A stretch of DNA of 64,000 nt from the NCBI GenBank assembly GCA_963666485.2, contig CAXXUO010000001.1:928001-992000 (forward strand), in the 5' to 3' direction. The translations under genes and the position numbers were made by a program. Source of the stretch: Syntrophorhabdaceae bacterium. Its GTDB lineage: Bacteria > Desulfobacterota > Syntrophorhabdia > Syntrophorhabdales > Syntrophorhabdaceae. Positions 1-64,000 of the stretch are shown piece by piece. The notes under the pieces were generated by a model. It was given only the letters and a program-made list of their open reading frames with translations. It did no database searches and had not been told where the DNA came from. Every line of letters starts with the position of its first letter. Within the stretch, counting starts at the first letter, position 1.

Positions 1-641
1 ATACAGTGAGGCGACAGGGCCACGATCTCCCGCACACCGTATTCCTTGAACGTTCCGAGGTTTTCTTCCTGGAGTTCTTCGAAAAGCCCGGACTCTCCGA
101 TCCTGCGTATCTCGTTCCCGCAGCAGGCCTCCTCCTCGCCCAGTATGCCGAACTCCATCCCGCCGGCCTTCAACAGCCGCGCGACGTTAACGGGGATCAC
201 CATGCACCGGGGATCGTAGGCCTGGATACAGCAGACGAAAAGGAGCCTTTTGCTTTCGGTTTCGCTTACATGCGGAACCTCGAAATCGAGCTTTTCGAGC
301 CACTCTCCGCGTTTGTTGCGCGAGCGGCCCCACGGGTTCTTCTGAACGAAGGTGTTTTCGAGCGCCTTCTGCAACGCCAGCGGTATATCGCCGTCCTCGA
401 CGAATTTTGACCGGAGCTCTATGACGACCTCGGAGGGTTTCACGTCCCGGGGACACCTGAGTGTACATGCCCCGCACGATGTACAGTACCAGGGAATCGA
501 CTCTTCGACATCCGATTTGAACTGGGTCTTTCGTACGAGCATCCTGACATTGAAAGGCGTCTTCCCGGATTCGGGGCATCCTCCCGTGCATTTGCCGCAC
601 TGGATGCACGTTAAAGCCCGTGTAGCAGTCTGTTCAGGCAT
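1..641 (-). CDS. HdrD/GlpC-like (Fe-S)-binding oxidoreductase with CCG domain, partial (runs off left edge)
   Basis: Manual translation from ATG at 641: MPEQTATRALTCIQCGKCTGGCP...WYCTSCGACTLRCP...FVCC...ACCG...SPHC. Two ferredoxin-type motifs plus CCG motifs. Absent from the ORF track because there is no stop in the window. Confidence 0.85.
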   Translation of the reverse strand, partial: MPEQTATRALTCIQCGKCTGGCPESGKTPFNVRMLVRKTQFKSDVEESIPWYCTSCGACTLRCPRDVKPSEVVIELRSKFVEDGDIPLALQKALENTFVQKNPWGRSRNKRGEWLEKLDFEVPHVSETESKRLLFVCCIQAYDPRCMVIPVNVARLLKAGGMEFGILGEEEACCGNEIRRIGESGLFEELQEENLGTFKEYGVREIVALSPHC

Positions 642-699
642 TATTTCCGACCCCCGCTTCTTTGCTATATTTTGCTGGATTCATGGCTTCCCTGTAATA

Positions 700-715
700 T
701 GCAATGAGGATACCA
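700..715 (-). promoter_or_regulatory. sigma54 (-24/-12) promoter
   Basis: Minus strand reads TGGTATCCTCATTGCA (GG-N10-GC), about 60 bp upstream of the ATG at 641. Confidence 0.7.
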
Positions 716-791
716 CAGGATCGCTTCCCTGAATGCCAAATTATTACCAGATGTTACCATAGTCATCCGGAAATTATTACCCTATATTATA

Positions 792-827
792 TGTCTATTT
801 TGGTGACAAGTGTATCCTTTTGATACG
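792..827. promoter_or_regulatory. Tandem putative enhancer sites (TGT-N11-AC[A/G])
   Basis: TGTCTATTTTGGTGACA (792-808) and TGTATCCTTTTGATACG (811-827), upstream of a sigma54 promoter. Confidence 0.5.
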
Positions 828-850
828 ATATAGTGGTATACTCTTGCGAA

Positions 851-2755
851 ATGCCATCAAAACGTGCCAGCGTCAAGCCCGGGCCCGGTAAAGGGCAGGA
901 AATCCATCATCTTTTCAGGGACCTCGCCGAAAAATCGCTTGTTGGTATTTACCTGATCCAGGATAAGCTGTTCCGGTATACCAATGAAAGGTTGGGCCAG
1001 ATCTTCGGTTATTCGGTCGATGAGATAATCGACCGGATGGGCCCTGAACACCTGGTCTATTCGGAAGACTGGCCTATCGTCGACGCGAACATCAATCGAA
1101 GGATAGCCGGCAAACTCACATCGATCCACTACGAGTTCAGGGGCGCCAGGAAGGACGGGGGTATCATCGATATAGAGGCGTACGGATATGCCACCGTCTA
1201 CAAGGGCAGGTCCGCAGTCATAGGGACGCTTCTCGATATAACCAGGAAAAAGCAGGCCGACCGCATGTTGAAAGAGGCCGAGCAGCTCTACCGCGGCATT
1301 TTTGAGAATGCCATAGAAGGGATCTTTCAGACGACGGTGGACGGAAAGATGATCGCGTCGAACCCTGCGCTCGCGACAATGCTCGGCTACAGGTCGCCCG
1401 AGGAATATATCGCATCCATTTCCGACCTGAAAAACCAGCACTATGTCAACCCGGACCATCGCCAGATCTTCATCGACACCATAGAGCGTGAAGGGATCGC
1501 GAGGGGTTTCGAGTGCCAGCTCTACAAGAAGAACGGCGACATACTGTGGGTCGTCATGAATGCCCGCGCAGTGCGGGAACCCGACGGATCCACGAGATAT
1601 TACGAAGGGACGATAGAAGATATAACCGAGCAGAAAAAAGCTGCCGACAAATTACGGACCCTCAATGAATTCAACCAGGCCATCATAGAACATGCGCCCG
1701 TTGCCATCTTCACGCTCGACAAAAAGGGCCGGTTCACGAGCGTCAATCCCGCGCTTGCGGAACTCTCAGGCCTCGGGGAGAAAGCGGAAAAGAAACTTCT
1801 CGGTTTCAACTGGCTCACCAACGCTTTTACGATAAAATCGGGGCTTGCGAAACATATCAGGAAAGGCCTCAAGGGAGAACCTTTCCAGCTCTGGGATTTT
1901 CCTTTTATGACGTACAGGGGCGACCGGAGCATCTACATGGATTTCAAGGGCGTACCGCTGAGAAGCCGCACCGGCGCTATCGACGGCCTCTTGTGCATCA
2001 TCGAGGAAACAACGGACCGGGTGAAGACGCGCGCAAAGCTCATGCAGGACACAAAGATATCCGCCATCGGAAGGCTCGCCGCAGGGGCCGCCCACGAGCT
2101 CAACAACCCGCTGGCGACGCTCGTCGCCTTCGCCGAGATAGCGACGGACATGGTACAGACGTGGAGGAACGCGTGCGATTCTCCCCTCGATGCGGGACAG
2201 CTTGCCTACTGCCTCGACATCATCCAGCAGCAGGCGTTCCGGTGCAAGAATGTCATCAATGACCTTTTGAGCCTTTCGCGCAAGGACGGCCTCGAGATGA
2301 CCGACGTCGACGTCAACAACCTCATCGCCATCATCCTCGATTCGGTCAATTTCGATGCGCGGGGGATCGTCGTCATGAGCGAGCTCATGCCCTCCCTGCC
2401 GATGGCCCGGGCGGACTTGAGCGCCCTGCGCCAGGTCGTCGTCAACCTGGTACACAATGCGATGGATGCGGTAGAAGGAAGGATGGACGCAACGGTATGG
2501 GTCAGAACGTACCTTGAGAACGGTGCGCTCAACATCGAGGTGGCCGACAACGGGATCGGGATACCGCCCACCATCCTCGAAAAGATATTCGAGCCGTTCT
2601 TCACGACAAAAGAGACCGAGAAAGGGATAGGGCTCGGGCTGTCCCTGTCGTTCGAATTCTTGAAGAGCATGAACGGGAGCATCAGCGTAAAAAGCGAGCC
2701 GGGGTCGGGCACGACGTTCAACGTGAGGCTGCCCGTAAGCGGCGGCGGGAGATAG
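851..2755 (+). CDS. Multi-PAS sensor histidine kinase (NtrB-like)
   Basis: Three PAS-like segments, H-box AAHELNNPL, N-box NLVHNAMDA, G-boxes DNGIGI and GIGLGL. ATG at 851 preferred over the ORF-track GTG at 833. Confidence 0.9.
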   Translation: MPSKRASVKPGPGKGQEIHHLFRDLAEKSLVGIYLIQDKLFRYTNERLGQIFGYSVDEIIDRMGPEHLVYSEDWPIVDANINRRIAGKLTSIHYEFRGARKDGGIIDIEAYGYATVYKGRSAVIGTLLDITRKKQADRMLKEAEQLYRGIFENAIEGIFQTTVDGKMIASNPALATMLGYRSPEEYIASISDLKNQHYVNPDHRQIFIDTIEREGIARGFECQLYKKNGDILWVVMNARAVREPDGSTRYYEGTIEDITEQKKAADKLRTLNEFNQAIIEHAPVAIFTLDKKGRFTSVNPALAELSGLGEKAEKKLLGFNWLTNAFTIKSGLAKHIRKGLKGEPFQLWDFPFMTYRGDRSIYMDFKGVPLRSRTGAIDGLLCIIEETTDRVKTRAKLMQDTKISAIGRLAAGAAHELNNPLATLVAFAEIATDMVQTWRNACDSPLDAGQLAYCLDIIQQQAFRCKNVINDLLSLSRKDGLEMTDVDVNNLIAIILDSVNFDARGIVVMSELMPSLPMARADLSALRQVVVNLVHNAMDAVEGRMDATVWVRTYLENGALNIEVADNGIGIPPTILEKIFEPFFTTKETEKGIGLGLSLSFEFLKSMNGSISVKSEPGSGTTFNVRLPVSGGGR

Positions 2756-2759
2756 ACGT

Positions 2760-4109
2760 ATGATCAGTGTATTGATCGTCGACGATGAGTCGAAACTTGT
2801 CGAGGCTTTCATCATGCAGCTCACGAAGGAAGGAATGAAGGTGTCCGGCGTGTTCAACGCCGCGGATGCCCTCGCAGCGCTCAAGAAAGAATCATTCGAT
2901 GTCGCAGTCGTTGATATAAGGCTGCCTGATCTCGATGGCGTGAACCTCCTTTTAAAAATGAAGCAGGCCGAGCCGGCGCTCGAGATCATTATGCTGACCG
3001 GTTTTGCATCGGTCGACACGGCCATCCGCTCTATGAAGCTCGGTGCGTACGATTACCTGACAAAGCCCTGCAAAATATCCGAGCTCGCGGCGATCATAGC
3101 GAAGGCTGCAGAAAAAAAGGCCCTCGCCGAGAACAACCTCGTCCTGAAGGAACACCTCATGCGGGTCGCGGTCCACGACAACTTCGTCGGCGAAAGCAAG
3201 GCAATGAAGAAGGTCAAGGAATTGATATCGATCGTCGCCCCCTCGAACACCCCGGTCCTGATCCAGGGCGAGACCGGGACAGGAAAGGAGGTCGCCGCGC
3301 GCGCCATTCACGACCAGAGCCCGCGCGCTTCGAACCCCTTTGTCGCCATCAATTCGAGCGCGCTGCAGGAGACGATCCTCGAAAGCGAGCTTTTCGGCTA
3401 CAAGAAAGGGGCATTCACCGGGGCACAGTCGGACAAGCTGGGCCTTCTCGATATTGCCAATAACGGGACCCTGTTCATCGACGAGATAGGGGACATGGGG
3501 CTCGCGATACAGGCGAAGCTCTTACGCGTCCTCGAGACGGGATCGTTCATGAAGCTCGGCGACACGAAGGAAACGAAGGTGGATGTCCGGTTCATTTTTG
3601 CCACGAACAAAGACCTCAAGGAGGAGATCGAGGAGAAGAAATTCCGGAACGATCTCTTCTTCAGGATAAACACGTTCATCATCACCCTGCCGGCCCTGCG
3701 CGACAAGAAAGAGGACATCCCGCTCCTTGTCAGTTACTTTCTCGAAAAGTTCAGCACACCGGGTGAAAGGAAACGTCTCGCTTCCCGGGCCTTCGATGTC
3801 TTCATGGCATACGGCTGGCCGGGAAATGTACGGGAACTCGTCAACGTCATCGAAAGGTCCGTTTTGATCAGCGGGAAACGTGCGGAGATAATTTCGGATG
3901 ATTTCCCGGAAAACCTGGTCAAGGATATCCCGTCCGGGTCTTTGCCTTTCAACCTTCCCGCGCCTTCGACCGCGGTTGACCTCACGAGCATGGAGGACGA
4001 GCACATCCGTAACGTCCTTGCATCTGTCAGCGGCAACAAATCGGAGGCGGCCCGCCTCCTTGGCATCAGCAGGAAAAAACTGTACAGCAGGATAAAGAAA
4101 GACGGGTAG
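2760..4109 (+). CDS. sigma54-dependent response regulator (NtrC/AtoC family)
   Basis: Receiver (VDDE, DIRLPD), Walker A GETGTGKE, GAFTGA, WPGNVREL, Fis-type HTH. Confidence 0.95.
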   Translation: MISVLIVDDESKLVEAFIMQLTKEGMKVSGVFNAADALAALKKESFDVAVVDIRLPDLDGVNLLLKMKQAEPALEIIMLTGFASVDTAIRSMKLGAYDYLTKPCKISELAAIIAKAAEKKALAENNLVLKEHLMRVAVHDNFVGESKAMKKVKELISIVAPSNTPVLIQGETGTGKEVAARAIHDQSPRASNPFVAINSSALQETILESELFGYKKGAFTGAQSDKLGLLDIANNGTLFIDEIGDMGLAIQAKLLRVLETGSFMKLGDTKETKVDVRFIFATNKDLKEEIEEKKFRNDLFFRINTFIITLPALRDKKEDIPLLVSYFLEKFSTPGERKRLASRAFDVFMAYGWPGNVRELVNVIERSVLISGKRAEIISDDFPENLVKDIPSGSLPFNLPAPSTAVDLTSMEDEHIRNVLASVSGNKSEAARLLGISRKKLYSRIKKDG

Positions 4110-4112
4110 GGA

Positions 4113-5975
4113 TCACTTTTTGCCCTTCATCCTGCGCACGGCAAGCCCCGGGGTCAGGGCTGTGGCCAGGGACAGGTGCAACCGTTTTTCGCGGTACATG
4201 AGCTTCTCGGCGACAAGCCATTCCAGGATCTCTGCGGCCGGCGGCACCGAAGCCGGGAATCGCTCCGCGATCCGGTCTTGTGTACGTATTTCCATGCAAA
4301 AGAGGTAGACTGCCCGCCACGGTCCCGGCAGCATTATGGTCCGGCACCCGTCGCGCCTGTCGACAATCTCGAGAAAATTCCCGCCATCGTGGTAATACAG
4401 GGGATGCGGCACAGGAAACCGGTCGTCCTTCCTCAACGTCTCGTGGAGCTCCCGCCAGTCGGAACAGGCCTGTTCTACAGGACTCCAATCCACCGGGTTC
4501 GGGGCATCCCAGCTTCTATCCGGCAGAATGAGTTCGTCCGCCGCTTGGGGCGGCAGGCCGCACCGGTAGTCTTCAAGATTACGGACGTTCTTGATCCCGT
4601 ATTTTTCCCGGAAGATGTCCACCGCACATCCGGGGGAAAGTTGAAAGGAAACAGTGCGTGGGGGAGGATAATAGGCACAGGCATAATCGCGAATAGCGGC
4701 TGCCGTTTCTTCCACTTCGTCCGCCGTCGCCCCGGGGAAATTTATGATCAGGTTCGTGTTGTTCCATATACCGAGTTCATGACAGGTCCTTAAGACCTGC
4801 AGGTTGCGTATGACCGTGGTGCCCTTGTTAAGACGCGACAGGTAGCTGTTCGACAAGCCTTCAATGCCGCACTCACACCGCACCATTCCTGCTTCATAGA
4901 GACCCAAAACATCCCGCGCCGTGGTATTGGCCCTCAAGCTTGTAAATATCGAGAATTCGCCGCGGCGCCGTTTCAAGGCCGCCGCCAGTTCCCGGATGCC
5001 CCGGGGCCGAACTGCATTCTCACAAAATACGATGCGGACATTCCGGTAGCGGCGGGCCAGGGCCCCAACCTCGCGGGCGATCCGCGCAGGCGACTTGTCC
5101 CGGTAGGCGCGCCCTCCGAAATTGCAGAAATAGCAGCGGTCAAGGGGGTTGCCCGTCCGCGCTGTCCTATCCCACCAACACCCGCGCGACCCCTCGACCG
5201 GGATGTTCCAGATAATGCTCAGGCTGTCGGCCTTTTTGGCATATTCGTCATAATCGGGGATGGGCAGGGAATCGAGGTCGGGAACCTCCGGGCAGGTAAC
5301 GGCCGGAATGCCCGTGTTCTCCCGGGTCATTATCCCGGGCACTCCCGGATCCGGGTCATGTTCTTCGCTTAAGGCAGTAAGAAGATGTTCGAAGGGGATC
5401 TCTCCTTCGCCCTCGACAATATAATCGACATAATCGAAGTTTTTCAGCACCGCGCGGCCGCGGTCCCCGCTCACCGCAGAGCCGCCGAGCACAATTCGGA
5501 CGCCCGGGGACACCTCCTTTATACGCCGGGCAACGGAGAGACTGGAAAATTCCTGATACAGGCTCGTCGTGAGTCCCACGACACTCTCCCCGGCGAGGGC
5601 CGCGGCCAGCGCATCCCGGTGCTCCACCAGTTCTTCGCGAACCCTGTCAAAGAATTCGTTCCAGGATTGGCCGAACTTCGGCGCGGGCGGCTCTTTGCCT
5701 TCCTCGGCAACGGCCCGCTCAATAAATGCCCGTTTTACCGCTTCACGGTGTTCCGGGAAAAGCGTCGACAGGTATATGCTTTCGCCGAGGACACTGTTGT
5801 TCCGAAAGACCATATAGATGTCGGCACCGACCCGCCTGAATATCTCGAGATGTTCCGAATGACAGGTGAGCTCTATGCGGGGTATCCGGGTGCGGATATA
5901 AGCGGACAGGGCACCGAGCGCGGAAGACGGCATGCCGAAATCGCACCACGGCATCGAAACGAGGGAAACCTTCAT
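4113..5975 (-). CDS. B12-binding radical SAM enzyme, RiPP maturation C-methyltransferase type (TIGR03975-like)
   Basis: N-terminus VSMPW...PSSALGAL, B12-domain GLTT/IVLGG/VEGEGE, PIPDYDEY, EGSRGCWW...CYFC, CGIEGLS..L..LNKG, C-terminal FLEIVDRR segment typical of this family. Confidence 0.85.
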   Translation of the reverse strand: MKVSLVSMPWCDFGMPSSALGALSAYIRTRIPRIELTCHSEHLEIFRRVGADIYMVFRNNSVLGESIYLSTLFPEHREAVKRAFIERAVAEEGKEPPAPKFGQSWNEFFDRVREELVEHRDALAAALAGESVVGLTTSLYQEFSSLSVARRIKEVSPGVRIVLGGSAVSGDRGRAVLKNFDYVDYIVEGEGEIPFEHLLTALSEEHDPDPGVPGIMTRENTGIPAVTCPEVPDLDSLPIPDYDEYAKKADSLSIIWNIPVEGSRGCWWDRTARTGNPLDRCYFCNFGGRAYRDKSPARIAREVGALARRYRNVRIVFCENAVRPRGIRELAAALKRRRGEFSIFTSLRANTTARDVLGLYEAGMVRCECGIEGLSNSYLSRLNKGTTVIRNLQVLRTCHELGIWNNTNLIINFPGATADEVEETAAAIRDYACAYYPPPRTVSFQLSPGCAVDIFREKYGIKNVRNLEDYRCGLPPQAADELILPDRSWDAPNPVDWSPVEQACSDWRELHETLRKDDRFPVPHPLYYHDGGNFLEIVDRRDGCRTIMLPGPWRAVYLFCMEIRTQDRIAERFPASVPPAAEILEWLVAEKLMYREKRLHLSLATALTPGLAVRRMKGKK

Positions 5976-6021
5976 AGGAATTTATTATTCGAACGCAAAT
6001 GACGCCCTGTGTCTCGGGCCC

Positions 6022-6444
6022 CTAAACGCCCGCGCCCCCCGTTGCCGCCCGCAGCTTAAATTTAGGGTCCAACACTGTTCTCGGTGGAATAACCACAGCA
6101 GCCTCGGTTGCGACACTGGCGCCCGGCGTCGACCCCTGTTTTACCCGGGGAGCGGTCCGGCTGTCGAGAGTCTCCTTTGCCGGCGCGGACGGGGTGGCCC
6201 CTGTCTTGACTTTCACGCCGGATGCCGATGAACCGGAAACAGTCCCTCCCGGTGTGGCGCCTGCCTTAACATTGGCAGCAGCACCTTTCTTCACCGTGGG
6301 CTGCGTTGCCGCGTCCGCGGTCTTCACATTTTTCCCGCCGGCTATCTGGCCTTGCACCCCTTCCACGGGTGCCGCCCCGGCTGAACCGACTGCAAGAACC
6401 GCTCCCGTCACGGCGAGAATGACACCGCTTATTTTTCTGCCCAT
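6022..6444 (-). CDS. Secreted low-complexity VKxG-repeat protein, candidate RiPP-like precursor 1
   Basis: AGGAGGAG RBS before ATG 6444; signal-peptide-like N-terminus ending AGA-A; four VKxG motifs; paralogous to the neighbouring gene; directly upstream of the radical SAM gene. Confidence 0.75.
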   Translation of the reverse strand: MGRKISGVILAVTGAVLAVGSAGAAPVEGVQGQIAGGKNVKTADAATQPTVKKGAAANVKAGATPGGTVSGSSASGVKVKTGATPSAPAKETLDSRTAPRVKQGSTPGASVATEAAVVIPPRTVLDPKFKLRAATGGAGV

Positions 6445-6494
6445 AGCTCCTCCTGCACCGTATCTGAATTAGTCCTGATATTTTATGCAGCCGG

Positions 6495-6926
6495 TTATCG
6501 CTTTATGACTTCCTGCGCCGCGGCGCCACCCGACTCAGCGCCTGATTTTACCTTGGGGTTTGCTCCCTGCGTCGCCTTCCCGGCGAGGGCCGTGCCTGCC
6601 TGGCCGCCCGGCGTTGACCCCTGTTTTACCGAGGGATTGACCTTGCTTCCAAGCTCAGACTTCGTCGGTGTGGACGGGGTGGCGCCTTTCTTTACTTTTA
6701 CGTCGGTTGCCGATGCGGCTCCTCGGGAAGCGTCGTTAATCCTGACGTTGGTCCCGGCAGCGCCCTGTTTCACCTTCGGCTGAGACGTCGCGTCCGCGGT
6801 CATGACGTTCCTGCCGGCCGCTGCCTGCTCAACGCCGGTCTGCGCAGCGGGTACGGCACCGGCTGTGCCGACCGCGAGAACGATACCTGTTACGCCAAGA
6901 ACGACACCCGTTATCTTCTTGCCCAT
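6495..6926 (-). CDS. Secreted low-complexity VKxG-repeat protein, candidate RiPP-like precursor 2
   Basis: AGGAGG RBS before ATG 6926 (MGKKITGVVLGVTGIVLAVGTAGA); four VKxG motifs; paralog of 6022-6444. Confidence 0.75.
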   Translation of the reverse strand: MGKKITGVVLGVTGIVLAVGTAGAVPAAQTGVEQAAAGRNVMTADATSQPKVKQGAAGTNVRINDASRGAASATDVKVKKGATPSTPTKSELGSKVNPSVKQGSTPGGQAGTALAGKATQGANPKVKSGAESGGAAAQEVIKR

Positions 6927-6996
6927 AGTTCCTCCTGTGCCTGTTATCGTTGAAAGCATTTTCCAATAATTTCCCGAAACTAGTCAAGGTTAATCA

Positions 6997-7026
6997 TTGA
7001 CCGCTCTTCAGGCCATATTCTATACT
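6997..7026 (+). promoter_or_regulatory. Possible sigma70 promoter
   Basis: TTGACC-N18-TATACT upstream of the serine hydrolase. Confidence 0.35.
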
Positions 7027-7080
7027 CGAGCATAAACCTTGAAGATCCTGATACTTAAGAAAATTAAGGGGGATGAGAAG

Positions 7081-9162
7081 ATGCCGGTAGCACGCAAAAG
7101 ATTGTCGGGACCCTGTCTTATTCTTTTCTGCGCGATGGCCTGCATTGCCGGGCCCTTGCTTTGCCCAACCCCCGCAGCTTCCTTACCGCCAGATTACGGC
7201 GAGACGATCTCGGACGCGCGTTCCGCCGCCGAAGAAACGATAGAGAAGACCGGGGCATCGTCGATCTCTCTCGCCCTCATTGAAGACGACAGGCTGGTCT
7301 GGGCCGGGCAATTCGGCCTCGCCGATAAAACGGCCAAGGCCGCACCGACCAAGGAGACGTTGTATGCGATAGGCTCGACCAGCAAAATGATCGCGGCCAT
7401 TGCCGTCATGAAACTCGTCGACCAGGGGAAGGTCCGCCTCGATGAGCCGGTAGTCACATACATCAGATCTTTCCGTATGGTCTCCCCGGAATATAAAAAG
7501 ATCACCGTCAGGATGCTCCTCAACCATTCGTCGGGCTTTCCCGGAACCGACTGGCGCAACGGGTTCACGACATCTCCCCTCAAACATAAGTATTCCTCAC
7601 AGGTGCTGGAAACGCTTGCGTACGAGCGGCTCAAGCACCCGCCCGGCTACCTCAGCGTCTACTGCAATGACGGGTACACGGTCGCTGAGCAGCTCGTCGA
7701 GGCCGTGACCGGCAAAGACTACGCCCGGTTCGTTGAGGACGAGATCCTGGCACCTCTTCAGATGCATAACAGCCGGTATGCGCTCGACCGCGTCCCCGAC
7801 GGCAGCTTCGCCAGGCGTTATGACAAGGACGGCAAGGAACTGCCGTTCCTTTTCATAAATGTGCTTGGCTCCGGGGGGCTCTATTCGACACCCTCCGATA
7901 TGGCGAGACTCGCCGGGATGTTCATCGGGAGAGGAAAGCTCGGCAGCGTGCGGGTCCTCTCGGAAAATTCCGTTGCGAATATGGCGGAAGACCAGACCCT
8001 CAAAAGTTTCAACCCCGTGAAATCCGACATGGTCAGCTACGGGCTTGGCTGGGACACGGTGCACCAGCCGGGGCTTGGCGCGGTGGGCGTCACGGCATGG
8101 CAGAAGGGGGGCGCCATCCCCTATACAAAATCCATACTGACCATCGCGCCCGATGAAAAACTGGCAGTGTTCGTGGTCGGCGCCTCGGGCAATTTCGGCT
8201 CTGATCATGCGGTGGTGCTCGCTGAAAGGGTCATGCTCAACGCGCTCAAGGAAAAGGGAAGGATCGCGTCCCTGCCCGCGAAGCTCAGCGCAAAGGTACT
8301 CCCCGTTAAACCTGTTTCCGTCGTGCAGCTGAAGCATTTCAGCGGTTACTATGCCAATAGCGGGGGATTGATGCGCGTTCGCAGGGGCCCCGGCCACACC
8401 CTGGATGTCTCACAGTACGACGCCGGGACCCGAACATGGAAAACCTGGCAGGCCGGGCTGAGGATGCGTGCGGGAGATCGATTTTCGCGCGCGGAGGAGC
8501 CTTTACGGTCTTTCTCGTTCATCTCCGGCGACGGCCGGCACTATCTCGTGTCCCGGTCCGTTGCGGGATACGGCCATTACCAGGACAACGAGATCATAGC
8601 CCAGAAGGTGTCTGAATCGCGGCCCGTGCCGACCGTATGGAAGGGGCGGCTTGACCGCGAATGGCTCCTCGCGAACGACAATCCCTCATCCGAGGGGTGG
8701 CTCGAACCCTCGACAGGTCTTTTACACATCGCCAATTTGCTTTTGTACGGCGGCGCCCAGGCTGTTGACCCGTTCCTCTCCGGTACGCGCGCCGGGATGA
8801 GGCTCGTCATTCCCCAGATCAAGGGAAGGGATTTGAACGACGTCGTTATCGAGAAACGCGGCGGCCAGGAATGGCTGCGTATCGGCAGCTTTCTTTTCCG
8901 TCCCCGTGACGGGGCAGGTAAACTCAAGGCGGGGAGGAACAGTATCATCGCGGCCCCGGACGGCACCGCAGAATGGCGCTTTGTCGATATGTCCGGCGGC
9001 CCGAAGCTCATCGGCATCAACCCCGATACGCCCGATGGGACTTGGAGGATCTACGACGGCAGCCTGAAACATATAGAAACCGGGAAAGGGAAAAAGGATG
9101 TCACACTTCCCGGCGGGAAATATTACCTCCTTTTCCATCACAATGCACTCGTGACGTACTGA
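7081..9162 (+). CDS. Secreted serine hydrolase, beta-lactamase/PBP-like family, with C-terminal extension
   Basis: IGSTSK (SxxK), LLNHSSG, YCN (YxN), GGLYST..D, hydrophobic N-terminal signal. Confidence 0.85.
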   Translation: MPVARKRLSGPCLILFCAMACIAGPLLCPTPAASLPPDYGETISDARSAAEETIEKTGASSISLALIEDDRLVWAGQFGLADKTAKAAPTKETLYAIGSTSKMIAAIAVMKLVDQGKVRLDEPVVTYIRSFRMVSPEYKKITVRMLLNHSSGFPGTDWRNGFTTSPLKHKYSSQVLETLAYERLKHPPGYLSVYCNDGYTVAEQLVEAVTGKDYARFVEDEILAPLQMHNSRYALDRVPDGSFARRYDKDGKELPFLFINVLGSGGLYSTPSDMARLAGMFIGRGKLGSVRVLSENSVANMAEDQTLKSFNPVKSDMVSYGLGWDTVHQPGLGAVGVTAWQKGGAIPYTKSILTIAPDEKLAVFVVGASGNFGSDHAVVLAERVMLNALKEKGRIASLPAKLSAKVLPVKPVSVVQLKHFSGYYANSGGLMRVRRGPGHTLDVSQYDAGTRTWKTWQAGLRMRAGDRFSRAEEPLRSFSFISGDGRHYLVSRSVAGYGHYQDNEIIAQKVSESRPVPTVWKGRLDREWLLANDNPSSEGWLEPSTGLLHIANLLLYGGAQAVDPFLSGTRAGMRLVIPQIKGRDLNDVVIEKRGGQEWLRIGSFLFRPRDGAGKLKAGRNSIIAAPDGTAEWRFVDMSGGPKLIGINPDTPDGTWRIYDGSLKHIETGKGKKDVTLPGGKYYLLFHHNALVTY

Positions 9163-9163
9163 C

Positions 9164-9205
9164 AAAAAAATACCCTCAACCCGGACATGCGCCCGGGTTG
9201 AGGGT
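9164..9205 (-). terminator. Rho-independent terminator for the minus-strand acyl-CoA operon
   Basis: ACCCTCAACCCGG...CCGGGTTGAGGGT hairpin with an A7 tract on its left (U-tract on the minus strand), between convergent genes. Confidence 0.75.
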
Positions 9206-9250
9206 TATGTATGATCGGCCAGGTTTCCGGGATGTGAGAACCTGACCTGC

Positions 9251-10393
9251 CTACGCGCGCTTGAGAAGTTCCGAGCCGATTATCGCTTTTTCGACCTCTT
9301 TCGACCCTTCGTATATCTCGACGATCTTGGCGTCCCGGTAAAACCGCTGAATGTCATATTCCGCTATGTAGCCGTAGCCTCCGTGAAGCTGAAGGGCCTT
9401 GTTGACGACCTCGACCGCCGTATCGCCGGCGTTCCATTTCGCCATCGAGATAAGCGCGGGGTCCGGGCGGCCGTTGTCGACCGTGTATGCCGCGCGCCAG
9501 TAAAGCCCGCGGGCCGCTTCGATCCGCGTCGCCATTTCCGCTATCACGAACTGAATGCCCTGGAGACGGGCCAGTGTCCCGCCGAAGGCCTTGCGTTTCT
9601 TTACATGATTGATGGCGAGCTCCATCGCCCCCTGTGCGACGCCGACGCCCTGTGCCGCAACGTGGTTCCTCGTCTTGTTGAAAAAATCCATGAGCTGTTT
9701 AAAGCCGTTGCCCGGCTCGCCGACCAGGTTTTCAACGGGCGCTTCCACGTCGACGAGGCTGATCTCCGCTGTATTCGAGGCCCGGATGCCCATCTTCCCG
9801 TGTATCTTCGTGGCCTGGAATCCCGGCTGTTTTGCGTCGACAAGTATGGCGCTGTGCCTCTTGTGGACGTTCGGGTTGTCCGGGTCCGTCAGGCACAGCA
9901 CGAGAAGATAGTCGGCAAGACAGCCGTTCGTGATGAACATCTTCGACCCGTTGATGACCCAGCTGCCATTTTTGCGTTCCGCTTTGGTCTTTATGCCGGC
10001 GGCATCGCTCCCCGCATCCGGTTCGGTGATCCCGAAACCCATGATCGCATTCCCGCTGACGAGCGGGGGCAGATATTTTTTCTTCAGCTCTTCAGAACCG
10101 AATGCCTGTATCATCTCGGAACCAAACGTGGTCGAAAGGACGGCCTGACCGCAACCCGGGTCAACACGCCAGAATTCCTCGGCGATCAGGGAATGGTCAA
10201 AGAAGCCGAGACCGTGCCCGCCGTATTCCTCCTTGATGAAGGTGCCGACAAACCCGTTTTCGCATGCCTTTTTCCATATCGAAAGATCGAATTCTTCCTT
10301 TTCGTCGAATTCCTTCGCCCTTTCCTTGAATTCCCCTTCGGCAAATTCCCGCGCAGCCTGTTTAATATCCTTTTGTTCCGAGGTCAGTTCCAT
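9251..10393 (-). CDS. Acyl-CoA dehydrogenase
   Basis: ITEPDAGSD, NGSKMFITNG, KMGIRAS, LQLHGGYGY, IYEG. Confidence 0.95.
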   Translation of the reverse strand: MELTSEQKDIKQAAREFAEGEFKERAKEFDEKEEFDLSIWKKACENGFVGTFIKEEYGGHGLGFFDHSLIAEEFWRVDPGCGQAVLSTTFGSEMIQAFGSEELKKKYLPPLVSGNAIMGFGITEPDAGSDAAGIKTKAERKNGSWVINGSKMFITNGCLADYLLVLCLTDPDNPNVHKRHSAILVDAKQPGFQATKIHGKMGIRASNTAEISLVDVEAPVENLVGEPGNGFKQLMDFFNKTRNHVAAQGVGVAQGAMELAINHVKKRKAFGGTLARLQGIQFVIAEMATRIEAARGLYWRAAYTVDNGRPDPALISMAKWNAGDTAVEVVNKALQLHGGYGYIAEYDIQRFYRDAKIVEIYEGSKEVEKAIIGSELLKRA

Positions 10394-10436
10394 CGATATC
10401 TCTCCTTATTAAACTTTTAGTTTCCTATCGCCGGCA

Positions 10437-11066
10437 CTACCTGCTTGCCCCCGCAACCGAGGCTGCGGCCGGGGCCGGGGCCACCGCCATCTTGGGCACC
10501 GAAACCGGTTTACCCACAGGCACCTTGACTCCAACAAATTCACCCAGGGAATGAGCCAGCATCCACAACGCCCACAGCATGGCCATGAAACACGTCCACG
10601 CCGCCAGCGGTTTGAGGCCGTGGTAGCCGAGGTCTATGAAGCCGATCGTAAAAAGAATGACAACACCAAGCGGTGAGATGCAGAAGACAAATTTCGGGGC
10701 ACGCAGGAACCCGAGGCCCCATATGCCCATAAATGTCCCGAGCAGCATGAAAACGTATCCCAGGATGGGAACGGGTATGCCGAGCTTCAGGACCGTCATG
10801 AGAAAGGACAGTCCCGGGACAAGCATGAAGAGGCACCCCATCGCCGCAAGGAGATTGCCCCTCACGCCGATACCCCGGCGCAGTTCGATGATCCCCGCTA
10901 TGATCTGTGCAATGCCTCCCGAAAAACATATCGCAAACAGTATCGCCGTGTTCTCCTTGGGTATCAGCCCCAGGAAGTATAACCACAATATCATCGTTAT
11001 CATGGCAAATGCGCACATTCCCAGTGCATTTGCCCCCGCCCACTGCTGTTCCGACTGCTGCGCCAT
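10437..11066 (-). CDS. GPR1/FUN34/YaaH (SatP-like) carboxylate channel
   Basis: About six hydrophobic helices; WAGANALGMCAFAMIT and GGIAQIIAGIIE resemble SatP motifs; RBS AGGGGG before ATG 11066. Confidence 0.65.
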   Translation of the reverse strand: MAQQSEQQWAGANALGMCAFAMITMILWLYFLGLIPKENTAILFAICFSGGIAQIIAGIIELRRGIGVRGNLLAAMGCLFMLVPGLSFLMTVLKLGIPVPILGYVFMLLGTFMGIWGLGFLRAPKFVFCISPLGVVILFTIGFIDLGYHGLKPLAAWTCFMAMLWALWMLAHSLGEFVGVKVPVGKPVSVPKMAVAPAPAAASVAGASR

Positions 11067-11091
11067 AATAAGCCCCCTTATTATTTTGTTA

Positions 11092-12672
11092 TTATGCCTG
11101 CGCGCTGCCAAACTGTTCGCGCAGTTCCCTCTTCAGGATCTTCCCGGCCGCGTTTCTCGGCAGTTCGGGAACGAAATGGACCACCTTGGGCACCTTGTAC
11201 CCGGCGATCTTGCCCTTGCAATACTGCGTTATGTCCGCCGGTTCGATCTCGGCGCCGCTGTTGAGGACGACGATGGCCGCAACCGCCTCGCCCCAGGTCG
11301 GGTGCGGGACACCGATGACACACGACTCCTTCACGTTGTCATTCGTATGAAGGACCTTTTCCACCTCGGCCGGGTAGACGTTCTCGCCGCCCGTTATGAT
11401 CATGTCCTTCAGGCGGTCGATGACCCGTATGAAGCCAAATTCGTCGATCGAGCAGACGTCTTCCGTGTGGAACCACTCGCCCTTGAACGCCTTCTCCGTC
11501 GCCTCTTTCTTGTGCCAGTAGCCAAGCGACATCCCGGGCCCGCGTATGATCATCTCGCCGACGCCGCCGGGGCCGACCTGATTGCCCGCCTCGTCGACAA
11601 CCAGGATCTCCATGTCGTAGCTTGCGCGGCCGCATGATTCGAGGACCTTCTTATCGCCCCTCTCGTAAGCCTCCTTGATGTCGCGAACGGACAGGTTCGT
11701 CGTGACGCCGGTCGATTCCGTCGTCCCGTGATGTTCGCCGAGGATATTGCCGAATTTTTCGATGAATTTCCCGTACACGGCCGGGATGATGCCCGCACCC
11801 GCGAACCACAGGGTCCTCCAGCTCGACACATCCCATTTATCGATATTGGGTGAATCCAGCATCATCATAACCATAGGGGTCGCGAACATGCCCGCCGTCA
11901 GCTTGAATTTTTCGGTCATCGAAAGGAACAGGTCGACATCCCAGCGCGCGAAGATATAGGCCGGGGCTGCCGTGTATATGCTTCCAAAGAACGTGTAATG
12001 TGCGGTGATATGGTACATGGGGCAGACGATGAAAACGCGGTCGTCCATGGTCAGGTCGTTGTTCTTCGAACACACGCGGCCCGCATGGTAAAAATTGCCA
12101 TGGGTCTGCATGACCCCTTTCGGGAGCCCGGTCGTTCCGCTCGTGTACATGAGCATGGCGATGTCGTCCTCGAAAACATCGACCGCAACATCCGCGGAAG
12201 AAGAATGCTCGATGAGCTCTTCATAATCGAACCATCCTTCGGGCCTGTTGGCCGGTGTGCCGAAGTAGATCACCTTCTGCACCGACGGGATATTGGGCAG
12301 GATGCCCTGTGCGATCTTCGCAAACCCTTCCTGGACGATCAGGATCGAGGGTTCGGCATCCGAGAGCACCGCGGCGATCTCGGGCGGTGCGAGCCTGAAA
12401 TTGCAGACGACATATATCAGTCCTGCATTCGGGACGCTCAAGGCGGTTTCGATGTATTCAAAGCTGTTCTGGCTGAGGATGGCCACCCGGTCGCCCTTGC
12501 GTGCGCCCAACGCGTGGAGGGCGTTGCCCATACGGTTGACCCTTTCCTTCAAGTTCTTATACGTATATTCGCCGTGGCCCTCGACCTCTTTCATGGCGAC
12601 CCTATCCGGCCAAAGCATGGCATTCCTGTCGATCAGGGTCCGTATCGTTTCAAACCTTTTTTCTCCTCCCAT
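11092..12672 (-). CDS. Acyl-CoA synthetase (AMP-forming, FadD-like)
   Basis: YTSGTTGLPKG, IITGGENVYPAEVE, LPRNAAGKILK; RBS AAGGAGG before ATG 12672. Confidence 0.92.
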   Translation of the reverse strand: MGGEKRFETIRTLIDRNAMLWPDRVAMKEVEGHGEYTYKNLKERVNRMGNALHALGARKGDRVAILSQNSFEYIETALSVPNAGLIYVVCNFRLAPPEIAAVLSDAEPSILIVQEGFAKIAQGILPNIPSVQKVIYFGTPANRPEGWFDYEELIEHSSSADVAVDVFEDDIAMLMYTSGTTGLPKGVMQTHGNFYHAGRVCSKNNDLTMDDRVFIVCPMYHITAHYTFFGSIYTAAPAYIFARWDVDLFLSMTEKFKLTAGMFATPMVMMMLDSPNIDKWDVSSWRTLWFAGAGIIPAVYGKFIEKFGNILGEHHGTTESTGVTTNLSVRDIKEAYERGDKKVLESCGRASYDMEILVVDEAGNQVGPGGVGEMIIRGPGMSLGYWHKKEATEKAFKGEWFHTEDVCSIDEFGFIRVIDRLKDMIITGGENVYPAEVEKVLHTNDNVKESCVIGVPHPTWGEAVAAIVVLNSGAEIEPADITQYCKGKIAGYKVPKVVHFVPELPRNAAGKILKRELREQFGSAQA

Positions 12673-12710
12673 AATACCCTCCTTCAAAAGGTGAATTGCG
12701 GGAAACGTAG

Positions 12711-12726
12711 GGCAATTTTGATGCCA
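12711..12726 (-). promoter_or_regulatory. sigma54 (-24/-12) promoter
   Basis: TGGCATCAAAATTGCC (GG-N10-GC) upstream of the ligase start at 12672. Confidence 0.75.
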
Positions 12727-12882
12727 TATTCTATTATTGAATGATTTCAGGATGTTAAACATATGCCTCCGGGAACGGGACAACTGCGCATTTTCCGGGA
12801 ACAGTGTGTGTGTCGGCGCGTTTCGATCGCGGAATGGCGGTTTTACTTGTTTTCCGGGGGGCTGGGACCTTACGGTCAAAAG

Positions 12883-12943
12883 TGTATCCCCAGGAAACAA
12901 TGTCTCCTGGGGATACGATGGGGATATTCCCGGATATCCGGGA
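12883..12943. promoter_or_regulatory. Tandem putative enhancer sites plus a 16-bp palindrome
   Basis: TGTATCCCCAGGAAACA (12883-12899), TGTCTCCTGGGGATACG (12901-12917), TCCCGGATATCCGGGA (12928-12943). Confidence 0.5.
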
Positions 12944-12957
12944 TATTCTTCAATTTT

Positions 12958-14103
12958 TCAAAAGGTTCTTCTGAGAAGCTCGCTTGCGATGACCGCCTTT
13001 TCGACCTCTTTCGACCCTTCATAGATCTCGATGATCTTGGCGTCACGGTAGAATCTCTGGATGTCGTACTCGGCGATGTAGCCGTATCCGCCATGGAGCT
13101 GGAGTGATTCGTTGGCGACATAGACCGCGGTCTCGCCGGCAAACCATTTTGCCATGGAGACAAGGGCCGGGTCGAGCCTGCCGTTATCGAGCAGGTACGC
13201 GGCGCGCCAGTACAGGGCCCTTGCCGCCTCGATGCGCGTCGCCATCTCGGCTATCTTGAACTGGACCCCCTGGAGCTTCGATAGGGTCCCGCCGAACGCC
13301 TTCCTTTTCTTAACATGCGATATTGCCATCTCGAGGGCGCCCTGCGCGACGCCGACGCCCTGCGCCGCAACGTGATTGCGCGTCATGTTGAAGAAATCCA
13401 TGAGCTGATAGAACCCGCGGCCTTCCTGTCCGATAAGGTTTTCGACAGGGACTTCGACATCGGCAAACGAGATCTCCGCAGTGTTCGACGCCCGTATGCC
13501 CATCTTGCCATGTATCTTCGTGGCGGCGAACCCGGCCGTCGCCGTGTCGAGAAGGATGATGCTGCACCGTTTATGGATATCCTTGACCTCGGGGTTTGTG
13601 ACGGCATAGACGAGGAGGTACTTCGCGGTGCACCCGTTGGTGATAAACATCTTGGAACCGTTGATCACGTAGCGGTCCCCCTTCTTCTCGGCACGGGTCT
13701 TCACGAGCGTCACGTCGCTGCCCGCGTCGGGCTCGGTTATCGCCGTCCCGATCAGTGCTTCGCCGGAGATTATCTTCGGCAGGTAGAGATTCTTCTGTTC
13801 CTCGGTGCCGAATGCCTGTATCATCTCGGTGCCGAAACTGGCGGAGCAGATGTTCTGGCCGCAGCCGGGATCGACCCTCCACATTTGCTCGGTAATAAGC
13901 GAGTGTTCGAGGAAACCAAGGCCGGCGCCGCCATATTCTTCTTTAATGAAGACACCGATGAAGCCGTTCTCGGCGGCCCTTTTTACAATGGACGGGTCGA
14001 ATTCCTCTTTCTCGTCAAATTCCTTCGCCCTGTCCGTGAACTCTTTCTCGGCAAATTCGCGTGCGGCATTTACAATATCCCTCTGTTCCGCTGTCAATTC
14101 CAT
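12958..14103 (-). CDS. Acyl-CoA dehydrogenase (paralog of 9251-10393)
   Basis: ITEPDAGSD, NGSKMFITNG, LQLHGGYGY, IYEG; closely similar to the paralog throughout. Confidence 0.95.
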   Translation of the reverse strand: MELTAEQRDIVNAAREFAEKEFTDRAKEFDEKEEFDPSIVKRAAENGFIGVFIKEEYGGAGLGFLEHSLITEQMWRVDPGCGQNICSASFGTEMIQAFGTEEQKNLYLPKIISGEALIGTAITEPDAGSDVTLVKTRAEKKGDRYVINGSKMFITNGCTAKYLLVYAVTNPEVKDIHKRCSIILLDTATAGFAATKIHGKMGIRASNTAEISFADVEVPVENLIGQEGRGFYQLMDFFNMTRNHVAAQGVGVAQGALEMAISHVKKRKAFGGTLSKLQGVQFKIAEMATRIEAARALYWRAAYLLDNGRLDPALVSMAKWFAGETAVYVANESLQLHGGYGYIAEYDIQRFYRDAKIIEIYEGSKEVEKAVIASELLRRTF

Positions 14104-14148
14104 GCTGGCATCCCTCCAGGCTGTATTTGGACTGAATCTTCCTTCGGG

Positions 14149-15729
14149 TCACGCCGACCCGAACTGTTTTCTGAGCTCCGGTTTCGATATCTTGCCGGCC
14201 GGGTTCCGGGGCATCTCGGCGATGAAATGGACGATCTTCGGCACCTTGTACCCGGCTATCTTGCCCTTGCAATACTGGATGAGGCCTGCGGCGTCGAGTT
14301 CGGCCCCGTCATTCAGCACAACTATAGCGGCGATCGCCTCGCCCCACACGGGATGCGGGACACCTATCGCCGACGACTCGCGCACGGCCGGGTGCTCGTT
14401 CACGACCTTTTCGATCTCCGCGGGATAGACGTTCTCGCCGCCCGTGATGATCATGTCCTTCTTGCGGTCGATAATATAGACGAACCCCTTCGCATCGATA
14501 TGGCAGATATCTTCGGTGTAGAACCACCCGTTCCGGAAAGACTTCCGTGTCTGCTCCTCTTTGCGCCAGTAGCCGGCGGATGTGCCGAGCCCCCGCACCT
14601 TCATCTCGCCTTCACCGGGGGGCGTGACGGGGTTGTCATTGTCGTCGACGATCCGGACCTCGCAGTCATATGCGTCCCTGCCGCACGACTCGAGTACCCT
14701 GAGGTTGTCATCGGTCAGTTCCCGTGCGATGTCTGCCGCCGAGAGGTTGGCCGTCACCCCGGTCGTTTCCGTCGTGCCGTGGTGCTCGCCGAGGATGCAC
14801 CCGAACGTGTCGATGAACTGCTTGTAGACGGTCGGGATGATCCCCGCCCCCGCGAACCAGAGCTTGTTCATGCTCGACACGTCGTACCGGTCTTTCAGTG
14901 ACGGCCATACATCGAGCAGCATGCGCACCATAGGCGTCGCAAGCATTCCCGCAACGATCCTGTCCTCATGCGCCGCCTTGAACAGGCCCTCAGGGTCGAA
15001 CTTCTGGAAGAGCACGCTCGATGCCCCCCTGTAGAAGGGACCAAAAAATGACGTCGATGCCGTGACGTGATACATCGGGCATATGGTGAAGCCGATATCG
15101 TCCGTTTCGACACGGTTATTGAATGCGCAGGTACGGCCGCAGTGGTACATATTGAGATGGGTCTGCATCACGCCTTTCGGTGCGCCGGTCGTCCCGCTCG
15201 TGTACATGAGCTGCGCAAGGTTATCATCAAAAACCGGCTCTTTCCAGCCATCCGGCCCGGCACCCCGTATCAATTCCTCGTACGCGTGCCAGCCTTCCGG
15301 TTTTTTCGACGCGGGCCCGATATGGACCCATTCCCGGACAGAGGGTATGTCACCTTTTATCTCCTGTGCGGTAGCGACGTACTGGTCGTCGACGAACAGA
15401 ACGCAGGGCTCCGCATCGGACAGGACCCCTGCCATTTCCCTGCCTGCCAGGCGGAAATTAACAGGAACAAATATAAATCCCGCCGCGCTTACGGCCAATG
15501 TCAGCTCGATGTACTCGAAGCTGTTCTGGCTCATAATGCCGACCCTGTCGCCCTTTCTCGCACCGAGCGCGAAAAGCGCGCTGCCGATCTTGACGGCCCG
15601 CTCCTTGAGTTCGGCAAACGTGCAGTTCCTGCCCGTCTCAAATTCTTTCATCGCCATCTTTGCCGGATACAGCGCCGCATTGCGCTCGATAAGCGTCCTC
15701 ACCGTCTGGAATTCATTGTTCGATCCCAT
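14149..15729 (-). CDS. Acyl-CoA synthetase (paralog of 11092-12672)
   Basis: YTSGTTGAPKG, GEHHGTTE, IITGGENVYPAEIE, MPRNPAGKI. Confidence 0.92.
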   Translation of the reverse strand: MGSNNEFQTVRTLIERNAALYPAKMAMKEFETGRNCTFAELKERAVKIGSALFALGARKGDRVGIMSQNSFEYIELTLAVSAAGFIFVPVNFRLAGREMAGVLSDAEPCVLFVDDQYVATAQEIKGDIPSVREWVHIGPASKKPEGWHAYEELIRGAGPDGWKEPVFDDNLAQLMYTSGTTGAPKGVMQTHLNMYHCGRTCAFNNRVETDDIGFTICPMYHVTASTSFFGPFYRGASSVLFQKFDPEGLFKAAHEDRIVAGMLATPMVRMLLDVWPSLKDRYDVSSMNKLWFAGAGIIPTVYKQFIDTFGCILGEHHGTTETTGVTANLSAADIARELTDDNLRVLESCGRDAYDCEVRIVDDNDNPVTPPGEGEMKVRGLGTSAGYWRKEEQTRKSFRNGWFYTEDICHIDAKGFVYIIDRKKDMIITGGENVYPAEIEKVVNEHPAVRESSAIGVPHPVWGEAIAAIVVLNDGAELDAAGLIQYCKGKIAGYKVPKIVHFIAEMPRNPAGKISKPELRKQFGSA

Positions 15730-15755
15730 TGTAAAAGTTCCTCCTTGATAAAAAA

Positions 15756-15870
15756 CGTAAGGCGTAAGGCGTTAAAAATTAGATAAGAATTGCTGAGTTC
15801 GCATCTCGAGACCGAAAGCCGGAAGTCGTGGAGTTTTTTTGCTTTTACCCCTTACGCCTCACGCCTTACG
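15756..15870. repeat. Inverted pair of short heptamer arrays (CGTAAGG)n / (CCTTACG)n
   Basis: CGTAAGGCGTAAGGCGT near 15756 and CCTTACGCCTCACGCCTTACG near 15850, in the dctM-ligase spacer. Confidence 0.5.
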
Positions 15871-15878
15871 GTCTTTTC

Positions 15879-17180
15879 TCATTTCATGAATACCCCCGGC
15901 AGATACAGCGTCAGCTGGGGGAAGATGAACAGAAGAATGACGCACAGTATGAGCGATATGAGAAACGGATAGACGCCCTGGTAGATGATGTTCATCGGGA
16001 CCTTCGTGATGTTCTTTACGACGAACACGCACATCGCGACCGGCGGGATGACGGAGCCCACGCAGACCGTGAGCGCTATCATGATGCATGCCCAGATCGG
16101 GTCGTACCCCATGCCGACTATTGCCGGATAGAATATCGGCGTCGCCAGGATCATGAAGGCGAGGTCGTCGATGAAAGAGCCGCCGATCAGGTAGATGATG
16201 AATATCAGGGACATGATGATGTGGCGGTTGAGCGGCAGGTTTATAACCCACTGTGCGACCTCGTTCGGAATGTTCGTGACCGCGATGAAGTGGCCGAGAA
16301 CGGTCGACGAGGCCACGATCACAAGGACCATGCACGAGGTCCTCAGCGCTTCCGTAATTGACTTGCGAATGCCGCTGAACCCGATGTCGCGCTTCACGAT
16401 GCACAGAACGAGTACGGCAAAGGTACCGATCGACCCGGCCTCGGTCGGGGTGAAGAAGCCTTTCATCAGCCCCCCGATGATGATGAGGAAGATGATGAGC
16501 GGCCACATCACGTCGGGAAGGGTCTTGATACGGACGGGCCACGTGTACTTCTCGCTCTTCGGCCCGATCGTCGGGTTTATCCGTGCCCAGCCGAATATGA
16601 CAAGGGCAAAGAAGAACGATATCATGAGGCCCGGGATCAGTCCCGCCATGAAAAGCTTCCCGATCGACTGCTGCGTGATGAGCCCGAGAAGGATAAGGGT
16701 GACGCTTGGCGGGATAAGAACGCCCAGCGTGCCCACCGTCGCCACGATCCCGGTCGAAAGTTTCTTGCTGTAATTGTACCTGTCCATCTCGGGGACGGCA
16801 ACGCTTGCGAACGTCGCGCTCGTCGCGACGATGGAACCGCACAGGGCCTTGAACACCGTTGCCCCGGCGACGGTCGCCATGGCGAGGCCCCCGGGGATAT
16901 GGCCCAGGAATTTGTGCGCGCTGTCGTAGAGGCGCTTTGCGATGCCTGCGTTGAAGGCTATCTGCCCCATCAGCACGAAGAGCGGAACGACCGTGAGACC
17001 ATACGACTCCAGTGAATCGTAAAAGTCGTTCGCGAGCATGGCAAGCGCCTGCCCGGGCCCGACCACGTAAGCATAACCGGCGACGCCCATAATTGCCATG
17101 GCAAAGGCAAGCTCGAGCCCGGTAAGGAAAAGCCCCATAAGAATGATGACCGCTACGATCCCGACAGTTATTTCATCCAT
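15879..17180 (-). CDS. dctM: TRAP transporter large permease
   Basis: VPLFVLMG, GTLGVLIPPS, FFTPTEAG, many TM helices; start overlaps the dctQ stop. Confidence 0.92.
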   Translation of the reverse strand: MDEITVGIVAVIILMGLFLTGLELAFAMAIMGVAGYAYVVGPGQALAMLANDFYDSLESYGLTVVPLFVLMGQIAFNAGIAKRLYDSAHKFLGHIPGGLAMATVAGATVFKALCGSIVATSATFASVAVPEMDRYNYSKKLSTGIVATVGTLGVLIPPSVTLILLGLITQQSIGKLFMAGLIPGLMISFFFALVIFGWARINPTIGPKSEKYTWPVRIKTLPDVMWPLIIFLIIIGGLMKGFFTPTEAGSIGTFAVLVLCIVKRDIGFSGIRKSITEALRTSCMVLVIVASSTVLGHFIAVTNIPNEVAQWVINLPLNRHIIMSLIFIIYLIGGSFIDDLAFMILATPIFYPAIVGMGYDPIWACIMIALTVCVGSVIPPVAMCVFVVKNITKVPMNIIYQGVYPFLISLILCVILLFIFPQLTLYLPGVFMK

Positions 17181-17661
17181 TGTTGTCACCACTCTTGAAT
17201 AAGATAGCGATATTGAGCAGAAGCACCAGCGCCTGCACGAACGCGCAGAATGCCAACCCGTACGCTACGGGGTAATACGGCATCTGGAGCGTCAGGGACA
17301 CGTCCCCGCTCCTGTAAAGGTGGTTCGCCTTCATGAACAGGTACCAGCCGAGCAGAACGAACAGGATTATACCCATGAGCCGATTGAAGCACCCGAAGGC
17401 TATCTTTACCGCGCGCGACCTGTTCTCGATCAGGAAATCGACAAATATATGGGCGTTGTCCCACGATGTCTGCGGGATGGCAAACCCGATGACCACGGCC
17501 CCGGCCATGGCGACAAGCTCATACGTCCCGGTGATGGGTTTCCAGAATATCCTCAGGCCCACGTCAACCACGGTGAGCATCATCATGAGGAACAATACGA
17601 TGCCCGCGAGCCCATTCATCCAGCCTGAGAATTTCTTGATCCCCCCGATAATGCCGTCCAT
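17173..17661 (-). CDS. dctQ: TRAP transporter small permease
   Basis: Four TM helices, DVGLR...PITGTYEL, HIFVD; lies between dctP and dctM. Confidence 0.88.
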   Translation of the reverse strand: MDGIIGGIKKFSGWMNGLAGIVLFLMMMLTVVDVGLRIFWKPITGTYELVAMAGAVVIGFAIPQTSWDNAHIFVDFLIENRSRAVKIAFGCFNRLMGIILFVLLGWYLFMKANHLYRSGDVSLTLQMPYYPVAYGLAFCAFVQALVLLLNIAILFKSGDNNG

Positions 17662-17726
17662 GTGACCCTCCTTTGGGAGCCGCTGCCGGGGAACAGGAAG
17701 AACCCCGGCAGCGTATTATATGGGGG

Positions 17727-18740
17727 CTATTTCGTGTTCTTTTTGATGTAGTCCCGGACGAATTTCAGGGCCTTGTCGCCGGGGAGGTTCTTCTCTTTGG
17801 CTTTCTTGACGTATTCACTGAACAGGGGCTCGATCTTCGCCACCCATTTCGCGTTCTCTTCCGCGGAAAGCTTGATCACCTGGTTTCCCCTCTTTACGGA
17901 GAACTCTTTGCCGTCCTGGTCCATCTTGTCCCAGAGCTTGCCCTGTTTTTCGATGAATTCCTGGTTGATCTCTTCGATTATCTTCTGGGCATCGGGAGGG
18001 ATGCTGTTCCATTTTGCCTTGTTCATTGCGATAACGAACGTGGCTGTATAAGCCGTCCCGTAGTTCTCGGTCGTGGACTTGATGACCTCTCCCAGCTTCC
18101 AGCCCTTCAATGCTTCATATCCGCAAAGGAGGCCGTCAGCCACGCCTTTCGACAGGGCATCGTACGCATCGCCCATCGGCATGGCCACAGGTGCGGCGCC
18201 GAGTATCGACATCATCTTCGCGTTTGAACCGAACGTCCTTATCTTCATGCCTTTCAGGTCTTCGAGGTTCTTGACCGGCTTTCTCGTGTGGAGGATGCCC
18301 GGGCCCTGAGCGTGAAAGAACATGACCTTGACATCGTCGAATTCTTTCGGCTTGAACTGTTTGTAAAATTCGTTCGCGAGCCTCGTCGCCACGATCCCGC
18401 TCGGATAGCCGAGAGGGTAGTCGAGTATCTCGGAAAGCGGGAACTTGCCCATCGTGTACCCGAGCACGCAGTTGCCGACATCGACAACACCCGAGAGTAT
18501 GCTGTCATACGTCTGCTGCGGCGAGGTCAGTGTCGCACCGGGGAAGTGCTGGACCTTTACCTTGCCGTGCGTCCTCTTTTCAACTTCCTTGCACCAATCC
18601 GCCGTGAGCTGGGCGTTGGGATGACTGACGGGGAAGAACGTCGAGAAGCGAAGTTTTACCTGCGCATTTGCGGGAACCGACACGAGGCAAAATGCTGCGA
18701 CCAGACAGATTACAAGCACACCGACCAGAAACCGTTTCAT
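17727..18740 (-). CDS. dctP: TRAP transporter substrate-binding protein
   Basis: Signal peptide, LEDLKGMKIR, MPMGDAYDALSKGVADG. Confidence 0.92.
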   Translation of the reverse strand: MKRFLVGVLVICLVAAFCLVSVPANAQVKLRFSTFFPVSHPNAQLTADWCKEVEKRTHGKVKVQHFPGATLTSPQQTYDSILSGVVDVGNCVLGYTMGKFPLSEILDYPLGYPSGIVATRLANEFYKQFKPKEFDDVKVMFFHAQGPGILHTRKPVKNLEDLKGMKIRTFGSNAKMMSILGAAPVAMPMGDAYDALSKGVADGLLCGYEALKGWKLGEVIKSTTENYGTAYTATFVIAMNKAKWNSIPPDAQKIIEEINQEFIEKQGKLWDKMDQDGKEFSVKRGNQVIKLSAEENAKWVAKIEPLFSEYVKKAKEKNLPGDKALKFVRDYIKKNTK

Positions 18741-18777
18741 GCAAACCCCCTTGAATATTTTTTATGTGAACCAAAAA

Positions 18778-18793
18778 AGCAATTTTAATGCCA
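18778..18793 (-). promoter_or_regulatory. sigma54 (-24/-12) promoter of the TRAP operon
   Basis: TGGCATTAAAATTGCT (GG-N10-GC), about 40 bp upstream of dctP. Confidence 0.8.
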
Positions 18794-18855
18794 TTTGCGT
18801 TCAGCTATATAATGCCCTCTAATTCAAGGTGCTATCCGGCATTCACTGTACGGGT

Positions 18856-18893
18856 TGTGCATAAATGATACACGGGTGTGCAAAAAAAGACCA
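18856..18893. promoter_or_regulatory. Tandem putative enhancer sites
   Basis: TGTGCATAAATGATACA (18856-18872) and TGTGCAAAAAAAGACCA (18877-18893). Confidence 0.5.
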
Positions 18894-18913
18894 ATCAAAA
18901 AAACTACCACCCC

Positions 18914-19063
18914 CGTCATCCCGGTGCTTGACACCGGGATCCAGTGTCTTTGTCTTTGCTTTTCCATCTCAGGTTTGTGCAACCCCTGTTTCTGCACCAT
19001 TTAGATCAGACAATCAAGGAAGAAAAAAAACCTTGGATCCCGGTGTCAAGCACCGGGATGACG
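18914..19063. repeat. REP/MITE-like element with perfect 30-bp inverted, internally palindromic repeats
   Basis: CGTCATCCCGGTGCTTGACACCGGGATCCA (18914-18943) and its exact reverse complement (19034-19063). Confidence 0.85.
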
Positions 19064-19161
19064 CATTGGCACAGTTTGCGATATGGTTGCTTATTTACAT
19101 GAACCGGTAAAACTGCACAGACATTTTTCAGATGGGTCTCGGATGTGGTTGGCCGTACTGT

Positions 19162-20520
19162 TTATTCTTTATTGCTGTTCCCTGTCGTTTTGAGATAGAG
19201 TTTGCGCCGCGAGATCCCGAGCATTCTGGCCGCCTTGCTTTTATTGCCCTTTGCAAGGGTGAGGACCCGCTCGATATGCTCCTGTTCTATGCGCTGCAAG
19301 GTGAGTTCATCGGCCGAAAGGCTGAGCCCGTCGAGGTCCCTCTCCGGCATCCTGTCCTCCATCATGCCCCGGGGCATGTCTTCCGACAGGATCGTATCGC
19401 GGGCCGCGGACAAAAGGACCGCGCGCTCCATGACGTTCGCAAGCTCGCGGACGTTGCCGGGCCAGCGATAGCTTTTCAGGACATCCATGACCTCCCGGGA
19501 CAGGAGCTTTTTTGCGGCCCCCCGCGAGAATTTTCCGAGAAAATAATCGGCCAGAAGCGGGATGTCATCCCTGCGCTCCCGAAGCGGGGGGAGGGTTATA
19601 ATAAAAGTGTTGAGGCGAAAGAAAAGGTCCTTGCGGAATCTCTTCTCCTTCACCTCGTTTTCGAGCGATTTGTTCGTTGCAAATATGAACCTGACGTCAA
19701 CCTTCGATTCGCGGGTATCACCTAAGCGCCGGAATATGCCCGTCTCGAGCGTCCGCAAGAATTTTGCCTGTATCGCCATGCCCATGTCACCGATCTCGTC
19801 GATGAAGAATGTCCCTTTGTCCGCCAGCTCGAGAAGGCCGATCTTGTCGGATTGCGCCCCGGTGAAGGCCCCCTTCTTATAGCCGAAGAGCTCGCTTTCG
19901 AGAAGTGATTCCTGGAGTGCGCTCGAATTGACCGCAACGAACTGATTCGCCGAGCGGGGGCTCATGGCGTGGATCGCCCGGGCGACAAGCTCCTTGCCCG
20001 TCCCCGTCTCCCCCAGGACGAGGACCGGCACGTCCGACGGCGCAACGAGCCGGATAAGCCTTCTGACCTCGTCCACCGGTTCACTGGAACCGACAAAGGA
20101 ATCGTGCGTCTCGACCCTCTGGAGCTGCTGCTCGAGAACGATGGTGCGTTCCTTGAGGGATTTCTTCTCATACGCTTTTTGGATAACGTTGGAAAGTTCC
20201 GTCAATTTACAGGGCTTGCTGAGGTAATCGTAGGCGCCGAGCTTCATCGACTGGATCGCCGTATCCACGGAGGCATGGCCTGTGAGCATGATGATCTCGA
20301 GGTTGGGCTCGTTCTTTTTTATGGATTTCAGGAGCTCTACGCCGTCCATATCCGGGAGCCTTATATCGAGGACGCATACGTCGAATGTATGCTTCTTCAT
20401 GATGGTCAATGCTTCCCGGGCTGTAAACGCGGACGTCACAGAGAGCCCGTCGCGCGAGAGCTTTTTCCTGAAAGCCTCGACGAGCTGTTCCTCGTCATCA
20501 ATGATCAGGACGCGGACCAC
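19162..20520 (-). CDS. sigma54-dependent response regulator (paralog of 2760-4109)
   Basis: Receiver, GETGTGKE, GAFTGA, WPGNVREL, HTH; GTG start. Confidence 0.95.
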   Translation of the reverse strand: MVRVLIIDDEEQLVEAFRKKLSRDGLSVTSAFTAREALTIMKKHTFDVCVLDIRLPDMDGVELLKSIKKNEPNLEIIMLTGHASVDTAIQSMKLGAYDYLSKPCKLTELSNVIQKAYEKKSLKERTIVLEQQLQRVETHDSFVGSSEPVDEVRRLIRLVAPSDVPVLVLGETGTGKELVARAIHAMSPRSANQFVAVNSSALQESLLESELFGYKKGAFTGAQSDKIGLLELADKGTFFIDEIGDMGMAIQAKFLRTLETGIFRRLGDTRESKVDVRFIFATNKSLENEVKEKRFRKDLFFRLNTFIITLPPLRERRDDIPLLADYFLGKFSRGAAKKLLSREVMDVLKSYRWPGNVRELANVMERAVLLSAARDTILSEDMPRGMMEDRMPERDLDGLSLSADELTLQRIEQEHIERVLTLAKGNKSKAARMLGISRRKLYLKTTGNSNKE

Positions 20521-22035
20521 TTATGCTCCTTTCACCTGCCTGGTATAACGGGGCAGCACGACCTTGAACGTACACCCTCCGCCGAAGCGCGGGCCGACCT
20601 CGATCGAGCCTCCCATCCTCTGAAGGAAATCATAGCACAGCGTCAAGCCCAGGCCGGTACCTTTTTTTATTCCCTTGGTCGTAAAAAAAGGCTCGAAGAT
20701 AAGGCTGCGGATATTTTCAGGGATCCCCGGGCCGTTGTCCTCGATCGTGACCTCCAGGGCATTGCCGGATGCCTCCCGTGCCTTGATCCAGACCGAAGCA
20801 TCGGCTGTCCCTTCCACCGCGTCCACGGCATTCATGACGATATTCAGGAAGACCTGGCGCATCGCATCGAAATCGCCCCTGACCTTGGGCAGGTGTACCG
20901 GGACGTCCTCTATAAAACGGACGGGGAGCTTCTGAAAGTTTATGTGATCCAGTATCTCGTCAAGGAGCTCATTCACATCGATGCTCGTCTTCCCGAGCTC
21001 CTTTTTCCGCGTAACATCGAGAAGGGCCTTGATCGTTCGCGTGCAGCGGAAGGCCTGTTCCTCGATGGTCCTGAGGTGCTCTTTGAACTCCTCGATGTCC
21101 CGCTTCGTGAGCTCTGCTCCCTCCAGGTTTTCAAGGGAATCGAGGGCAAGCTCCGCATTGGCTGTTATCGTCGCCAGCGGATTGTTGAGCTCGTGTGCTA
21201 TCCCCGTCGTCAATCGCCCCACAATGGACATCTTGGCTTCCTGCATAAGCTGTTCGTTTGCTTTTACGCGGTCCGTGGTCTCCTCGATGATGCACAGGAG
21301 CCTTTCCACCTTGCCGTCCTTGTCCTTGATAGGAACGCCTTTGAAATAGATATATTGCGGGACGCCCCAGTAATTGATGAACGGGAAGTCCCACAGCTGG
21401 AACGGCCTGCCCTTGAGCCCGTCCTTTATATGCTGCGCCATGCCGCACTTCTTGGTAAACGGGTTCTTTATCCAGTTGAAACCGATCAGCTTCTCCTTTG
21501 CCCTGGCCACGGTATCGAACCCGGCAAGGGTCGCGAGCGCCGGATTGACGCTCGAGAATTCGCCCTTCTTATTAATGGTAAAGATGGCGACCGGCGCGTT
21601 CTCGATGATCTCGTAATTGAATTCACCAAGTTCCTTCAGGTCCTCCTCGGTCCTGCGGAAGGCTGTCACATCCCGTATCACCTCGATGACCCCTTCGGAG
21701 CTGCGCCCGCCGGGTTCGCGTACGGGTGACGCCGTGAGCATATAGTATTCTGCGTCGAAACGGTCATTGCCCACCTTGATCTCGAGCTGCTCCGTCTTCC
21801 CCGTTGCATACGCGCGCACGACGGGGCAATTCGGGCAGGGCCTGCGCCTTCTCATAATGGCCGCATAGCAGTGCTTGCCCCTTAAGTCTTCCGCCTCCCT
21901 GCCTCCTGACCAGCGGCGGCTGACGGAGCCTACCCATTCGATCGTGAGGTCGCGGCCTATCATGAACGAGCCTCCGCACAAAAGGCGCATGACCGACGTA
22001 AGTGTACGCGAGCTCTTATCCTGGTCTATGGTCAT
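20521..22035 (-). CDS. PAS sensor histidine kinase (paralog of 851-2755)
   Basis: PAS with HCY...PCPNCP, shared PAS (APVAIFT...PFQLWDFPF), IAHELNNPL, DNGPGI, GTGLGL. Start uncertain (22035 or slightly downstream). Confidence 0.88.
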   Translation of the reverse strand: MTIDQDKSSRTLTSVMRLLCGGSFMIGRDLTIEWVGSVSRRWSGGREAEDLRGKHCYAAIMRRRRPCPNCPVVRAYATGKTEQLEIKVGNDRFDAEYYMLTASPVREPGGRSSEGVIEVIRDVTAFRRTEEDLKELGEFNYEIIENAPVAIFTINKKGEFSSVNPALATLAGFDTVARAKEKLIGFNWIKNPFTKKCGMAQHIKDGLKGRPFQLWDFPFINYWGVPQYIYFKGVPIKDKDGKVERLLCIIEETTDRVKANEQLMQEAKMSIVGRLTTGIAHELNNPLATITANAELALDSLENLEGAELTKRDIEEFKEHLRTIEEQAFRCTRTIKALLDVTRKKELGKTSIDVNELLDEILDHINFQKLPVRFIEDVPVHLPKVRGDFDAMRQVFLNIVMNAVDAVEGTADASVWIKAREASGNALEVTIEDNGPGIPENIRSLIFEPFFTTKGIKKGTGLGLTLCYDFLQRMGGSIEVGPRFGGGCTFKVVLPRYTRQVKGA

Positions 22036-22048
22036 GACAAAATAGGAT

Positions 22049-22064
22049 AGCAAATATAGTGCCA
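22049..22064 (-). promoter_or_regulatory. sigma54 (-24/-12) promoter of the kinase-regulator operon
   Basis: TGGCACTATATTTGCT, matching TGGCAC-N5-TTGCW. Confidence 0.75.
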
Positions 22065-22279
22065 CGAGAAAAGGTGCGGCACTTTGACGATATTTCTGTC
22101 GTGAAATACGGAAGTTTGCCGGGGAGGCGTTGCGAATCGTCTTTCCGCTTGACTTTATATGAACATCCAAATATTATCTAAACAAAAATGTCTGTTTTGT
22201 TTCATATGTTACTGTAAACAGGCAAATGATCGGTTTTTATCAGGTAGTTTATCGGGTGGGTTTATGGGGTAGACTCCGG

Positions 22280-22993
22280 ATGAATGCTCATGATACTTCG
22301 GGTGCAAACCATGTGCGCGGCAGGCTTCAGAAAGCTGTTTTTCTGCGGCCCGCCTTTCTTGCGCTTTCCATCATCCTCGCGGCATTCATCGCCTCCTCTT
22401 TATCCTGCTCCTCCAGCAACAAGGCACAGTCGGGGAGCCAGGACGCGGGCTCACAGCCGGCACCCCAGCCTGCCCCGATAGCAAAAAGCGGGCCTCAGCC
22501 GGAGCAGAATGAAAAACTTGCGAACCTCGGGATCAACCCTTCCCGGCCTTATGCGGCAAAGGCGATCCAGATCCAGTACCGCGCAGACGAAAATCTCAAC
22601 CGGTACGAGGACAAGCCTCACACCCTCATGCTCGTTGTCTACCAGGTAACCGATATGAAATGGTTCAACAGTAATATAAAGGATGCCGCAGGCCTTGCCA
22701 CCCTGCTTGCCGCAGAAAAACCGGACCAGAGCGTGCTCTCCGTCGACCGGTTCTTTATCGAGCCGGGCGAGGTGAACCAGGTCGAGCTTGACCGCTATGA
22801 GAACGCAAAATGGGTGAGCATCGTCGCCGGGTATTACGATCTCACGCCCGGCCAGGTGACCCGCAGCTGGGAGCTGCCGGTCCTTATAGAAACGAAAGGG
22901 ACTTTTTTCAAGACAAACCAGGCCAGGATGGGACTTCTCGGTATGAACCTTTATTTTGGCCCGAGCAGCATACAGGAGGTGCCGAGCCCATGA
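22280..22993 (+). CDS. tssJ: T6SS lipoprotein
   Basis: Lipobox SLSC, ADENLN...PHTLMLVVYQ, SIVAGYY; first gene before tssK. Exact start uncertain. Confidence 0.8.
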   Translation: MNAHDTSGANHVRGRLQKAVFLRPAFLALSIILAAFIASSLSCSSSNKAQSGSQDAGSQPAPQPAPIAKSGPQPEQNEKLANLGINPSRPYAAKAIQIQYRADENLNRYEDKPHTLMLVVYQVTDMKWFNSNIKDAAGLATLLAAEKPDQSVLSVDRFFIEPGEVNQVELDRYENAKWVSIVAGYYDLTPGQVTRSWELPVLIETKGTFFKTNQARMGLLGMNLYFGPSSIQEVPSP

Positions 22994-24363
22994 GTCAGCC
23001 GACAAGACCCGTATTCTGGTACCAGGGATTATTCCTTCAATCTCAGCATTTCCAGCAGACCGACCTCTACCACCAGTCGTCCCTCGCGCCCTTAAGGGAA
23101 TATCTCCAACCCTTTTTTTACGGGTCCTGCGGGCACACGGTCGACGAAGGGGCGCTGCGCGAGATGGTCTTTACGATCTCGGACGGTCAATTCCTGTTCC
23201 AGGACGGTACCTGGGTCAAAACCGCCGAGAATGCAGTCATCAAGGGTCGCTCGTTCAAGGACGCCTGGACCAATATGGAACGGCCGTTCAAGGTATACAT
23301 CGGCCTGCGCCGGTGGGACCGGGGCGGGAAAAATGTCCTCGATGAGTCAGCACCCGACGGGCGGGCCCGCTTCGGCGCGGAGGGGGACACCGTGAAAGAC
23401 CTTTACCAGGGCGACGCGACCGCAGACGTCAAATTCCTTCACTACCTCCTGAGGTTCTTCTGGGAAAGCGAGATACCCGACGCCGCCGATTATCACCTTA
23501 TGCCGCTCGCAATACTCACGTTCAATGGCCAGGACGTGGTGCTGTCACGCGATTTCGTCGCGCCGTCGTTGACCATTTCTTCGGCAGATGCGCTTCTCAA
23601 GGTCATGCGCAATATTAAAGAGCTTGTACTGTCACGCTGCCGCATTCTCGAAGAGTACAAAAACCCCCGGGGTTTTCAGACCGCAGACCTGCAGGCAGCA
23701 TACCTCAATTTCTTCCTTGCCCTGAACACGCTGAACCGGTACGTCCCGCTCTTCGAACATTTTACCGAGGTTTCCACCATTCATCCCTGGACCGGGTATG
23801 GCCTCTTGCGGCAATTTGCCGGGGAACTGTCGTCGTTCACCGACCGCGTCGATGCTTTAGGAAGGCTCACGAACGGCACGGAGCTCGTCCCCCGGTATGA
23901 TCACGAGAACCTGAATTATTGCTATTCCCAGGTCGAGCTCCTTATCGAGGAGATCATAGCGTCGATGATCCTGGGAATGGAGAACATTATCCACTTCACG
24001 AGACAGGAGAATTATTTCCGGGGCCGCATACCCGGGGAGCTCCTCGACAGCCGGAACGTTTTTTACTTCATTATCAAATCTGCCGGTGATCAGCAGCAAA
24101 TAATCGATATGGTGCACCATATAGTAAAGGCGGGCTCCGAGGAGGATGTCCCCACCCTGATCACGCGTGCGTTGCCGGGAATCCCGCTTATACTGCGGCT
24201 GGATACGCCCCCCGGCCTGCCAAAAAAACCGGACATGCTCTGCTTCGAAATAGACCGGACGAACCGTTACTGGCACGACATTCTCAAGAACGGCATGATG
24301 GCCGTGTACTGGCCGGATGCCCCCGAGGACACGGCGATAGAACTCGCCATCCTCAAACCATGA
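22990..24363 (+). CDS. tssK: T6SS baseplate subunit
   Basis: PVFWYQGLFLQSQHFQQ, PRYDHENL, ALPGIPL; ATGA overlap with tssJ. Confidence 0.92.
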   Translation: MSQPTRPVFWYQGLFLQSQHFQQTDLYHQSSLAPLREYLQPFFYGSCGHTVDEGALREMVFTISDGQFLFQDGTWVKTAENAVIKGRSFKDAWTNMERPFKVYIGLRRWDRGGKNVLDESAPDGRARFGAEGDTVKDLYQGDATADVKFLHYLLRFFWESEIPDAADYHLMPLAILTFNGQDVVLSRDFVAPSLTISSADALLKVMRNIKELVLSRCRILEEYKNPRGFQTADLQAAYLNFFLALNTLNRYVPLFEHFTEVSTIHPWTGYGLLRQFAGELSSFTDRVDALGRLTNGTELVPRYDHENLNYCYSQVELLIEEIIASMILGMENIIHFTRQENYFRGRIPGELLDSRNVFYFIIKSAGDQQQIIDMVHHIVKAGSEEDVPTLITRALPGIPLILRLDTPPGLPKKPDMLCFEIDRTNRYWHDILKNGMMAVYWPDAPEDTAIELAILKP

Positions 24364-24373
24364 TGCGGGGAAT

Positions 24374-25027
24374 ATGAAACTCATCGACTGCTTCTCGGAA
24401 CTTTTGGCCTATACCGTATATATCGCCGGTAAGGGTTCAACGGCCGACCACACCTATGATGAGGCAAACGCCCGCTATGAGGACCTCTTGGGCCGCGCAG
24501 GCAGTTTGAGGTCGAGGCTCGAAGTGCCCGACAGGGATTGGGACGAAGCGAAGTTCGCCGTTTCGGCTTATATAGACGAGATGATCCTGTGCAGTGCGTG
24601 GGCCGGGAAAGATGCATGGCAGGTCAACCAGCTGCAGCATCGTTTCTTTAATACCACGAATGCGGGGGCCGAGTTCTTCGAGCACCTGGCCGGTCTCGAC
24701 CCCGGCAGGGAAGACGTTCGCGAGGTTTACGACTGGTGCCTCGCAATGGGCTTCAAAGGGACATACTTCAGGACCGAGGATTCAACGGACCTCGAAGAGA
24801 TCACGAAACAGAACCAGTCTCTGATGAGACAGCGCGCCAACGGACGGGACGACCTCTTCATGTTCCCGGAAGCGTACGGGGCGGACCGCAAGGAGGGGCG
24901 AAAAGGCATCTCCGGGTTGTTCCTGTACGTGGCAATAACCGGGCTTATACCGCTCATCATATTTTTTGGCCTCTATTATTTTTACAGCAACATACTCAAT
25001 GGCATCCTCGCCATGTATTTCCAGTAG
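24374..25027 (+). CDS. tssL: T6SS DotU family protein
   Basis: AKFAVSAYIDE, LQHRFFNTTNAGAEFF, CLAMGFKG, C-terminal TM. Confidence 0.92.
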   Translation: MKLIDCFSELLAYTVYIAGKGSTADHTYDEANARYEDLLGRAGSLRSRLEVPDRDWDEAKFAVSAYIDEMILCSAWAGKDAWQVNQLQHRFFNTTNAGAEFFEHLAGLDPGREDVREVYDWCLAMGFKGTYFRTEDSTDLEEITKQNQSLMRQRANGRDDLFMFPEAYGADRKEGRKGISGLFLYVAITGLIPLIIFFGLYYFYSNILNGILAMYFQ

Positions 25028-25057
25028 CGGGGGCCATAGGGACTTGAGTTAAAGATC

Positions 25058-28000
25058 ATGCTGAAGAAGATACTGAAAATACTGCTTGTTGTTCTCATCC
25101 TCGCGGCCCTGGCCGCCGCCGACATCTGGTTCGTTCTCAGGAACGATTACCCGCTCTGGGTCGCCGGGGCGATATTTGCCGGCATAATCGGCATTCTTGT
25201 CGGTATCCTTTTCTTGCGGAAATATCTCCTGCGCCGCAGGGAAAAGAAGTTTGTCGAGCGCGTTGTCCAGCTCGACGAAAGCGTGATCAAGGGTGCCCCG
25301 CTTCACGAGCGGCGGGAACTGCAGGACCTCCAGGACAACTGGAAGGAGTCGATCGGACTTCTCAAGAGATCGACGCTCAAGAAGCGCGGAAATCCCCTGT
25401 ACGCCCTGCCGTGGTTCCTCGTTATCGGGGAATCGGGCTCGGGCAAGACCACCGCGATCAGGAATTCCCGGCTTGAATCCCCTGTCGCGTATCCCGACAA
25501 GGCCGCCACCATATCGGCGACCCTCAATGTTGACTGGTGGTTTTTCGAAAACTCAATAGTCCTCGACACCGCCGGGCGCTACACGATACCCCTCGACGAG
25601 GTCCCCGACAAAGAGGAATGGGAACGCTTCCTCTCCCTGCTGTCGAAGTACCGGCGCCGGGAACCGATCAACGGCGTCATAGCCACGATATCGGCGGACA
25701 AGCTCCTCGCAACCGACCGGAACGCCCTCAGGGAAGACGGCCAGAACATGCGCAAGAGGATAGACCAGCTCATGCGTGTCGTCGGGGCCCGCTTTCCCGT
25801 CTATATTCTCGTTACAAAGATGGACAAGGTCTACGGGTTCAACGAGATATTTGGTGAATTAAGCCCCGAGGACACGACCCAGGCCATGGGCTACCTGAAC
25901 AGGAACACCAGGGCCCACTGGGACATGTTTCTTGACGATGCCTTCGAAAGCGTGTCGGAACGCATAGGAGAGATGGTCTTAAAGATTGTAAGGGGCCGGC
26001 AGGTCTTGAAGCCGGGCATGATCGTTTTCCGCGAAGAATTCTTGAGGCTCAAATCGGGCCTTGTCGATCTCATGCGGTCGGTCTTCGGGGACAACCCGTA
26101 CCAGGAGACACCCCTTCTGCGCGGCGTGTTCTTCTCGAGCGGCAAGCAGGAGGGCGCGCCGTTATCGGAATTTCTCGAGCATGCCGGGTTCGCCCCGGAG
26201 GCTGCGGCAGCGGTGGCTGTCGAAAAAGGCATGTTCCTCAGGGACATTTTTTCCCGGGTCCTTCCCGGCGACAGGTCCCTGTATACCCATACCCACGATT
26301 TCTTGCGGTGGCGCCGCGTCACGCGCAGCCTCGGTTTTACATCGTGGCTTCTTCTTTGTGCGGCCCTGATCGGGCTCCTCACGTTCTCGTTCGCCCACAA
26401 CCTGCACACCCTGCGGGATTTTACCGATGTTTTCCGGAGGCTGCCGTCGCTGCCCGGCGAGACGTCCACAAACCTGCTCACGATCGAAAAGTACCGGCTG
26501 GAGATCGAAGAACTGGAAAGGAACAACTCCCGCTGGTTCTTCCCCGGCTTCGCCCTTAACCAGTCACGTATTGCTGAAAAAAGGGCGAAGGAATATTTCT
26601 CCACATTCGTCAACAAGGGGTTTCTCTGGAATTTTGATAAAGGTCTGTCGGCCAACCTCGACAAGGTCGATCCGGATACGGACCCGGACAAGATCGCCGT
26701 GTACGCAGACTATATCGTTTTGCGGCTCAGCCTCGTCAGCGGCCTTGTCGACAAGGGTAAACTGCCCGACGTAAAGGATTTCGGCAAGGCCTCCGCCGAG
26801 GCCATTGACCTCTACTACCACACCCTCCCGTTCGAGGCGGCTCAGCTATTCGGGAACATTTACAGGGACTATCTCAGGTGGCACACGAACAAAGCCGAGC
26901 TTCAGCGCAGCAGGGAATTGCTCGAGGCGGCGCTCATCACCCTGGTCATGCGCCACAAATCCCTCGACTGGCTTGTCCGCAAGTCGATACCCGATGCCCC
27001 TGACGTGAAGCTGGCCGAGTTCTGGGGAACCGCAGAGGTGGGCGAGCATGACGATGCGGTCATGGTCCCGGGATGCTACACGAAGACGGGCCAGAAACAT
27101 GTATCCGATTTTCTCAGCAATCTCCTCAAAAACGCCAGGCTTGCGAAATCCCTCGAAACACTGGTGCCTTCGTTCTGGGCATGGTACCAGGACGAATACT
27201 ACAAGGCGTGGTTCGACTTTGCCGCCAACTTTCATAAAGGGGCCGATGCATTCCAGACGGAGACCGCGCGCCGGAACATGGCATCGCTGATGGCGACCGA
27301 CCACAACCCGTACTGGAAGCTTATCCTCCGCTTAAGTACCGAGACCGTACAGTCTGACCCGAAGGCGCAGCCCCCGAAATGGACAGGGCTTCCGGCTGAG
27401 CTTGTCAATATAGAAAGATTGTCAGATGCAGGGGATGTCAAGGATAAAAAGAGCGAGACCGTAAGGAGCAGAATAACGCGGGAGATCAAAAAGGTCGAGA
27501 CCAAAGGGCAGCAGCAGATCCAGAAGGCCGATCCGCGCACAAGGAAGATCTCGGAGCAGCGCCCGTCCCGCGCGAAGGTATATACCGAGTACATGAAAGA
27601 CTTAACGCAGCTTGCCCCTATCGCATCATCGGGTGATACCGCGTTTCGCATGGTGTCCGACCTTTTTTCCGGCCAGGCCGCCCTCGCGGAGGACAAATCG
27701 CCGTTCAACCTGGCCTACACCCAGTATCTCGCCCTCGAGAACATGATGAAGGAAGATGATTACGGCAACGCCGAGATCATATGGTCTTTGGTCGGCGGCC
27801 CGCTCAACTATCTCATCGATTACGGTGTCGGGAAAACATCATGCTCGCTGCAAGACAGGTGGGAAGGCGACGTCGTCAATAAAATGGACGGCGTGCCCAA
27901 AGAAAAGACGTTGAAGGCCCTGTTCGACAAGACCGACGGGGTCGTTATCAAGTACCGGGAAACAACGGCAAAACCTTTCCTTTCCGAGGCAAAGCTCGGA

Positions 28001-28555
28001 TACGCCCCGCGGGTCGCATACCAGAATACGATCTTCGCGCGTTCGGTCCCGTTCAAACCGGATTTCCTGAAATTCATCAATGCTATCCCGACAGCGCCGG
28101 TCGAGTTCCAGTCGGACCATCTCGTTTCAATGTCGACCATTCCGATCGAGGTCAACGCGGACGCAACGGTGAGGCCGACGGGCAATACACTGTCTTTGCA
28201 ATGCTCGGACGGGACGGCAATGTTAAGGAACTACAACTATCCCGATTCAAAGTCCTTCCTGTGGTCGCCGGAAAAGTGCGGGGACACGGTGCTCAAGATC
28301 ACTTTCCCCGAATTTACCCTGACAAAGATATACAAAGGCAAGACTGCCTTCGCCACGTTCTTGACCGAATTCTCCTCGGGCGCAAAAACATTCAAGGCGG
28401 CGGATTTCCCGGACAAGAAGGAAGGGCTCTCGAAGGCAGGCATCAAGTGGATCAAGGTGCGGTATAAGATCGACAACGCACAGCCCGTGATAACGGGCTT
28501 GAGCAAGAGCTCCAAAAAGGCGCCGTCCGTTGTCACGGAATGCACGTTCAAATAG
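25058..28555 (+). CDS. tssM: T6SS membrane subunit IcmF
   Basis: LYALPWFLVIGESGSGKTT, DWWF, LDTAGRY, PINGVI, FPVYILVTKMD, LRGVFFSSG. Confidence 0.93.
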   Translation: MLKKILKILLVVLILAALAAADIWFVLRNDYPLWVAGAIFAGIIGILVGILFLRKYLLRRREKKFVERVVQLDESVIKGAPLHERRELQDLQDNWKESIGLLKRSTLKKRGNPLYALPWFLVIGESGSGKTTAIRNSRLESPVAYPDKAATISATLNVDWWFFENSIVLDTAGRYTIPLDEVPDKEEWERFLSLLSKYRRREPINGVIATISADKLLATDRNALREDGQNMRKRIDQLMRVVGARFPVYILVTKMDKVYGFNEIFGELSPEDTTQAMGYLNRNTRAHWDMFLDDAFESVSERIGEMVLKIVRGRQVLKPGMIVFREEFLRLKSGLVDLMRSVFGDNPYQETPLLRGVFFSSGKQEGAPLSEFLEHAGFAPEAAAAVAVEKGMFLRDIFSRVLPGDRSLYTHTHDFLRWRRVTRSLGFTSWLLLCAALIGLLTFSFAHNLHTLRDFTDVFRRLPSLPGETSTNLLTIEKYRLEIEELERNNSRWFFPGFALNQSRIAEKRAKEYFSTFVNKGFLWNFDKGLSANLDKVDPDTDPDKIAVYADYIVLRLSLVSGLVDKGKLPDVKDFGKASAEAIDLYYHTLPFEAAQLFGNIYRDYLRWHTNKAELQRSRELLEAALITLVMRHKSLDWLVRKSIPDAPDVKLAEFWGTAEVGEHDDAVMVPGCYTKTGQKHVSDFLSNLLKNARLAKSLETLVPSFWAWYQDEYYKAWFDFAANFHKGADAFQTETARRNMASLMATDHNPYWKLILRLSTETVQSDPKAQPPKWTGLPAELVNIERLSDAGDVKDKKSETVRSRITREIKKVETKGQQQIQKADPRTRKISEQRPSRAKVYTEYMKDLTQLAPIASSGDTAFRMVSDLFSGQAALAEDKSPFNLAYTQYLALENMMKEDDYGNAEIIWSLVGGPLNYLIDYGVGKTSCSLQDRWEGDVVNKMDGVPKEKTLKALFDKTDGVVIKYRETTAKPFLSEAKLGYAPRVAYQNTIFARSVPFKPDFLKFINAIPTAPVEFQSDHLVSMSTIPIEVNADATVRPTGNTLSLQCSDGTAMLRNYNYPDSKSFLWSPEKCGDTVLKITFPEFTLTKIYKGKTAFATFLTEFSSGAKTFKAADFPDKKEGLSKAGIKWIKVRYKIDNAQPVITGLSKSSKKAPSVVTECTFK

Positions 28556-28577
28556 GCGGCCCCGAAAAGGTTAAAGG

Positions 28578-30143
28578 ATGGACATCACTCAATTAGGAGC
28601 GGCCCCGATACCCGGAAGCAAACCCGCGGGCACGGATATACGCTCTGAGGAGCAGTTCGAAAAACTATCCGCCGAGATAGACAGGATGTCATCGCCCTCC
28701 GCATCGGGGGGCATCGATTGGAAAAAGGTCCTCGATCTCTCGGCGGATATACTCGCCAATTATTCAAAAGACCTGCTCGTCGCAAGCTATCTTTCCATCG
28801 CCCTCATCAAGAACAACGGGCTGAAGGGGTTCGCGTCCGGGGTCCACGTCTGGCGCGACATGCTCACGACATACTGGGAAGATCTTTTTCCCACAAAAAA
28901 GCGCATGCGCGGACGCCTGAACGCAATAGACTGGTGGATCCAGAAGACATCCGAGCAGATCCGCGAACTCAAGCCCGAGCAATGGAAACAGGAAGATATA
29001 GACGGGCTCTATGGAGACCTCGACGCTATCGATCGGTTCTTCAGTGAGAACGTCGACGAGGCCCCCGCCGTCGGACCGCTCATGTCGATCGTGGGCTCGG
29101 CCCTTATCCCGATCGAAGAAAAAGCTGCGGCACCTGAGGCCCCCGCGGCACCCGCACCTGTGCCGCCTGCAGATGCTAAACCGGCACCCGCTGCACCACA
29201 GGCGGCACCGGCGGCTCAGAGGCCTGCGCCCCCCGTTCAGCTTGTCCCGTCCGGTGACGACCCTGAGCCGCTCATAAAACATGCCCTCGACACGTTGAGG
29301 TCGGTCTCGGACCTTCTTATGCAGAAGGACCCGCCCGATGCACTCTATTTTCGCATAAACAGGACCATATCGTGGACGACGATAGCGGGGCCGCCTCCCA
29401 GCCATGGCGGCAGGACTATGATGGAACCTCCGGAAGAGGAGATACGCGACCTGCTCAAGAATATGCACGAGGCGGCCAGCTGGAAAGACCTCCTCGCCGC
29501 GTGCGAGTCGCGCATAACCCAGTACCTCTTCTGGATCGACCTGTCACGCTATATATGCGAGGCGCTCGGACATTTGGGGCACAAGGCCATAGCCAGGGAG
29601 ATCGAAGGGCTCACGAGCGTCTATGTCGATCGGCTCTCCGGGATCGAGAAGCTCACCTTCGCCGACGGGACCCCGCTGGCGGACCAGGCGACGCGGCAGT
29701 GGCTCGCCGACATCCGCAAAGAGCAGGGGGACTCTTCTGCACAGGCCGGGGACGCGATCGTGGCCCGGATAGAGGCCGACATGGCTGCCGCAAAATCGCT
29801 CGCCGATTCGGGGAACATTGCGGGCGCAGTGGGGCAGCTTCGCGATGCCCTGACGCGGGCGCCGTCGGTGCGCGAAAGATTTATACGGCAGGTGAGGTTT
29901 TGCCGGTTCCTCCGGGAAAACAACCAGAACAAGCTTGCCTGGCCGTATTTTCGTGAGATAGTCGCGATCATAGACACGTATCACCTGAATGACTGGGAAC
30001 CGGCGCTTGCAGCCGAGGCATATGACATTATTCTTGCCGGGCTGACATCGGCCGACGGCAACGGCGAGTTCAAAGACTTAGGCCACGATATATTCCGGCG
30101 CTTGAGCCTCCTTGACCCGGTCAAAGCGATGGAGTACGCGTAG
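28578..30143 (+). CDS. tssA: T6SS TssA (ImpA_N domain, VasJ-like)
   Basis: PAGTDIR, IDWKKV, SKDLLVASYL, WEDLFP, FWIDL, LTFADGTPLAD, WEPALA. Confidence 0.9.
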   Translation: MDITQLGAAPIPGSKPAGTDIRSEEQFEKLSAEIDRMSSPSASGGIDWKKVLDLSADILANYSKDLLVASYLSIALIKNNGLKGFASGVHVWRDMLTTYWEDLFPTKKRMRGRLNAIDWWIQKTSEQIRELKPEQWKQEDIDGLYGDLDAIDRFFSENVDEAPAVGPLMSIVGSALIPIEEKAAAPEAPAAPAPVPPADAKPAPAAPQAAPAAQRPAPPVQLVPSGDDPEPLIKHALDTLRSVSDLLMQKDPPDALYFRINRTISWTTIAGPPPSHGGRTMMEPPEEEIRDLLKNMHEAASWKDLLAACESRITQYLFWIDLSRYICEALGHLGHKAIAREIEGLTSVYVDRLSGIEKLTFADGTPLADQATRQWLADIRKEQGDSSAQAGDAIVARIEADMAAAKSLADSGNIAGAVGQLRDALTRAPSVRERFIRQVRFCRFLRENNQNKLAWPYFREIVAIIDTYHLNDWEPALAAEAYDIILAGLTSADGNGEFKDLGHDIFRRLSLLDPVKAMEYA

Positions 30144-30275
30144 CTATAAAATTTTTGCCGGTTTGTGTTACTTTTGTTTTTATTTGCAGTGATTTGACAT
30201 ATAATTGTCGAATCGGGGTGTGTGGATCCCAATTTATTGTGTAAAAATTCTGATCCTGGCAAAGGAGGGTGAAAT

Positions 30276-30761
30276 ATGGCAAAGGAAGGTTCCGTTGCAC
30301 CAAAAGAACGCGTCAATATCATTTACCGGCCGGCAACAGGCGATGCGAAAGAAGAGATCGAGCTTCCACTGAAGGTCCTCGTTATGGGCGATTTCACACT
30401 CCAGCAGGATTCTCGGAGCGTTGAGGACCGCCAGCCTGTCAATATCGACAAGGACAACTTCAACGATGTCCTCTCGGCCCACAACGTGCGCCTCGAGACG
30501 GTCGTCGAGAACAAGCTGTCCGACGAGCCCGATGCACAGATGAGCCTCAATCTCGATTTCAAGAAGATGAAGGACTTCGAGCCGGACACGATAATCCAGA
30601 AGGTGCCGGAGCTCAAAAAGCTCATGGAGCTCAGGGACGCACTCAAGGCCCTCAAGGGACCACTCGGGAATATCCCTGAATTCAGAAAGAAGATACAGGA
30701 CATCGTCAAAGACGAAGAGGTCAAGGCGCGCCTTTTAAAAGAACTCGGGATAGAAGGATAG
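30276..30761 (+). CDS. tssB: T6SS contractile sheath small subunit
   Basis: APKERVNIIY, ELPLKVLVMGDF, VPELKKLMELRDAL. Confidence 0.95.
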   Translation: MAKEGSVAPKERVNIIYRPATGDAKEEIELPLKVLVMGDFTLQQDSRSVEDRQPVNIDKDNFNDVLSAHNVRLETVVENKLSDEPDAQMSLNLDFKKMKDFEPDTIIQKVPELKKLMELRDALKALKGPLGNIPEFRKKIQDIVKDEEVKARLLKELGIEG

Positions 30762-30771
30762 GGGGTGGAAA

Positions 30772-32247
30772 TTGGCTGAAGAACAGAAAGAAAAAAAGGT
30801 GCAGCAGGCCGAGGGGCAAACCTCGCTTCTCGACGAGATCGTTGCCGCAACCCGCCTGAAACCAACTGAAGAGGCGTATTCGATCACGAAGCAGGGGCTT
30901 CAGGCATTCATCGACGAAATGCTCAAGCCCGGAAAAGAGGTCCGTGTAACCGCATCCGCGGTCGATGAGATGATCGCCAACCTTGACCAGAAATTGTCAA
31001 GCCAGGTGGACGTGATCCTCCATAACAAGGAATTCCAGCAGCTGGAATCCGCCTGGACATCCCTGAAATTTCTTGTCGACCGGACGGATTTCCGGGAAAA
31101 TATCAAGGTCGAGGTCATGAACGTCAACAAGACGGACCTTCTCGATGATTTCGAGGACGCGCCGGAGATAACGAAGAGCGGCCTTTATAAACTCGCGTAT
31201 ACCCAGGAATACGGCCAGTTTGGCGGCAAACCGTACGGGTTGATGGTCGGCAATTACGAGTTCGGCCCGTCCGCCCCCGATATCAAGCTCCTCCAGAACC
31301 TTGCGAGCGTCGCCACGATGTCGCACGCACCGTTCGTGGCCGCTGCGGGGGCGCAGTTCTTCGGGATAGACAGCTTCACGGGCCTTCCGAACCTGAAAGA
31401 CCTCAAGTCCATCTTCGAGATGCCCCAGTACATCAAGTGGCAGTCGTTCCGGGAATCCGAGGACTCACGTAATGTCGCCCTTGCACTGCCCCATTTTCTC
31501 CTCAGGATACCGTACGGCCCCGACACAAAACCTGTGAAAAGCTTCAATTACAAAGAAGAAACGTCCGGCGGCGACGGCAGTTTCCTCTGGGGCAATGCCG
31601 CATTCGCATTCGCATCGAGGATAACCGACAGCTTTGCAAAGTACAGGTGGTGTGCGAATATAATCGGCCCGCAAGGCGGCGGAGCGGTCGAAGACCTTCC
31701 CGTCTACCAGTATGAGGCCATGGGAGAGCTCCAGACAAAGATCCCGACGGAAGTGCTCATCTCCGAGCGCAGGGAATTCGAGCTGGCCGAAGAAGGCTTC
31801 ATGGCCCTCACCATGAGAAAGGGAAGCGACAACGCGGCATTTTTCTCCGCGAACTCGACCCAGAAGCCGAAGGTGTTCGCCAATACCCCGGAGGGCAAAC
31901 AGGCAGAGCTCAACTACAAGCTCGGCACGCAGCTGCCGTACACGTTCATCGTCAGCCGCCTCGCCCATTACATCAAGGTCATTCAGCGTGAGAACATCGG
32001 GACATGGAAGGAACGGGGCGATCTGGAAACAGAGCTCAACAACTGGATCCGGCAGTATGTCGCCGACCAGGACAACCCGTCCCCGGGCGTCCGCTCGCGC
32101 CGGCCCTTAAGGAAGGCAAGCATACAGGTGTCCGACGTCGAGGGCGAGCCCGGCTGGTACAGGGTAAACATGTCTGTGCAGCCTCACTTTAAGTACATGG
32201 GGGCTTCCTTCACGCTTTCTCTCGTTGGAAAGCTGGACAAGGAATAA
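30772..32247 (+). CDS. tssC: T6SS contractile sheath large subunit
   Basis: FQQLESAW, EYGQFGGKP, HAPFV, LWGNAAF, PHFKYMGASFTLSLVGKL; TTG start. Confidence 0.95.
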   Translation: MAEEQKEKKVQQAEGQTSLLDEIVAATRLKPTEEAYSITKQGLQAFIDEMLKPGKEVRVTASAVDEMIANLDQKLSSQVDVILHNKEFQQLESAWTSLKFLVDRTDFRENIKVEVMNVNKTDLLDDFEDAPEITKSGLYKLAYTQEYGQFGGKPYGLMVGNYEFGPSAPDIKLLQNLASVATMSHAPFVAAAGAQFFGIDSFTGLPNLKDLKSIFEMPQYIKWQSFRESEDSRNVALALPHFLLRIPYGPDTKPVKSFNYKEETSGGDGSFLWGNAAFAFASRITDSFAKYRWCANIIGPQGGGAVEDLPVYQYEAMGELQTKIPTEVLISERREFELAEEGFMALTMRKGSDNAAFFSANSTQKPKVFANTPEGKQAELNYKLGTQLPYTFIVSRLAHYIKVIQRENIGTWKERGDLETELNNWIRQYVADQDNPSPGVRSRRPLRKASIQVSDVEGEPGWYRVNMSVQPHFKYMGASFTLSLVGKLDKE

Positions 32248-32286
32248 GAGTAGTCTAGGTGTTCACTAGAAAAAGGAGGGATTTCT

Positions 32287-32775
32287 ATGGCAATGACCTG
32301 TTACATGACTATCAAGGCAAAGAACCAGGGGGACATCCAGGGTGACTGTACACAGCAGGGTCGCGAGAACACGATCCTGTGCTATGCCCTCGACCACACG
32401 GTAGAGATACCGAGGGACCCGCACACGGGCCTCGCGACGGGCCAGCGCATCCATAAACCGTTCCAGGTTACGACGCACATTGGCAAGCACACGCCCAAGA
32501 TCTTTCAGGCATGCTGTACCGGCGAACATATGGATGTCGAGCTCCAGCAGTACAGGATCAACGAAAAAGGACAGGAAGAGAAATACTTCACGGTCAAGCT
32601 TCAGAACGCCATCATCGTCGAATCCCGCGAGTGGTACCCGGAAACATTTGTTGAGGAAAACAAGCCGTACAAACACATGGAAGATATCCTTTTCACGTAC
32701 GAGACGATAATCTGGACATATGTACCGGATGGCATCGAGGCCCAGGATTCCTGGACAAAGCCTGTCTCGGCATAA
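32287..32775 (+). CDS. hcp: T6SS tube protein Hcp, copy 1
   Basis: QGDIQG, TGQRIHKP, YFTVKL, EDILFTYETIIW. Confidence 0.93.
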   Translation: MAMTCYMTIKAKNQGDIQGDCTQQGRENTILCYALDHTVEIPRDPHTGLATGQRIHKPFQVTTHIGKHTPKIFQACCTGEHMDVELQQYRINEKGQEEKYFTVKLQNAIIVESREWYPETFVEENKPYKHMEDILFTYETIIWTYVPDGIEAQDSWTKPVSA

Positions 32776-32821
32776 CAGATAAGGATCAGAGGGTAAAGCT
32801 TTCATCAAGGAGTGATTTGAA

Positions 32822-33310
32822 ATGGCAATGACGTGTTACATGACCATCAAGGCAAAAAGCCAGGGGGACATCCAGGGGGACTGTACGCAGCAGGGACGCG
32901 AGAACACGATCCTGTGCTACGCCCTCGACCACACGGTAGAGATACCGAGGGACACCCACACGGGCCTGGCGACCGGGCAGCGGATCCACAAGCCTCTTGA
33001 GGTGATCACCAATATAGGCAAACATACTCCCAAGATCTTTCAGGCATGCTGCACCGGCGAACATATGGATGTCGAGCTCCAGCAGTACAGGATCAACGAA
33101 AAAGGACAGGAAGAGAAATACTTCACGGTCAAGCTCCAGGAAGCCATTATCGTGTCAGCGCGTGAGTGGTATCCGGAGACTTTCGTTGAAAAGAACAGGC
33201 CTTATAAACATATGCAGGATATTCTTTTCACGTACGAGACGATAATCTGGACGTATGTGCCTGACGGAATAGAGGCCGAGGATTCCTGGAAAAAACCGGT
33301 CGGCTCCTGA
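32822..33310 (+). CDS. hcp: T6SS tube protein Hcp, copy 2
   Basis: Near-identical tandem paralog of 32287-32775. Confidence 0.93.
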   Translation: MAMTCYMTIKAKSQGDIQGDCTQQGRENTILCYALDHTVEIPRDTHTGLATGQRIHKPLEVITNIGKHTPKIFQACCTGEHMDVELQQYRINEKGQEEKYFTVKLQEAIIVSAREWYPETFVEKNRPYKHMQDILFTYETIIWTYVPDGIEAEDSWKKPVGS

Positions 33311-33352
33311 TCGGGGAAGATCGCAGGATTCCATTTATGAGGATTTTAAGGG

Positions 33353-33386
33353 AGGCAGGCGCCGGTTCAACCTCCGGCTCCTGCCT
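33353..33386 (+). terminator. Stem-loop after the hcp pair (attenuator or mRNA stabiliser)
   Basis: AGGCAGG-C-GCCGG...CCGGC-T-CCTGCCT hairpin with only a weak U tract. Confidence 0.4.
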
Positions 33387-33415
33387 TATACCCTGCGGGC
33401 CCTGTATAGACACCA

Positions 33416-33835
33416 ATGTATGAAGAGCGACTGACCCAGAGAATCCGGAACCTCGAGCGAAAGGACAGCATAAAGGCTGTCGACGACCTGTCTTATATCG
33501 TCAATTCGATCATCAATCATCTTCAAAGGGTCATGAACACGCGCCAGGGAAGCGTCCCCATCGCCGAAGACTACGGTATGCCCGATTTTACGAATTACCA
33601 GGGTCTCGGGATCGATGAGCAGGCGAAGGGGGTCTCCGAGATCATACGGAATATGATCCTGAAATACGAGCCGAGGCTTCACGGGGCCCAGGTGGTCTAT
33701 GAGCCCGACAAGAATGACCTTTTGTCCCTGCGCTTCAAACTCCAGACCGAGATCATCCATGGAAGGGACGAAAAATCCATCGTCGAGCTTGAAACGGTGA
33801 TAAGCTCCGAAGGGAAGGTCAGGGTCGAGAAATAG
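33416..33835 (+). CDS. tssE: T6SS baseplate subunit (gp25-like)
   Basis: HLQRVMNTRQG, DYGMPDF, KYEPRL. Confidence 0.92.
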   Translation: MYEERLTQRIRNLERKDSIKAVDDLSYIVNSIINHLQRVMNTRQGSVPIAEDYGMPDFTNYQGLGIDEQAKGVSEIIRNMILKYEPRLHGAQVVYEPDKNDLLSLRFKLQTEIIHGRDEKSIVELETVISSEGKVRVEK

Positions 33836-33852
33836 CATGACGAGGGAACGTA

Positions 33853-35589
33853 GTGTTTAATAAATACTACCAGGAGGAACTGCAAAACCTTCGGGAGCTT
33901 GCAGCCGAGTTCTCGAAGACGCACCCGATAGCCGCACCGATGTTGAGCGGGCCGAAGCCCGACCCTGACGTCGAGCGGCTCCTCGAAGGCGTGGCCTTTC
34001 TCAATGGCCTTCTCCAGCAAAAACTGGACGACGAGTTCCCGCAGCTCATCCACAGCCTGATGGACGTGATCTTTCCGCACTACATGAAACCGATCCCGTC
34101 CCTTTCCATCGTTGCCTTCAGGCCGAAACCGGGCCTGATCGAAAGCGTCACCGTCCCGGCAGGCACATCGCTCAACTCCTTGCCGGTCGACGGCACGCCG
34201 TGCACGTTCCGGACATGTTTCGATGTGGAAACACACCCCCTGCACGTCGTTTCGCTCGATAGCCGGTCAAAGAGCACGGGGCAGCCGGAGTCTATGAAAT
34301 TGACGCTCGAACTCACGGGGCCGGGCCTTGACCGCTGGAACCCGAAGGGAGTGTCTTTCCTCAATGGCGGCACGTATTCACAGGGGGCCGATGTCTTCTC
34401 ATTGTTGACGCGCTACCTCAAAAGGATCGTGCTGCACCCCCTGGAAGGCGGCAGCGACTGCGTGCTTCCCCCCGAGTGCATGGTGCCGACGGGTTTTGAA
34501 CCAAACAATTCACTTTTCCCTTTCCCGGCGCAATCCTTTTACGGGTACCGGCTCCTCCAGGAATATTTTATCATGCCGGCCAAATTCCTCTTCCTCAACC
34601 TTACCGGCTGGGAAAGGTGGCGGGACCGGGGGTCGGGGTCCCGGTTCGAGGTCATCTTCGAGTTCGAACCATCATCGATCCACATTCCACCGGTCACGGC
34701 AGACAATTTCGTCCTCTTCTGCACCCCGGTCATCAACCTTTTCCCCATGGAGGCCGAACCCGTCATCCTCGACCACAGGGAAGGCAGGATACGCGTAAGG
34801 CCCGCTGCAAAGGAGCACGATCATTATCACGTCTACGGCGTTACCGAGGTGGTCGGGTACAGCCGGGGCAGCGTCGAGAAGACGACGTACCTGCCACTCG
34901 ACCTTTTCAGGACACTCGAGTCCGCCGAAGCGACCTACCAGATGATGCGCTACCGCTCGCCTGTCGATGACTCCATCGACGTGTACCTGGCTTTTCCGTA
35001 CGACACGAAAGGACCGGAACCCAAGGCCCAGACGTTATCGATATCTATCACGTGCACGAACGGACAGCTTCCGGAAAAACTTCAATTCGGGGATATCCGT
35101 GTCGAAACGTCCGATTCACCGGCCCTTCTGACATTCGGGAACGTCATCCCGCCGAGCTATTATATCGAGCCGCCCCACGGCCGGAACGTCCTGTGGAAGT
35201 TCCTGTCCCATCTCACGCTCAATTTCCTGTCCATCGCGAATGCCGGCAACCTGAAGGAACTCCTCACGCTGTACGTGCTCGAAGAAGGCAGGGACAGGGC
35301 CCGGATATCGGCAAATTTGCGTGAGATCGAGGGAATAACCGATCTTTCGCTCACAGCGACGCGCCGTCTTGTCAGGGGAAACATGGTCCAGGGACAGGAC
35401 GTCGGCCTTTCCGCCAACCGGGACTATTTCGCGAGCATGGGCAACCTTCTTCTTTTTGTCAACGTGCTCGATCATTTCTTCGGGGCATACAGTGCGATGC
35501 ACAGCTTCACGCACATGAACCTGAAAGAGATAACGACGGGCGAGGCCTTTACCTGGCCGCACCGGATGGGGACGCGATGCCTGGCGTAA
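33853..35589 (+). CDS. tssF: T6SS baseplate subunit
   Basis: YYQEELQNLRELAAEF, DPDVERLLEGVAFL, GYRLLQEYF, CTPVINLF. Confidence 0.95.
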   Translation: MFNKYYQEELQNLRELAAEFSKTHPIAAPMLSGPKPDPDVERLLEGVAFLNGLLQQKLDDEFPQLIHSLMDVIFPHYMKPIPSLSIVAFRPKPGLIESVTVPAGTSLNSLPVDGTPCTFRTCFDVETHPLHVVSLDSRSKSTGQPESMKLTLELTGPGLDRWNPKGVSFLNGGTYSQGADVFSLLTRYLKRIVLHPLEGGSDCVLPPECMVPTGFEPNNSLFPFPAQSFYGYRLLQEYFIMPAKFLFLNLTGWERWRDRGSGSRFEVIFEFEPSSIHIPPVTADNFVLFCTPVINLFPMEAEPVILDHREGRIRVRPAAKEHDHYHVYGVTEVVGYSRGSVEKTTYLPLDLFRTLESAEATYQMMRYRSPVDDSIDVYLAFPYDTKGPEPKAQTLSISITCTNGQLPEKLQFGDIRVETSDSPALLTFGNVIPPSYYIEPPHGRNVLWKFLSHLTLNFLSIANAGNLKELLTLYVLEEGRDRARISANLREIEGITDLSLTATRRLVRGNMVQGQDVGLSANRDYFASMGNLLLFVNVLDHFFGAYSAMHSFTHMNLKEITTGEAFTWPHRMGTRCLA

Positions 35590-36560
35590 GAGAAGACATC
35601 CTCAAGAACAGCTCATCGTACTCATTCATACAGGCGATCAGGCTCCTTGGTTATTACCTGCGCGTGCAGGGCGATGAATTCGAAGGGGTCATGCGACGCA
35701 AGATACGCGTGCACCCGCAGCTTTCGCTCGATTTTCCCGGAACGGATATCATTTCCATAGAACAAAAGGCGACCGATCCTGATAAATATTTCATAACCGC
35801 TACTTTCCTCGGCCTTTACGGGGCGTCGTCGCCCCTGCCCACCTTCTATACCGAGGACCTCCTCGACGAAGCGTCCGAGGACAAAAGCATTTCCCGGGAT
35901 TTCCTTGACATCATAAATTCACCCGCATACGTGCTTTTCTTTAAATGCTGGGCAAAATACAGCTTTGTTTACAGCCTTGTCGAGAGCCGCCGCGATGACC
36001 TGCTCGAGCGGCTTTTCTGCCTTCTCGGGTTTGGAACGGAGAAAATACGCCAAAGCGTTCGCTATCCCACGCAGCTTTTGCGGTATATCGGGATTGCCAC
36101 CCAGATGCCCCGGTCCGCGGAAGGGCTGCGTGCATTGATCAGCGACGTCATTTCCGAGCCCACCATAGACATCGAACAATGCATCCCCGCACAGGTCGAA
36201 ATACCGGCCGACCAGCGGTGCATTCTCGGCAGAAGGGGGCATCGCCTGGGTGAAGATGCATCGATCGGTGCATTTGTAGCGGATGCCACGGGAAAATTCC
36301 GCATACATGCGGGGCCGCTGGCGGAGAAGAAATTACAGGAGCTGCTGCCCGGCGGCGAACCTTTTGCCCTCATCGGTAACTTTGTCGAATATTATCTCGA
36401 TCAGCCCCTCGATTGGGACGTGGAGATCGAGGTGCATGAGGCCGAGATCAACCCGATCAACCTCGGGCATGCCGACTGCTGCCGGCTGGGATGGAACACG
36501 TGGCTTGGAAGCGATTCGGGGTATCCCGAAAATCGGGTCAGGCTCGCATCAGGATATTAA
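35577..36560 (+). CDS. tssG: T6SS baseplate subunit
   Basis: SFIQAIRLL, LSLDFP, TFLGLYGASSPLPTFYTE, RLGWNTWLG. Confidence 0.93.
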   Translation: MPGVREDILKNSSSYSFIQAIRLLGYYLRVQGDEFEGVMRRKIRVHPQLSLDFPGTDIISIEQKATDPDKYFITATFLGLYGASSPLPTFYTEDLLDEASEDKSISRDFLDIINSPAYVLFFKCWAKYSFVYSLVESRRDDLLERLFCLLGFGTEKIRQSVRYPTQLLRYIGIATQMPRSAEGLRALISDVISEPTIDIEQCIPAQVEIPADQRCILGRRGHRLGEDASIGAFVADATGKFRIHAGPLAEKKLQELLPGGEPFALIGNFVEYYLDQPLDWDVEIEVHEAEINPINLGHADCCRLGWNTWLGSDSGYPENRVRLASGY

Positions 36561-36575
36561 ATAAAGGAGACGGAA

Positions 36576-39200
36576 ATGCTGACAGTGGATATCAAATCGC
36601 TTTTGATGAGGCTCAACGATTACAGCGCGGCGGCAATGCAGTCCGCTGCCGGCCTGTGCGTCTCGAGGACCCATTACGAGATAACGATAGAGCACCTCAT
36701 CGCAAAGCTCCTCGAAAATCCCAACAGCGACTGGCCCCTGGCATTTGCACGGCTCAATGCGGATTCCGCAAAGATAGCCCGGGCCGTCGAGGCGACCCTC
36801 GAAGATTTCAAGACCGGCAATGCCGCAAAGCCTGTTTTTTCGCCACTGCTTCTCGAGTTGATCCAGGATGCCTGGCTTATCTCTTCGATCGATCTCGAAG
36901 AAAGAAAGGTCCGTTCCGGGGCCATACTCCTCGCATTTCTTTCCAAGCCGACCTTCTTCGCGTCCGGGCGATACGCGGACCTCATAAAATCGATCAGCAG
37001 GGACGCCCTCGCCAACGATTTCTGGACCGTAACCAAGGGATCCATTGAAATAGACCGGACGCAGGTGAAGGAAGCTGCGGGAGACGAAGCTCCGGGCAGC
37101 CAGGGCGGGACATTTATCGACAAATACTGCGCCGATTTTACGGACAAGGCGGCCCGCGGTGAGATCGACCCGGTCTTCGGGCGGGATTCAGAAATACGCC
37201 AGATGATAGACATTCTCGGGAGGCGCAGGAAAAACAACCCGATCTGTGTCGGCGAGCCGGGTGTCGGCAAAACGGCTGTCGTCGAAGGTATGGCGCTTCG
37301 CATAACGGAAGGCGATGTCCCGGACATGCTCAAGAATGTTTCCCTCATCGGCCTTGACATGGGCCTGCTTGAGGCGGGTGCGGGCATGAAAGGAGAATTT
37401 GAGAACCGCCTGAAAGGGGTCATCAACGATATCAAGGCATCGGAAAGGCCGATCATTTTATTTATCGACGAGGCGCACACGCTCATCGGCGCCGGCGGGA
37501 CCGCCGGCGGATCGGATGCGGCAAATCTCCTGAAACCGGCCCTCGCCCGGGGTGAACTGCGTACGATCGCGGCCACGACCTGGACGGAATATAAGAAATA
37601 CTTCGAAAAAGACCCCGCGCTTGCACGGCGTTTTCAGCTCGTGAAGCTCGATGAACCGGCGGTCGATTCGACTGTCCTCATGCTGCGGGGCCTCAAGGCA
37701 AGCTATGAAAAAGCGCATAACGTGGTCGTGCGCGATGATGCGGCGGTTGCCTCCGCGGAGCTTTCCGACCGTTACATAACGGGACGGTTCCTGCCGGACA
37801 AGGCGATAGACCTTCTCGATACGAGCTGTGCCCGCGTGAAGATCAACCTGACCGCGAAACCGGCCCGCCTCGAGGACCTGGAGCGGTCGATCCAGGCGTG
37901 CGACCGCGAGATATCGGCGATCGACCGCGACAGGGACAACAAGGTCACCGTCGACGAGGAGGCGTACCGGGAAGTCGTTGCGAAAAAAGAAAAGCTCATC
38001 AAAGAATCAGACGAGTTGAGAGAGCTGTGGCTCAAGGAAAAGGAAGCCGCGGCAAAGGTCGTCGAGATACGCCAGAAGATAAATGCCGCCGCAAAAGATA
38101 ACGGGGAGCGCGACGAGCTCTTCAAGGAACTCGAAGAAGCAACGGCGGGCCTCAAGGCCATCCAGGGTGATACCCCCAACATCCAGATCGAGGTCGATCC
38201 GGACGTCGTCGCCCAGGTGGTGTCGGACTGGACCGGGATACCGCTCGGCAAGGTCCTCAAGGATGAGGCAAAAACGATCATTGAGCTTGAAGACCGGCTC
38301 AAGGAGCGGATCAAGGGCCAGGAGTTCGCAATGTCGACCCTTGCCGAAGCGATCCGGGCCTCTAAGGCCGGCATCAAGAACCCGAGCCAGCCGATGGGCG
38401 TCTTTCTTTTCGTCGGCCCAAGCGGCGTCGGGAAGACGGAAACAGGCCTCGTCCTCGCCGACCTTCTGTTCGGCAGCGAGCGCCACGTGGTCACGATCAA
38501 TATGAGTGAATTCCAAGAAGGCCACACGGTGAGCCGCCTCATCGGTTCCCCGCCGGGCTACGTCGGGTACGGGGAAGGCGGCATGCTGACCGAGGCCGTG
38601 CGCCAGAAACCCTATAGCGTCGTCCTGCTCGACGAGTGTGAAAAGGCGCATACGGACGTCATGAACCTTTTCTACCAGGTGTTCGACAAGGGAATGCTCA
38701 CGGATGGCGAGGGAAAAGAGATAAATTTCCGCAACACCATCATTATTTTGACAAGCAACCTCGCATCCGACGTCATTCACGAGATGACATCCGCCGATGA
38801 CCGTCCGTCCGCTGACGTTCTGACAAGCGCGATACGCCCGATACTGTCAGCCCATTTCAAGCCCGCGCTCCTCGCGCGCATGTCGATCGTCCCCTACTTC
38901 GACCTCGGCAAGGACGCGATGCGGATGATCGTCGAGCTGAAGCTCGGGAAGGTCGCAGAGACGCTCATGGCCAACAACCGGATGCGCATGTCGTACACCC
39001 CTGCGGTGGCCGACCAGATCGCCCAGCGCTGCACCGAGGTTGAGACCGGTGCACGCAACATAGAGTACATATTGAGCGGGAACATACTGCCGCGTCTGGC
39101 CCAGGAGATACTCGGCCATATGAGCGAGGGCGGCATGCCCGCCACCGTGAATCTCGATGTGGATGACACCGGGGCCTTCACGTTCAAGTTCGGACAATAA
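36576..39200 (+). CDS. tssH: T6SS ATPase ClpV
   Basis: THYEITIEH, IDPVFGRDSEIRQ, GEPGVGKT, GPSGVGKTE, SRLIGSPPGYVGYGEGG. Confidence 0.96.
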   Translation: MLTVDIKSLLMRLNDYSAAAMQSAAGLCVSRTHYEITIEHLIAKLLENPNSDWPLAFARLNADSAKIARAVEATLEDFKTGNAAKPVFSPLLLELIQDAWLISSIDLEERKVRSGAILLAFLSKPTFFASGRYADLIKSISRDALANDFWTVTKGSIEIDRTQVKEAAGDEAPGSQGGTFIDKYCADFTDKAARGEIDPVFGRDSEIRQMIDILGRRRKNNPICVGEPGVGKTAVVEGMALRITEGDVPDMLKNVSLIGLDMGLLEAGAGMKGEFENRLKGVINDIKASERPIILFIDEAHTLIGAGGTAGGSDAANLLKPALARGELRTIAATTWTEYKKYFEKDPALARRFQLVKLDEPAVDSTVLMLRGLKASYEKAHNVVVRDDAAVASAELSDRYITGRFLPDKAIDLLDTSCARVKINLTAKPARLEDLERSIQACDREISAIDRDRDNKVTVDEEAYREVVAKKEKLIKESDELRELWLKEKEAAAKVVEIRQKINAAAKDNGERDELFKELEEATAGLKAIQGDTPNIQIEVDPDVVAQVVSDWTGIPLGKVLKDEAKTIIELEDRLKERIKGQEFAMSTLAEAIRASKAGIKNPSQPMGVFLFVGPSGVGKTETGLVLADLLFGSERHVVTINMSEFQEGHTVSRLIGSPPGYVGYGEGGMLTEAVRQKPYSVVLLDECEKAHTDVMNLFYQVFDKGMLTDGEGKEINFRNTIIILTSNLASDVIHEMTSADDRPSADVLTSAIRPILSAHFKPALLARMSIVPYFDLGKDAMRMIVELKLGKVAETLMANNRMRMSYTPAVADQIAQRCTEVETGARNIEYILSGNILPRLAQEILGHMSEGGMPATVNLDVDDTGAFTFKFGQ

Positions 39201-39232
39201 TATGACAGCGATGCCGGTGAGGAGGGGCCCTC

Positions 39233-40801
39233 ATGGACATACCGTATAAACCTTTTACGATCCTGGTCGTCGGGTCTTTCGCGCCAATCCCGGACGGGCC
39301 GCAGCGCGTGAAGATCCTCCCGGTCGATACCGTGAATGAAAGCCTGTCAGCACTCCGCCCGGCGGTATGGATACCGGTTGTGAAAGAGATATGCCCGGCC
39401 GGCGGTGTCGGGATATCGCCCGAAAAGATGAAGGACTTCACGCCGCAGGGCATGATGGGCCAGGTCGCATACCTGAAAGACCTCGGTGATGCACGGGATG
39501 TGATCACACGGTCGGCAGGCATGCCGCCGGAGAACGTAGCCGCGGCCATCGGTGAGAAGTGGCCCGAACTGCCCCTTGACCTCACAATCCCCCCCGCAGC
39601 GGCCAGGTCACAGTCGGGCACTGTCGACAACATCCTGTCCATGGTTGCCTCCGAAGGAAGTTCGGGCACTGTCAGTCACGGCGCCATGGAAGGCTCCCGG
39701 GCCTTATCGGTCCAGATCGAGAGGCTCATCGCCGGCGTCATGACGGCGATCTTTTCAGATGGATCTTTCCGGGAGCTCGAGGCCGCCTGGCGCGGTATCG
39801 AGCTCATCACAAAGCAGGGGCCTGCCGGCGGTACGAAAGAGACGCGCCTCGCGATCGTGAACACGCCCCGGGACGGGCTCGTCGACGCCCTGAGAGAACT
39901 TGGAGAAGTGCTGGAGAATGACCCGCCCGACCTTATGCTCGTCGACTTTGTCTTCGACAATTCCCCCGTCAGTATGGAATTGCTCGAAGAGGCGGCATCC
40001 TTGGCCCAAAACCTCATCGTCCCCGCAGTCGTCAACGCTTCGGCCGGCTTTCTCGGCCTGAAAGACTGGAACGAGATACATCACCTGCCGATGCTCGCTC
40101 ATTACATAGAGGACAACCCCGTTTACGCACAATGGTCGAAACTGCGCAAGGACCCGCGCGCGAACTGGCTCGCTGCCGCCTGCAACGAACTCGGCACCCG
40201 GCAGGCGTATGAAAAGGATTCAGGTGTCCGTGGTGTCAGCTTTGAGGAAGGGTCCCCGCCATGGGTCCATCCGGTCTATGCAGTCGGTGCGCTTGCCGCT
40301 CAGAGTCTAGCGCTTTCCGGATGGCCGTCGCGCCTTGTCGATGTGCAGAATGTGCGTCTCGAGGGCCTCGCCCTCCACAGATTCGAGGACGGCACAGAGG
40401 GTTCCACTGCGGCGGTGTTCTCTGTCGACAGGGTGCGCCAGCTTGGCGATATCGGCCTCATGCCGCTCACCGGGGCCGCCATGAAGGACATGGCCTTCCT
40501 TCCCTCGGCCCGGGCCATATCGGGGGAGGCGCTTGCCTTCCAGATGTTCTTCTCCCGCCTGACCGGGTTTCTCATCCGCTTGCGCGAAGAGACCGGGGCG
40601 TCAATACTTGAGGATGATGCCGCATCCTGGTTGACCCGGGCTTTTGAGACTTTCTTTCGCCTCACGGGCGGAACTCAACCGGGGGACCTGTCCGTCAGCG
40701 CATCGATGAATGAGGGAAGGCTGATATTCACAATAAGCCTTACCCCTCCGGCGACGATCTTAAGCGGTACAAGGAGGATATCATTCACATTCGCCTGGTA
40801 G
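39233..40801 (+). CDS. Divergent sheath-like protein with TssB-like N-terminus and TssC-like C-terminus
   Basis: PFTILVVGSF and MKDFTPQ resemble TssB; FRELEAAWRG, WSKLRKD..ANWL, PWVHPVYA and GWP resemble TssC. Confidence 0.7.
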   Translation: MDIPYKPFTILVVGSFAPIPDGPQRVKILPVDTVNESLSALRPAVWIPVVKEICPAGGVGISPEKMKDFTPQGMMGQVAYLKDLGDARDVITRSAGMPPENVAAAIGEKWPELPLDLTIPPAAARSQSGTVDNILSMVASEGSSGTVSHGAMEGSRALSVQIERLIAGVMTAIFSDGSFRELEAAWRGIELITKQGPAGGTKETRLAIVNTPRDGLVDALRELGEVLENDPPDLMLVDFVFDNSPVSMELLEEAASLAQNLIVPAVVNASAGFLGLKDWNEIHHLPMLAHYIEDNPVYAQWSKLRKDPRANWLAAACNELGTRQAYEKDSGVRGVSFEEGSPPWVHPVYAVGALAAQSLALSGWPSRLVDVQNVRLEGLALHRFEDGTEGSTAAVFSVDRVRQLGDIGLMPLTGAAMKDMAFLPSARAISGEALAFQMFFSRLTGFLIRLREETGASILEDDAASWLTRAFETFFRLTGGTQPGDLSVSASMNEGRLIFTISLTPPATILSGTRRISFTFAW

Positions 40802-41679
40802 CGTGTATCGCCGTCTGCATGGCCCTTTTCGTATCCGGCTGCGGCGGCGGGAAGACAGCAAAACCCGCTCCAAAACCTCCCGAGCTAAAGAGGGATTACA
40901 AGGACCATGACCCCATAAAGAAGGTCAAGCCCGGCATATTCCCCGGGGATGATGCATCCTGGACAGATGTCGACGGCTCGACACGCCGGAAGGCGTTCTT
41001 CAATGACCGGCTCACGCTGGAGATCGTCGAATCGCAGAAATCGGGCCTGACCGGGAACATTACGACGGGCCACCGGTTCAATGATACCGTCGGGTACATC
41101 GTGGCGGGAAGCGCCATGGTGACCGTCGGCAAGGAAACGAAGCAGATCTCTGCGGGCGGCGCGTTCGTCGTTCCTTCAAATGTACCGTACGGGGTTATCC
41201 CCGCATCGGATAAGGCGACAATTATCTACGCATATACCCCACCGCGCGAAGACCTGCGGCCGACTGCCCCTGCGGTCCGGCGCTTCCCCGACAACGAGAT
41301 AAAAAGCATCGTTTACAAATGGTTCGCCCTGTTCGACGAAAAGGCGAATGTCGCCAATCTCCTGGAATATATCGCCGAAACGGGCCTTTCCATGGAAATG
41401 GCGGACAAGAAGAAGGTCAATTCCTGGGCGCAATTCCAGGACTGGTACGCAAAATGGGCAAGCCAGGTCGATTCCTTCACGAGTACGGTCGATTCCGTCG
41501 CGGTCGGTTTTGATTATAACACAGGCCATTACAGGGCGGAGGCGACCGTGCGCTCGACGACAAAGACCCGTTCAGGCAAAAAGCTCACCAGTAAATGCCA
41601 GGTCACCATGGACCTCGTCGATACGAACTGGGGTGATGCGCCGAAGATAATCACGTACAAGGAAACGGAAATAAAGTAA
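40783..41679 (+). CDS. Lipoprotein with a cupin domain and a C-terminal SnoaL/NTF2-like domain
   Basis: Lipobox VSGC; cupin motif GHRF..TVGYIVAGS..VTVG..GGAFVVPSNVPY; C-terminal IVYKWFALFD...FQDWY. Start at ATT 40783 inferred from the RBS; first ATG is 40819. Confidence 0.7.
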   Translation: MHIRLVACIAVCMALFVSGCGGGKTAKPAPKPPELKRDYKDHDPIKKVKPGIFPGDDASWTDVDGSTRRKAFFNDRLTLEIVESQKSGLTGNITTGHRFNDTVGYIVAGSAMVTVGKETKQISAGGAFVVPSNVPYGVIPASDKATIIYAYTPPREDLRPTAPAVRRFPDNEIKSIVYKWFALFDEKANVANLLEYIAETGLSMEMADKKKVNSWAQFQDWYAKWASQVDSFTSTVDSVAVGFDYNTGHYRAEATVRSTTKTRSGKKLTSKCQVTMDLVDTNWGDAPKIITYKETEIK

Positions 41680-41688
41680 CGGCCAGTG

Positions 41689-44600
41689 ATGAACTACCTC
41701 ACCACCACAAAGTTCTCTTTCTCCTCCGATGCCCTGCCCCCGGACACGTTCGGTGTTGTGAGGTTCGCCGGGTCGGAGGGCCTGTCCGAGTGCTACACCT
41801 TCGAGGTCACCCTCGTGTCGGACAACCTGGAGATAGACCTCCAGGCGGTGATGGAGAACCCTGCACGGCTCACGGTCCACCGGTCGGAGGGGGACGACGT
41901 CTCCTGGCGCGGCATCCTTCTGTCCTTCGAGCAGCTTCACGAGGTGGACAAGCTCGCCTTTTACCGGGCCCACCTCGTACCGAGACTGACATGGCTCTCC
42001 TTCACGCAGCACAACCAGGTCTTCCTCGACAAGTCGGTCCCGGAGATCATCGAGGGGTGTTTGAAGGACGGGGGACTCACGGGTGCGGACTTCGAGATGC
42101 GGCTTCAGGGCTCCTACGACCCCATCGAGTACGTCTGCCAGTACGGAGAGAGCCACCTTAACTTCATCTCCCGGTGGTGTGAGAGGGAGGGGATCTACTA
42201 CTTCTTCGAGCAGACGGACCAGGGGGAGAAGGTTATCTTCACCGATACCCAGATATCCCATGTGCCGCTCACCCAGGGGATGAACCTCACCTACTCTCCC
42301 CCTTCGGGGCTCGAGACGGGCCACGAGAGGGAGATCGTCCGGTCCTTCCACTGCAGGATGAACTTAACGCCCCAGAGCGTGCTTTTAAAGGACTACAACT
42401 ACCGCAAGCCCTCCCTCGACGTGTCGGGGAACGCGGACGTGGACGCGAAGGGGCGGGGCCAGGTCTACTCCTACGGGGACCACATCAGGACGCCCGAGGA
42501 GGGGACGAGGATAGCGAAGATCAAGGCCGAGGCGCTCCTCAGCAGGAAGGAGGTCTTCGAGGGCGAGGGGTCTGTCCCCTACATGGAGCCGGGGTACACC
42601 TTCACGCTGAAAGACCACTACCGGAAGAACTTCAACCAGTCCTACCTCGTCACCGGGGTGAGCCACGAGGGGAACCAGACGGGGTACCTTATCGCGGGCA
42701 TCACCGCGGGGGACGAACAGAGAGGGGTGTGGTACAGGAACTCCTTCTCCTCCATCGTGTCCACCGTCCAGTTCCGGCCTGAGCAGAAGTCCCAAAAGCC
42801 CCGGATCCCGGGGACGCTGACGGCGAAGGTCGACGCGGCGGGGTCCGGGCAGTACGCGGAGCTCGACAGCCAGGGAAGGTACACGGTCATCGTCCCCTTC
42901 GACACGTCGGGAAGGAAGGACGGGAAGGCCTCCGCCCCCGTACGGATGGCACAGCCCTACGCGGGGGGAGACCACGGGATGCACTTCCCCCTCCACAAGG
43001 GGACGGAGGTCCTGCTGACCTTCATAGAGGGGGACCCGGACAGGCCGATCATACAGTCGGCGGTGCCGAACCCGGAGCACCCGAGCCCGGTCAACGCGAA
43101 CAACGAGACCAAGTCGATGATAACAACGGCAAGCGGCAACAAGATACACATAGAAGACCGGGAGGGCTCTGAACGCATCCTTCTCCACACGCCGAAACAG
43201 AACACCTTTTACAGAATAGGTGCGCACAACGACCCCTCCCTCGACGATGAACCGCCTCCAACACAGACCCCGACCGAAGAAGAGACCCAGGAGGATGACG
43301 ACGACCGCAAGGCCGGGTTCGTTCCCCTTGACGACTCGAGACCTTCCGGCGTTTACGGAGCTGCAGGGGCTGCCGCCGGGGCTGCCGCGACCAGCGGCGG
43401 AGATGGGGGTGACGACACCCCGCCGACACCGACGGAAACTGTTACTGTTACCCAGACCGTAACTCCCACGCAAACTGTTACACCGACGCAGACTCAAACC
43501 GCTACTCCTACGGAAACTCAAACCGTCACGCCGACGCAGACGGTGACGCCCACTCAGACTGTTACTCCTACGGAAACGGTCACTCCGACGGAGACGGTGA
43601 CACCGACGCAGACTGTTACGCCTACGGAGACGGTCACTCCGACGCAGACCGTGACACCGACGCAGACTGAGACCGTTACGCCTACTCAAACCGTCACACC
43701 GACGGAGACGGTGACGCCAACGCAGACGGTGACGCCTACGGAGACGGTGACGCCGACCCAGACTGTTACGCCTACGCAGACAGAGACGGTGACGCCAACG
43801 CAAACACAGACGGTGACGCCGACCCAGACTGAGACCGTTACGCCTACTCAAACCGTCACTCCGACGGAGACGGTGACGCCTACGCAGACGGTGACGCCTA
43901 CGGAGACGGTGACGCCGACCCAGACTGTTACGCCTACGCAGACAGAGACGGTTACGCCAACGCAAACACAGACGGTGACGCCGACCCAGACTGAGACTGT
44001 TACGCCTACTCAAACCGTTACACCTACGGAGACGGTGACGCCCACCCAGACTGAGACTGTTACGCCTACTGAGACTGTTACGCCGACCCAGACTGTTACG
44101 CCTACGCAGACAGAGACGGTTACGCCAACGCAAACAGAGACGGTGACGCCGACCCAGACTGAGACCGTTACGCCTACTCAAACCGTTACGCCTACTCAAA
44201 CCGTTACGCCTACGGAGACGGTCACTCCGACGCAAACAGTAACCCCTACGCAGACAGAGACGGTCACTCCGACGCAAACCGTTACGCCGACCCAGACTGA
44301 GACCGTTACGCCTACTCAAACCGTTACACCTACGGAGACGGTGACGCCCACCCAGACTGAGACTGTTACGCCTACTGAGACTGTTACGCCGACCCAGACT
44401 GTTACGCCTACGCAGACAGAGACGGTTACGCCAACGCAAACAGAGACGGTGACGCCGACCCAGACTGAGACCGTTACGCCTACTCAAACCGTTACGCCTA
44501 CGGAGACGGTCACTCCGACGCAAACAGTAACCCCTACGCAGACAGAGACGGTCACTCCGACGCAAACCGTTACGCCGACCCAGACTGAGACCGTTACGCC

Positions 44601-45664
44601 TACTCAAACCGTCACTCCGACGGAGACGGTGACACCGACGCAGACCGTGACGCCTACGGAGACGGTCACTCCGACGCAGACCGTTACGCCTACAGAGACG
44701 GTTACGCCAACGCAAACACAGACGGTGACGCCGACCCAGACTGAGACTGTTACGCCTACTCAAACCGTTACACCTACGGAGACGGTGACGCCCACCCAGA
44801 CTGAGACTGTTACGCCTACTGAGACTGTTACGCCTACTCAAACCGTTACACCTACGGAGACCCAAACTGTCACGCCAACACAGACCGTGACGCCTACGGA
44901 GACGGTTACCCCGACACCGACCCAGACTGTCACTCCGACACCGACCCAGACTGTCACTCCGACACCGACGGTCACGACGGCGGAGCCAACCACCGAAGAG
45001 TCGAAGCCGGGGCCCGAGGACTGGGGGAACTGGGGAATTGCCAAAAAAACTAAAGGTTTCTTTGATATCCGCGCCGCCACGGAGAATGAAATCGTGATCG
45101 GCGAGTCCATAGAGGCCATCCTGGGACTCAGAAACGAATGGGCCCTCGTTCTCGCCGTCAACGCCGCCCTCGCAGGTGTCTGCGAGGTCCAGGTCCCGAA
45201 ACACAGGTTTCTCCACAACTTCAAACAGGTGGTGGAGAAGGACCACCTCGAGGCCAACGAGATACAAACGGTCCAGCACGGTATCCAGACCCGCTATACC
45301 GACAAGCTCCAGAACATCCGCGGGGCCCTGACCCACGTCTACGCCGACAGGCTGGATGCTCTTGACCGGTCTTCCCAGACGGCCGGTCAAAACGTCGTCG
45401 CCCTCGGCAACCATACCCAGGCCCTCGAGAATGTGGTGCAAACGGAAGGGCAGGTCGTCCAGTCGACCGTTGATGCCCTCCATGCCATGGGCAACCAGAT
45501 GCAGACGGCGGGCAAACCAGATGCAGACGGCGGGGCAAAGAATACGGGGCTCGGGCACGATCATGAGGGACGAGGGCGTTCGGCTCAATCAAACCAACAC
45601 CCAACAGGTCGAGGTGGCGGCCGTGGGGCTGCATAATGCCGGCGTCATATTCGAGGGCCAGTGA
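41689..45664 (+). CDS. vgrG: VgrG1 with a ~600-aa acidic, Thr/Pro-rich insertion; apparent +1 frameshift near 45514
   Basis: VgrG motifs (QYGESHLNFISRWCEREGIYYFF, DYNYRKP, GMHFPLHKGTEV, GDPDRP). As read, the frame stops at 45636; removing one base at 45514-45516 extends it to TGA 45664 with a tail like those of VgrG2/3. Confidence 0.9.
43416..44990 (+). repeat. Coding tandem repeat (VTPT[Q/E]T / VTPTQTET)n, about 520 codons
   Basis: Read directly from the sequence: 18/24-bp units with synonymous variation and larger duplicated blocks. Confidence 0.95.
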
Positions 45665-47916
45665 TGAACTACCTCACCACCACAAAGTTCTCTTTCTCCT
45701 CCGATGCCCTGCCCCCGGACACGTTCGGTGTTGTGAGGTTCGCCGGGTCGGAGGGCCTGTCCGAGTGCTACACCTTCGAGGTCACCCTCGTGTCGGACAA
45801 CCTGGAGATAGACCTCCAGGCGGTGATGGAGAACCCTGCACGGCTCACGGTCCACCGGTCGGAGGGGGACGACGTCTCCTGGCGCGGCATCCTTCTGTCC
45901 TTCGAGCAGCTTCACGAGGTGGACAAGCTCGCCTTTTACCGGGCCCACCTCGTACCGAGACTGACATGGCTCTCCTTCACGCAGCACAACCAGGTCTTCC
46001 TCGACAAGTCGGTCCCGGAGATCATCGAGGGGTGTTTGAAGGACGGGGGACTCACGGGTGCGGACTTCGAGATGCGGCTTCAGGGCTCCTACGACCCCAT
46101 CGAGTACGTCTGCCAGTACGGAGAGAGCCACCTTAACTTCATCTCCCGGTGGTGTGAGAGGGAGGGGATCTACTACTTCTTCGAGCAGACGGACCAGGGG
46201 GAGAAGGTTATCTTCACCGATACCCAGATATCCCATGTGCCGCTCACCCAGGGGATGAACCTCACCTACTCTCCCCCTTCGGGGCTCGAGACGGGCCACG
46301 AGAGGGAGATCGTCCGGTCCTTCCACTGCAGGATGAACTTAACGCCCCAGAGCGTGCTTTTAAAGGACTACAACTACCGCAAGCCCTCCCTCGACGTGTC
46401 GGGGAACGCGGACGTGGACGCGAAGGGGCGGGGCCAGGTCTACTCCTACGGGGACCACATCAGGACGCCCGAGGAGGGGACGAGGATAGCGAAGATCAAG
46501 GCCGAGGCGCTCCTCAGCAGGAAGGAGGTCTTCGAGGGCGAGGGGTCTGTCCCCTACATGGAGCCGGGGTACACCTTCACGCTGAAAGACCACTACCGGA
46601 AGAACTTCAACCAGTCCTACCTCGTCACCGGGGTGAGCCACGAGGGGAACCAGACGGGGTACCTTATCGCGGGCATCACCGCGGGGGACGAACAGAGAGG
46701 GGTGTGGTACAGGAACTCCTTCTCCTCCATCGTGTCCACCGTCCAGTTCCGGCCTGAGCAGAAGTCCCAAAAGCCCCGGATCCCGGGGACGCTGACGGCG
46801 AAGGTCGACGCGGCGGGGTCCGGGCAGTACGCGGAGCTCGACAGCCAGGGAAGGTACACGGTCATCGTCCCCTTCGACACGTCGGGAAGGAAGGACGGGA
46901 AGGCCTCCGCCCCCGTACGGATGGCACAGCCCTACGCGGGGGGAGACCACGGGATGCACTTCCCCCTCCACAAGGGGACGGAGGTCCTGCTGACCTTCAT
47001 AGAGGGGGACCCGGACAGGCCGATCATACAGTCGGCGGTGCCGAACCCGGAGCACCCGAGCCCGGTCAACGCGAACAACGAGACCATGTCGGCGATCACC
47101 ACAGCCGGGGGGAACAAGATCCACATCGAGGACAAGGAGGGGACGGAGAGGATCCTCATGCACTCCCCGAACCAGAAGAGCTTCATCCGTGTCGGGGCGC
47201 CGAACGACCCCTCCTGGTGGAGCGACTACAAGGACCAGTGGAAGGAGTACGCCGACGGCGATGAATGGAACGCCCCTCCCGTCTTTGGCGGGATTGCCGA
47301 GAGCACCCAGGGGCTCCTCGACATCGAAACGAAGTGGGAGTTTTCCTTAATACTGGGCGAGTCCACGTCCACCGTTGCCGGGTTCCGCATGTGGTTCACC
47401 CTCCTTGCCGCCGTCGATGGCGTGCTCGGGGGAAGGGTGAACCTCCAGGCGCCCGACTCCTGGGCCCTGAAGAACGGCCATCACGAGGACGGTATTGACA
47501 ACCTGTACACGGCGGTCCGGGGCATTGTGTCTGCGGGGATCCGCCAGGACCTCGCCGTTGAGCGGAACGAACTGCTCGTTCACGAACGGGACCTGACCGT
47601 CCAGCGGACCCAGGCCGTGGGGAATCAAACGCAGCTCAGGACACAGACGATCGACAACAACGTCCAGAGGATCGACACGGCCCTGCAGAACACGCAGGCC
47701 CACGCGCAAACCCTGGTAACGACGGGAAACAACATCCGCGATTCGATCCAGGAGATCAACAGCATGGGCGCGCACCTGGATACCGCAGGCGACCATATGT
47801 CGAACGCGCTGCAGAACACCGAAACCCTTGGGGCCGCCGTCGAGAATGCGGGACTCTCCGTCACCGACGCCTCGGCCAATCTCACGCAGGCGGGAGGGCT
47901 TTTGCTGCGCAACTAG
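45664..47916 (+). CDS. vgrG: VgrG2
   Basis: N-terminal ~474 aa identical to VgrG1; distinct tail with 7-residue periodicity. Confidence 0.93.
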   Translation: MNYLTTTKFSFSSDALPPDTFGVVRFAGSEGLSECYTFEVTLVSDNLEIDLQAVMENPARLTVHRSEGDDVSWRGILLSFEQLHEVDKLAFYRAHLVPRLTWLSFTQHNQVFLDKSVPEIIEGCLKDGGLTGADFEMRLQGSYDPIEYVCQYGESHLNFISRWCEREGIYYFFEQTDQGEKVIFTDTQISHVPLTQGMNLTYSPPSGLETGHEREIVRSFHCRMNLTPQSVLLKDYNYRKPSLDVSGNADVDAKGRGQVYSYGDHIRTPEEGTRIAKIKAEALLSRKEVFEGEGSVPYMEPGYTFTLKDHYRKNFNQSYLVTGVSHEGNQTGYLIAGITAGDEQRGVWYRNSFSSIVSTVQFRPEQKSQKPRIPGTLTAKVDAAGSGQYAELDSQGRYTVIVPFDTSGRKDGKASAPVRMAQPYAGGDHGMHFPLHKGTEVLLTFIEGDPDRPIIQSAVPNPEHPSPVNANNETMSAITTAGGNKIHIEDKEGTERILMHSPNQKSFIRVGAPNDPSWWSDYKDQWKEYADGDEWNAPPVFGGIAESTQGLLDIETKWEFSLILGESTSTVAGFRMWFTLLAAVDGVLGGRVNLQAPDSWALKNGHHEDGIDNLYTAVRGIVSAGIRQDLAVERNELLVHERDLTVQRTQAVGNQTQLRTQTIDNNVQRIDTALQNTQAHAQTLVTTGNNIRDSIQEINSMGAHLDTAGDHMSNALQNTETLGAAVENAGLSVTDASANLTQAGGLLLRN

Positions 47917-47937
47917 CGCAAAAGGAACTGAAAAGCC

Positions 47938-50151
47938 ATGAACTACCTCACCACCACAAAGTTCTCTTTCTCCTCCGATGCCCTGCCCCCGGACACGTTC
48001 GGTGTTGTGAGGTTCGCCGGGTCGGAGGGCCTGTCCGAGTGCTACACCTTCGAGGTCACCCTCGTGTCGGACAACCTGGAGATAGACCTCCAGGCGGTGA
48101 TGGAGAACCCTGCACGGCTCACGGTCCACCGGTCGGAGGGGGACGACGTCTCCTGGCGCGGCATCCTTCTGTCCTTCGAGCAGCTTCACGAGGTGGACAA
48201 GCTCGCCTTTTACCGGGCCCACCTCGTACCGAGACTGACATGGCTCTCCTTCACGCAGCACAACCAGGTCTTCCTCGACAAGTCGGTCCCGGAGATCATC
48301 GAGGGGTGTTTGAAGGACGGGGGACTCACGGGTGCGGACTTCGAGATGCGGCTTCAGGGCTCCTACGACCCCATCGAGTACGTCTGCCAGTACGGAGAGA
48401 GCCACCTTAACTTCATCTCCCGGTGGTGTGAGAGGGAGGGGATCTACTACTTCTTCGAGCAGACGGACCAGGGGGAGAAGGTTATCTTCACCGATACCCA
48501 GATATCCCATGTGCCGCTCACCCAGGGGATGAACCTCACCTACTCTCCCCCTTCGGGGCTCGAGACGGGCCACGAGAGGGAGATCGTCCGGTCCTTCCAC
48601 TGCAGGATGAACTTAACGCCCCAGAGCGTGCTTTTAAAGGACTACAACTACCGCAAGCCCTCCCTCGACGTGTCGGGGAACGCGGACGTGGACGCGAAGG
48701 GGCGGGGCCAGGTCTACTCCTACGGGGACCACATCAGGACGCCCGAGGAGGGGACGAGGATAGCGAAGATCAAGGCCGAGGCGCTCCTCAGCAGGAAGGA
48801 GGTCTTCGAGGGCGAGGGGTCTGTCCCCTACATGGAGCCGGGGTACACCTTCACGCTGAAAGACCACTACCGGAAGAACTTCAACCAGTCCTACCTCGTC
48901 ACCGGGGTGAGCCACGAGGGGAACCAGACGGGGTACCTTATCGCGGGCATCACCGCGGGGGACGAACAGAGAGGGGTGTGGTACAGGAACTCCTTCTCCT
49001 CCATCGTGTCCACCGTCCAGTTCCGGCCTGAGCAGAAGTCCCAAAAGCCCCGGATCCCGGGGACGCTGACGGCGAAGGTCGACGCGGCGGGGTCCGGGCA
49101 GTACGCGGAGCTCGACAGCCAGGGAAGGTACACGGTCATCGTCCCCTTCGACACGTCGGGAAGGAAGGACGGGAAGGCCTCCGCCCCCGTACGGATGGCA
49201 CAGCCCTACGCGGGGGGAGACCACGGGATGCACTTCCCCCTCCACAAGGGGACGGAGGTCCTGCTGACCTTCATAGAGGGGGACCCGGACAGGCCGATCA
49301 TACAGTCGGCGGTGCCGAACCCGGAGCACCCGAGCCCGGTCAACGCGAACAACGAGACCATGTCGGCGATCACCACAGCCGGGGGGAACAAGATCCACAT
49401 CGAGGACAAGGAGGGGACGGAGAGGATCCTCATGCACTCCCCGAACCAGAAGAGCTTCATCCGTGTCGGGGCGCCGAACGACCCCCCTTCAGATTATGCC
49501 GGGTTCAACATTTTCCCCGGTGTCGAAGGGATCAAGGAGCAGACCGACGGGGCCCTCGATATGACCGTCGGGTTCAAGAACGAGGTGATCCTGGGCTTGA
49601 TCACATCCATCGTATGCGGCTTCCGCGGGTGGTTCACGGTGGGATACCTCGTCGACATGTGCCTGGGCGGCAAGCTGGAGGTCCAGTTTCCCGAAATCTT
49701 TAATATACGGAATTTTCACGTGAATGTTAATGCTGACAACTGGGAGACTTACGCGAGCTGGTCGACGGCGGTCAGGACCTGGTGGCATTTCCTCGGGACG
49801 GAAAGCAAGGTGAAGGGCCAGCTGGTCCGGGCCTGCGAAGATCAGGTCCACACCGCGGAGGGAGATGTAAACGCCCAGATAAACCGGGTCGCGGCGGAGG
49901 AGCGGCGCATCACGACCACCGCGAACTCCGTGAAGACCAACATGCAGACTGTCACAGCCCAGGCAAACCAGATAGAGTCGATGGGCAACCACCTTGTGAC
50001 CGTCGGCGACGGTTTGGTCAGTGCCGGCGCAGAGCTTCAGACAACGGGAAATACGATCCGGCAGAGCGGCCAGGCTGCGCAGCTTGCCGGCACACAGATC
50101 AGGAACGGCGCGACCCTGGTCGATCAGGCGGCGACCCAGGTACAGGGATGA
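47938..50151 (+). CDS. vgrG: VgrG3
   Basis: N-terminal ~516 aa identical to VgrG2; distinct tail. Confidence 0.93.
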   Translation: MNYLTTTKFSFSSDALPPDTFGVVRFAGSEGLSECYTFEVTLVSDNLEIDLQAVMENPARLTVHRSEGDDVSWRGILLSFEQLHEVDKLAFYRAHLVPRLTWLSFTQHNQVFLDKSVPEIIEGCLKDGGLTGADFEMRLQGSYDPIEYVCQYGESHLNFISRWCEREGIYYFFEQTDQGEKVIFTDTQISHVPLTQGMNLTYSPPSGLETGHEREIVRSFHCRMNLTPQSVLLKDYNYRKPSLDVSGNADVDAKGRGQVYSYGDHIRTPEEGTRIAKIKAEALLSRKEVFEGEGSVPYMEPGYTFTLKDHYRKNFNQSYLVTGVSHEGNQTGYLIAGITAGDEQRGVWYRNSFSSIVSTVQFRPEQKSQKPRIPGTLTAKVDAAGSGQYAELDSQGRYTVIVPFDTSGRKDGKASAPVRMAQPYAGGDHGMHFPLHKGTEVLLTFIEGDPDRPIIQSAVPNPEHPSPVNANNETMSAITTAGGNKIHIEDKEGTERILMHSPNQKSFIRVGAPNDPPSDYAGFNIFPGVEGIKEQTDGALDMTVGFKNEVILGLITSIVCGFRGWFTVGYLVDMCLGGKLEVQFPEIFNIRNFHVNVNADNWETYASWSTAVRTWWHFLGTESKVKGQLVRACEDQVHTAEGDVNAQINRVAAEERRITTTANSVKTNMQTVTAQANQIESMGNHLVTVGDGLVSAGAELQTTGNTIRQSGQAAQLAGTQIRNGATLVDQAATQVQG

Positions 50152-50152
50152 T

Positions 50153-53100
50153 ATGAGAGTTATCAAGGAATCGGAACACTGCCTCCTCCTCAACTACTTC
50201 GGCCTTATGAACAGGTATTACCTTGCCATAACGGTCATGACCTACTTCGACTTCACGGACCCCGTCAACCCCCTTGCCGAAAAGGAGATGTGGCCCTTCG
50301 TACAGGGAGAGCTCGGCAAGGACGCCGTCCTCGACATGGCCATGCCCAAGCCGAAGGGTGAGCTGCTTGTCTGGGGCAGGTGCTTTTCGCCCGACGGGGA
50401 GCCCCGCGGCGCTTCACAGGTAAGCGTGCGCCTCGGTCCCATCGAGAAGCACCTCTACGTCTTCGGGAACCGCTACTGGAGGAAGGCCGGCGGGGCGCGA
50501 TTCAGCATAACCGAGCCGGATCCTTTCGTCGATATGCCCCTCACCTACGACCGGGCGTTCGGAGGCGGCGGTTTCGACAGGAATCCCCTGGGCAGGGGCG
50601 CGGCGCCCGTCACGACCTCCTCCGGTGCACAGTCGCACCCGCTCCCGAACGTCGAGGACCCGCGCCATCTCGTCGGTTCGCCTTCCGACCACCCCGAACC
50701 GGCGGGCTTAGCCCCCCTTGATTACACGTGGCCCCAGCGGGCGAAGAAGCTGGGGACATATGACAATACATGGTTTCAGGAGCGCTGGCCCTTTTACCCC
50801 GATGACATGAACTGGACATACTTCAATGCAGCGCCCGAGGACCAGCAGATCGAAGACTTCTTTGCCGGTACAGAATCCTTCTCTGTCGCCGGGATGCACC
50901 CGAAGGAGCCCCTCGTCGAATCCCGCCTTCCCGGGATCAGGCACCGGTTCTTCGTCAATCAGCTCGCCGATGCAGCAAAACCGGAAGGAGAAACCCTCTT
51001 CAAGGAGGTCCTCACCCACATCGACACCGTCTGGCTCTTTCCCCACGCGAAAAAGGGAATCGCCATATCCCGGGGGACAGCTGAGGTCAAGGATGACGAG
51101 GCCCTCGACATAGCCCACCTCTACGTCGTGAGCGAGCGGGTCGGCGAGCAGCACCCCGGCACCATCGAGAAGTACCACGAGCAGTTCACAAAACAGATAA
51201 ACCGGGCCCTGACCCCCGATATCTCGGCCCAAATGGAAGAGGCGAAGAAGAAGCTTTCCGCCGCCGCAGATACCCTCATGGACCTGCCTGTTCAGATCAA
51301 GGACGAAATAGCGGCACACCTTGGCAAAGCGCCGAAGGCTGCCCGGACGCCCGTCGAGGTGGTGGGGGACTCCCTTGCCCTCATTGACAAGCACAAGCAG
51401 CTCCTCGCCGACAGCGAAAAGAGGATACTGGCGGCAAAGTCTCAGTTCGGCCACATGATGAAGATCGATACGAGCGGGTTCGCCGCAGCCGCGAAGAGCC
51501 TCGAGGAGGCGAAGACGAAGCTTTCCGCCGTGCCGGTCATGCTCGAGGACATCGCGAAGAAAAACGCAGAGAACATGAAGGAACTCAGGGACACGCTCCA
51601 TGAAATATACGACAACAGCGCCTTCTCGAAGGTGAACCCGGGCGCCATGGATGTCGATGCCATTGTCGACATGTACAAGGAGAAGCCCCGGGATCTCTGG
51701 CAGGATTCGGGGATGCGCTTCATCGAGAAGTGCCGGGAAGAACTGCTGCAGGACCCCGCGATGATGGCGGCTTTTCGCTCGTTAGGACTTCGGCCCTATA
51801 CGCTCAAGCGGGCATGGGTCGGGCTGAACAGGCAGGAGGCCCGCTTCGAAAGGGAAGCCTGGGCGCTTAAGCCGGGCAAGGATGCCGCGGACGCCGATAC
51901 CCTCGTGATACCCGCCGGTCTCGTGATACCCCGCTTCGCCGGGGCCTTGATAGACACGATCACGGTGAGGCCTATATTTGAAACCGCCGGGGCCGCCGCC
52001 TCACCGGCATCGCTCGCTCAGGCGTCCCTTGACGGAAGCGGTGACGTTCCCGTCGAAGGGTCGAAGGGGAACGCGATGGTACTCGGCGCCGGGGAGGGGA
52101 AACCCTTCGTCCGTTTCAACGATGAGCTCGAGGCCCTTCTCGCCCGCCAGGAGCTGGGCGACTTCTGTGCCTTCGCGGCCATGAGAGATCCGTCGGCACC
52201 GGCAGACGGAGACCCGAAGAAAGCCCTCAAGAAGACCCCCCAGTTCCTCGTCGCCGTCTACCCCGGTACGAAGGGGAGTGCCCGGACCGCCGATATGCAG
52301 CCCTGGAAAAAGCTCGCCGGGACCGCGGAGCCCCTCGCGCTGCCAAAGGGACGGAACCTTTTCGAGGCGAAAAAGGCCGGGGTCGACATATGGCAATGGA
52401 TAGCCGACGCCTTGAAACCGGCCGTGGCGCCTCCCGCCGAAACGAAACCGAAGGAAGTGGACGTATCGGAACCGGGGGCACTCGCCGCCCTCATCCCCGT
52501 CATCGACGTCAAGGGGCTCATCAAGGGGGTGAAGGACGAGCTTATGGCCCGGATACAGCCAAAGCTCGATCTCATGGCCGCCAAGGAGAAGGAGACCATG
52601 GACCTTCTCCGGAAGGAATTGGCGAAAAAGAATATAAGCCTGGACAAAATGATGGCCAAGGAGCCCCCCAAGGTACCCGAGGGGAAGAACCCCTACGTCT
52701 TTGCCCAGGAGAAATTCACCAAGAATTTTCAGCTAATACGGGAGAAGCTCACGAAACAGGGCACTATGAGCTCCGAGATCGAAAAGAAGATTGCCGAGGC
52801 GGAACGGTCGGGGCAGAAGATACTCGGCGATTCGGCGAAGCTCTACGACGAGGGGATAAAGCGTCTCGCGGCTGACGACGCGAAGATCGCCGCGGGCACC
52901 CCGGACTGGGCAAAGAAGCTCCTTGCCAGGGCCGGTATCGACCCCGAGGACCCTGATCCTTTGAAACCCCTCACTCGCGAAGAGGTGGTGGAGCGCCACA
53001 CGAAGGGCCTTTCCCTCTCGGGCAGGAACATGGCGGGGGCGGACCTCTCCCGTCTCGACCTCACGGGAGCGGACCTCAGGAAGGCGAACCTTCAAAAAAC

Positions 53101-54001
53101 GAACTTCGCGGACGCTGTGCTCGATGGTTCAGATATGTCGGGGGCGCTCGCGACGGAGGCCGACTTCACGAAATCATCCCTGCGGGGGGCAAAGATGGTA
53201 ACGGGAATATTCCAAAAGGCGAAATTTCCCGGGGCCGACATGTCCCGCGCCGACATGACGGGATCCATGATGTCAGAGGCGGACCTGACGGGGGCGAACC
53301 TGACGGGGGCGACCATCGTGAGGACCCTCCTCGAAAAGGCCACCCTGAAGAAAGTCCGGGCCGTGGATTCCACGTCGTCCCAGATCTATCTTCTCAGCGC
53401 GGATATATCCGGCGCCGATTTCACCGGGGCCGACCTCACGAAGGCGGTCTTTCTCAAGGCGACGATCGACGAGGCCAAACTTTCAAAGTCCACCCTGCGC
53501 GAGGCGGCATTCATCGAATCCAAAGGCACGAAGGTCGACCTCTCCGGGGCTGACATGCACAACTCCAGGATATTACAGGGATCCGCGATGACGGAAAGCG
53601 ATTTTACCGGTACGCGCGCCGAGAGGTCGAGCTGGATGAAGTCCGATCTTTCGGGCGGAGACTTCCGCGGCGCCACCATCGAGCGGGCCCTTGTCGAGGG
53701 ATGCGACCTTTCCGGATCGAATTTATCGGGGATCACGGCGAAACAGGCCCGGCTCACCAAATCGAATCTGAGCGACTCCAACCTCGAGGAGATAAACCTT
53801 TTCCAGGGATCCTTGAGGAAGTCAAAGCTTGTGCGGACCGATCTTAAGCGGGCAAACCTTTACGGGGCGGAATTCTACCGCACCGGGGTCGGGGAGACGA
53901 AACTCGATGAGGCGAACCTGAAGATGACCAAACTCCACAAGCGCGAGGATCTGCTGCCGGAGCCGCCGAAGGACGGAAGTGACGATAAGGGGCGGAAGTG
54001 A
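50153..54001 (+). CDS. DUF2169 T6SS adaptor fused to pentapeptide repeats (TagAB-like), with a central primase-like insert
   Basis: D..MPKPKGE, VFGNRYW, MPLTYDRAFGG, NPLGRG, WPQRAKKLGTYD..W, FNAAPEDQ; C-terminal A(D/N)L repeats. Confidence 0.88.
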   Translation: MRVIKESEHCLLLNYFGLMNRYYLAITVMTYFDFTDPVNPLAEKEMWPFVQGELGKDAVLDMAMPKPKGELLVWGRCFSPDGEPRGASQVSVRLGPIEKHLYVFGNRYWRKAGGARFSITEPDPFVDMPLTYDRAFGGGGFDRNPLGRGAAPVTTSSGAQSHPLPNVEDPRHLVGSPSDHPEPAGLAPLDYTWPQRAKKLGTYDNTWFQERWPFYPDDMNWTYFNAAPEDQQIEDFFAGTESFSVAGMHPKEPLVESRLPGIRHRFFVNQLADAAKPEGETLFKEVLTHIDTVWLFPHAKKGIAISRGTAEVKDDEALDIAHLYVVSERVGEQHPGTIEKYHEQFTKQINRALTPDISAQMEEAKKKLSAAADTLMDLPVQIKDEIAAHLGKAPKAARTPVEVVGDSLALIDKHKQLLADSEKRILAAKSQFGHMMKIDTSGFAAAAKSLEEAKTKLSAVPVMLEDIAKKNAENMKELRDTLHEIYDNSAFSKVNPGAMDVDAIVDMYKEKPRDLWQDSGMRFIEKCREELLQDPAMMAAFRSLGLRPYTLKRAWVGLNRQEARFEREAWALKPGKDAADADTLVIPAGLVIPRFAGALIDTITVRPIFETAGAAASPASLAQASLDGSGDVPVEGSKGNAMVLGAGEGKPFVRFNDELEALLARQELGDFCAFAAMRDPSAPADGDPKKALKKTPQFLVAVYPGTKGSARTADMQPWKKLAGTAEPLALPKGRNLFEAKKAGVDIWQWIADALKPAVAPPAETKPKEVDVSEPGALAALIPVIDVKGLIKGVKDELMARIQPKLDLMAAKEKETMDLLRKELAKKNISLDKMMAKEPPKVPEGKNPYVFAQEKFTKNFQLIREKLTKQGTMSSEIEKKIAEAERSGQKILGDSAKLYDEGIKRLAADDAKIAAGTPDWAKKLLARAGIDPEDPDPLKPLTREEVVERHTKGLSLSGRNMAGADLSRLDLTGADLRKANLQKTNFADAVLDGSDMSGALATEADFTKSSLRGAKMVTGIFQKAKFPGADMSRADMTGSMMSEADLTGANLTGATIVRTLLEKATLKKVRAVDSTSSQIYLLSADISGADFTGADLTKAVFLKATIDEAKLSKSTLREAAFIESKGTKVDLSGADMHNSRILQGSAMTESDFTGTRAERSSWMKSDLSGGDFRGATIERALVEGCDLSGSNLSGITAKQARLTKSNLSDSNLEEINLFQGSLRKSKLVRTDLKRANLYGAEFYRTGVGETKLDEANLKMTKLHKREDLLPEPPKDGSDDKGRK

Positions 54002-54005
54002 CGAC

Positions 54006-55046
54006 ATGACGCGGGAAGAACTCTTTGAAGCCATAGCGCGGGACGACACGATAGAGAATGTGGACCTTTCCGGGATGAACCTCGCCGGAGAGGACCTGTC
54101 GGGTGCCCGTTTCGAGGGCGTTTCCTTCAAAGGGGCGGACCTCAGGGGCACGAAGATCATTCGCACCGGCTTCACGGGGTGTGCCTTCGAAGGGGCCAAT
54201 ATGGACGGCGGGAACCTGGAAGGGGCCATATGGATGCGCATGAACCTCTCCGGCGCCATACTCTCCCGGGCGAACCTCAGGAAGGCGGTCCTCAACGGCT
54301 CCGACCTCTCCGGGGCCATACTCACGGGAGCGGACCTGACCCAGGCCGTTATGGACAACGCCAGGTTTGACGGCGCGGACCTTTCCGGCGCCGACGTCTC
54401 CCGGGCGGTCATTCACAAGTCGTCCATGAAGGGGGCGAACCTTAAGGGGGCGAACCTCTTCAAGTCCATTTTCGTGGAGACGGACCTGACGGGGGCGACC
54501 TTCAAGGGGGCACGGATATTCAAGACCTTCCTCAGGGGCTGCTCCCTGACGGGACAGGATTTCCGGGGCGCGACCTTCATCATGGCCCAGGCGGGAGGGG
54601 CGGACATGAAGGGGTGCGATTTCACCAATGCCGAGATCGCCCAGTCAAACTTCATGAATGCCGACATGACGGGGGCGGTCCTGGAAAAGGTCAAGGGCGA
54701 GCGCTCGGTCTTCATGGGGACGAACCTCTCCGGCGTGAGCCTCAAAGGGTCCTATTTGGTCCAGTCCTGTTTCGAGGAGGCGAATCTGAACCTCGCCGAC
54801 CTCTCGGAATGCAACTGTGAGCAGGCGCTTTTCACGAAGGCCTTCTGCCGGGGGGCGAAGTTCGTCGACGTCAATGCGACCTTTGCCGATTTCTCCCACG
54901 CCGATCTGACGGCGGCGGACTTCACGTCTGCCACCCTGACGAGGGCAAAAATGCACCGGGCCATCGAGGAGCATGCGATCTGGGACAAATCTTCGCGAAG
55001 CTCCGCCTACGGCACTGATCCCGATCTGGCAGAGGCAGAGGGGTGA
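54006..55046 (+). CDS. Pentapeptide repeat protein (TagB-like)
   Basis: Continuous GADLS/GANLK-type repeats. Confidence 0.9.
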   Translation: MTREELFEAIARDDTIENVDLSGMNLAGEDLSGARFEGVSFKGADLRGTKIIRTGFTGCAFEGANMDGGNLEGAIWMRMNLSGAILSRANLRKAVLNGSDLSGAILTGADLTQAVMDNARFDGADLSGADVSRAVIHKSSMKGANLKGANLFKSIFVETDLTGATFKGARIFKTFLRGCSLTGQDFRGATFIMAQAGGADMKGCDFTNAEIAQSNFMNADMTGAVLEKVKGERSVFMGTNLSGVSLKGSYLVQSCFEEANLNLADLSECNCEQALFTKAFCRGAKFVDVNATFADFSHADLTAADFTSATLTRAKMHRAIEEHAIWDKSSRSSAYGTDPDLAEAEG

Positions 55047-55113
55047 TCTCACTGATGCTGTGCGTTGTATTTAAATAGAATGGGTTTTTATAGTTTATTG
55101 TCGGGAGGTTACA

Positions 55114-55746
55114 ATGAAAGCGGCAGCACAACAAGTTGAAATTCTCCAGCCTGTCCTCGAGTACGGCCTCGTGGCCGGACGTTCGGGGAGCGGTTTCGCC
55201 GTCACCTGCGACCGGGGGGTCTTCGATGCCTCCGTCGCTGTGAGCTGCCTGGTCGCGCCCGAGGCCGGCGACGTGGTCCTCCTTTCCCTGGACGGCAGCG
55301 GCCCCTGCTACATATTGTCAATCCTCGAGAGGCAGGAAGGGGCCCGGGGGAAGACGGAGCTCGCCTTCGACGGCGACGTAAGCCTGACCGTGCGTGACGG
55401 CGCCATGTCCATCAGGAGCGACGAAGCCATATCCCTCGCCTCGAAAGAATTCGAGCTTACAGCCGAGGAGGGGCGCGTCACCCTGGAAAAGAGCTCCTTT
55501 TTCGGGAACCTGGTGGAGAATAACATCGCCCGGATACGGGTCGTCGCCGATTCCCTCGATACCATCGTCCGGCGGGCAGTGCAGAGGTTCACGAACACTT
55601 ACCGGTACGTAGAGGAACACGAGGAGGTGCAGTCGGCCTCGACACGGATGATCGTCGATGGCACTCTCACGATGCACACGAAGAACACGATGCACATCGC
55701 CGAGGGGCACGTGAAGATCGACGCCGAGCAGATCCATCTCGGCTAG
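55114..55746 (+). CDS. DUF3540 family protein (TagC-like)
   Basis: AVSCLVAPEAGDVVL, YILSILER, C-terminal VKIDAEQIHLG. Confidence 0.85.
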   Translation: MKAAAQQVEILQPVLEYGLVAGRSGSGFAVTCDRGVFDASVAVSCLVAPEAGDVVLLSLDGSGPCYILSILERQEGARGKTELAFDGDVSLTVRDGAMSIRSDEAISLASKEFELTAEEGRVTLEKSSFFGNLVENNIARIRVVADSLDTIVRRAVQRFTNTYRYVEEHEEVQSASTRMIVDGTLTMHTKNTMHIAEGHVKIDAEQIHLG

Positions 55747-55760
55747 CAAGGAGGAAGAAA

Positions 55761-56165
55761 ATGTTCCAGAACACAATGGCGGGAGGGATGAACCTCGGTT
55801 TCCCCGACGTCTGCCTTACGCCGACACCGGTAGGCCCAATACCCATCCCCTACCCGAACATATCCACGGGGGCGACTACGAACCCCGCGACGACCGCCCT
55901 GACAGTCCTTTGCGACGGCATGCCCTCGCTTAACCAGATGTCCATGGGCACATTGAGCAACGGTGACAACGCAGGGGTAAACCTGGGCGTCGCCTCAGGG
56001 CTTGTCATGGGCCCTACCGAGTTCATCCTCGGAAGCTTCCTCGTCCTCAAAGGCGGCACCCCCGCGCAGAGGATGACGAGCATCACGGGACATAACGGGC
56101 TCTCCATGAACGCCCCCGGCGTCAGCCTTGCCCCGAGCCAGGTGACCGTTCTCGTCCTGGGGTAA
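55761..56165 (+). CDS. PAAR-like DUF4150 protein (TagD-like)
   Basis: GFPDVCLTP..PIPYPN, SNGDNAG, PSQVTVL. Confidence 0.9.
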   Translation: MFQNTMAGGMNLGFPDVCLTPTPVGPIPIPYPNISTGATTNPATTALTVLCDGMPSLNQMSMGTLSNGDNAGVNLGVASGLVMGPTEFILGSFLVLKGGTPAQRMTSITGHNGLSMNAPGVSLAPSQVTVLVLG

Positions 56166-58034
56166 ATGGAAAGCATTTTCGTCAGTATAGCCAGTTACCG
56201 CGACAATGAGCTGGACCGGACCATCACGGACTGTCTCGCCAAGGCGGCCCACCCGGAGAGGGTCTTCCTCGGGATCCACTGGCAGCACGACAATCATGAG
56301 TTCTCCGAGTACCTCTACAACTCCCGGGCGCGGGTCATCGAGACGGACTACCGCCGGTCACGGGGCGCCTGCTGGGCGCGCCACGAGGCGCAGAAGCTCT
56401 TCGACGGCGAGGACTACGTCCTGCAGATAGACAGCCATATGCGGTTTGTTCACGGCTGGGACCTTATCTGCACAGACGGCATACGGGACCTTCAGCAAAA
56501 GGGGAACCCGAAGGTTATCATCTCGAACCTCATGCCCTCTTACGACCCCGAAGATGACCAGAACCTGCCGCAGCGTTACCTGACCTACAAGCTGGGCCCC
56601 TTCAATGAGGCGGGCTCCATACAGCTGAAAGCGTCGATCGTCTCCCATCCGCCCCGGGAACGCTTCAGCCCCGGATATTCGATATCAGCTGCCTTTCTCT
56701 TCAGCATAGGCGACCTTTACCGGGACGTCATCATCGATCCCGACCTTTACTTCGAGGGTGAAGAGATATCCTATGCGGTCAGGGCCTATACGTACGGCTA
56801 CGACATCTACCACTGCCACTATCCCATCGTTTATCACTATTACCTGCGCAAGCCCGACCGTAAGCACTGGGACGACCACGGCGACTGGGGGGACAGGTCC
56901 GTCAGGGCAAAGAACCGCATGCGAAGCCTGCTCATGGGTACCGGGGAGGTCCCCGACCTTGGGCCTTACGGCCTCGGGCCGGAAAGGTCGCTCAAAGAGT
57001 ACGAGTTGGCGGCGGGGGTTGATTTCAAGAACCGCACCGTCAGAACCCCGGGCGCGCCGCCGCCCTTGCCGGGCCGGCCGGCTATACGGGCAAAGCTCTC
57101 GTCGGGCAGGATAGGGACCGCCCAGGTCGATCCCTTTTCCTACTGTAACGCCAGGTGCTGGTTCTGCCCCGTACGATACGACCCGCAGCCCCCTGATGCG
57201 CGGCGGCACATGCCGATCGGGCTCTTCGAGAAGATAATTGCCGACCTGTGCCGGGAGAGGGACAACGGTGGGCTCGTCGCCCCCGGGTTCAACTTTATTT
57301 ACACGGCGCATTACAACGAGATCCTTCTTTACCGGCACCTTGCAGAGATGTTCGAAGTGCTGAGGCGATACGGCTTAAGGAGCATGGTCCTCACCAACGG
57401 GATCGCCCTCACCAAGAAAAAGGCAGATCTCCTGGCCAAATACGATGATGTCGTCGGCGGGCAGGTGTGCATCAACATAAGCGCGTTTGAGCGGGACAGG
57501 TGGATAGGGAACACGATCGGGGAGAATGGCGCGAAGCTTTCCTCGAAGCGTGCTGCATTTTACCGCACCATGGAAAACATTGAATATGCGGCAAAAAAAC
57601 TGGGTGGCGTGTCCATCCAGCTCAACGAACCGGACAGGAAAGAAGCCGACAGGCAGGCTGCCATCGCACGGCGCATGTTCCCGTCGGTCAATGTCCGCAT
57701 AATCGATACCCTTTCCGACAGGGCCGGGGCGCTCCACGACAAGGGTGTCCTTTCCAACCGGGAGGAGATCGAGAGCAAACGCTCCGGGAAGACTGCGGTC
57801 GTCGGATGCGCCAACACCTTCACGGGTATCGACGGCCGTCACTACGGCTGGCTCCACGTCAATGCCCTCGGGAAGGGCATATTGTGCTGCAACGATTACC
57901 GTTTTGACTACGCGTTCGGGGACCTGGCGAACAATTCGTTGCGGGACGTGTGGCTCTCCGAAAGTCACGTTGACGCGATCGAAAGATCCTTCCGGGAAAT
58001 ATGCACCCATTGCAACATGGCGGTCTGGGAATAG
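56166..58034 (+). CDS. Fusion: GT60/Gnt1-like GlcNAc transferase + radical SAM domain with Twitch/SPASM-type C-terminus
   Basis: IFVSIASYRD, SRGACWAR, LQIDSHMRF..GWD, FEGEEI...RAYTYGYD, YGLG..RSLKEY; then CNARCWFC and GC...LCCND..FGDL..LRDVW..CTHC. ATG directly follows the PAAR stop. Confidence 0.82.
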   Translation: MESIFVSIASYRDNELDRTITDCLAKAAHPERVFLGIHWQHDNHEFSEYLYNSRARVIETDYRRSRGACWARHEAQKLFDGEDYVLQIDSHMRFVHGWDLICTDGIRDLQQKGNPKVIISNLMPSYDPEDDQNLPQRYLTYKLGPFNEAGSIQLKASIVSHPPRERFSPGYSISAAFLFSIGDLYRDVIIDPDLYFEGEEISYAVRAYTYGYDIYHCHYPIVYHYYLRKPDRKHWDDHGDWGDRSVRAKNRMRSLLMGTGEVPDLGPYGLGPERSLKEYELAAGVDFKNRTVRTPGAPPPLPGRPAIRAKLSSGRIGTAQVDPFSYCNARCWFCPVRYDPQPPDARRHMPIGLFEKIIADLCRERDNGGLVAPGFNFIYTAHYNEILLYRHLAEMFEVLRRYGLRSMVLTNGIALTKKKADLLAKYDDVVGGQVCINISAFERDRWIGNTIGENGAKLSSKRAAFYRTMENIEYAAKKLGGVSIQLNEPDRKEADRQAAIARRMFPSVNVRIIDTLSDRAGALHDKGVLSNREEIESKRSGKTAVVGCANTFTGIDGRHYGWLHVNALGKGILCCNDYRFDYAFGDLANNSLRDVWLSESHVDAIERSFREICTHCNMAVWE

Positions 58035-58084
58035 AAGGACGGGGGAATGGGTAATGGGCCCGGGGAACGGGGGCAAACGAGGAA

Positions 58085-58112
58085 TTGACTTTGAACATGA
58101 GATTTGTATAGT
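58085..58112 (+). promoter_or_regulatory. Possible sigma70 promoter
   Basis: TTGACT-N16-TATAGT upstream of 58151. Confidence 0.4.
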
Positions 58113-58150
58113 GTTTTATATCAGGATGTCTGAAATTTCCGGAGGGAAAA

Positions 58151-58927
58151 ATGGGTAAAAGGGTTTGGATCACGGCTCTTGCGAAGGACGAGGCCAAAAT
58201 AGCCGGGCTTATGGGGTCGCTCAAGAAGTACGGGCTCGCCGCTGACGGACATTTCTGGGTGGACGATATCAAGAATATGGCCTGGCAGGCAGCAGCCGAG
58301 GAGCTCCTTAAGGCGGATACTGCCCTGTGGCTCATCGCCGGAGAAGGCGAGGACCTGAAAAAAGCATCTGTTGCATACGGCCTTTCTCTTCTTGCCATGA
58401 AGGTCTATGCATCCAAGGGCGAATCTTTCCCGGTCATATTCGCACCTTCAGCCGATCTTCCCGCGGGATTCGAGCTGCCTACCCTGCTTAAAGGCGCAGA
58501 AACCATTCCTCTTTCCAATGCCTCCCTCGGGGTAAAGGCGGTTTCCCTTGCCAATACACCGGTGAAAAAGATCGATAAAGACTATCATCTCAACGTTCAC
58601 GGCCTTCCCGGCATCGGCCTGTGGCTTGAGGCAGGACCGTCCTCGATCGAATGGCAGGGTGCGATGTTCGGCGTGCATGGCGCCGAGATCGATTTTCATG
58701 GCGTGGGGCCTTCGAACGGCGTCCCCGAAAGGGCCGTCCTCGAATATGCCCAGAAAGGGCTCAAGATCCAGCTCGGCGATGACGAGTTCACCGCGTGGGC
58801 TATCCAGAACAAGCTTGAGCCCGGGATGTCGTACTACGTCCGCGTCCAGGGAATCCCCGACGGGCTGCTCTTCGGCCCCTATGCCCAGACCGAAGAGGCG
58901 GAAGTACACGTGATAAGGCTGTTTTAA
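58151..58927 (+). CDS. Hypothetical protein (N-terminus possibly a TIR-like fold)
   Basis: RBS GGAGGG, long ORF with typical codon usage; alpha/beta pattern reminiscent of TIR. Confidence 0.7.
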   Translation: MGKRVWITALAKDEAKIAGLMGSLKKYGLAADGHFWVDDIKNMAWQAAAEELLKADTALWLIAGEGEDLKKASVAYGLSLLAMKVYASKGESFPVIFAPSADLPAGFELPTLLKGAETIPLSNASLGVKAVSLANTPVKKIDKDYHLNVHGLPGIGLWLEAGPSSIEWQGAMFGVHGAEIDFHGVGPSNGVPERAVLEYAQKGLKIQLGDDEFTAWAIQNKLEPGMSYYVRVQGIPDGLLFGPYAQTEEAEVHVIRLF

Positions 58928-59108
58928 ATTCTTATTTTTCCGCTCGAAAGGTTTCGTCGAATGTTACGGTCCCGACAGGCCAGCCATTATCTTTGCTTCA
59001 CATTTCCCGGTCGGGATAATTTTCCCCAAAAACATGCCGACTTGTACTATATTTATGGTCAATTGTCTGTGTAAACGGTAATGATACCCCATAGAAAGAG
59101 GAGAACAC

Positions 59109-59666
59109 ATGCCGCCTGTCAACAAATTCCCTCACCTTACGGGAAGAGATGATTGCGTCCTCGTTGTCATTGACGTGCAGGAAAAACTCATGCCTGTTAT
59201 TCATGACAGGGACGAGGTTATCCGGAATACCGCAACGCTTGTGCAATTTTGCGCCATAACGGGGATACCCGTCATTTTCACCGAGCAGCAAAAATTGGGG
59301 CCGACCCTTTCTGCCGTACGGGAATTGGCAGCTGATTTCGGTGCCATTGAAAAGGTGCATTTCAACTGTTTCCTGAACCCCGCGTTCTCGGACATGGTGG
59401 CTCGAACGGGAAAAAGAACGATCATCCTCGCTGGCGCCGAAGCACACATTTGTGTTGCCCAGACCGCCCTGTCGATAATTGCCGACCGGCCGGTGCATGT
59501 TATATCCGACGCCGTTTCATCACGCACCCCCGCCAATAAGTCCGTTGCCCTGGCACGGATGCGCGACGCCGGCGTCATCATCACGTCCACCGAGATGTTC
59601 ATCTACGAGATACTCGTTCAAGCCGGTACAGCGGAGTTCAAGTCGGTCTTGCCCCTCGTAAAATAA
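59109..59666 (+). CDS. Isochorismatase family cysteine hydrolase
   Basis: LVVIDVQEKL, TEQ, IEK, GAEAHICVAQT, DAVSSR. Confidence 0.9.
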   Translation: MPPVNKFPHLTGRDDCVLVVIDVQEKLMPVIHDRDEVIRNTATLVQFCAITGIPVIFTEQQKLGPTLSAVRELAADFGAIEKVHFNCFLNPAFSDMVARTGKRTIILAGAEAHICVAQTALSIIADRPVHVISDAVSSRTPANKSVALARMRDAGVIITSTEMFIYEILVQAGTAEFKSVLPLVK

Positions 59667-59723
59667 CCACTGGTTCTTCCCATATTTTTGACATTTCTCC
59701 GGCTTTTGCTCCGGAATCCTGCG

Positions 59724-61082
59724 GATAGTGTCAAGAATCTTTCGCACTTTCCATAGCAACCCCACTAATCCGGTTATGCCTTAATGCTCTCGATGATCTC
59801 CTGCTCAAGCCGGTCCATTTTCAGGTACTGGCTCATTCCCCATTTGGTTCCCGCTATGTGCCTTAGCCGGGCAGCCACGAGCATGAGTGCCGACCTGCCG
59901 TCAGGGAACGACCCGACGACCCGTGTGCGCCGTCTGATCTCCTTCATGATCCGCTCCAGGGGGTTGTTGGTCCTGATCCTCCTCCAGTGCTCGCGGGGGA
60001 ACCCGTAATAGCCGAGCGTCTCGTGGATCCCCTCGTTCAGCATGTCCGCGGCCCTGCCGAGTTTCATCTCCTTGAGCTTCTTCACCACCGCCTCCGCTTT
60101 CTTCTGCGCTTCTTTCCTGTCCTCCTGGGCATGGATCGCCGTGAGCATGGCGACGACCTCCTTGATCTTCCCCCTGGGCACGACGGTGAACACGTTCCGG
60201 TAGAAGTGGACAACGCACCTCTGCCATGAGGCGTCGGGGTAGAACAGGGCGAGACTCTCGACGAGGCCCAGGCACTTGTCGGATATGAAGAGCTCCACAC
60301 CCTTGAGCCCGCGCTCTTTGAGGTAGCGCAGGAAGGATGTCCAGCTGTCCTTGTCCTCCCGCGCACCCTCGGCCACACCCAGGATCTCCCGGTAGCCTTC
60401 GCGGTTCACCCCTATCGCTACAAGGACCGATACGCTCCTGACCTCCCCGCCCCAGGTCCTCTTGAGCGCTATCCCGTCGAGGTAGACGTAGGGATGCTCA
60501 CCTTCGATGGGGCTTAATCTCCACTGCTCGATCGTGGTGTATATCTTTGCGTTGAGGTTCGAGACGGTGCCGGGGCTCACCTTCGTGCCCCAGAGGGCCT
60601 CCGTGATGTCCTCGACCCTCCTTACCGACACCCCGGCCAGGTACATCTCGACGAGGGCCTCTTCCACGGATGATTCCCTTCTTTTGTACCGTTCGATGAT
60701 CGCGGTCTCGAAGGGAAGCGACCTCAGCTTGGGCATCTTGATGTCCACCTCCCCCGCCTTCGTCTGGAGGGTTCGGGTATAATGGCCCGCCCGTGTGTCC
60801 CTGCGTTCCTCCGTGCGCTCGTACCTCTGTGCGTTGCACAGGCGGGACGCCTCTTCATCGAGAAGTGCATTGAGCGTCTCCTGCACCGTTCCCCTTACGA
60901 TCTCTCCCAGGTGGTCCTTTATCTGCGCCTCATTAATCTGGATTATCGTGCCGCCTTCTGTGGTAGACTCTTTCTGGGCCATGGTTCTTCCTCCCTCTGG
61001 TTTTTGTTTTGTGTGGTGCTTAACACTACCAGATTCGAGGTTGCCATGGCTCTTAAATGTGCGAAAAATATTTTACGTTATC
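59724..61082 (-). mobile_element. IS256-family insertion sequence, 1359 bp
   Basis: Imperfect terminal IRs GATAGTGTCAAGAATCTTTCGCAC / GATAACGTAAAATATTTTTCGCAC; 8-bp direct repeat ATCCTGCG at 59716-59723 and 61083-61090. Confidence 0.95.
59774..60982 (-). CDS. IS256-family (Mutator-type) transposase
   Basis: MYLAGVSVRRV, VYLDG, GYREILG, WQRCVVHFYRN, IRTNNPLER. Confidence 0.95.
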   Translation of the reverse strand: MAQKESTTEGGTIIQINEAQIKDHLGEIVRGTVQETLNALLDEEASRLCNAQRYERTEERRDTRAGHYTRTLQTKAGEVDIKMPKLRSLPFETAIIERYKRRESSVEEALVEMYLAGVSVRRVEDITEALWGTKVSPGTVSNLNAKIYTTIEQWRLSPIEGEHPYVYLDGIALKRTWGGEVRSVSVLVAIGVNREGYREILGVAEGAREDKDSWTSFLRYLKERGLKGVELFISDKCLGLVESLALFYPDASWQRCVVHFYRNVFTVVPRGKIKEVVAMLTAIHAQEDRKEAQKKAEAVVKKLKEMKLGRAADMLNEGIHETLGYYGFPREHWRRIRTNNPLERIMKEIRRRTRVVGSFPDGRSALMLVAARLRHIAGTKWGMSQYLKMDRLEQEIIESIKA

Positions 61083-61121
61083 ATCCTGCGTCTTTAAGAA
61101 GCGAAAAAAACAAAGACACTA

Positions 61122-61144
61122 GATTCCCGCTTCGCGGGAATGAC
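61122..61144. repeat. REP-like palindrome
   Basis: GATTCCCGCTTCGCGGGAATGAC, same GAT..CC-loop-GG..ATGAC layout as the 18914-19063 repeats. Confidence 0.55.
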
Positions 61145-61200
61145 GGGGAATGATGATCGTGCCCGAAAAGGAAGTGACAAAACATGCGAGGATGGCAATT

Positions 61201-61234
61201 AAAAAGGGCCGCGAATTTCGCGGCCCCGTTTTTT
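61201..61234. terminator. Bidirectional rho-independent terminator
   Basis: AAAAA-GGGCCGCGAA-T-TTCGCGGCCC-CG-TTTTTT. Confidence 0.75.
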
Positions 61235-61292
61235 CCTTTAGCCTTTAGCCTTTAGCCTTTAGCCGTTAGCCGTTAGCCGTTAGCCGTTAGCC
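61235..61292. repeat. Heptamer tandem repeat (CCTTTAG)4(CCGTTAG)4
   Basis: Read directly from the sequence. Confidence 0.9.
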
Positions 61293-61297
61293 TATTT

Positions 61298-62545
61298 TTA
61301 TTTCACATAAACCAGGTCGGTCGATAAAAAACTCCCGCCCTTGTTCGTTTTTGCCCAGCTGGCATCCACACCGAAGAGCTCTTCCACCTGAAGCTCGCCT
61401 TTGAAGGCACCTTTTTTCCGCCCGAGGGGCTGCTTCGTCTTCGGATCGATGACCTCTTCACCCGGGGCATAAACCTCGAGCAGTTTTCCTTTTTCCAGGC
61501 CCGAGAGCCTCCCTGCGTTTATGTATACCTTCGTCCCGTCCACGGATGCGATCCTCGAATGCCAATCCAGGGAAAGGACCGTCTTGAGGATGTCCTCGGC
61601 TATCATTTCAATAGCAAGGTCGATCGCCTTGATCTTCGCCTTCTCGGAGCTGAGGTCGCCTTTCTCGCGTGATAACGATATCGGGTTCCTGCCTGAAAGC
61701 TGTTTCATCGTCTGGCCTGTTTCCGTGTTGAAAATATCGATGGCCAGCTTCGACATTGCAAAGGATGTCTCTTTTTCTTCCTTGCCCTCTATCCTCGAGG
61801 AGCTCGTATATACATCGGAAAGTGTCGTCTTGAGGATGGCCTGTATTCCAAAATCGGCGTTCATCTTTCGCCCGTTTGCAGCATCAAGATATGAACCCCT
61901 GATGTTCAGCGTGTTCGGGTCGACGCATATGACCGTTCCCGTGCTTTCAAGCCGCGAGATGATGCGCTTCGTGGCAAGTTCTCCCAGGCCTTCGGATTTG
62001 TAGTTGGTATTGTCTATCACGGGCAGGACAATGATCCGCCGTTTCATTTTCGGCGACGGGTATTCAAAGGATATCAGCCCCGGCATGTAACCTAATCCGA
62101 CGGGAATATAGCCCATCTGGGTAGGATAGACGTTGCCCGGCTGAATGCCTTTCTTTTTCATCTCTTCTTCAAGCTTGGCTATCCTTTTTTCGAGCTCTTC
62201 CCGTTCCTTCTTGCTCGGTGCGCTTCCGCCGACACTGAAAGAAAGCGCCTCCCCGATGCCCGGGCTGTACTGGTCCTTCCGTATCCACACGTAGGCCGGT
62301 TCATAGGGGGTGAGCATGTATTTGCGGTTACGGACATAAATATACTCGACACCGTCGATGACCTTTATGTCACCTAACTGCGGCTCTTTTGTTTCTTCAG
62401 CATCGGCACGGGACGATCTTTTTGCGGTCGGAGAATCGCTCTTGCCGGCGGTCTTCGATGGGTCTTCATCCTTTTTCTTGCCGAAAGGCATGTAACTGCA
62501 GGAAACGAGTGACAGGGCTAACAAAATCAGAATTATCTTTCGCAT
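61298..62545 (-). CDS. Lipoprotein with CsgG/FlgT-like domains
   Basis: MRKIILILLALSLVSC lipobox; KRRIIVLPV; C-terminal VYINAGRLSGLEKG..LEVY. Confidence 0.7.
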   Translation of the reverse strand: MRKIILILLALSLVSCSYMPFGKKKDEDPSKTAGKSDSPTAKRSSRADAEETKEPQLGDIKVIDGVEYIYVRNRKYMLTPYEPAYVWIRKDQYSPGIGEALSFSVGGSAPSKKEREELEKRIAKLEEEMKKKGIQPGNVYPTQMGYIPVGLGYMPGLISFEYPSPKMKRRIIVLPVIDNTNYKSEGLGELATKRIISRLESTGTVICVDPNTLNIRGSYLDAANGRKMNADFGIQAILKTTLSDVYTSSSRIEGKEEKETSFAMSKLAIDIFNTETGQTMKQLSGRNPISLSREKGDLSSEKAKIKAIDLAIEMIAEDILKTVLSLDWHSRIASVDGTKVYINAGRLSGLEKGKLLEVYAPGEEVIDPKTKQPLGRKKGAFKGELQVEELFGVDASWAKTNKGGSFLSTDLVYVK

Positions 62546-62604
62546 CGTGTGATTATAAGGTAACACGAGAATAAATGTCAAATTATTACGCGTTTATTTT
62601 TGTG

Positions 62605-64000
62605 TTATACCTCGCCCTGAAAAAGCGGCAGTGAGAACGAGAAGGTGCTGCCCTTTCCCGGGGTGCTGTCAACCCATATGGCACCGCCGTGGCTCTCGAT
62701 GACCGACTTTACTATAAAAAGGCCAAGGCCGGTCCCTTCTTTTCTCGTTCCCAGCGTGCCCCTGTTATATCTTTGAAATATAAGGGGTATCTCTTTTTGG
62801 GGTATGCCAACCCCGCGGTCGGCGACCGAGACCACCACCATGGGGCCCTCCACGCGCGTATTCACGGTCACCTCGGCATCATCGGGCGAAAATTTGAGGG
62901 CATTGACAAGAAGGTTGATCATGACCCTCTCGATGTAATCCCTGTCCGCCAGGGCAAGCAGGTACCCGTCTTCTGAAAACTTCACACGGGGATACAGGTT
63001 CACGATCTCGCGAATTATCTCATTTATGTCGACAGGACGGATCGCGAATTCGATCTTTCCCGATTCTATCCGGGAAACGTTGAGGTAGTTCTCGACGAGA
63101 TGCTGAATTTTCGTCACGTTTTCATCTATATTTGCAAGCCTTTCCCTGAGGCCGCCTTCAACCGTACCATATTTCCCCTGCAATATGCGCTTGAGGAACC
63201 CTGATACCGGGACCAGGAAAGATTTTATATCGTGATTTACCGAGGAGACAAAATCCGCCTTGAACTCCTCTATTTTCTTTTCCGTCGAGATATCCTGCAA
63301 TACAAGGATGTGCCCCGGCGGCGCGTTCTCGAGCGACCACGGTGCCGAGAACACTTTCAGATACAAGGGTTCGTCGTGGTCCTTCCTGCCGATGACAAAT
63401 TCGTGGACTGCCGTGTGTTCATTCCCCGCTATCCGAAGCGAAGGGAATGCGTCCTGATAGCTGCTCCCGATCACATCCGAGGGGTCCTTACCCATTATTC
63501 TTGCCGCAGCCCCGTTGCAATAGATGATCATCCCGTCCCGGTCAACAGCGATAACGCCTTCGTCCAGCGTTTCGAGTATTGACAAGAACCGCATGCGGTC
63601 CTCGCGTATCGTCGCCGTCTTTTCCTCGAGCTCCGCATTGATGGCGCTTATCTTCTGCATATTGTCATTGATCGTTGCGGTGCGTTCCTGAACGGCCGCA
63701 GACATCTTGTTTATCGATGAGGCAACGAGCCCGAATTCCCGCATATGTATCCTGCTCTCATCGATGCGGGAATCGGTCTCGCCTCTTTCGATATGCCAGC
63801 ATGCGTTGAGGATGGCCTTGAGCGAAGGCCTGATGCCCCGCGTTATCAAGAACGTGATGATAATGACCGCAGACGTCGCAAGGATCGATATCGTGATGAA
63901 GACAAAAAGCAGCCTCTTCTTGAAAGGAAGGAATATATTTTCGCTCACGGCGATGCCGTAGGACCACTTCACGGACCTGTCGGTATTATAAGGCGAAGGC
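62605..64000 (-). CDS. Membrane sensor histidine kinase (HAMP-PAS-HisKA-HATPase), 5' partial
   Basis: TM, HAMP, PAS, SVNHDIKS, NLLVNALKF, DRGVGI, GTGLGL; frame stays open to the window edge. Confidence 0.9.
   Translation of the reverse strand, partial: PSPYNTDRSVKWSYGIAVSENIFLPFKKRLLFVFITISILATSAVIIITFLITRGIRPSLKAILNACWHIERGETDSRIDESRIHMREFGLVASSINKMSAAVQERTATINDNMQKISAINAELEEKTATIREDRMRFLSILETLDEGVIAVDRDGMIIYCNGAAARIMGKDPSDVIGSSYQDAFPSLRIAGNEHTAVHEFVIGRKDHDEPLYLKVFSAPWSLENAPPGHILVLQDISTEKKIEEFKADFVSSVNHDIKSFLVPVSGFLKRILQGKYGTVEGGLRERLANIDENVTKIQHLVENYLNVSRIESGKIEFAIRPVDINEIIREIVNLYPRVKFSEDGYLLALADRDYIERVMINLLVNALKFSPDDAEVTVNTRVEGPMVVVSVADRGVGIPQKEIPLIFQRYNRGTLGTRKEGTGLGLFIVKSVIESHGGAIWVDSTPGKGSTFSFSLPLFQGEV

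Follow-up and report, generated by a model that had tools for sequence, protein, structure and literature searches.

What does the B12-binding radical SAM enzyme encoded at this locus modify, and how would its product leave the cell? The locus lies in a window of 64,000 nucleotides, which is the whole stretch of DNA that was analysed, and its features are all on the minus strand. The two small genes directly upstream of the enzyme gene are candidates for its substrates. The proteins that they encode, called here A and B, probably represent a kind of secreted, enzyme-modified protein that has not been described before, because repeat proteins with export signals precede the enzyme and the two-gene unit recurs in distant bacteria. 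The preliminary description had proposed an undescribed class of secreted repeat protein modified by the adjoining enzyme, and both the adjacency in relatives and the lack of leader matches favour this proposal.

Structure of the locus

The enzyme gene (4113..5975) encodes 620 amino acids. Upstream of it are the genes of small protein A (6022..6444, 140 aa) and small protein B (6495..6926, 143 aa). B ends in EVIKR and corresponds to the gene that the relatives have in single copy, while A is the more diverged tandem paralogue and has lost the C-terminal pentapeptide. The two are 53-55% identical. As the relatives have one copy, the two-copy state is, on this comparison, a duplication particular to this genome. 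The longer ORF of gene B extends to 6959; its start was set at MGKK because all relatives begin there.

Differences between homologues of the small genes are about twice as frequent in third codon positions (28, 20 and 71 at positions 1, 2 and 3 for B and its G025 homologue), and thus the reading frames are truly coding. Both small genes have AGGAGG 7-8 nt ahead of the ATG; the ATG of the enzyme gene has no AGGAGG-type site. Strong Shine-Dalgarno boxes on the precursor genes and none on the enzyme gene would fit an excess of substrate over enzyme. The ORFs and AGGAGG sites agree with the initial account of two paralogous genes of about 140 codons with strong ribosome-binding sites, directly upstream of the enzyme gene and co-oriented with it.

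The small proteins and their repeat unit

Protein A contains the motifs VKKG51, VKAG59, VKTG79 and VKQG101, and protein B contains VKQG52, VKKG78, VKQG100 and VKSG126, exactly the four in each that had been listed. Four or more VKxG motifs arise in 3 of 20000 composition-preserving shuffles, for each of the two proteins. Neither has a single Cys, Trp, Tyr or His, again as described earlier. The strings QIAGG in A and EQAAAG in B are present, but their reading as double-glycine-like leader ends is not supported. The Gly-Gly pair is not conserved, both strings being part of a conserved xGKNV motif, and the double-glycine leader end was rejected.

No Pfam or NCBIfam family matches A or B at E <= 0.01, and none matches four relatives at E <= 1. 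In particular, all six proteins lack matches to NHLP or Nif11 leader models, so that the absence of such leaders stands. The AF2 model of B has a mean pLDDT of 50 and no secondary structure; the prediction is of a disordered chain, such as a peptide-like substrate would be.

The family comprises 7 clusters among 1.84 billion representatives, and its members are 84-146 aa long. They have a common architecture: the signal, a short, conserved strand-like GKNVxTADA segment, repeat units and, in many cases, (Y/E/D)-L-(I/T)-(K/R)-R at the C-terminus. The unit x-[P/V]-[K/T]-[V/I]-K-x-[G/D/N]-[A/S]-x-[P/A]-G is found in one to five copies in all 22 members, 69 units in total. Lysine is present in 69 of 69 units, by the search definition, and also at position -1 in 43 of them.

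The radical SAM enzyme

The enzyme belongs to the TIGR03975 family, as had been suggested: it scores 301.5 bits against the curated NCBIfam cut-off of 281.85, with residues 3-605 aligned to model positions 1-606, and the genome search agrees. PF04055 (Radical_SAM) matches residues 280-426 with 66.3 bits. PF02310 (B12-binding) matches residues 121-198 with 31.4 bits, just below its cut-off of 32.1, and is precomputed on many, not all, of the close homologues. The cluster-binding cysteines C266, C281 and C284 (Cx14Cx2C, 5124..5180), assigned by reading the sequence, are invariant in all 17 aligned homologues. Close homologues are named 'RiPP maturation radical SAM C-methyltransferase' by their sources, and the characterised members of TIGR03975 are peptide C-methyltransferases.

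Enzymes of the B12 radical SAM type also perform chemistry besides methylation. One alternative, which we hold unlikely, is that the small proteins are the substrates, and the reaction is something other than simple C-methylation: multiple methylations that build larger alkyls, alteration of lysine carbons, or a rearrangement or cross-link without methylation. Lysine is, by the search definition, the residue that never varies in the repeat unit, the family score is just 20 bits over the cut-off, and the best solved relatives of the enzyme include, beside TokK, OxsB, which is not known to be a methyltransferase. The spacing Cx14Cx2C also departs from the Cx7Cx2C given for PoyC in a review (PMC11285071). 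However, the match to a family with characterised peptide C-methyltransferases extends over the whole length of the protein, and Cys and aromatic residues, through which cross-links usually form, are absent from the cores. Simple C-methylation is the chemistry that we adopt below.

The C-terminal domain (three strands and three helices, approximately residues 524-602, 4170..4406) models confidently as a winged helix and is a candidate RRE. The AF2 model of residues 488-620 has pLDDT 91 and pTM 0.81, with strands at 39-43, 47-52 and 58-63 followed by three helices. The top rows of the VIA-align comparison are the leader-bound lasso RREs 5v1u_A (Z 6.9) and 6jx3_B (Z 6.6), and TigE (Z 6.5), tied with generic winged-helix proteins. 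Foldseek retrieved no match to this domain in PDB at E <= 0.001, TbiB1 being at rank 28, and a Pfam search of the last 145 residues at E <= 10 yielded nothing, in particular no PqqD domain. Complex prediction for the enzyme (alignment A4) and protein B (alignment A3) scored 0.00 in both runs, a value that speaks neither for nor against binding.

Conservation of the gene pair

Small genes with a signal-like N-terminus and [VI]K-repeats were observed directly upstream of the enzyme gene in the window (G000) and at loci G025, G027, L105, L106, L026 and L027/G030. The enzymes of G025, G027, L105 and L106 are 73-76% identical to that of the window, those of L026 and L027/G030, 57% and 44%, respectively. 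The enzyme homologues at all these levels do have similar small-gene neighbours; a lack of them in close homologues had been named as the refutation of the preliminary description, which thus withstood the check. The genes that flank the pair differ between loci. The small protein was found in 4 of the 96 genomes of the class, and the enzyme adjoins it in all four. Six further clusters of small proteins match clusters of enzymes in the size of the longest contig (36179, 3885, 3981, 699142, 4348 and 59687) and in at least one source. In a quick tree, a fully supported enzyme clade has 18 rows, and all nine rows of known context are of the signal-peptide type. Judging from these arrangements, the pairing of the enzyme and the small gene is not due to chance. 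The unit is scattered over several phylum labels, a pattern suggestive of horizontal spread.

The homology of A and B to the proteins of the 57% and 44% clades is statistically weak except in the signal region and one motif. When the profile of a four-sequence alignment was compared with the L026 and L027 proteins, nothing aligned but the signal segment (E 5.9e-5) and a motif of 11 residues (E 0.033); hhalign ties the distant L026 protein to the family via the signal segment alone. The enzymes of L028 and L029 (48% and 41% identity) have neighbouring repeat proteins without a signal peptide, and thus the signal is not obligatory for the enzyme clade. We scanned 33 enzyme loci for signal-like or VKxG ORFs and 79 loci for ORFs with at least three [VI]KxG motifs; besides L025-L027, only L029 surfaced. 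Other 'hydrophobic' ORFs flagged in the 33-locus scan were dismissed by eye as spurious frames of GC-rich DNA. The radical SAM gene is split by frameshifts in G027, G030 and L105, and these may stem from errors of assembly or from decay of the gene.

Neither an exporter nor a protease gene is a conserved neighbour of the pair in the window, G025, G027 or the other loci, in agreement with the earlier remark that no dedicated exporter was in view. No peptidase-type transporter gene was recognised when the neighbouring ORFs of the same loci were read, which was a second reason for rejecting the double-glycine leader end. No ORF fitting an MNIO (DUF692)-type enzyme was found beside the pair by Pfam search of the six proteins of the window and by eye in the other loci. 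Nor is any third gene conserved: a gene of the beta-lactamase fold adjoins it in just two places, the window and L106, and is absent from this position in G025 and G027.

It is very unlikely, in our view, that the small proteins are ordinary secreted low-complexity neighbours and the true substrate of the enzyme is the product of another locus or no protein at all. Binding of the enzyme to the small proteins is presumed, and the language-model look-alikes of the latter are secreted low-complexity clusters similar to YjbE and YbgS, with scores of 0.84-0.86, which are leads only. On the other hand, the adjacency persists down to 44% enzyme identity, across differing flanking genes and phylum labels, the cassettes contain no other candidate precursor, and the small-protein family matches the enzyme clade in its rarity and its patchy distribution.

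The signal-like N-terminus

Signal peptides were called by simple n/h/c rules applied to the members of the family. In all 19 scored members, a positive n-region is followed by an uncharged stretch of at least 18 residues and by small-x-small and x-Pro. By these rules, residues 1-24 of A (6373-6444) and of B (6855-6926) are signal-like, with the n/h/c architecture and A-x-A, in keeping with the Sec-like signal noted earlier at the start of both proteins. No lipobox was seen in the small proteins by eye. The h-region is invariant in 4 of 4 sequences at G7, V8, L10, V12-G14, L17, V19, G20 and A22-A24, and in a set of 14 sequences G14, G20 and P26 never vary.

An h-region so unusually conserved and so rich in glycine might act as an anchor that is not cleaved, or might itself be what the enzyme recognises. 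The pair would then be the same, and the hydrophobic segment would stay uncleaved as a membrane anchor, an enzyme recognition sequence or both, with the modified lysine-rich tail tethered to the cytoplasmic membrane. The invariant positions listed above are consistent with this, as are the many small-xxx-small spacings of the h-region and the fact that hhalign links the L026 protein to the family through this segment alone. However, in 19 of 19 scored members A-x-A and then x-Pro come right after the h-region, as at a signal peptidase I site, and a stable anchor would be expected to be longer than the approximately 17-20 residues of this h-region. We consider an uncleaved segment rather unlikely and treat it as a probable cleavable export signal.

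Proposed mechanism

Binding, methylation and its site, export and cleavage are what we infer from the features above. It seems fairly probable that the locus is a minimal unit of two genes: the enzyme would methylate the repeat motifs while these are still in the cytoplasm, and the general Sec pathway would then export the product. The two components would suffice for maturation, and the substrate gene is here present in duplicate. B and A would be its disordered, lysine-rich precursors with a Sec-type signal peptide. The enzyme may dock the still-cytoplasmic precursor via its built-in C-terminal RRE-like winged-helix domain and transfer methyl groups onto unactivated carbons within the repeat units. 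The likeliest target would be the beta-carbon of the conserved Val or Ile beside Lys, as in the action of PoyC on valine. As methyl groups are small, the product would remain compatible with SecYEG, and the unfolded methylated polypeptide would pass through it. Signal peptidase I would then cut after A-G-A, leaving a cationic modified polypeptide of approximately 118 residues in the periplasm or beyond, and a dedicated protease or transporter would be unnecessary. As for its role, we can only guess at a protease-resistant cationic polypeptide of the surface or matrix, or an antimicrobial one.

A bolder version, to which we give slightly less than an even chance, is that the small proteins are a class without precedent, exported by Sec after maturation by a B12 radical SAM enzyme. 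The mobile two-gene unit would use the signal peptide or the following strand as the leader for the built-in RRE, and several lysine-flanked Val or Ile residues of a disordered cationic chain would each be C-methylated (tert-leucine-like) prior to export, yielding a protease-resistant extracellular polycation in syntrophic anaerobes.

Comparison with known systems

The anaerobic sulfatase-maturing radical SAM enzymes also modify a signal-bearing protein in the cytoplasm before Sec export. However, these enzymes are SPASM-type and non-B12, and they act at one site in a folded enzyme, not on a repeat polypeptide.

Another parallel is PoyB/PoyC, C-methyltransferases of the B12 radical SAM type that act on proteusins (TIGR03975, rSAM_ocin_1). 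The window's enzyme resembles these in the whole-length family match, a probable N-terminal B12 domain, the lengthened first cysteine spacing in the radical SAM core and the adjacent gene of a ribosomal substrate. According to the review (PMC11285071), the methyl groups added by PoyC go to the beta-carbon of valine and isoleucine, and the repeat unit here is centred on Val/Ile. Unlike the proteusins modified by PoyB/PoyC, the substrates here are proteins of 84-146 aa with repeated lysine-rich units and a putative Sec-type signal instead of an NHLP or Nif11 leader, and no epimerase, dehydratase, protease or transporter gene is found beside the pair.

In export logic, the locus would resemble two MNIO systems. 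Bufferins are RiPPs with a Sec signal modified by an MNIO (PMC11626156). Judging here from the genes alone, the long precursor with a Sec signal, cytoplasmic modification, export by the general pathway and the minimal gene cluster would be shared. However, the bufferin enzyme is an MNIO with a DUF2063 partner, and that of the window is a B12 radical SAM protein with a built-in RRE-like domain; bufferins are folded Cys-rich metallophores, whereas A and B lack Cys and are disordered according to prediction. DAG-RiPPs, as outlined in PMC13056109, are products of ChrH-type MNIOs sent through the lipoprotein pathway. Here too, again from the genes alone, a housekeeping signal-peptide pathway would replace the dedicated protease and exporter, although DAG-RiPPs are lipidated via the lipobox Cys, which the small proteins lack by eye, and depend on another enzyme family.

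In the literature outside subscription journals we found no paper that pairs a B12 radical SAM enzyme with Sec-signal precursors. RiPP genome mining seeks short peptides with known leaders and dedicated proteases or exporters; a signal-bearing repeat protein of 84-146 aa with a single enzyme is hard to detect by such rules. Should the chemistry be confirmed, the range of C-methylation by B12 radical SAM enzymes would include exported proteins as well as proteusin toxins, and housekeeping export, so far shown for the MNIO systems of bufferins and DAG-RiPPs, would also apply to another, unrelated class of enzyme. The compact pair of the enzyme and the motif x-P/V-K-V-K-x-G-A-x-P-G could then be used to introduce beta-methylated residues into a polypeptide at several positions.

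Candidate transcription signals

An Rfam search of positions 3800-7400 at E <= 1 gave no matches, and the intergenic RNA folds are ordinary (z -0.36 and -0.66). No sigma-54 promoter with at most one mismatch precedes gene B; the six matches in the window, against 3.7 expected, are all elsewhere. A candidate sigma-70-like promoter, TTGACT-18-GAAAAT (9/12, 6958..6987), lies just upstream of gene B; it is a consensus match only, one of three such sites around the locus against 1.2 expected. Finally, a terminator-like GC hairpin followed by a T-rich tail, likewise a match to consensus only, was observed 54 nt past the stop codon of the enzyme gene (4043..4059).

Results and discussion

Structure of the cassette and its small proteins

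The cassette comprises three co-oriented genes on the minus strand: small genes B (6495-6926; 143 aa from the MGKK start common to all relatives) and A (6022-6444; 140 aa) and the gene of a B12 radical SAM enzyme (4113-5975; 620 aa). The preliminary description of two VKxG proteins together with a B12 radical SAM enzyme is confirmed. A and B are indeed paralogous (53-55% identity), each has exactly four VKxG motifs, the same as first listed, and neither contains Cys, Trp, Tyr or His. Shuffling either protein 20000 times gave four or more VKxG motifs in 3 cases. The strong ribosome-binding sites reported for both small genes are AGGAGG boxes 7-8 nt upstream of each ATG; no AGGAGG-type site precedes the start of the enzyme gene. 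Differences between homologues are about twice as frequent in codon position 3 as in position 1 or 2, and thus the A and B frames are the coding ones, not antisense ORFs. The relatives have a single gene copy and their protein is closer to B, so A is a local duplicate. No match for A or B was found in Pfam and NCBIfam.

When 5.8 billion clusters were searched with a word index, 11 proteins emerged: A's own entry and others that are 51-67% identical to A. Nine of 1.84 billion representatives were hit at E <= 0.001 in a full HMMER pass; seven of the hits are likewise small and share the same build (clusters P0007, P0012-P0017), and another is a 1101-aa protein. The hit P0019 (213 aa) does not appear to be a relative: it contains LQWNPAVKTGST irregularly spaced between unrelated stretches, and its sequence resembles a DNA repeat array (CRISPR-like) in translation.

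In the N-terminal part of all 19 members scored, the n-region is positive, at least 18 consecutive residues are uncharged, and a small-x-small pattern is followed by x-Pro. The unit x-[P/V]-[K/T]-[V/I]-K-x-[G/D/N]-[A/S]-x-[P/A]-G occurs in one to five copies in all 22 members, 69 units in total. The tails are net basic, and many members have C-terminal (Y/E/D)-L-(I/T)-(K/R)-R. AlphaFold2, given a 14-row alignment of the small protein, predicts no secondary structure (mean pLDDT 50). The source labels of the members cover several phyla. The family is rare outside the class, with 2 positives among 401 sampled genomes of the phylum and 1 among 301 from the order to which the genome of locus L026 belongs.

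The enzyme and its C-terminal domain

The enzyme was described as TIGR03975-like, and it passes the cut-off of this model (301.5 against 281.85 bits) with a match spanning it end to end. Pfam identifies Radical_SAM; the B12-binding match is slightly below the model cut-off. The three cluster cysteines, Cx14Cx2C, are invariant in all 17 homologues; a review gives the PoyC motif as Cx7Cx2C (PMC11285071).

Residues 488-620 are predicted (pLDDT 91) to form three strands, then three helices and a further hairpin. In an all-against-representatives structural search, the best match was the leader-bound lasso-peptide RRE TbiB1 (Z 6.9, rmsd 2.6, 72 residues aligned), followed by another leader-bound B1 protein (Z 6.6) and the RRE of the radical SAM enzyme TigE (Z 6.5), each covering the strand-helix core. 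However, generic winged helices have Z values level with these, and thus the RRE-like assignment of the modelled domain is suggestive rather than proven. This domain had no significant match with either Foldseek or Pfam.

Co-occurrence of the enzyme and the small proteins

Among the 96 genomes of the class, the family profile matches four and the enzyme, at E <= 1e-40, matches five. The small gene lies directly upstream of the enzyme in all four class genomes having it (G000, the genome of the window, G025, G027 and G030), even though the G030 enzyme is only 44-45% identical to that of the window. Metagenome contigs L105 and L106 have the same arrangement, so all the closest enzyme homologues examined (G025, G027, L105, L106) have the similar upstream neighbour expected from the preliminary description. 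In G027, G030 and L105 the radical SAM gene is interrupted and occupies two or three overlapping frames (L015 7430-9311; L019 1357-3359, equivalent to L027 4001-6003; L105 2145-4020). The neighbouring sigma-54 regulator of G027 is split as well, so that the cause may be faulty assembly rather than decay.

Species genomes scanned for the enzyme yielded 79 loci, four with at least 44% identity (L025-L028), including the G025 (L025) and G030 (L027) contigs. Locus L026 (57%) encodes a 115-aa signal-bearing protein with IKIKEDAKPG-type units and a DLTRR end. The flanking genes are unlike among the window type, L026 and L027, and comparison of these flanks revealed no conserved third gene; the unit is rare and compact. 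Six further small-protein clusters coincide with enzyme clusters (57-76% identity) in the length of the longest contig (36179, 3885, 3981, 699142, 4348 and 59687) and in at least one source, which shows presence on the same contig and does not imply adjacency.

A quick maximum-likelihood tree with 58 enzyme rows groups the window and L026 types in a fully supported clade of 18 rows. All nine of its rows with known context belong to the type whose small protein bears a signal. The G030 and L028 clades join it in a fully supported 27-row group with unresolved branching.

More distant enzymes have other partners. In L028 (48%, Acidobacteriota), the enzyme gene directly follows that of a 222-aa low-complexity protein (3294-3962, plus strand), which has three QPLP-W-AGV...EALPT-type repeats, and no signal or lysine motif. 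Repeat substrates may thus be general in the enzyme clade. In L029 (41%, Acidobacteriota), the gene directly before that of the enzyme (3508-3786, plus strand) encodes a 92-aa peptide lacking a signal; this consists of four units beginning with NHNQT and finishing with VKAG, and so shares the VKxG motif with A and B. The fifth class genome with the enzyme is G007, where the enzymes (34% identity) follow a SPASM-type radical SAM gene at two loci (L021 156-1457; L023 204-1475, plus strand). Locus L023 also encodes a 47-aa peptide with a classic GG leader ending in EEVAGG (30-173, plus strand), and is a conventional RiPP layout within the same bacterial family.

Possible mechanism

Most likely, the cassette works by docking, repeat methylation and Sec export; we infer binding, chemistry, site and export alike. 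The enzyme would dock the nascent or pre-export precursor via its C-terminal domain. The candidate recognition element is either the signal h-region or the strand K-N-[VI]-x-[VIT]-x-D after the signal, seen by eye in six of eight subfamilies. The repeat units would be methylated, and the unfolded product would exit via Sec, with signal peptidase cutting after A-G-A. Methyl marks, being small, are compatible with SecY; the bufferin authors consider that bulky or macrocyclic modifications would give poor Sec substrates (PMC11626156). No protease or exporter gene is present, as Sec and signal peptidase would suffice for the methylated product.

The enzyme belongs with the C-methyltransferases of proteusins, whereas the defining leader of proteusins is absent from A and B, in agreement with the initial claim that they have no NHLP/Nif11 leader. 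The proposed export logic is like that of bufferins and DAG-RiPPs; however, their enzymes are MNIOs, and their cores are rich in Cys or carry a lipobox (PMC11626156, PMC13056109). In a literature search covering parts of the sources, no report of Sec-signal precursors together with a B12 radical SAM enzyme came to light. As far as computation goes, the reading of the cassette as encoding modified, secreted repeat proteins is supported.

Flanking regions

A sigma-70-like site upstream of B (6987-6958, minus strand) and a hairpin with a T-rich tail downstream of the enzyme (4059-4043, minus strand) are candidate signals by consensus match only. No sigma-54 site was found upstream of B, and an Rfam search of the cassette region gave no match.

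The genes flanking the cassette look unrelated to it. Divergent from B is a gene (7039-9162, plus strand) whose 707-aa product is hydrophobic at the N-terminus, contains a beta-lactamase/DD-peptidase fold (PF00144, residues 64-381) and has no family match in its C-terminal part of about 320 residues. It is beside B in the window and L106, and missing from that place in G025 and G027. On the other side are genes of a PAS histidine kinase and of a sigma-54 response regulator, both oriented towards the 3' end of the enzyme gene. The targets of this regulator (2760-4109) may be fatty-acid/aromatic-acid genes instead of the cassette. Promoter-like sites for sigma-54 (TGGCAT/C-N5-TTGC, one of them exact) occur at 12712-12726, 18779-18793 and 22050-22064 (all minus strand), the first about 40-55 nt upstream of the likely MGGEKRF start of an acyl-CoA ligase gene.

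Another B12/radical SAM gene of the same genome (C1:888343-889587; L004 916-2751, minus strand) precedes the window by about 40 kb and scores 126 bits on TIGR03975, under the cut-off. Upstream of it are a 124-aa signal-bearing cupredoxin-like ORF and a 230-aa Tat-signal-like ORF.
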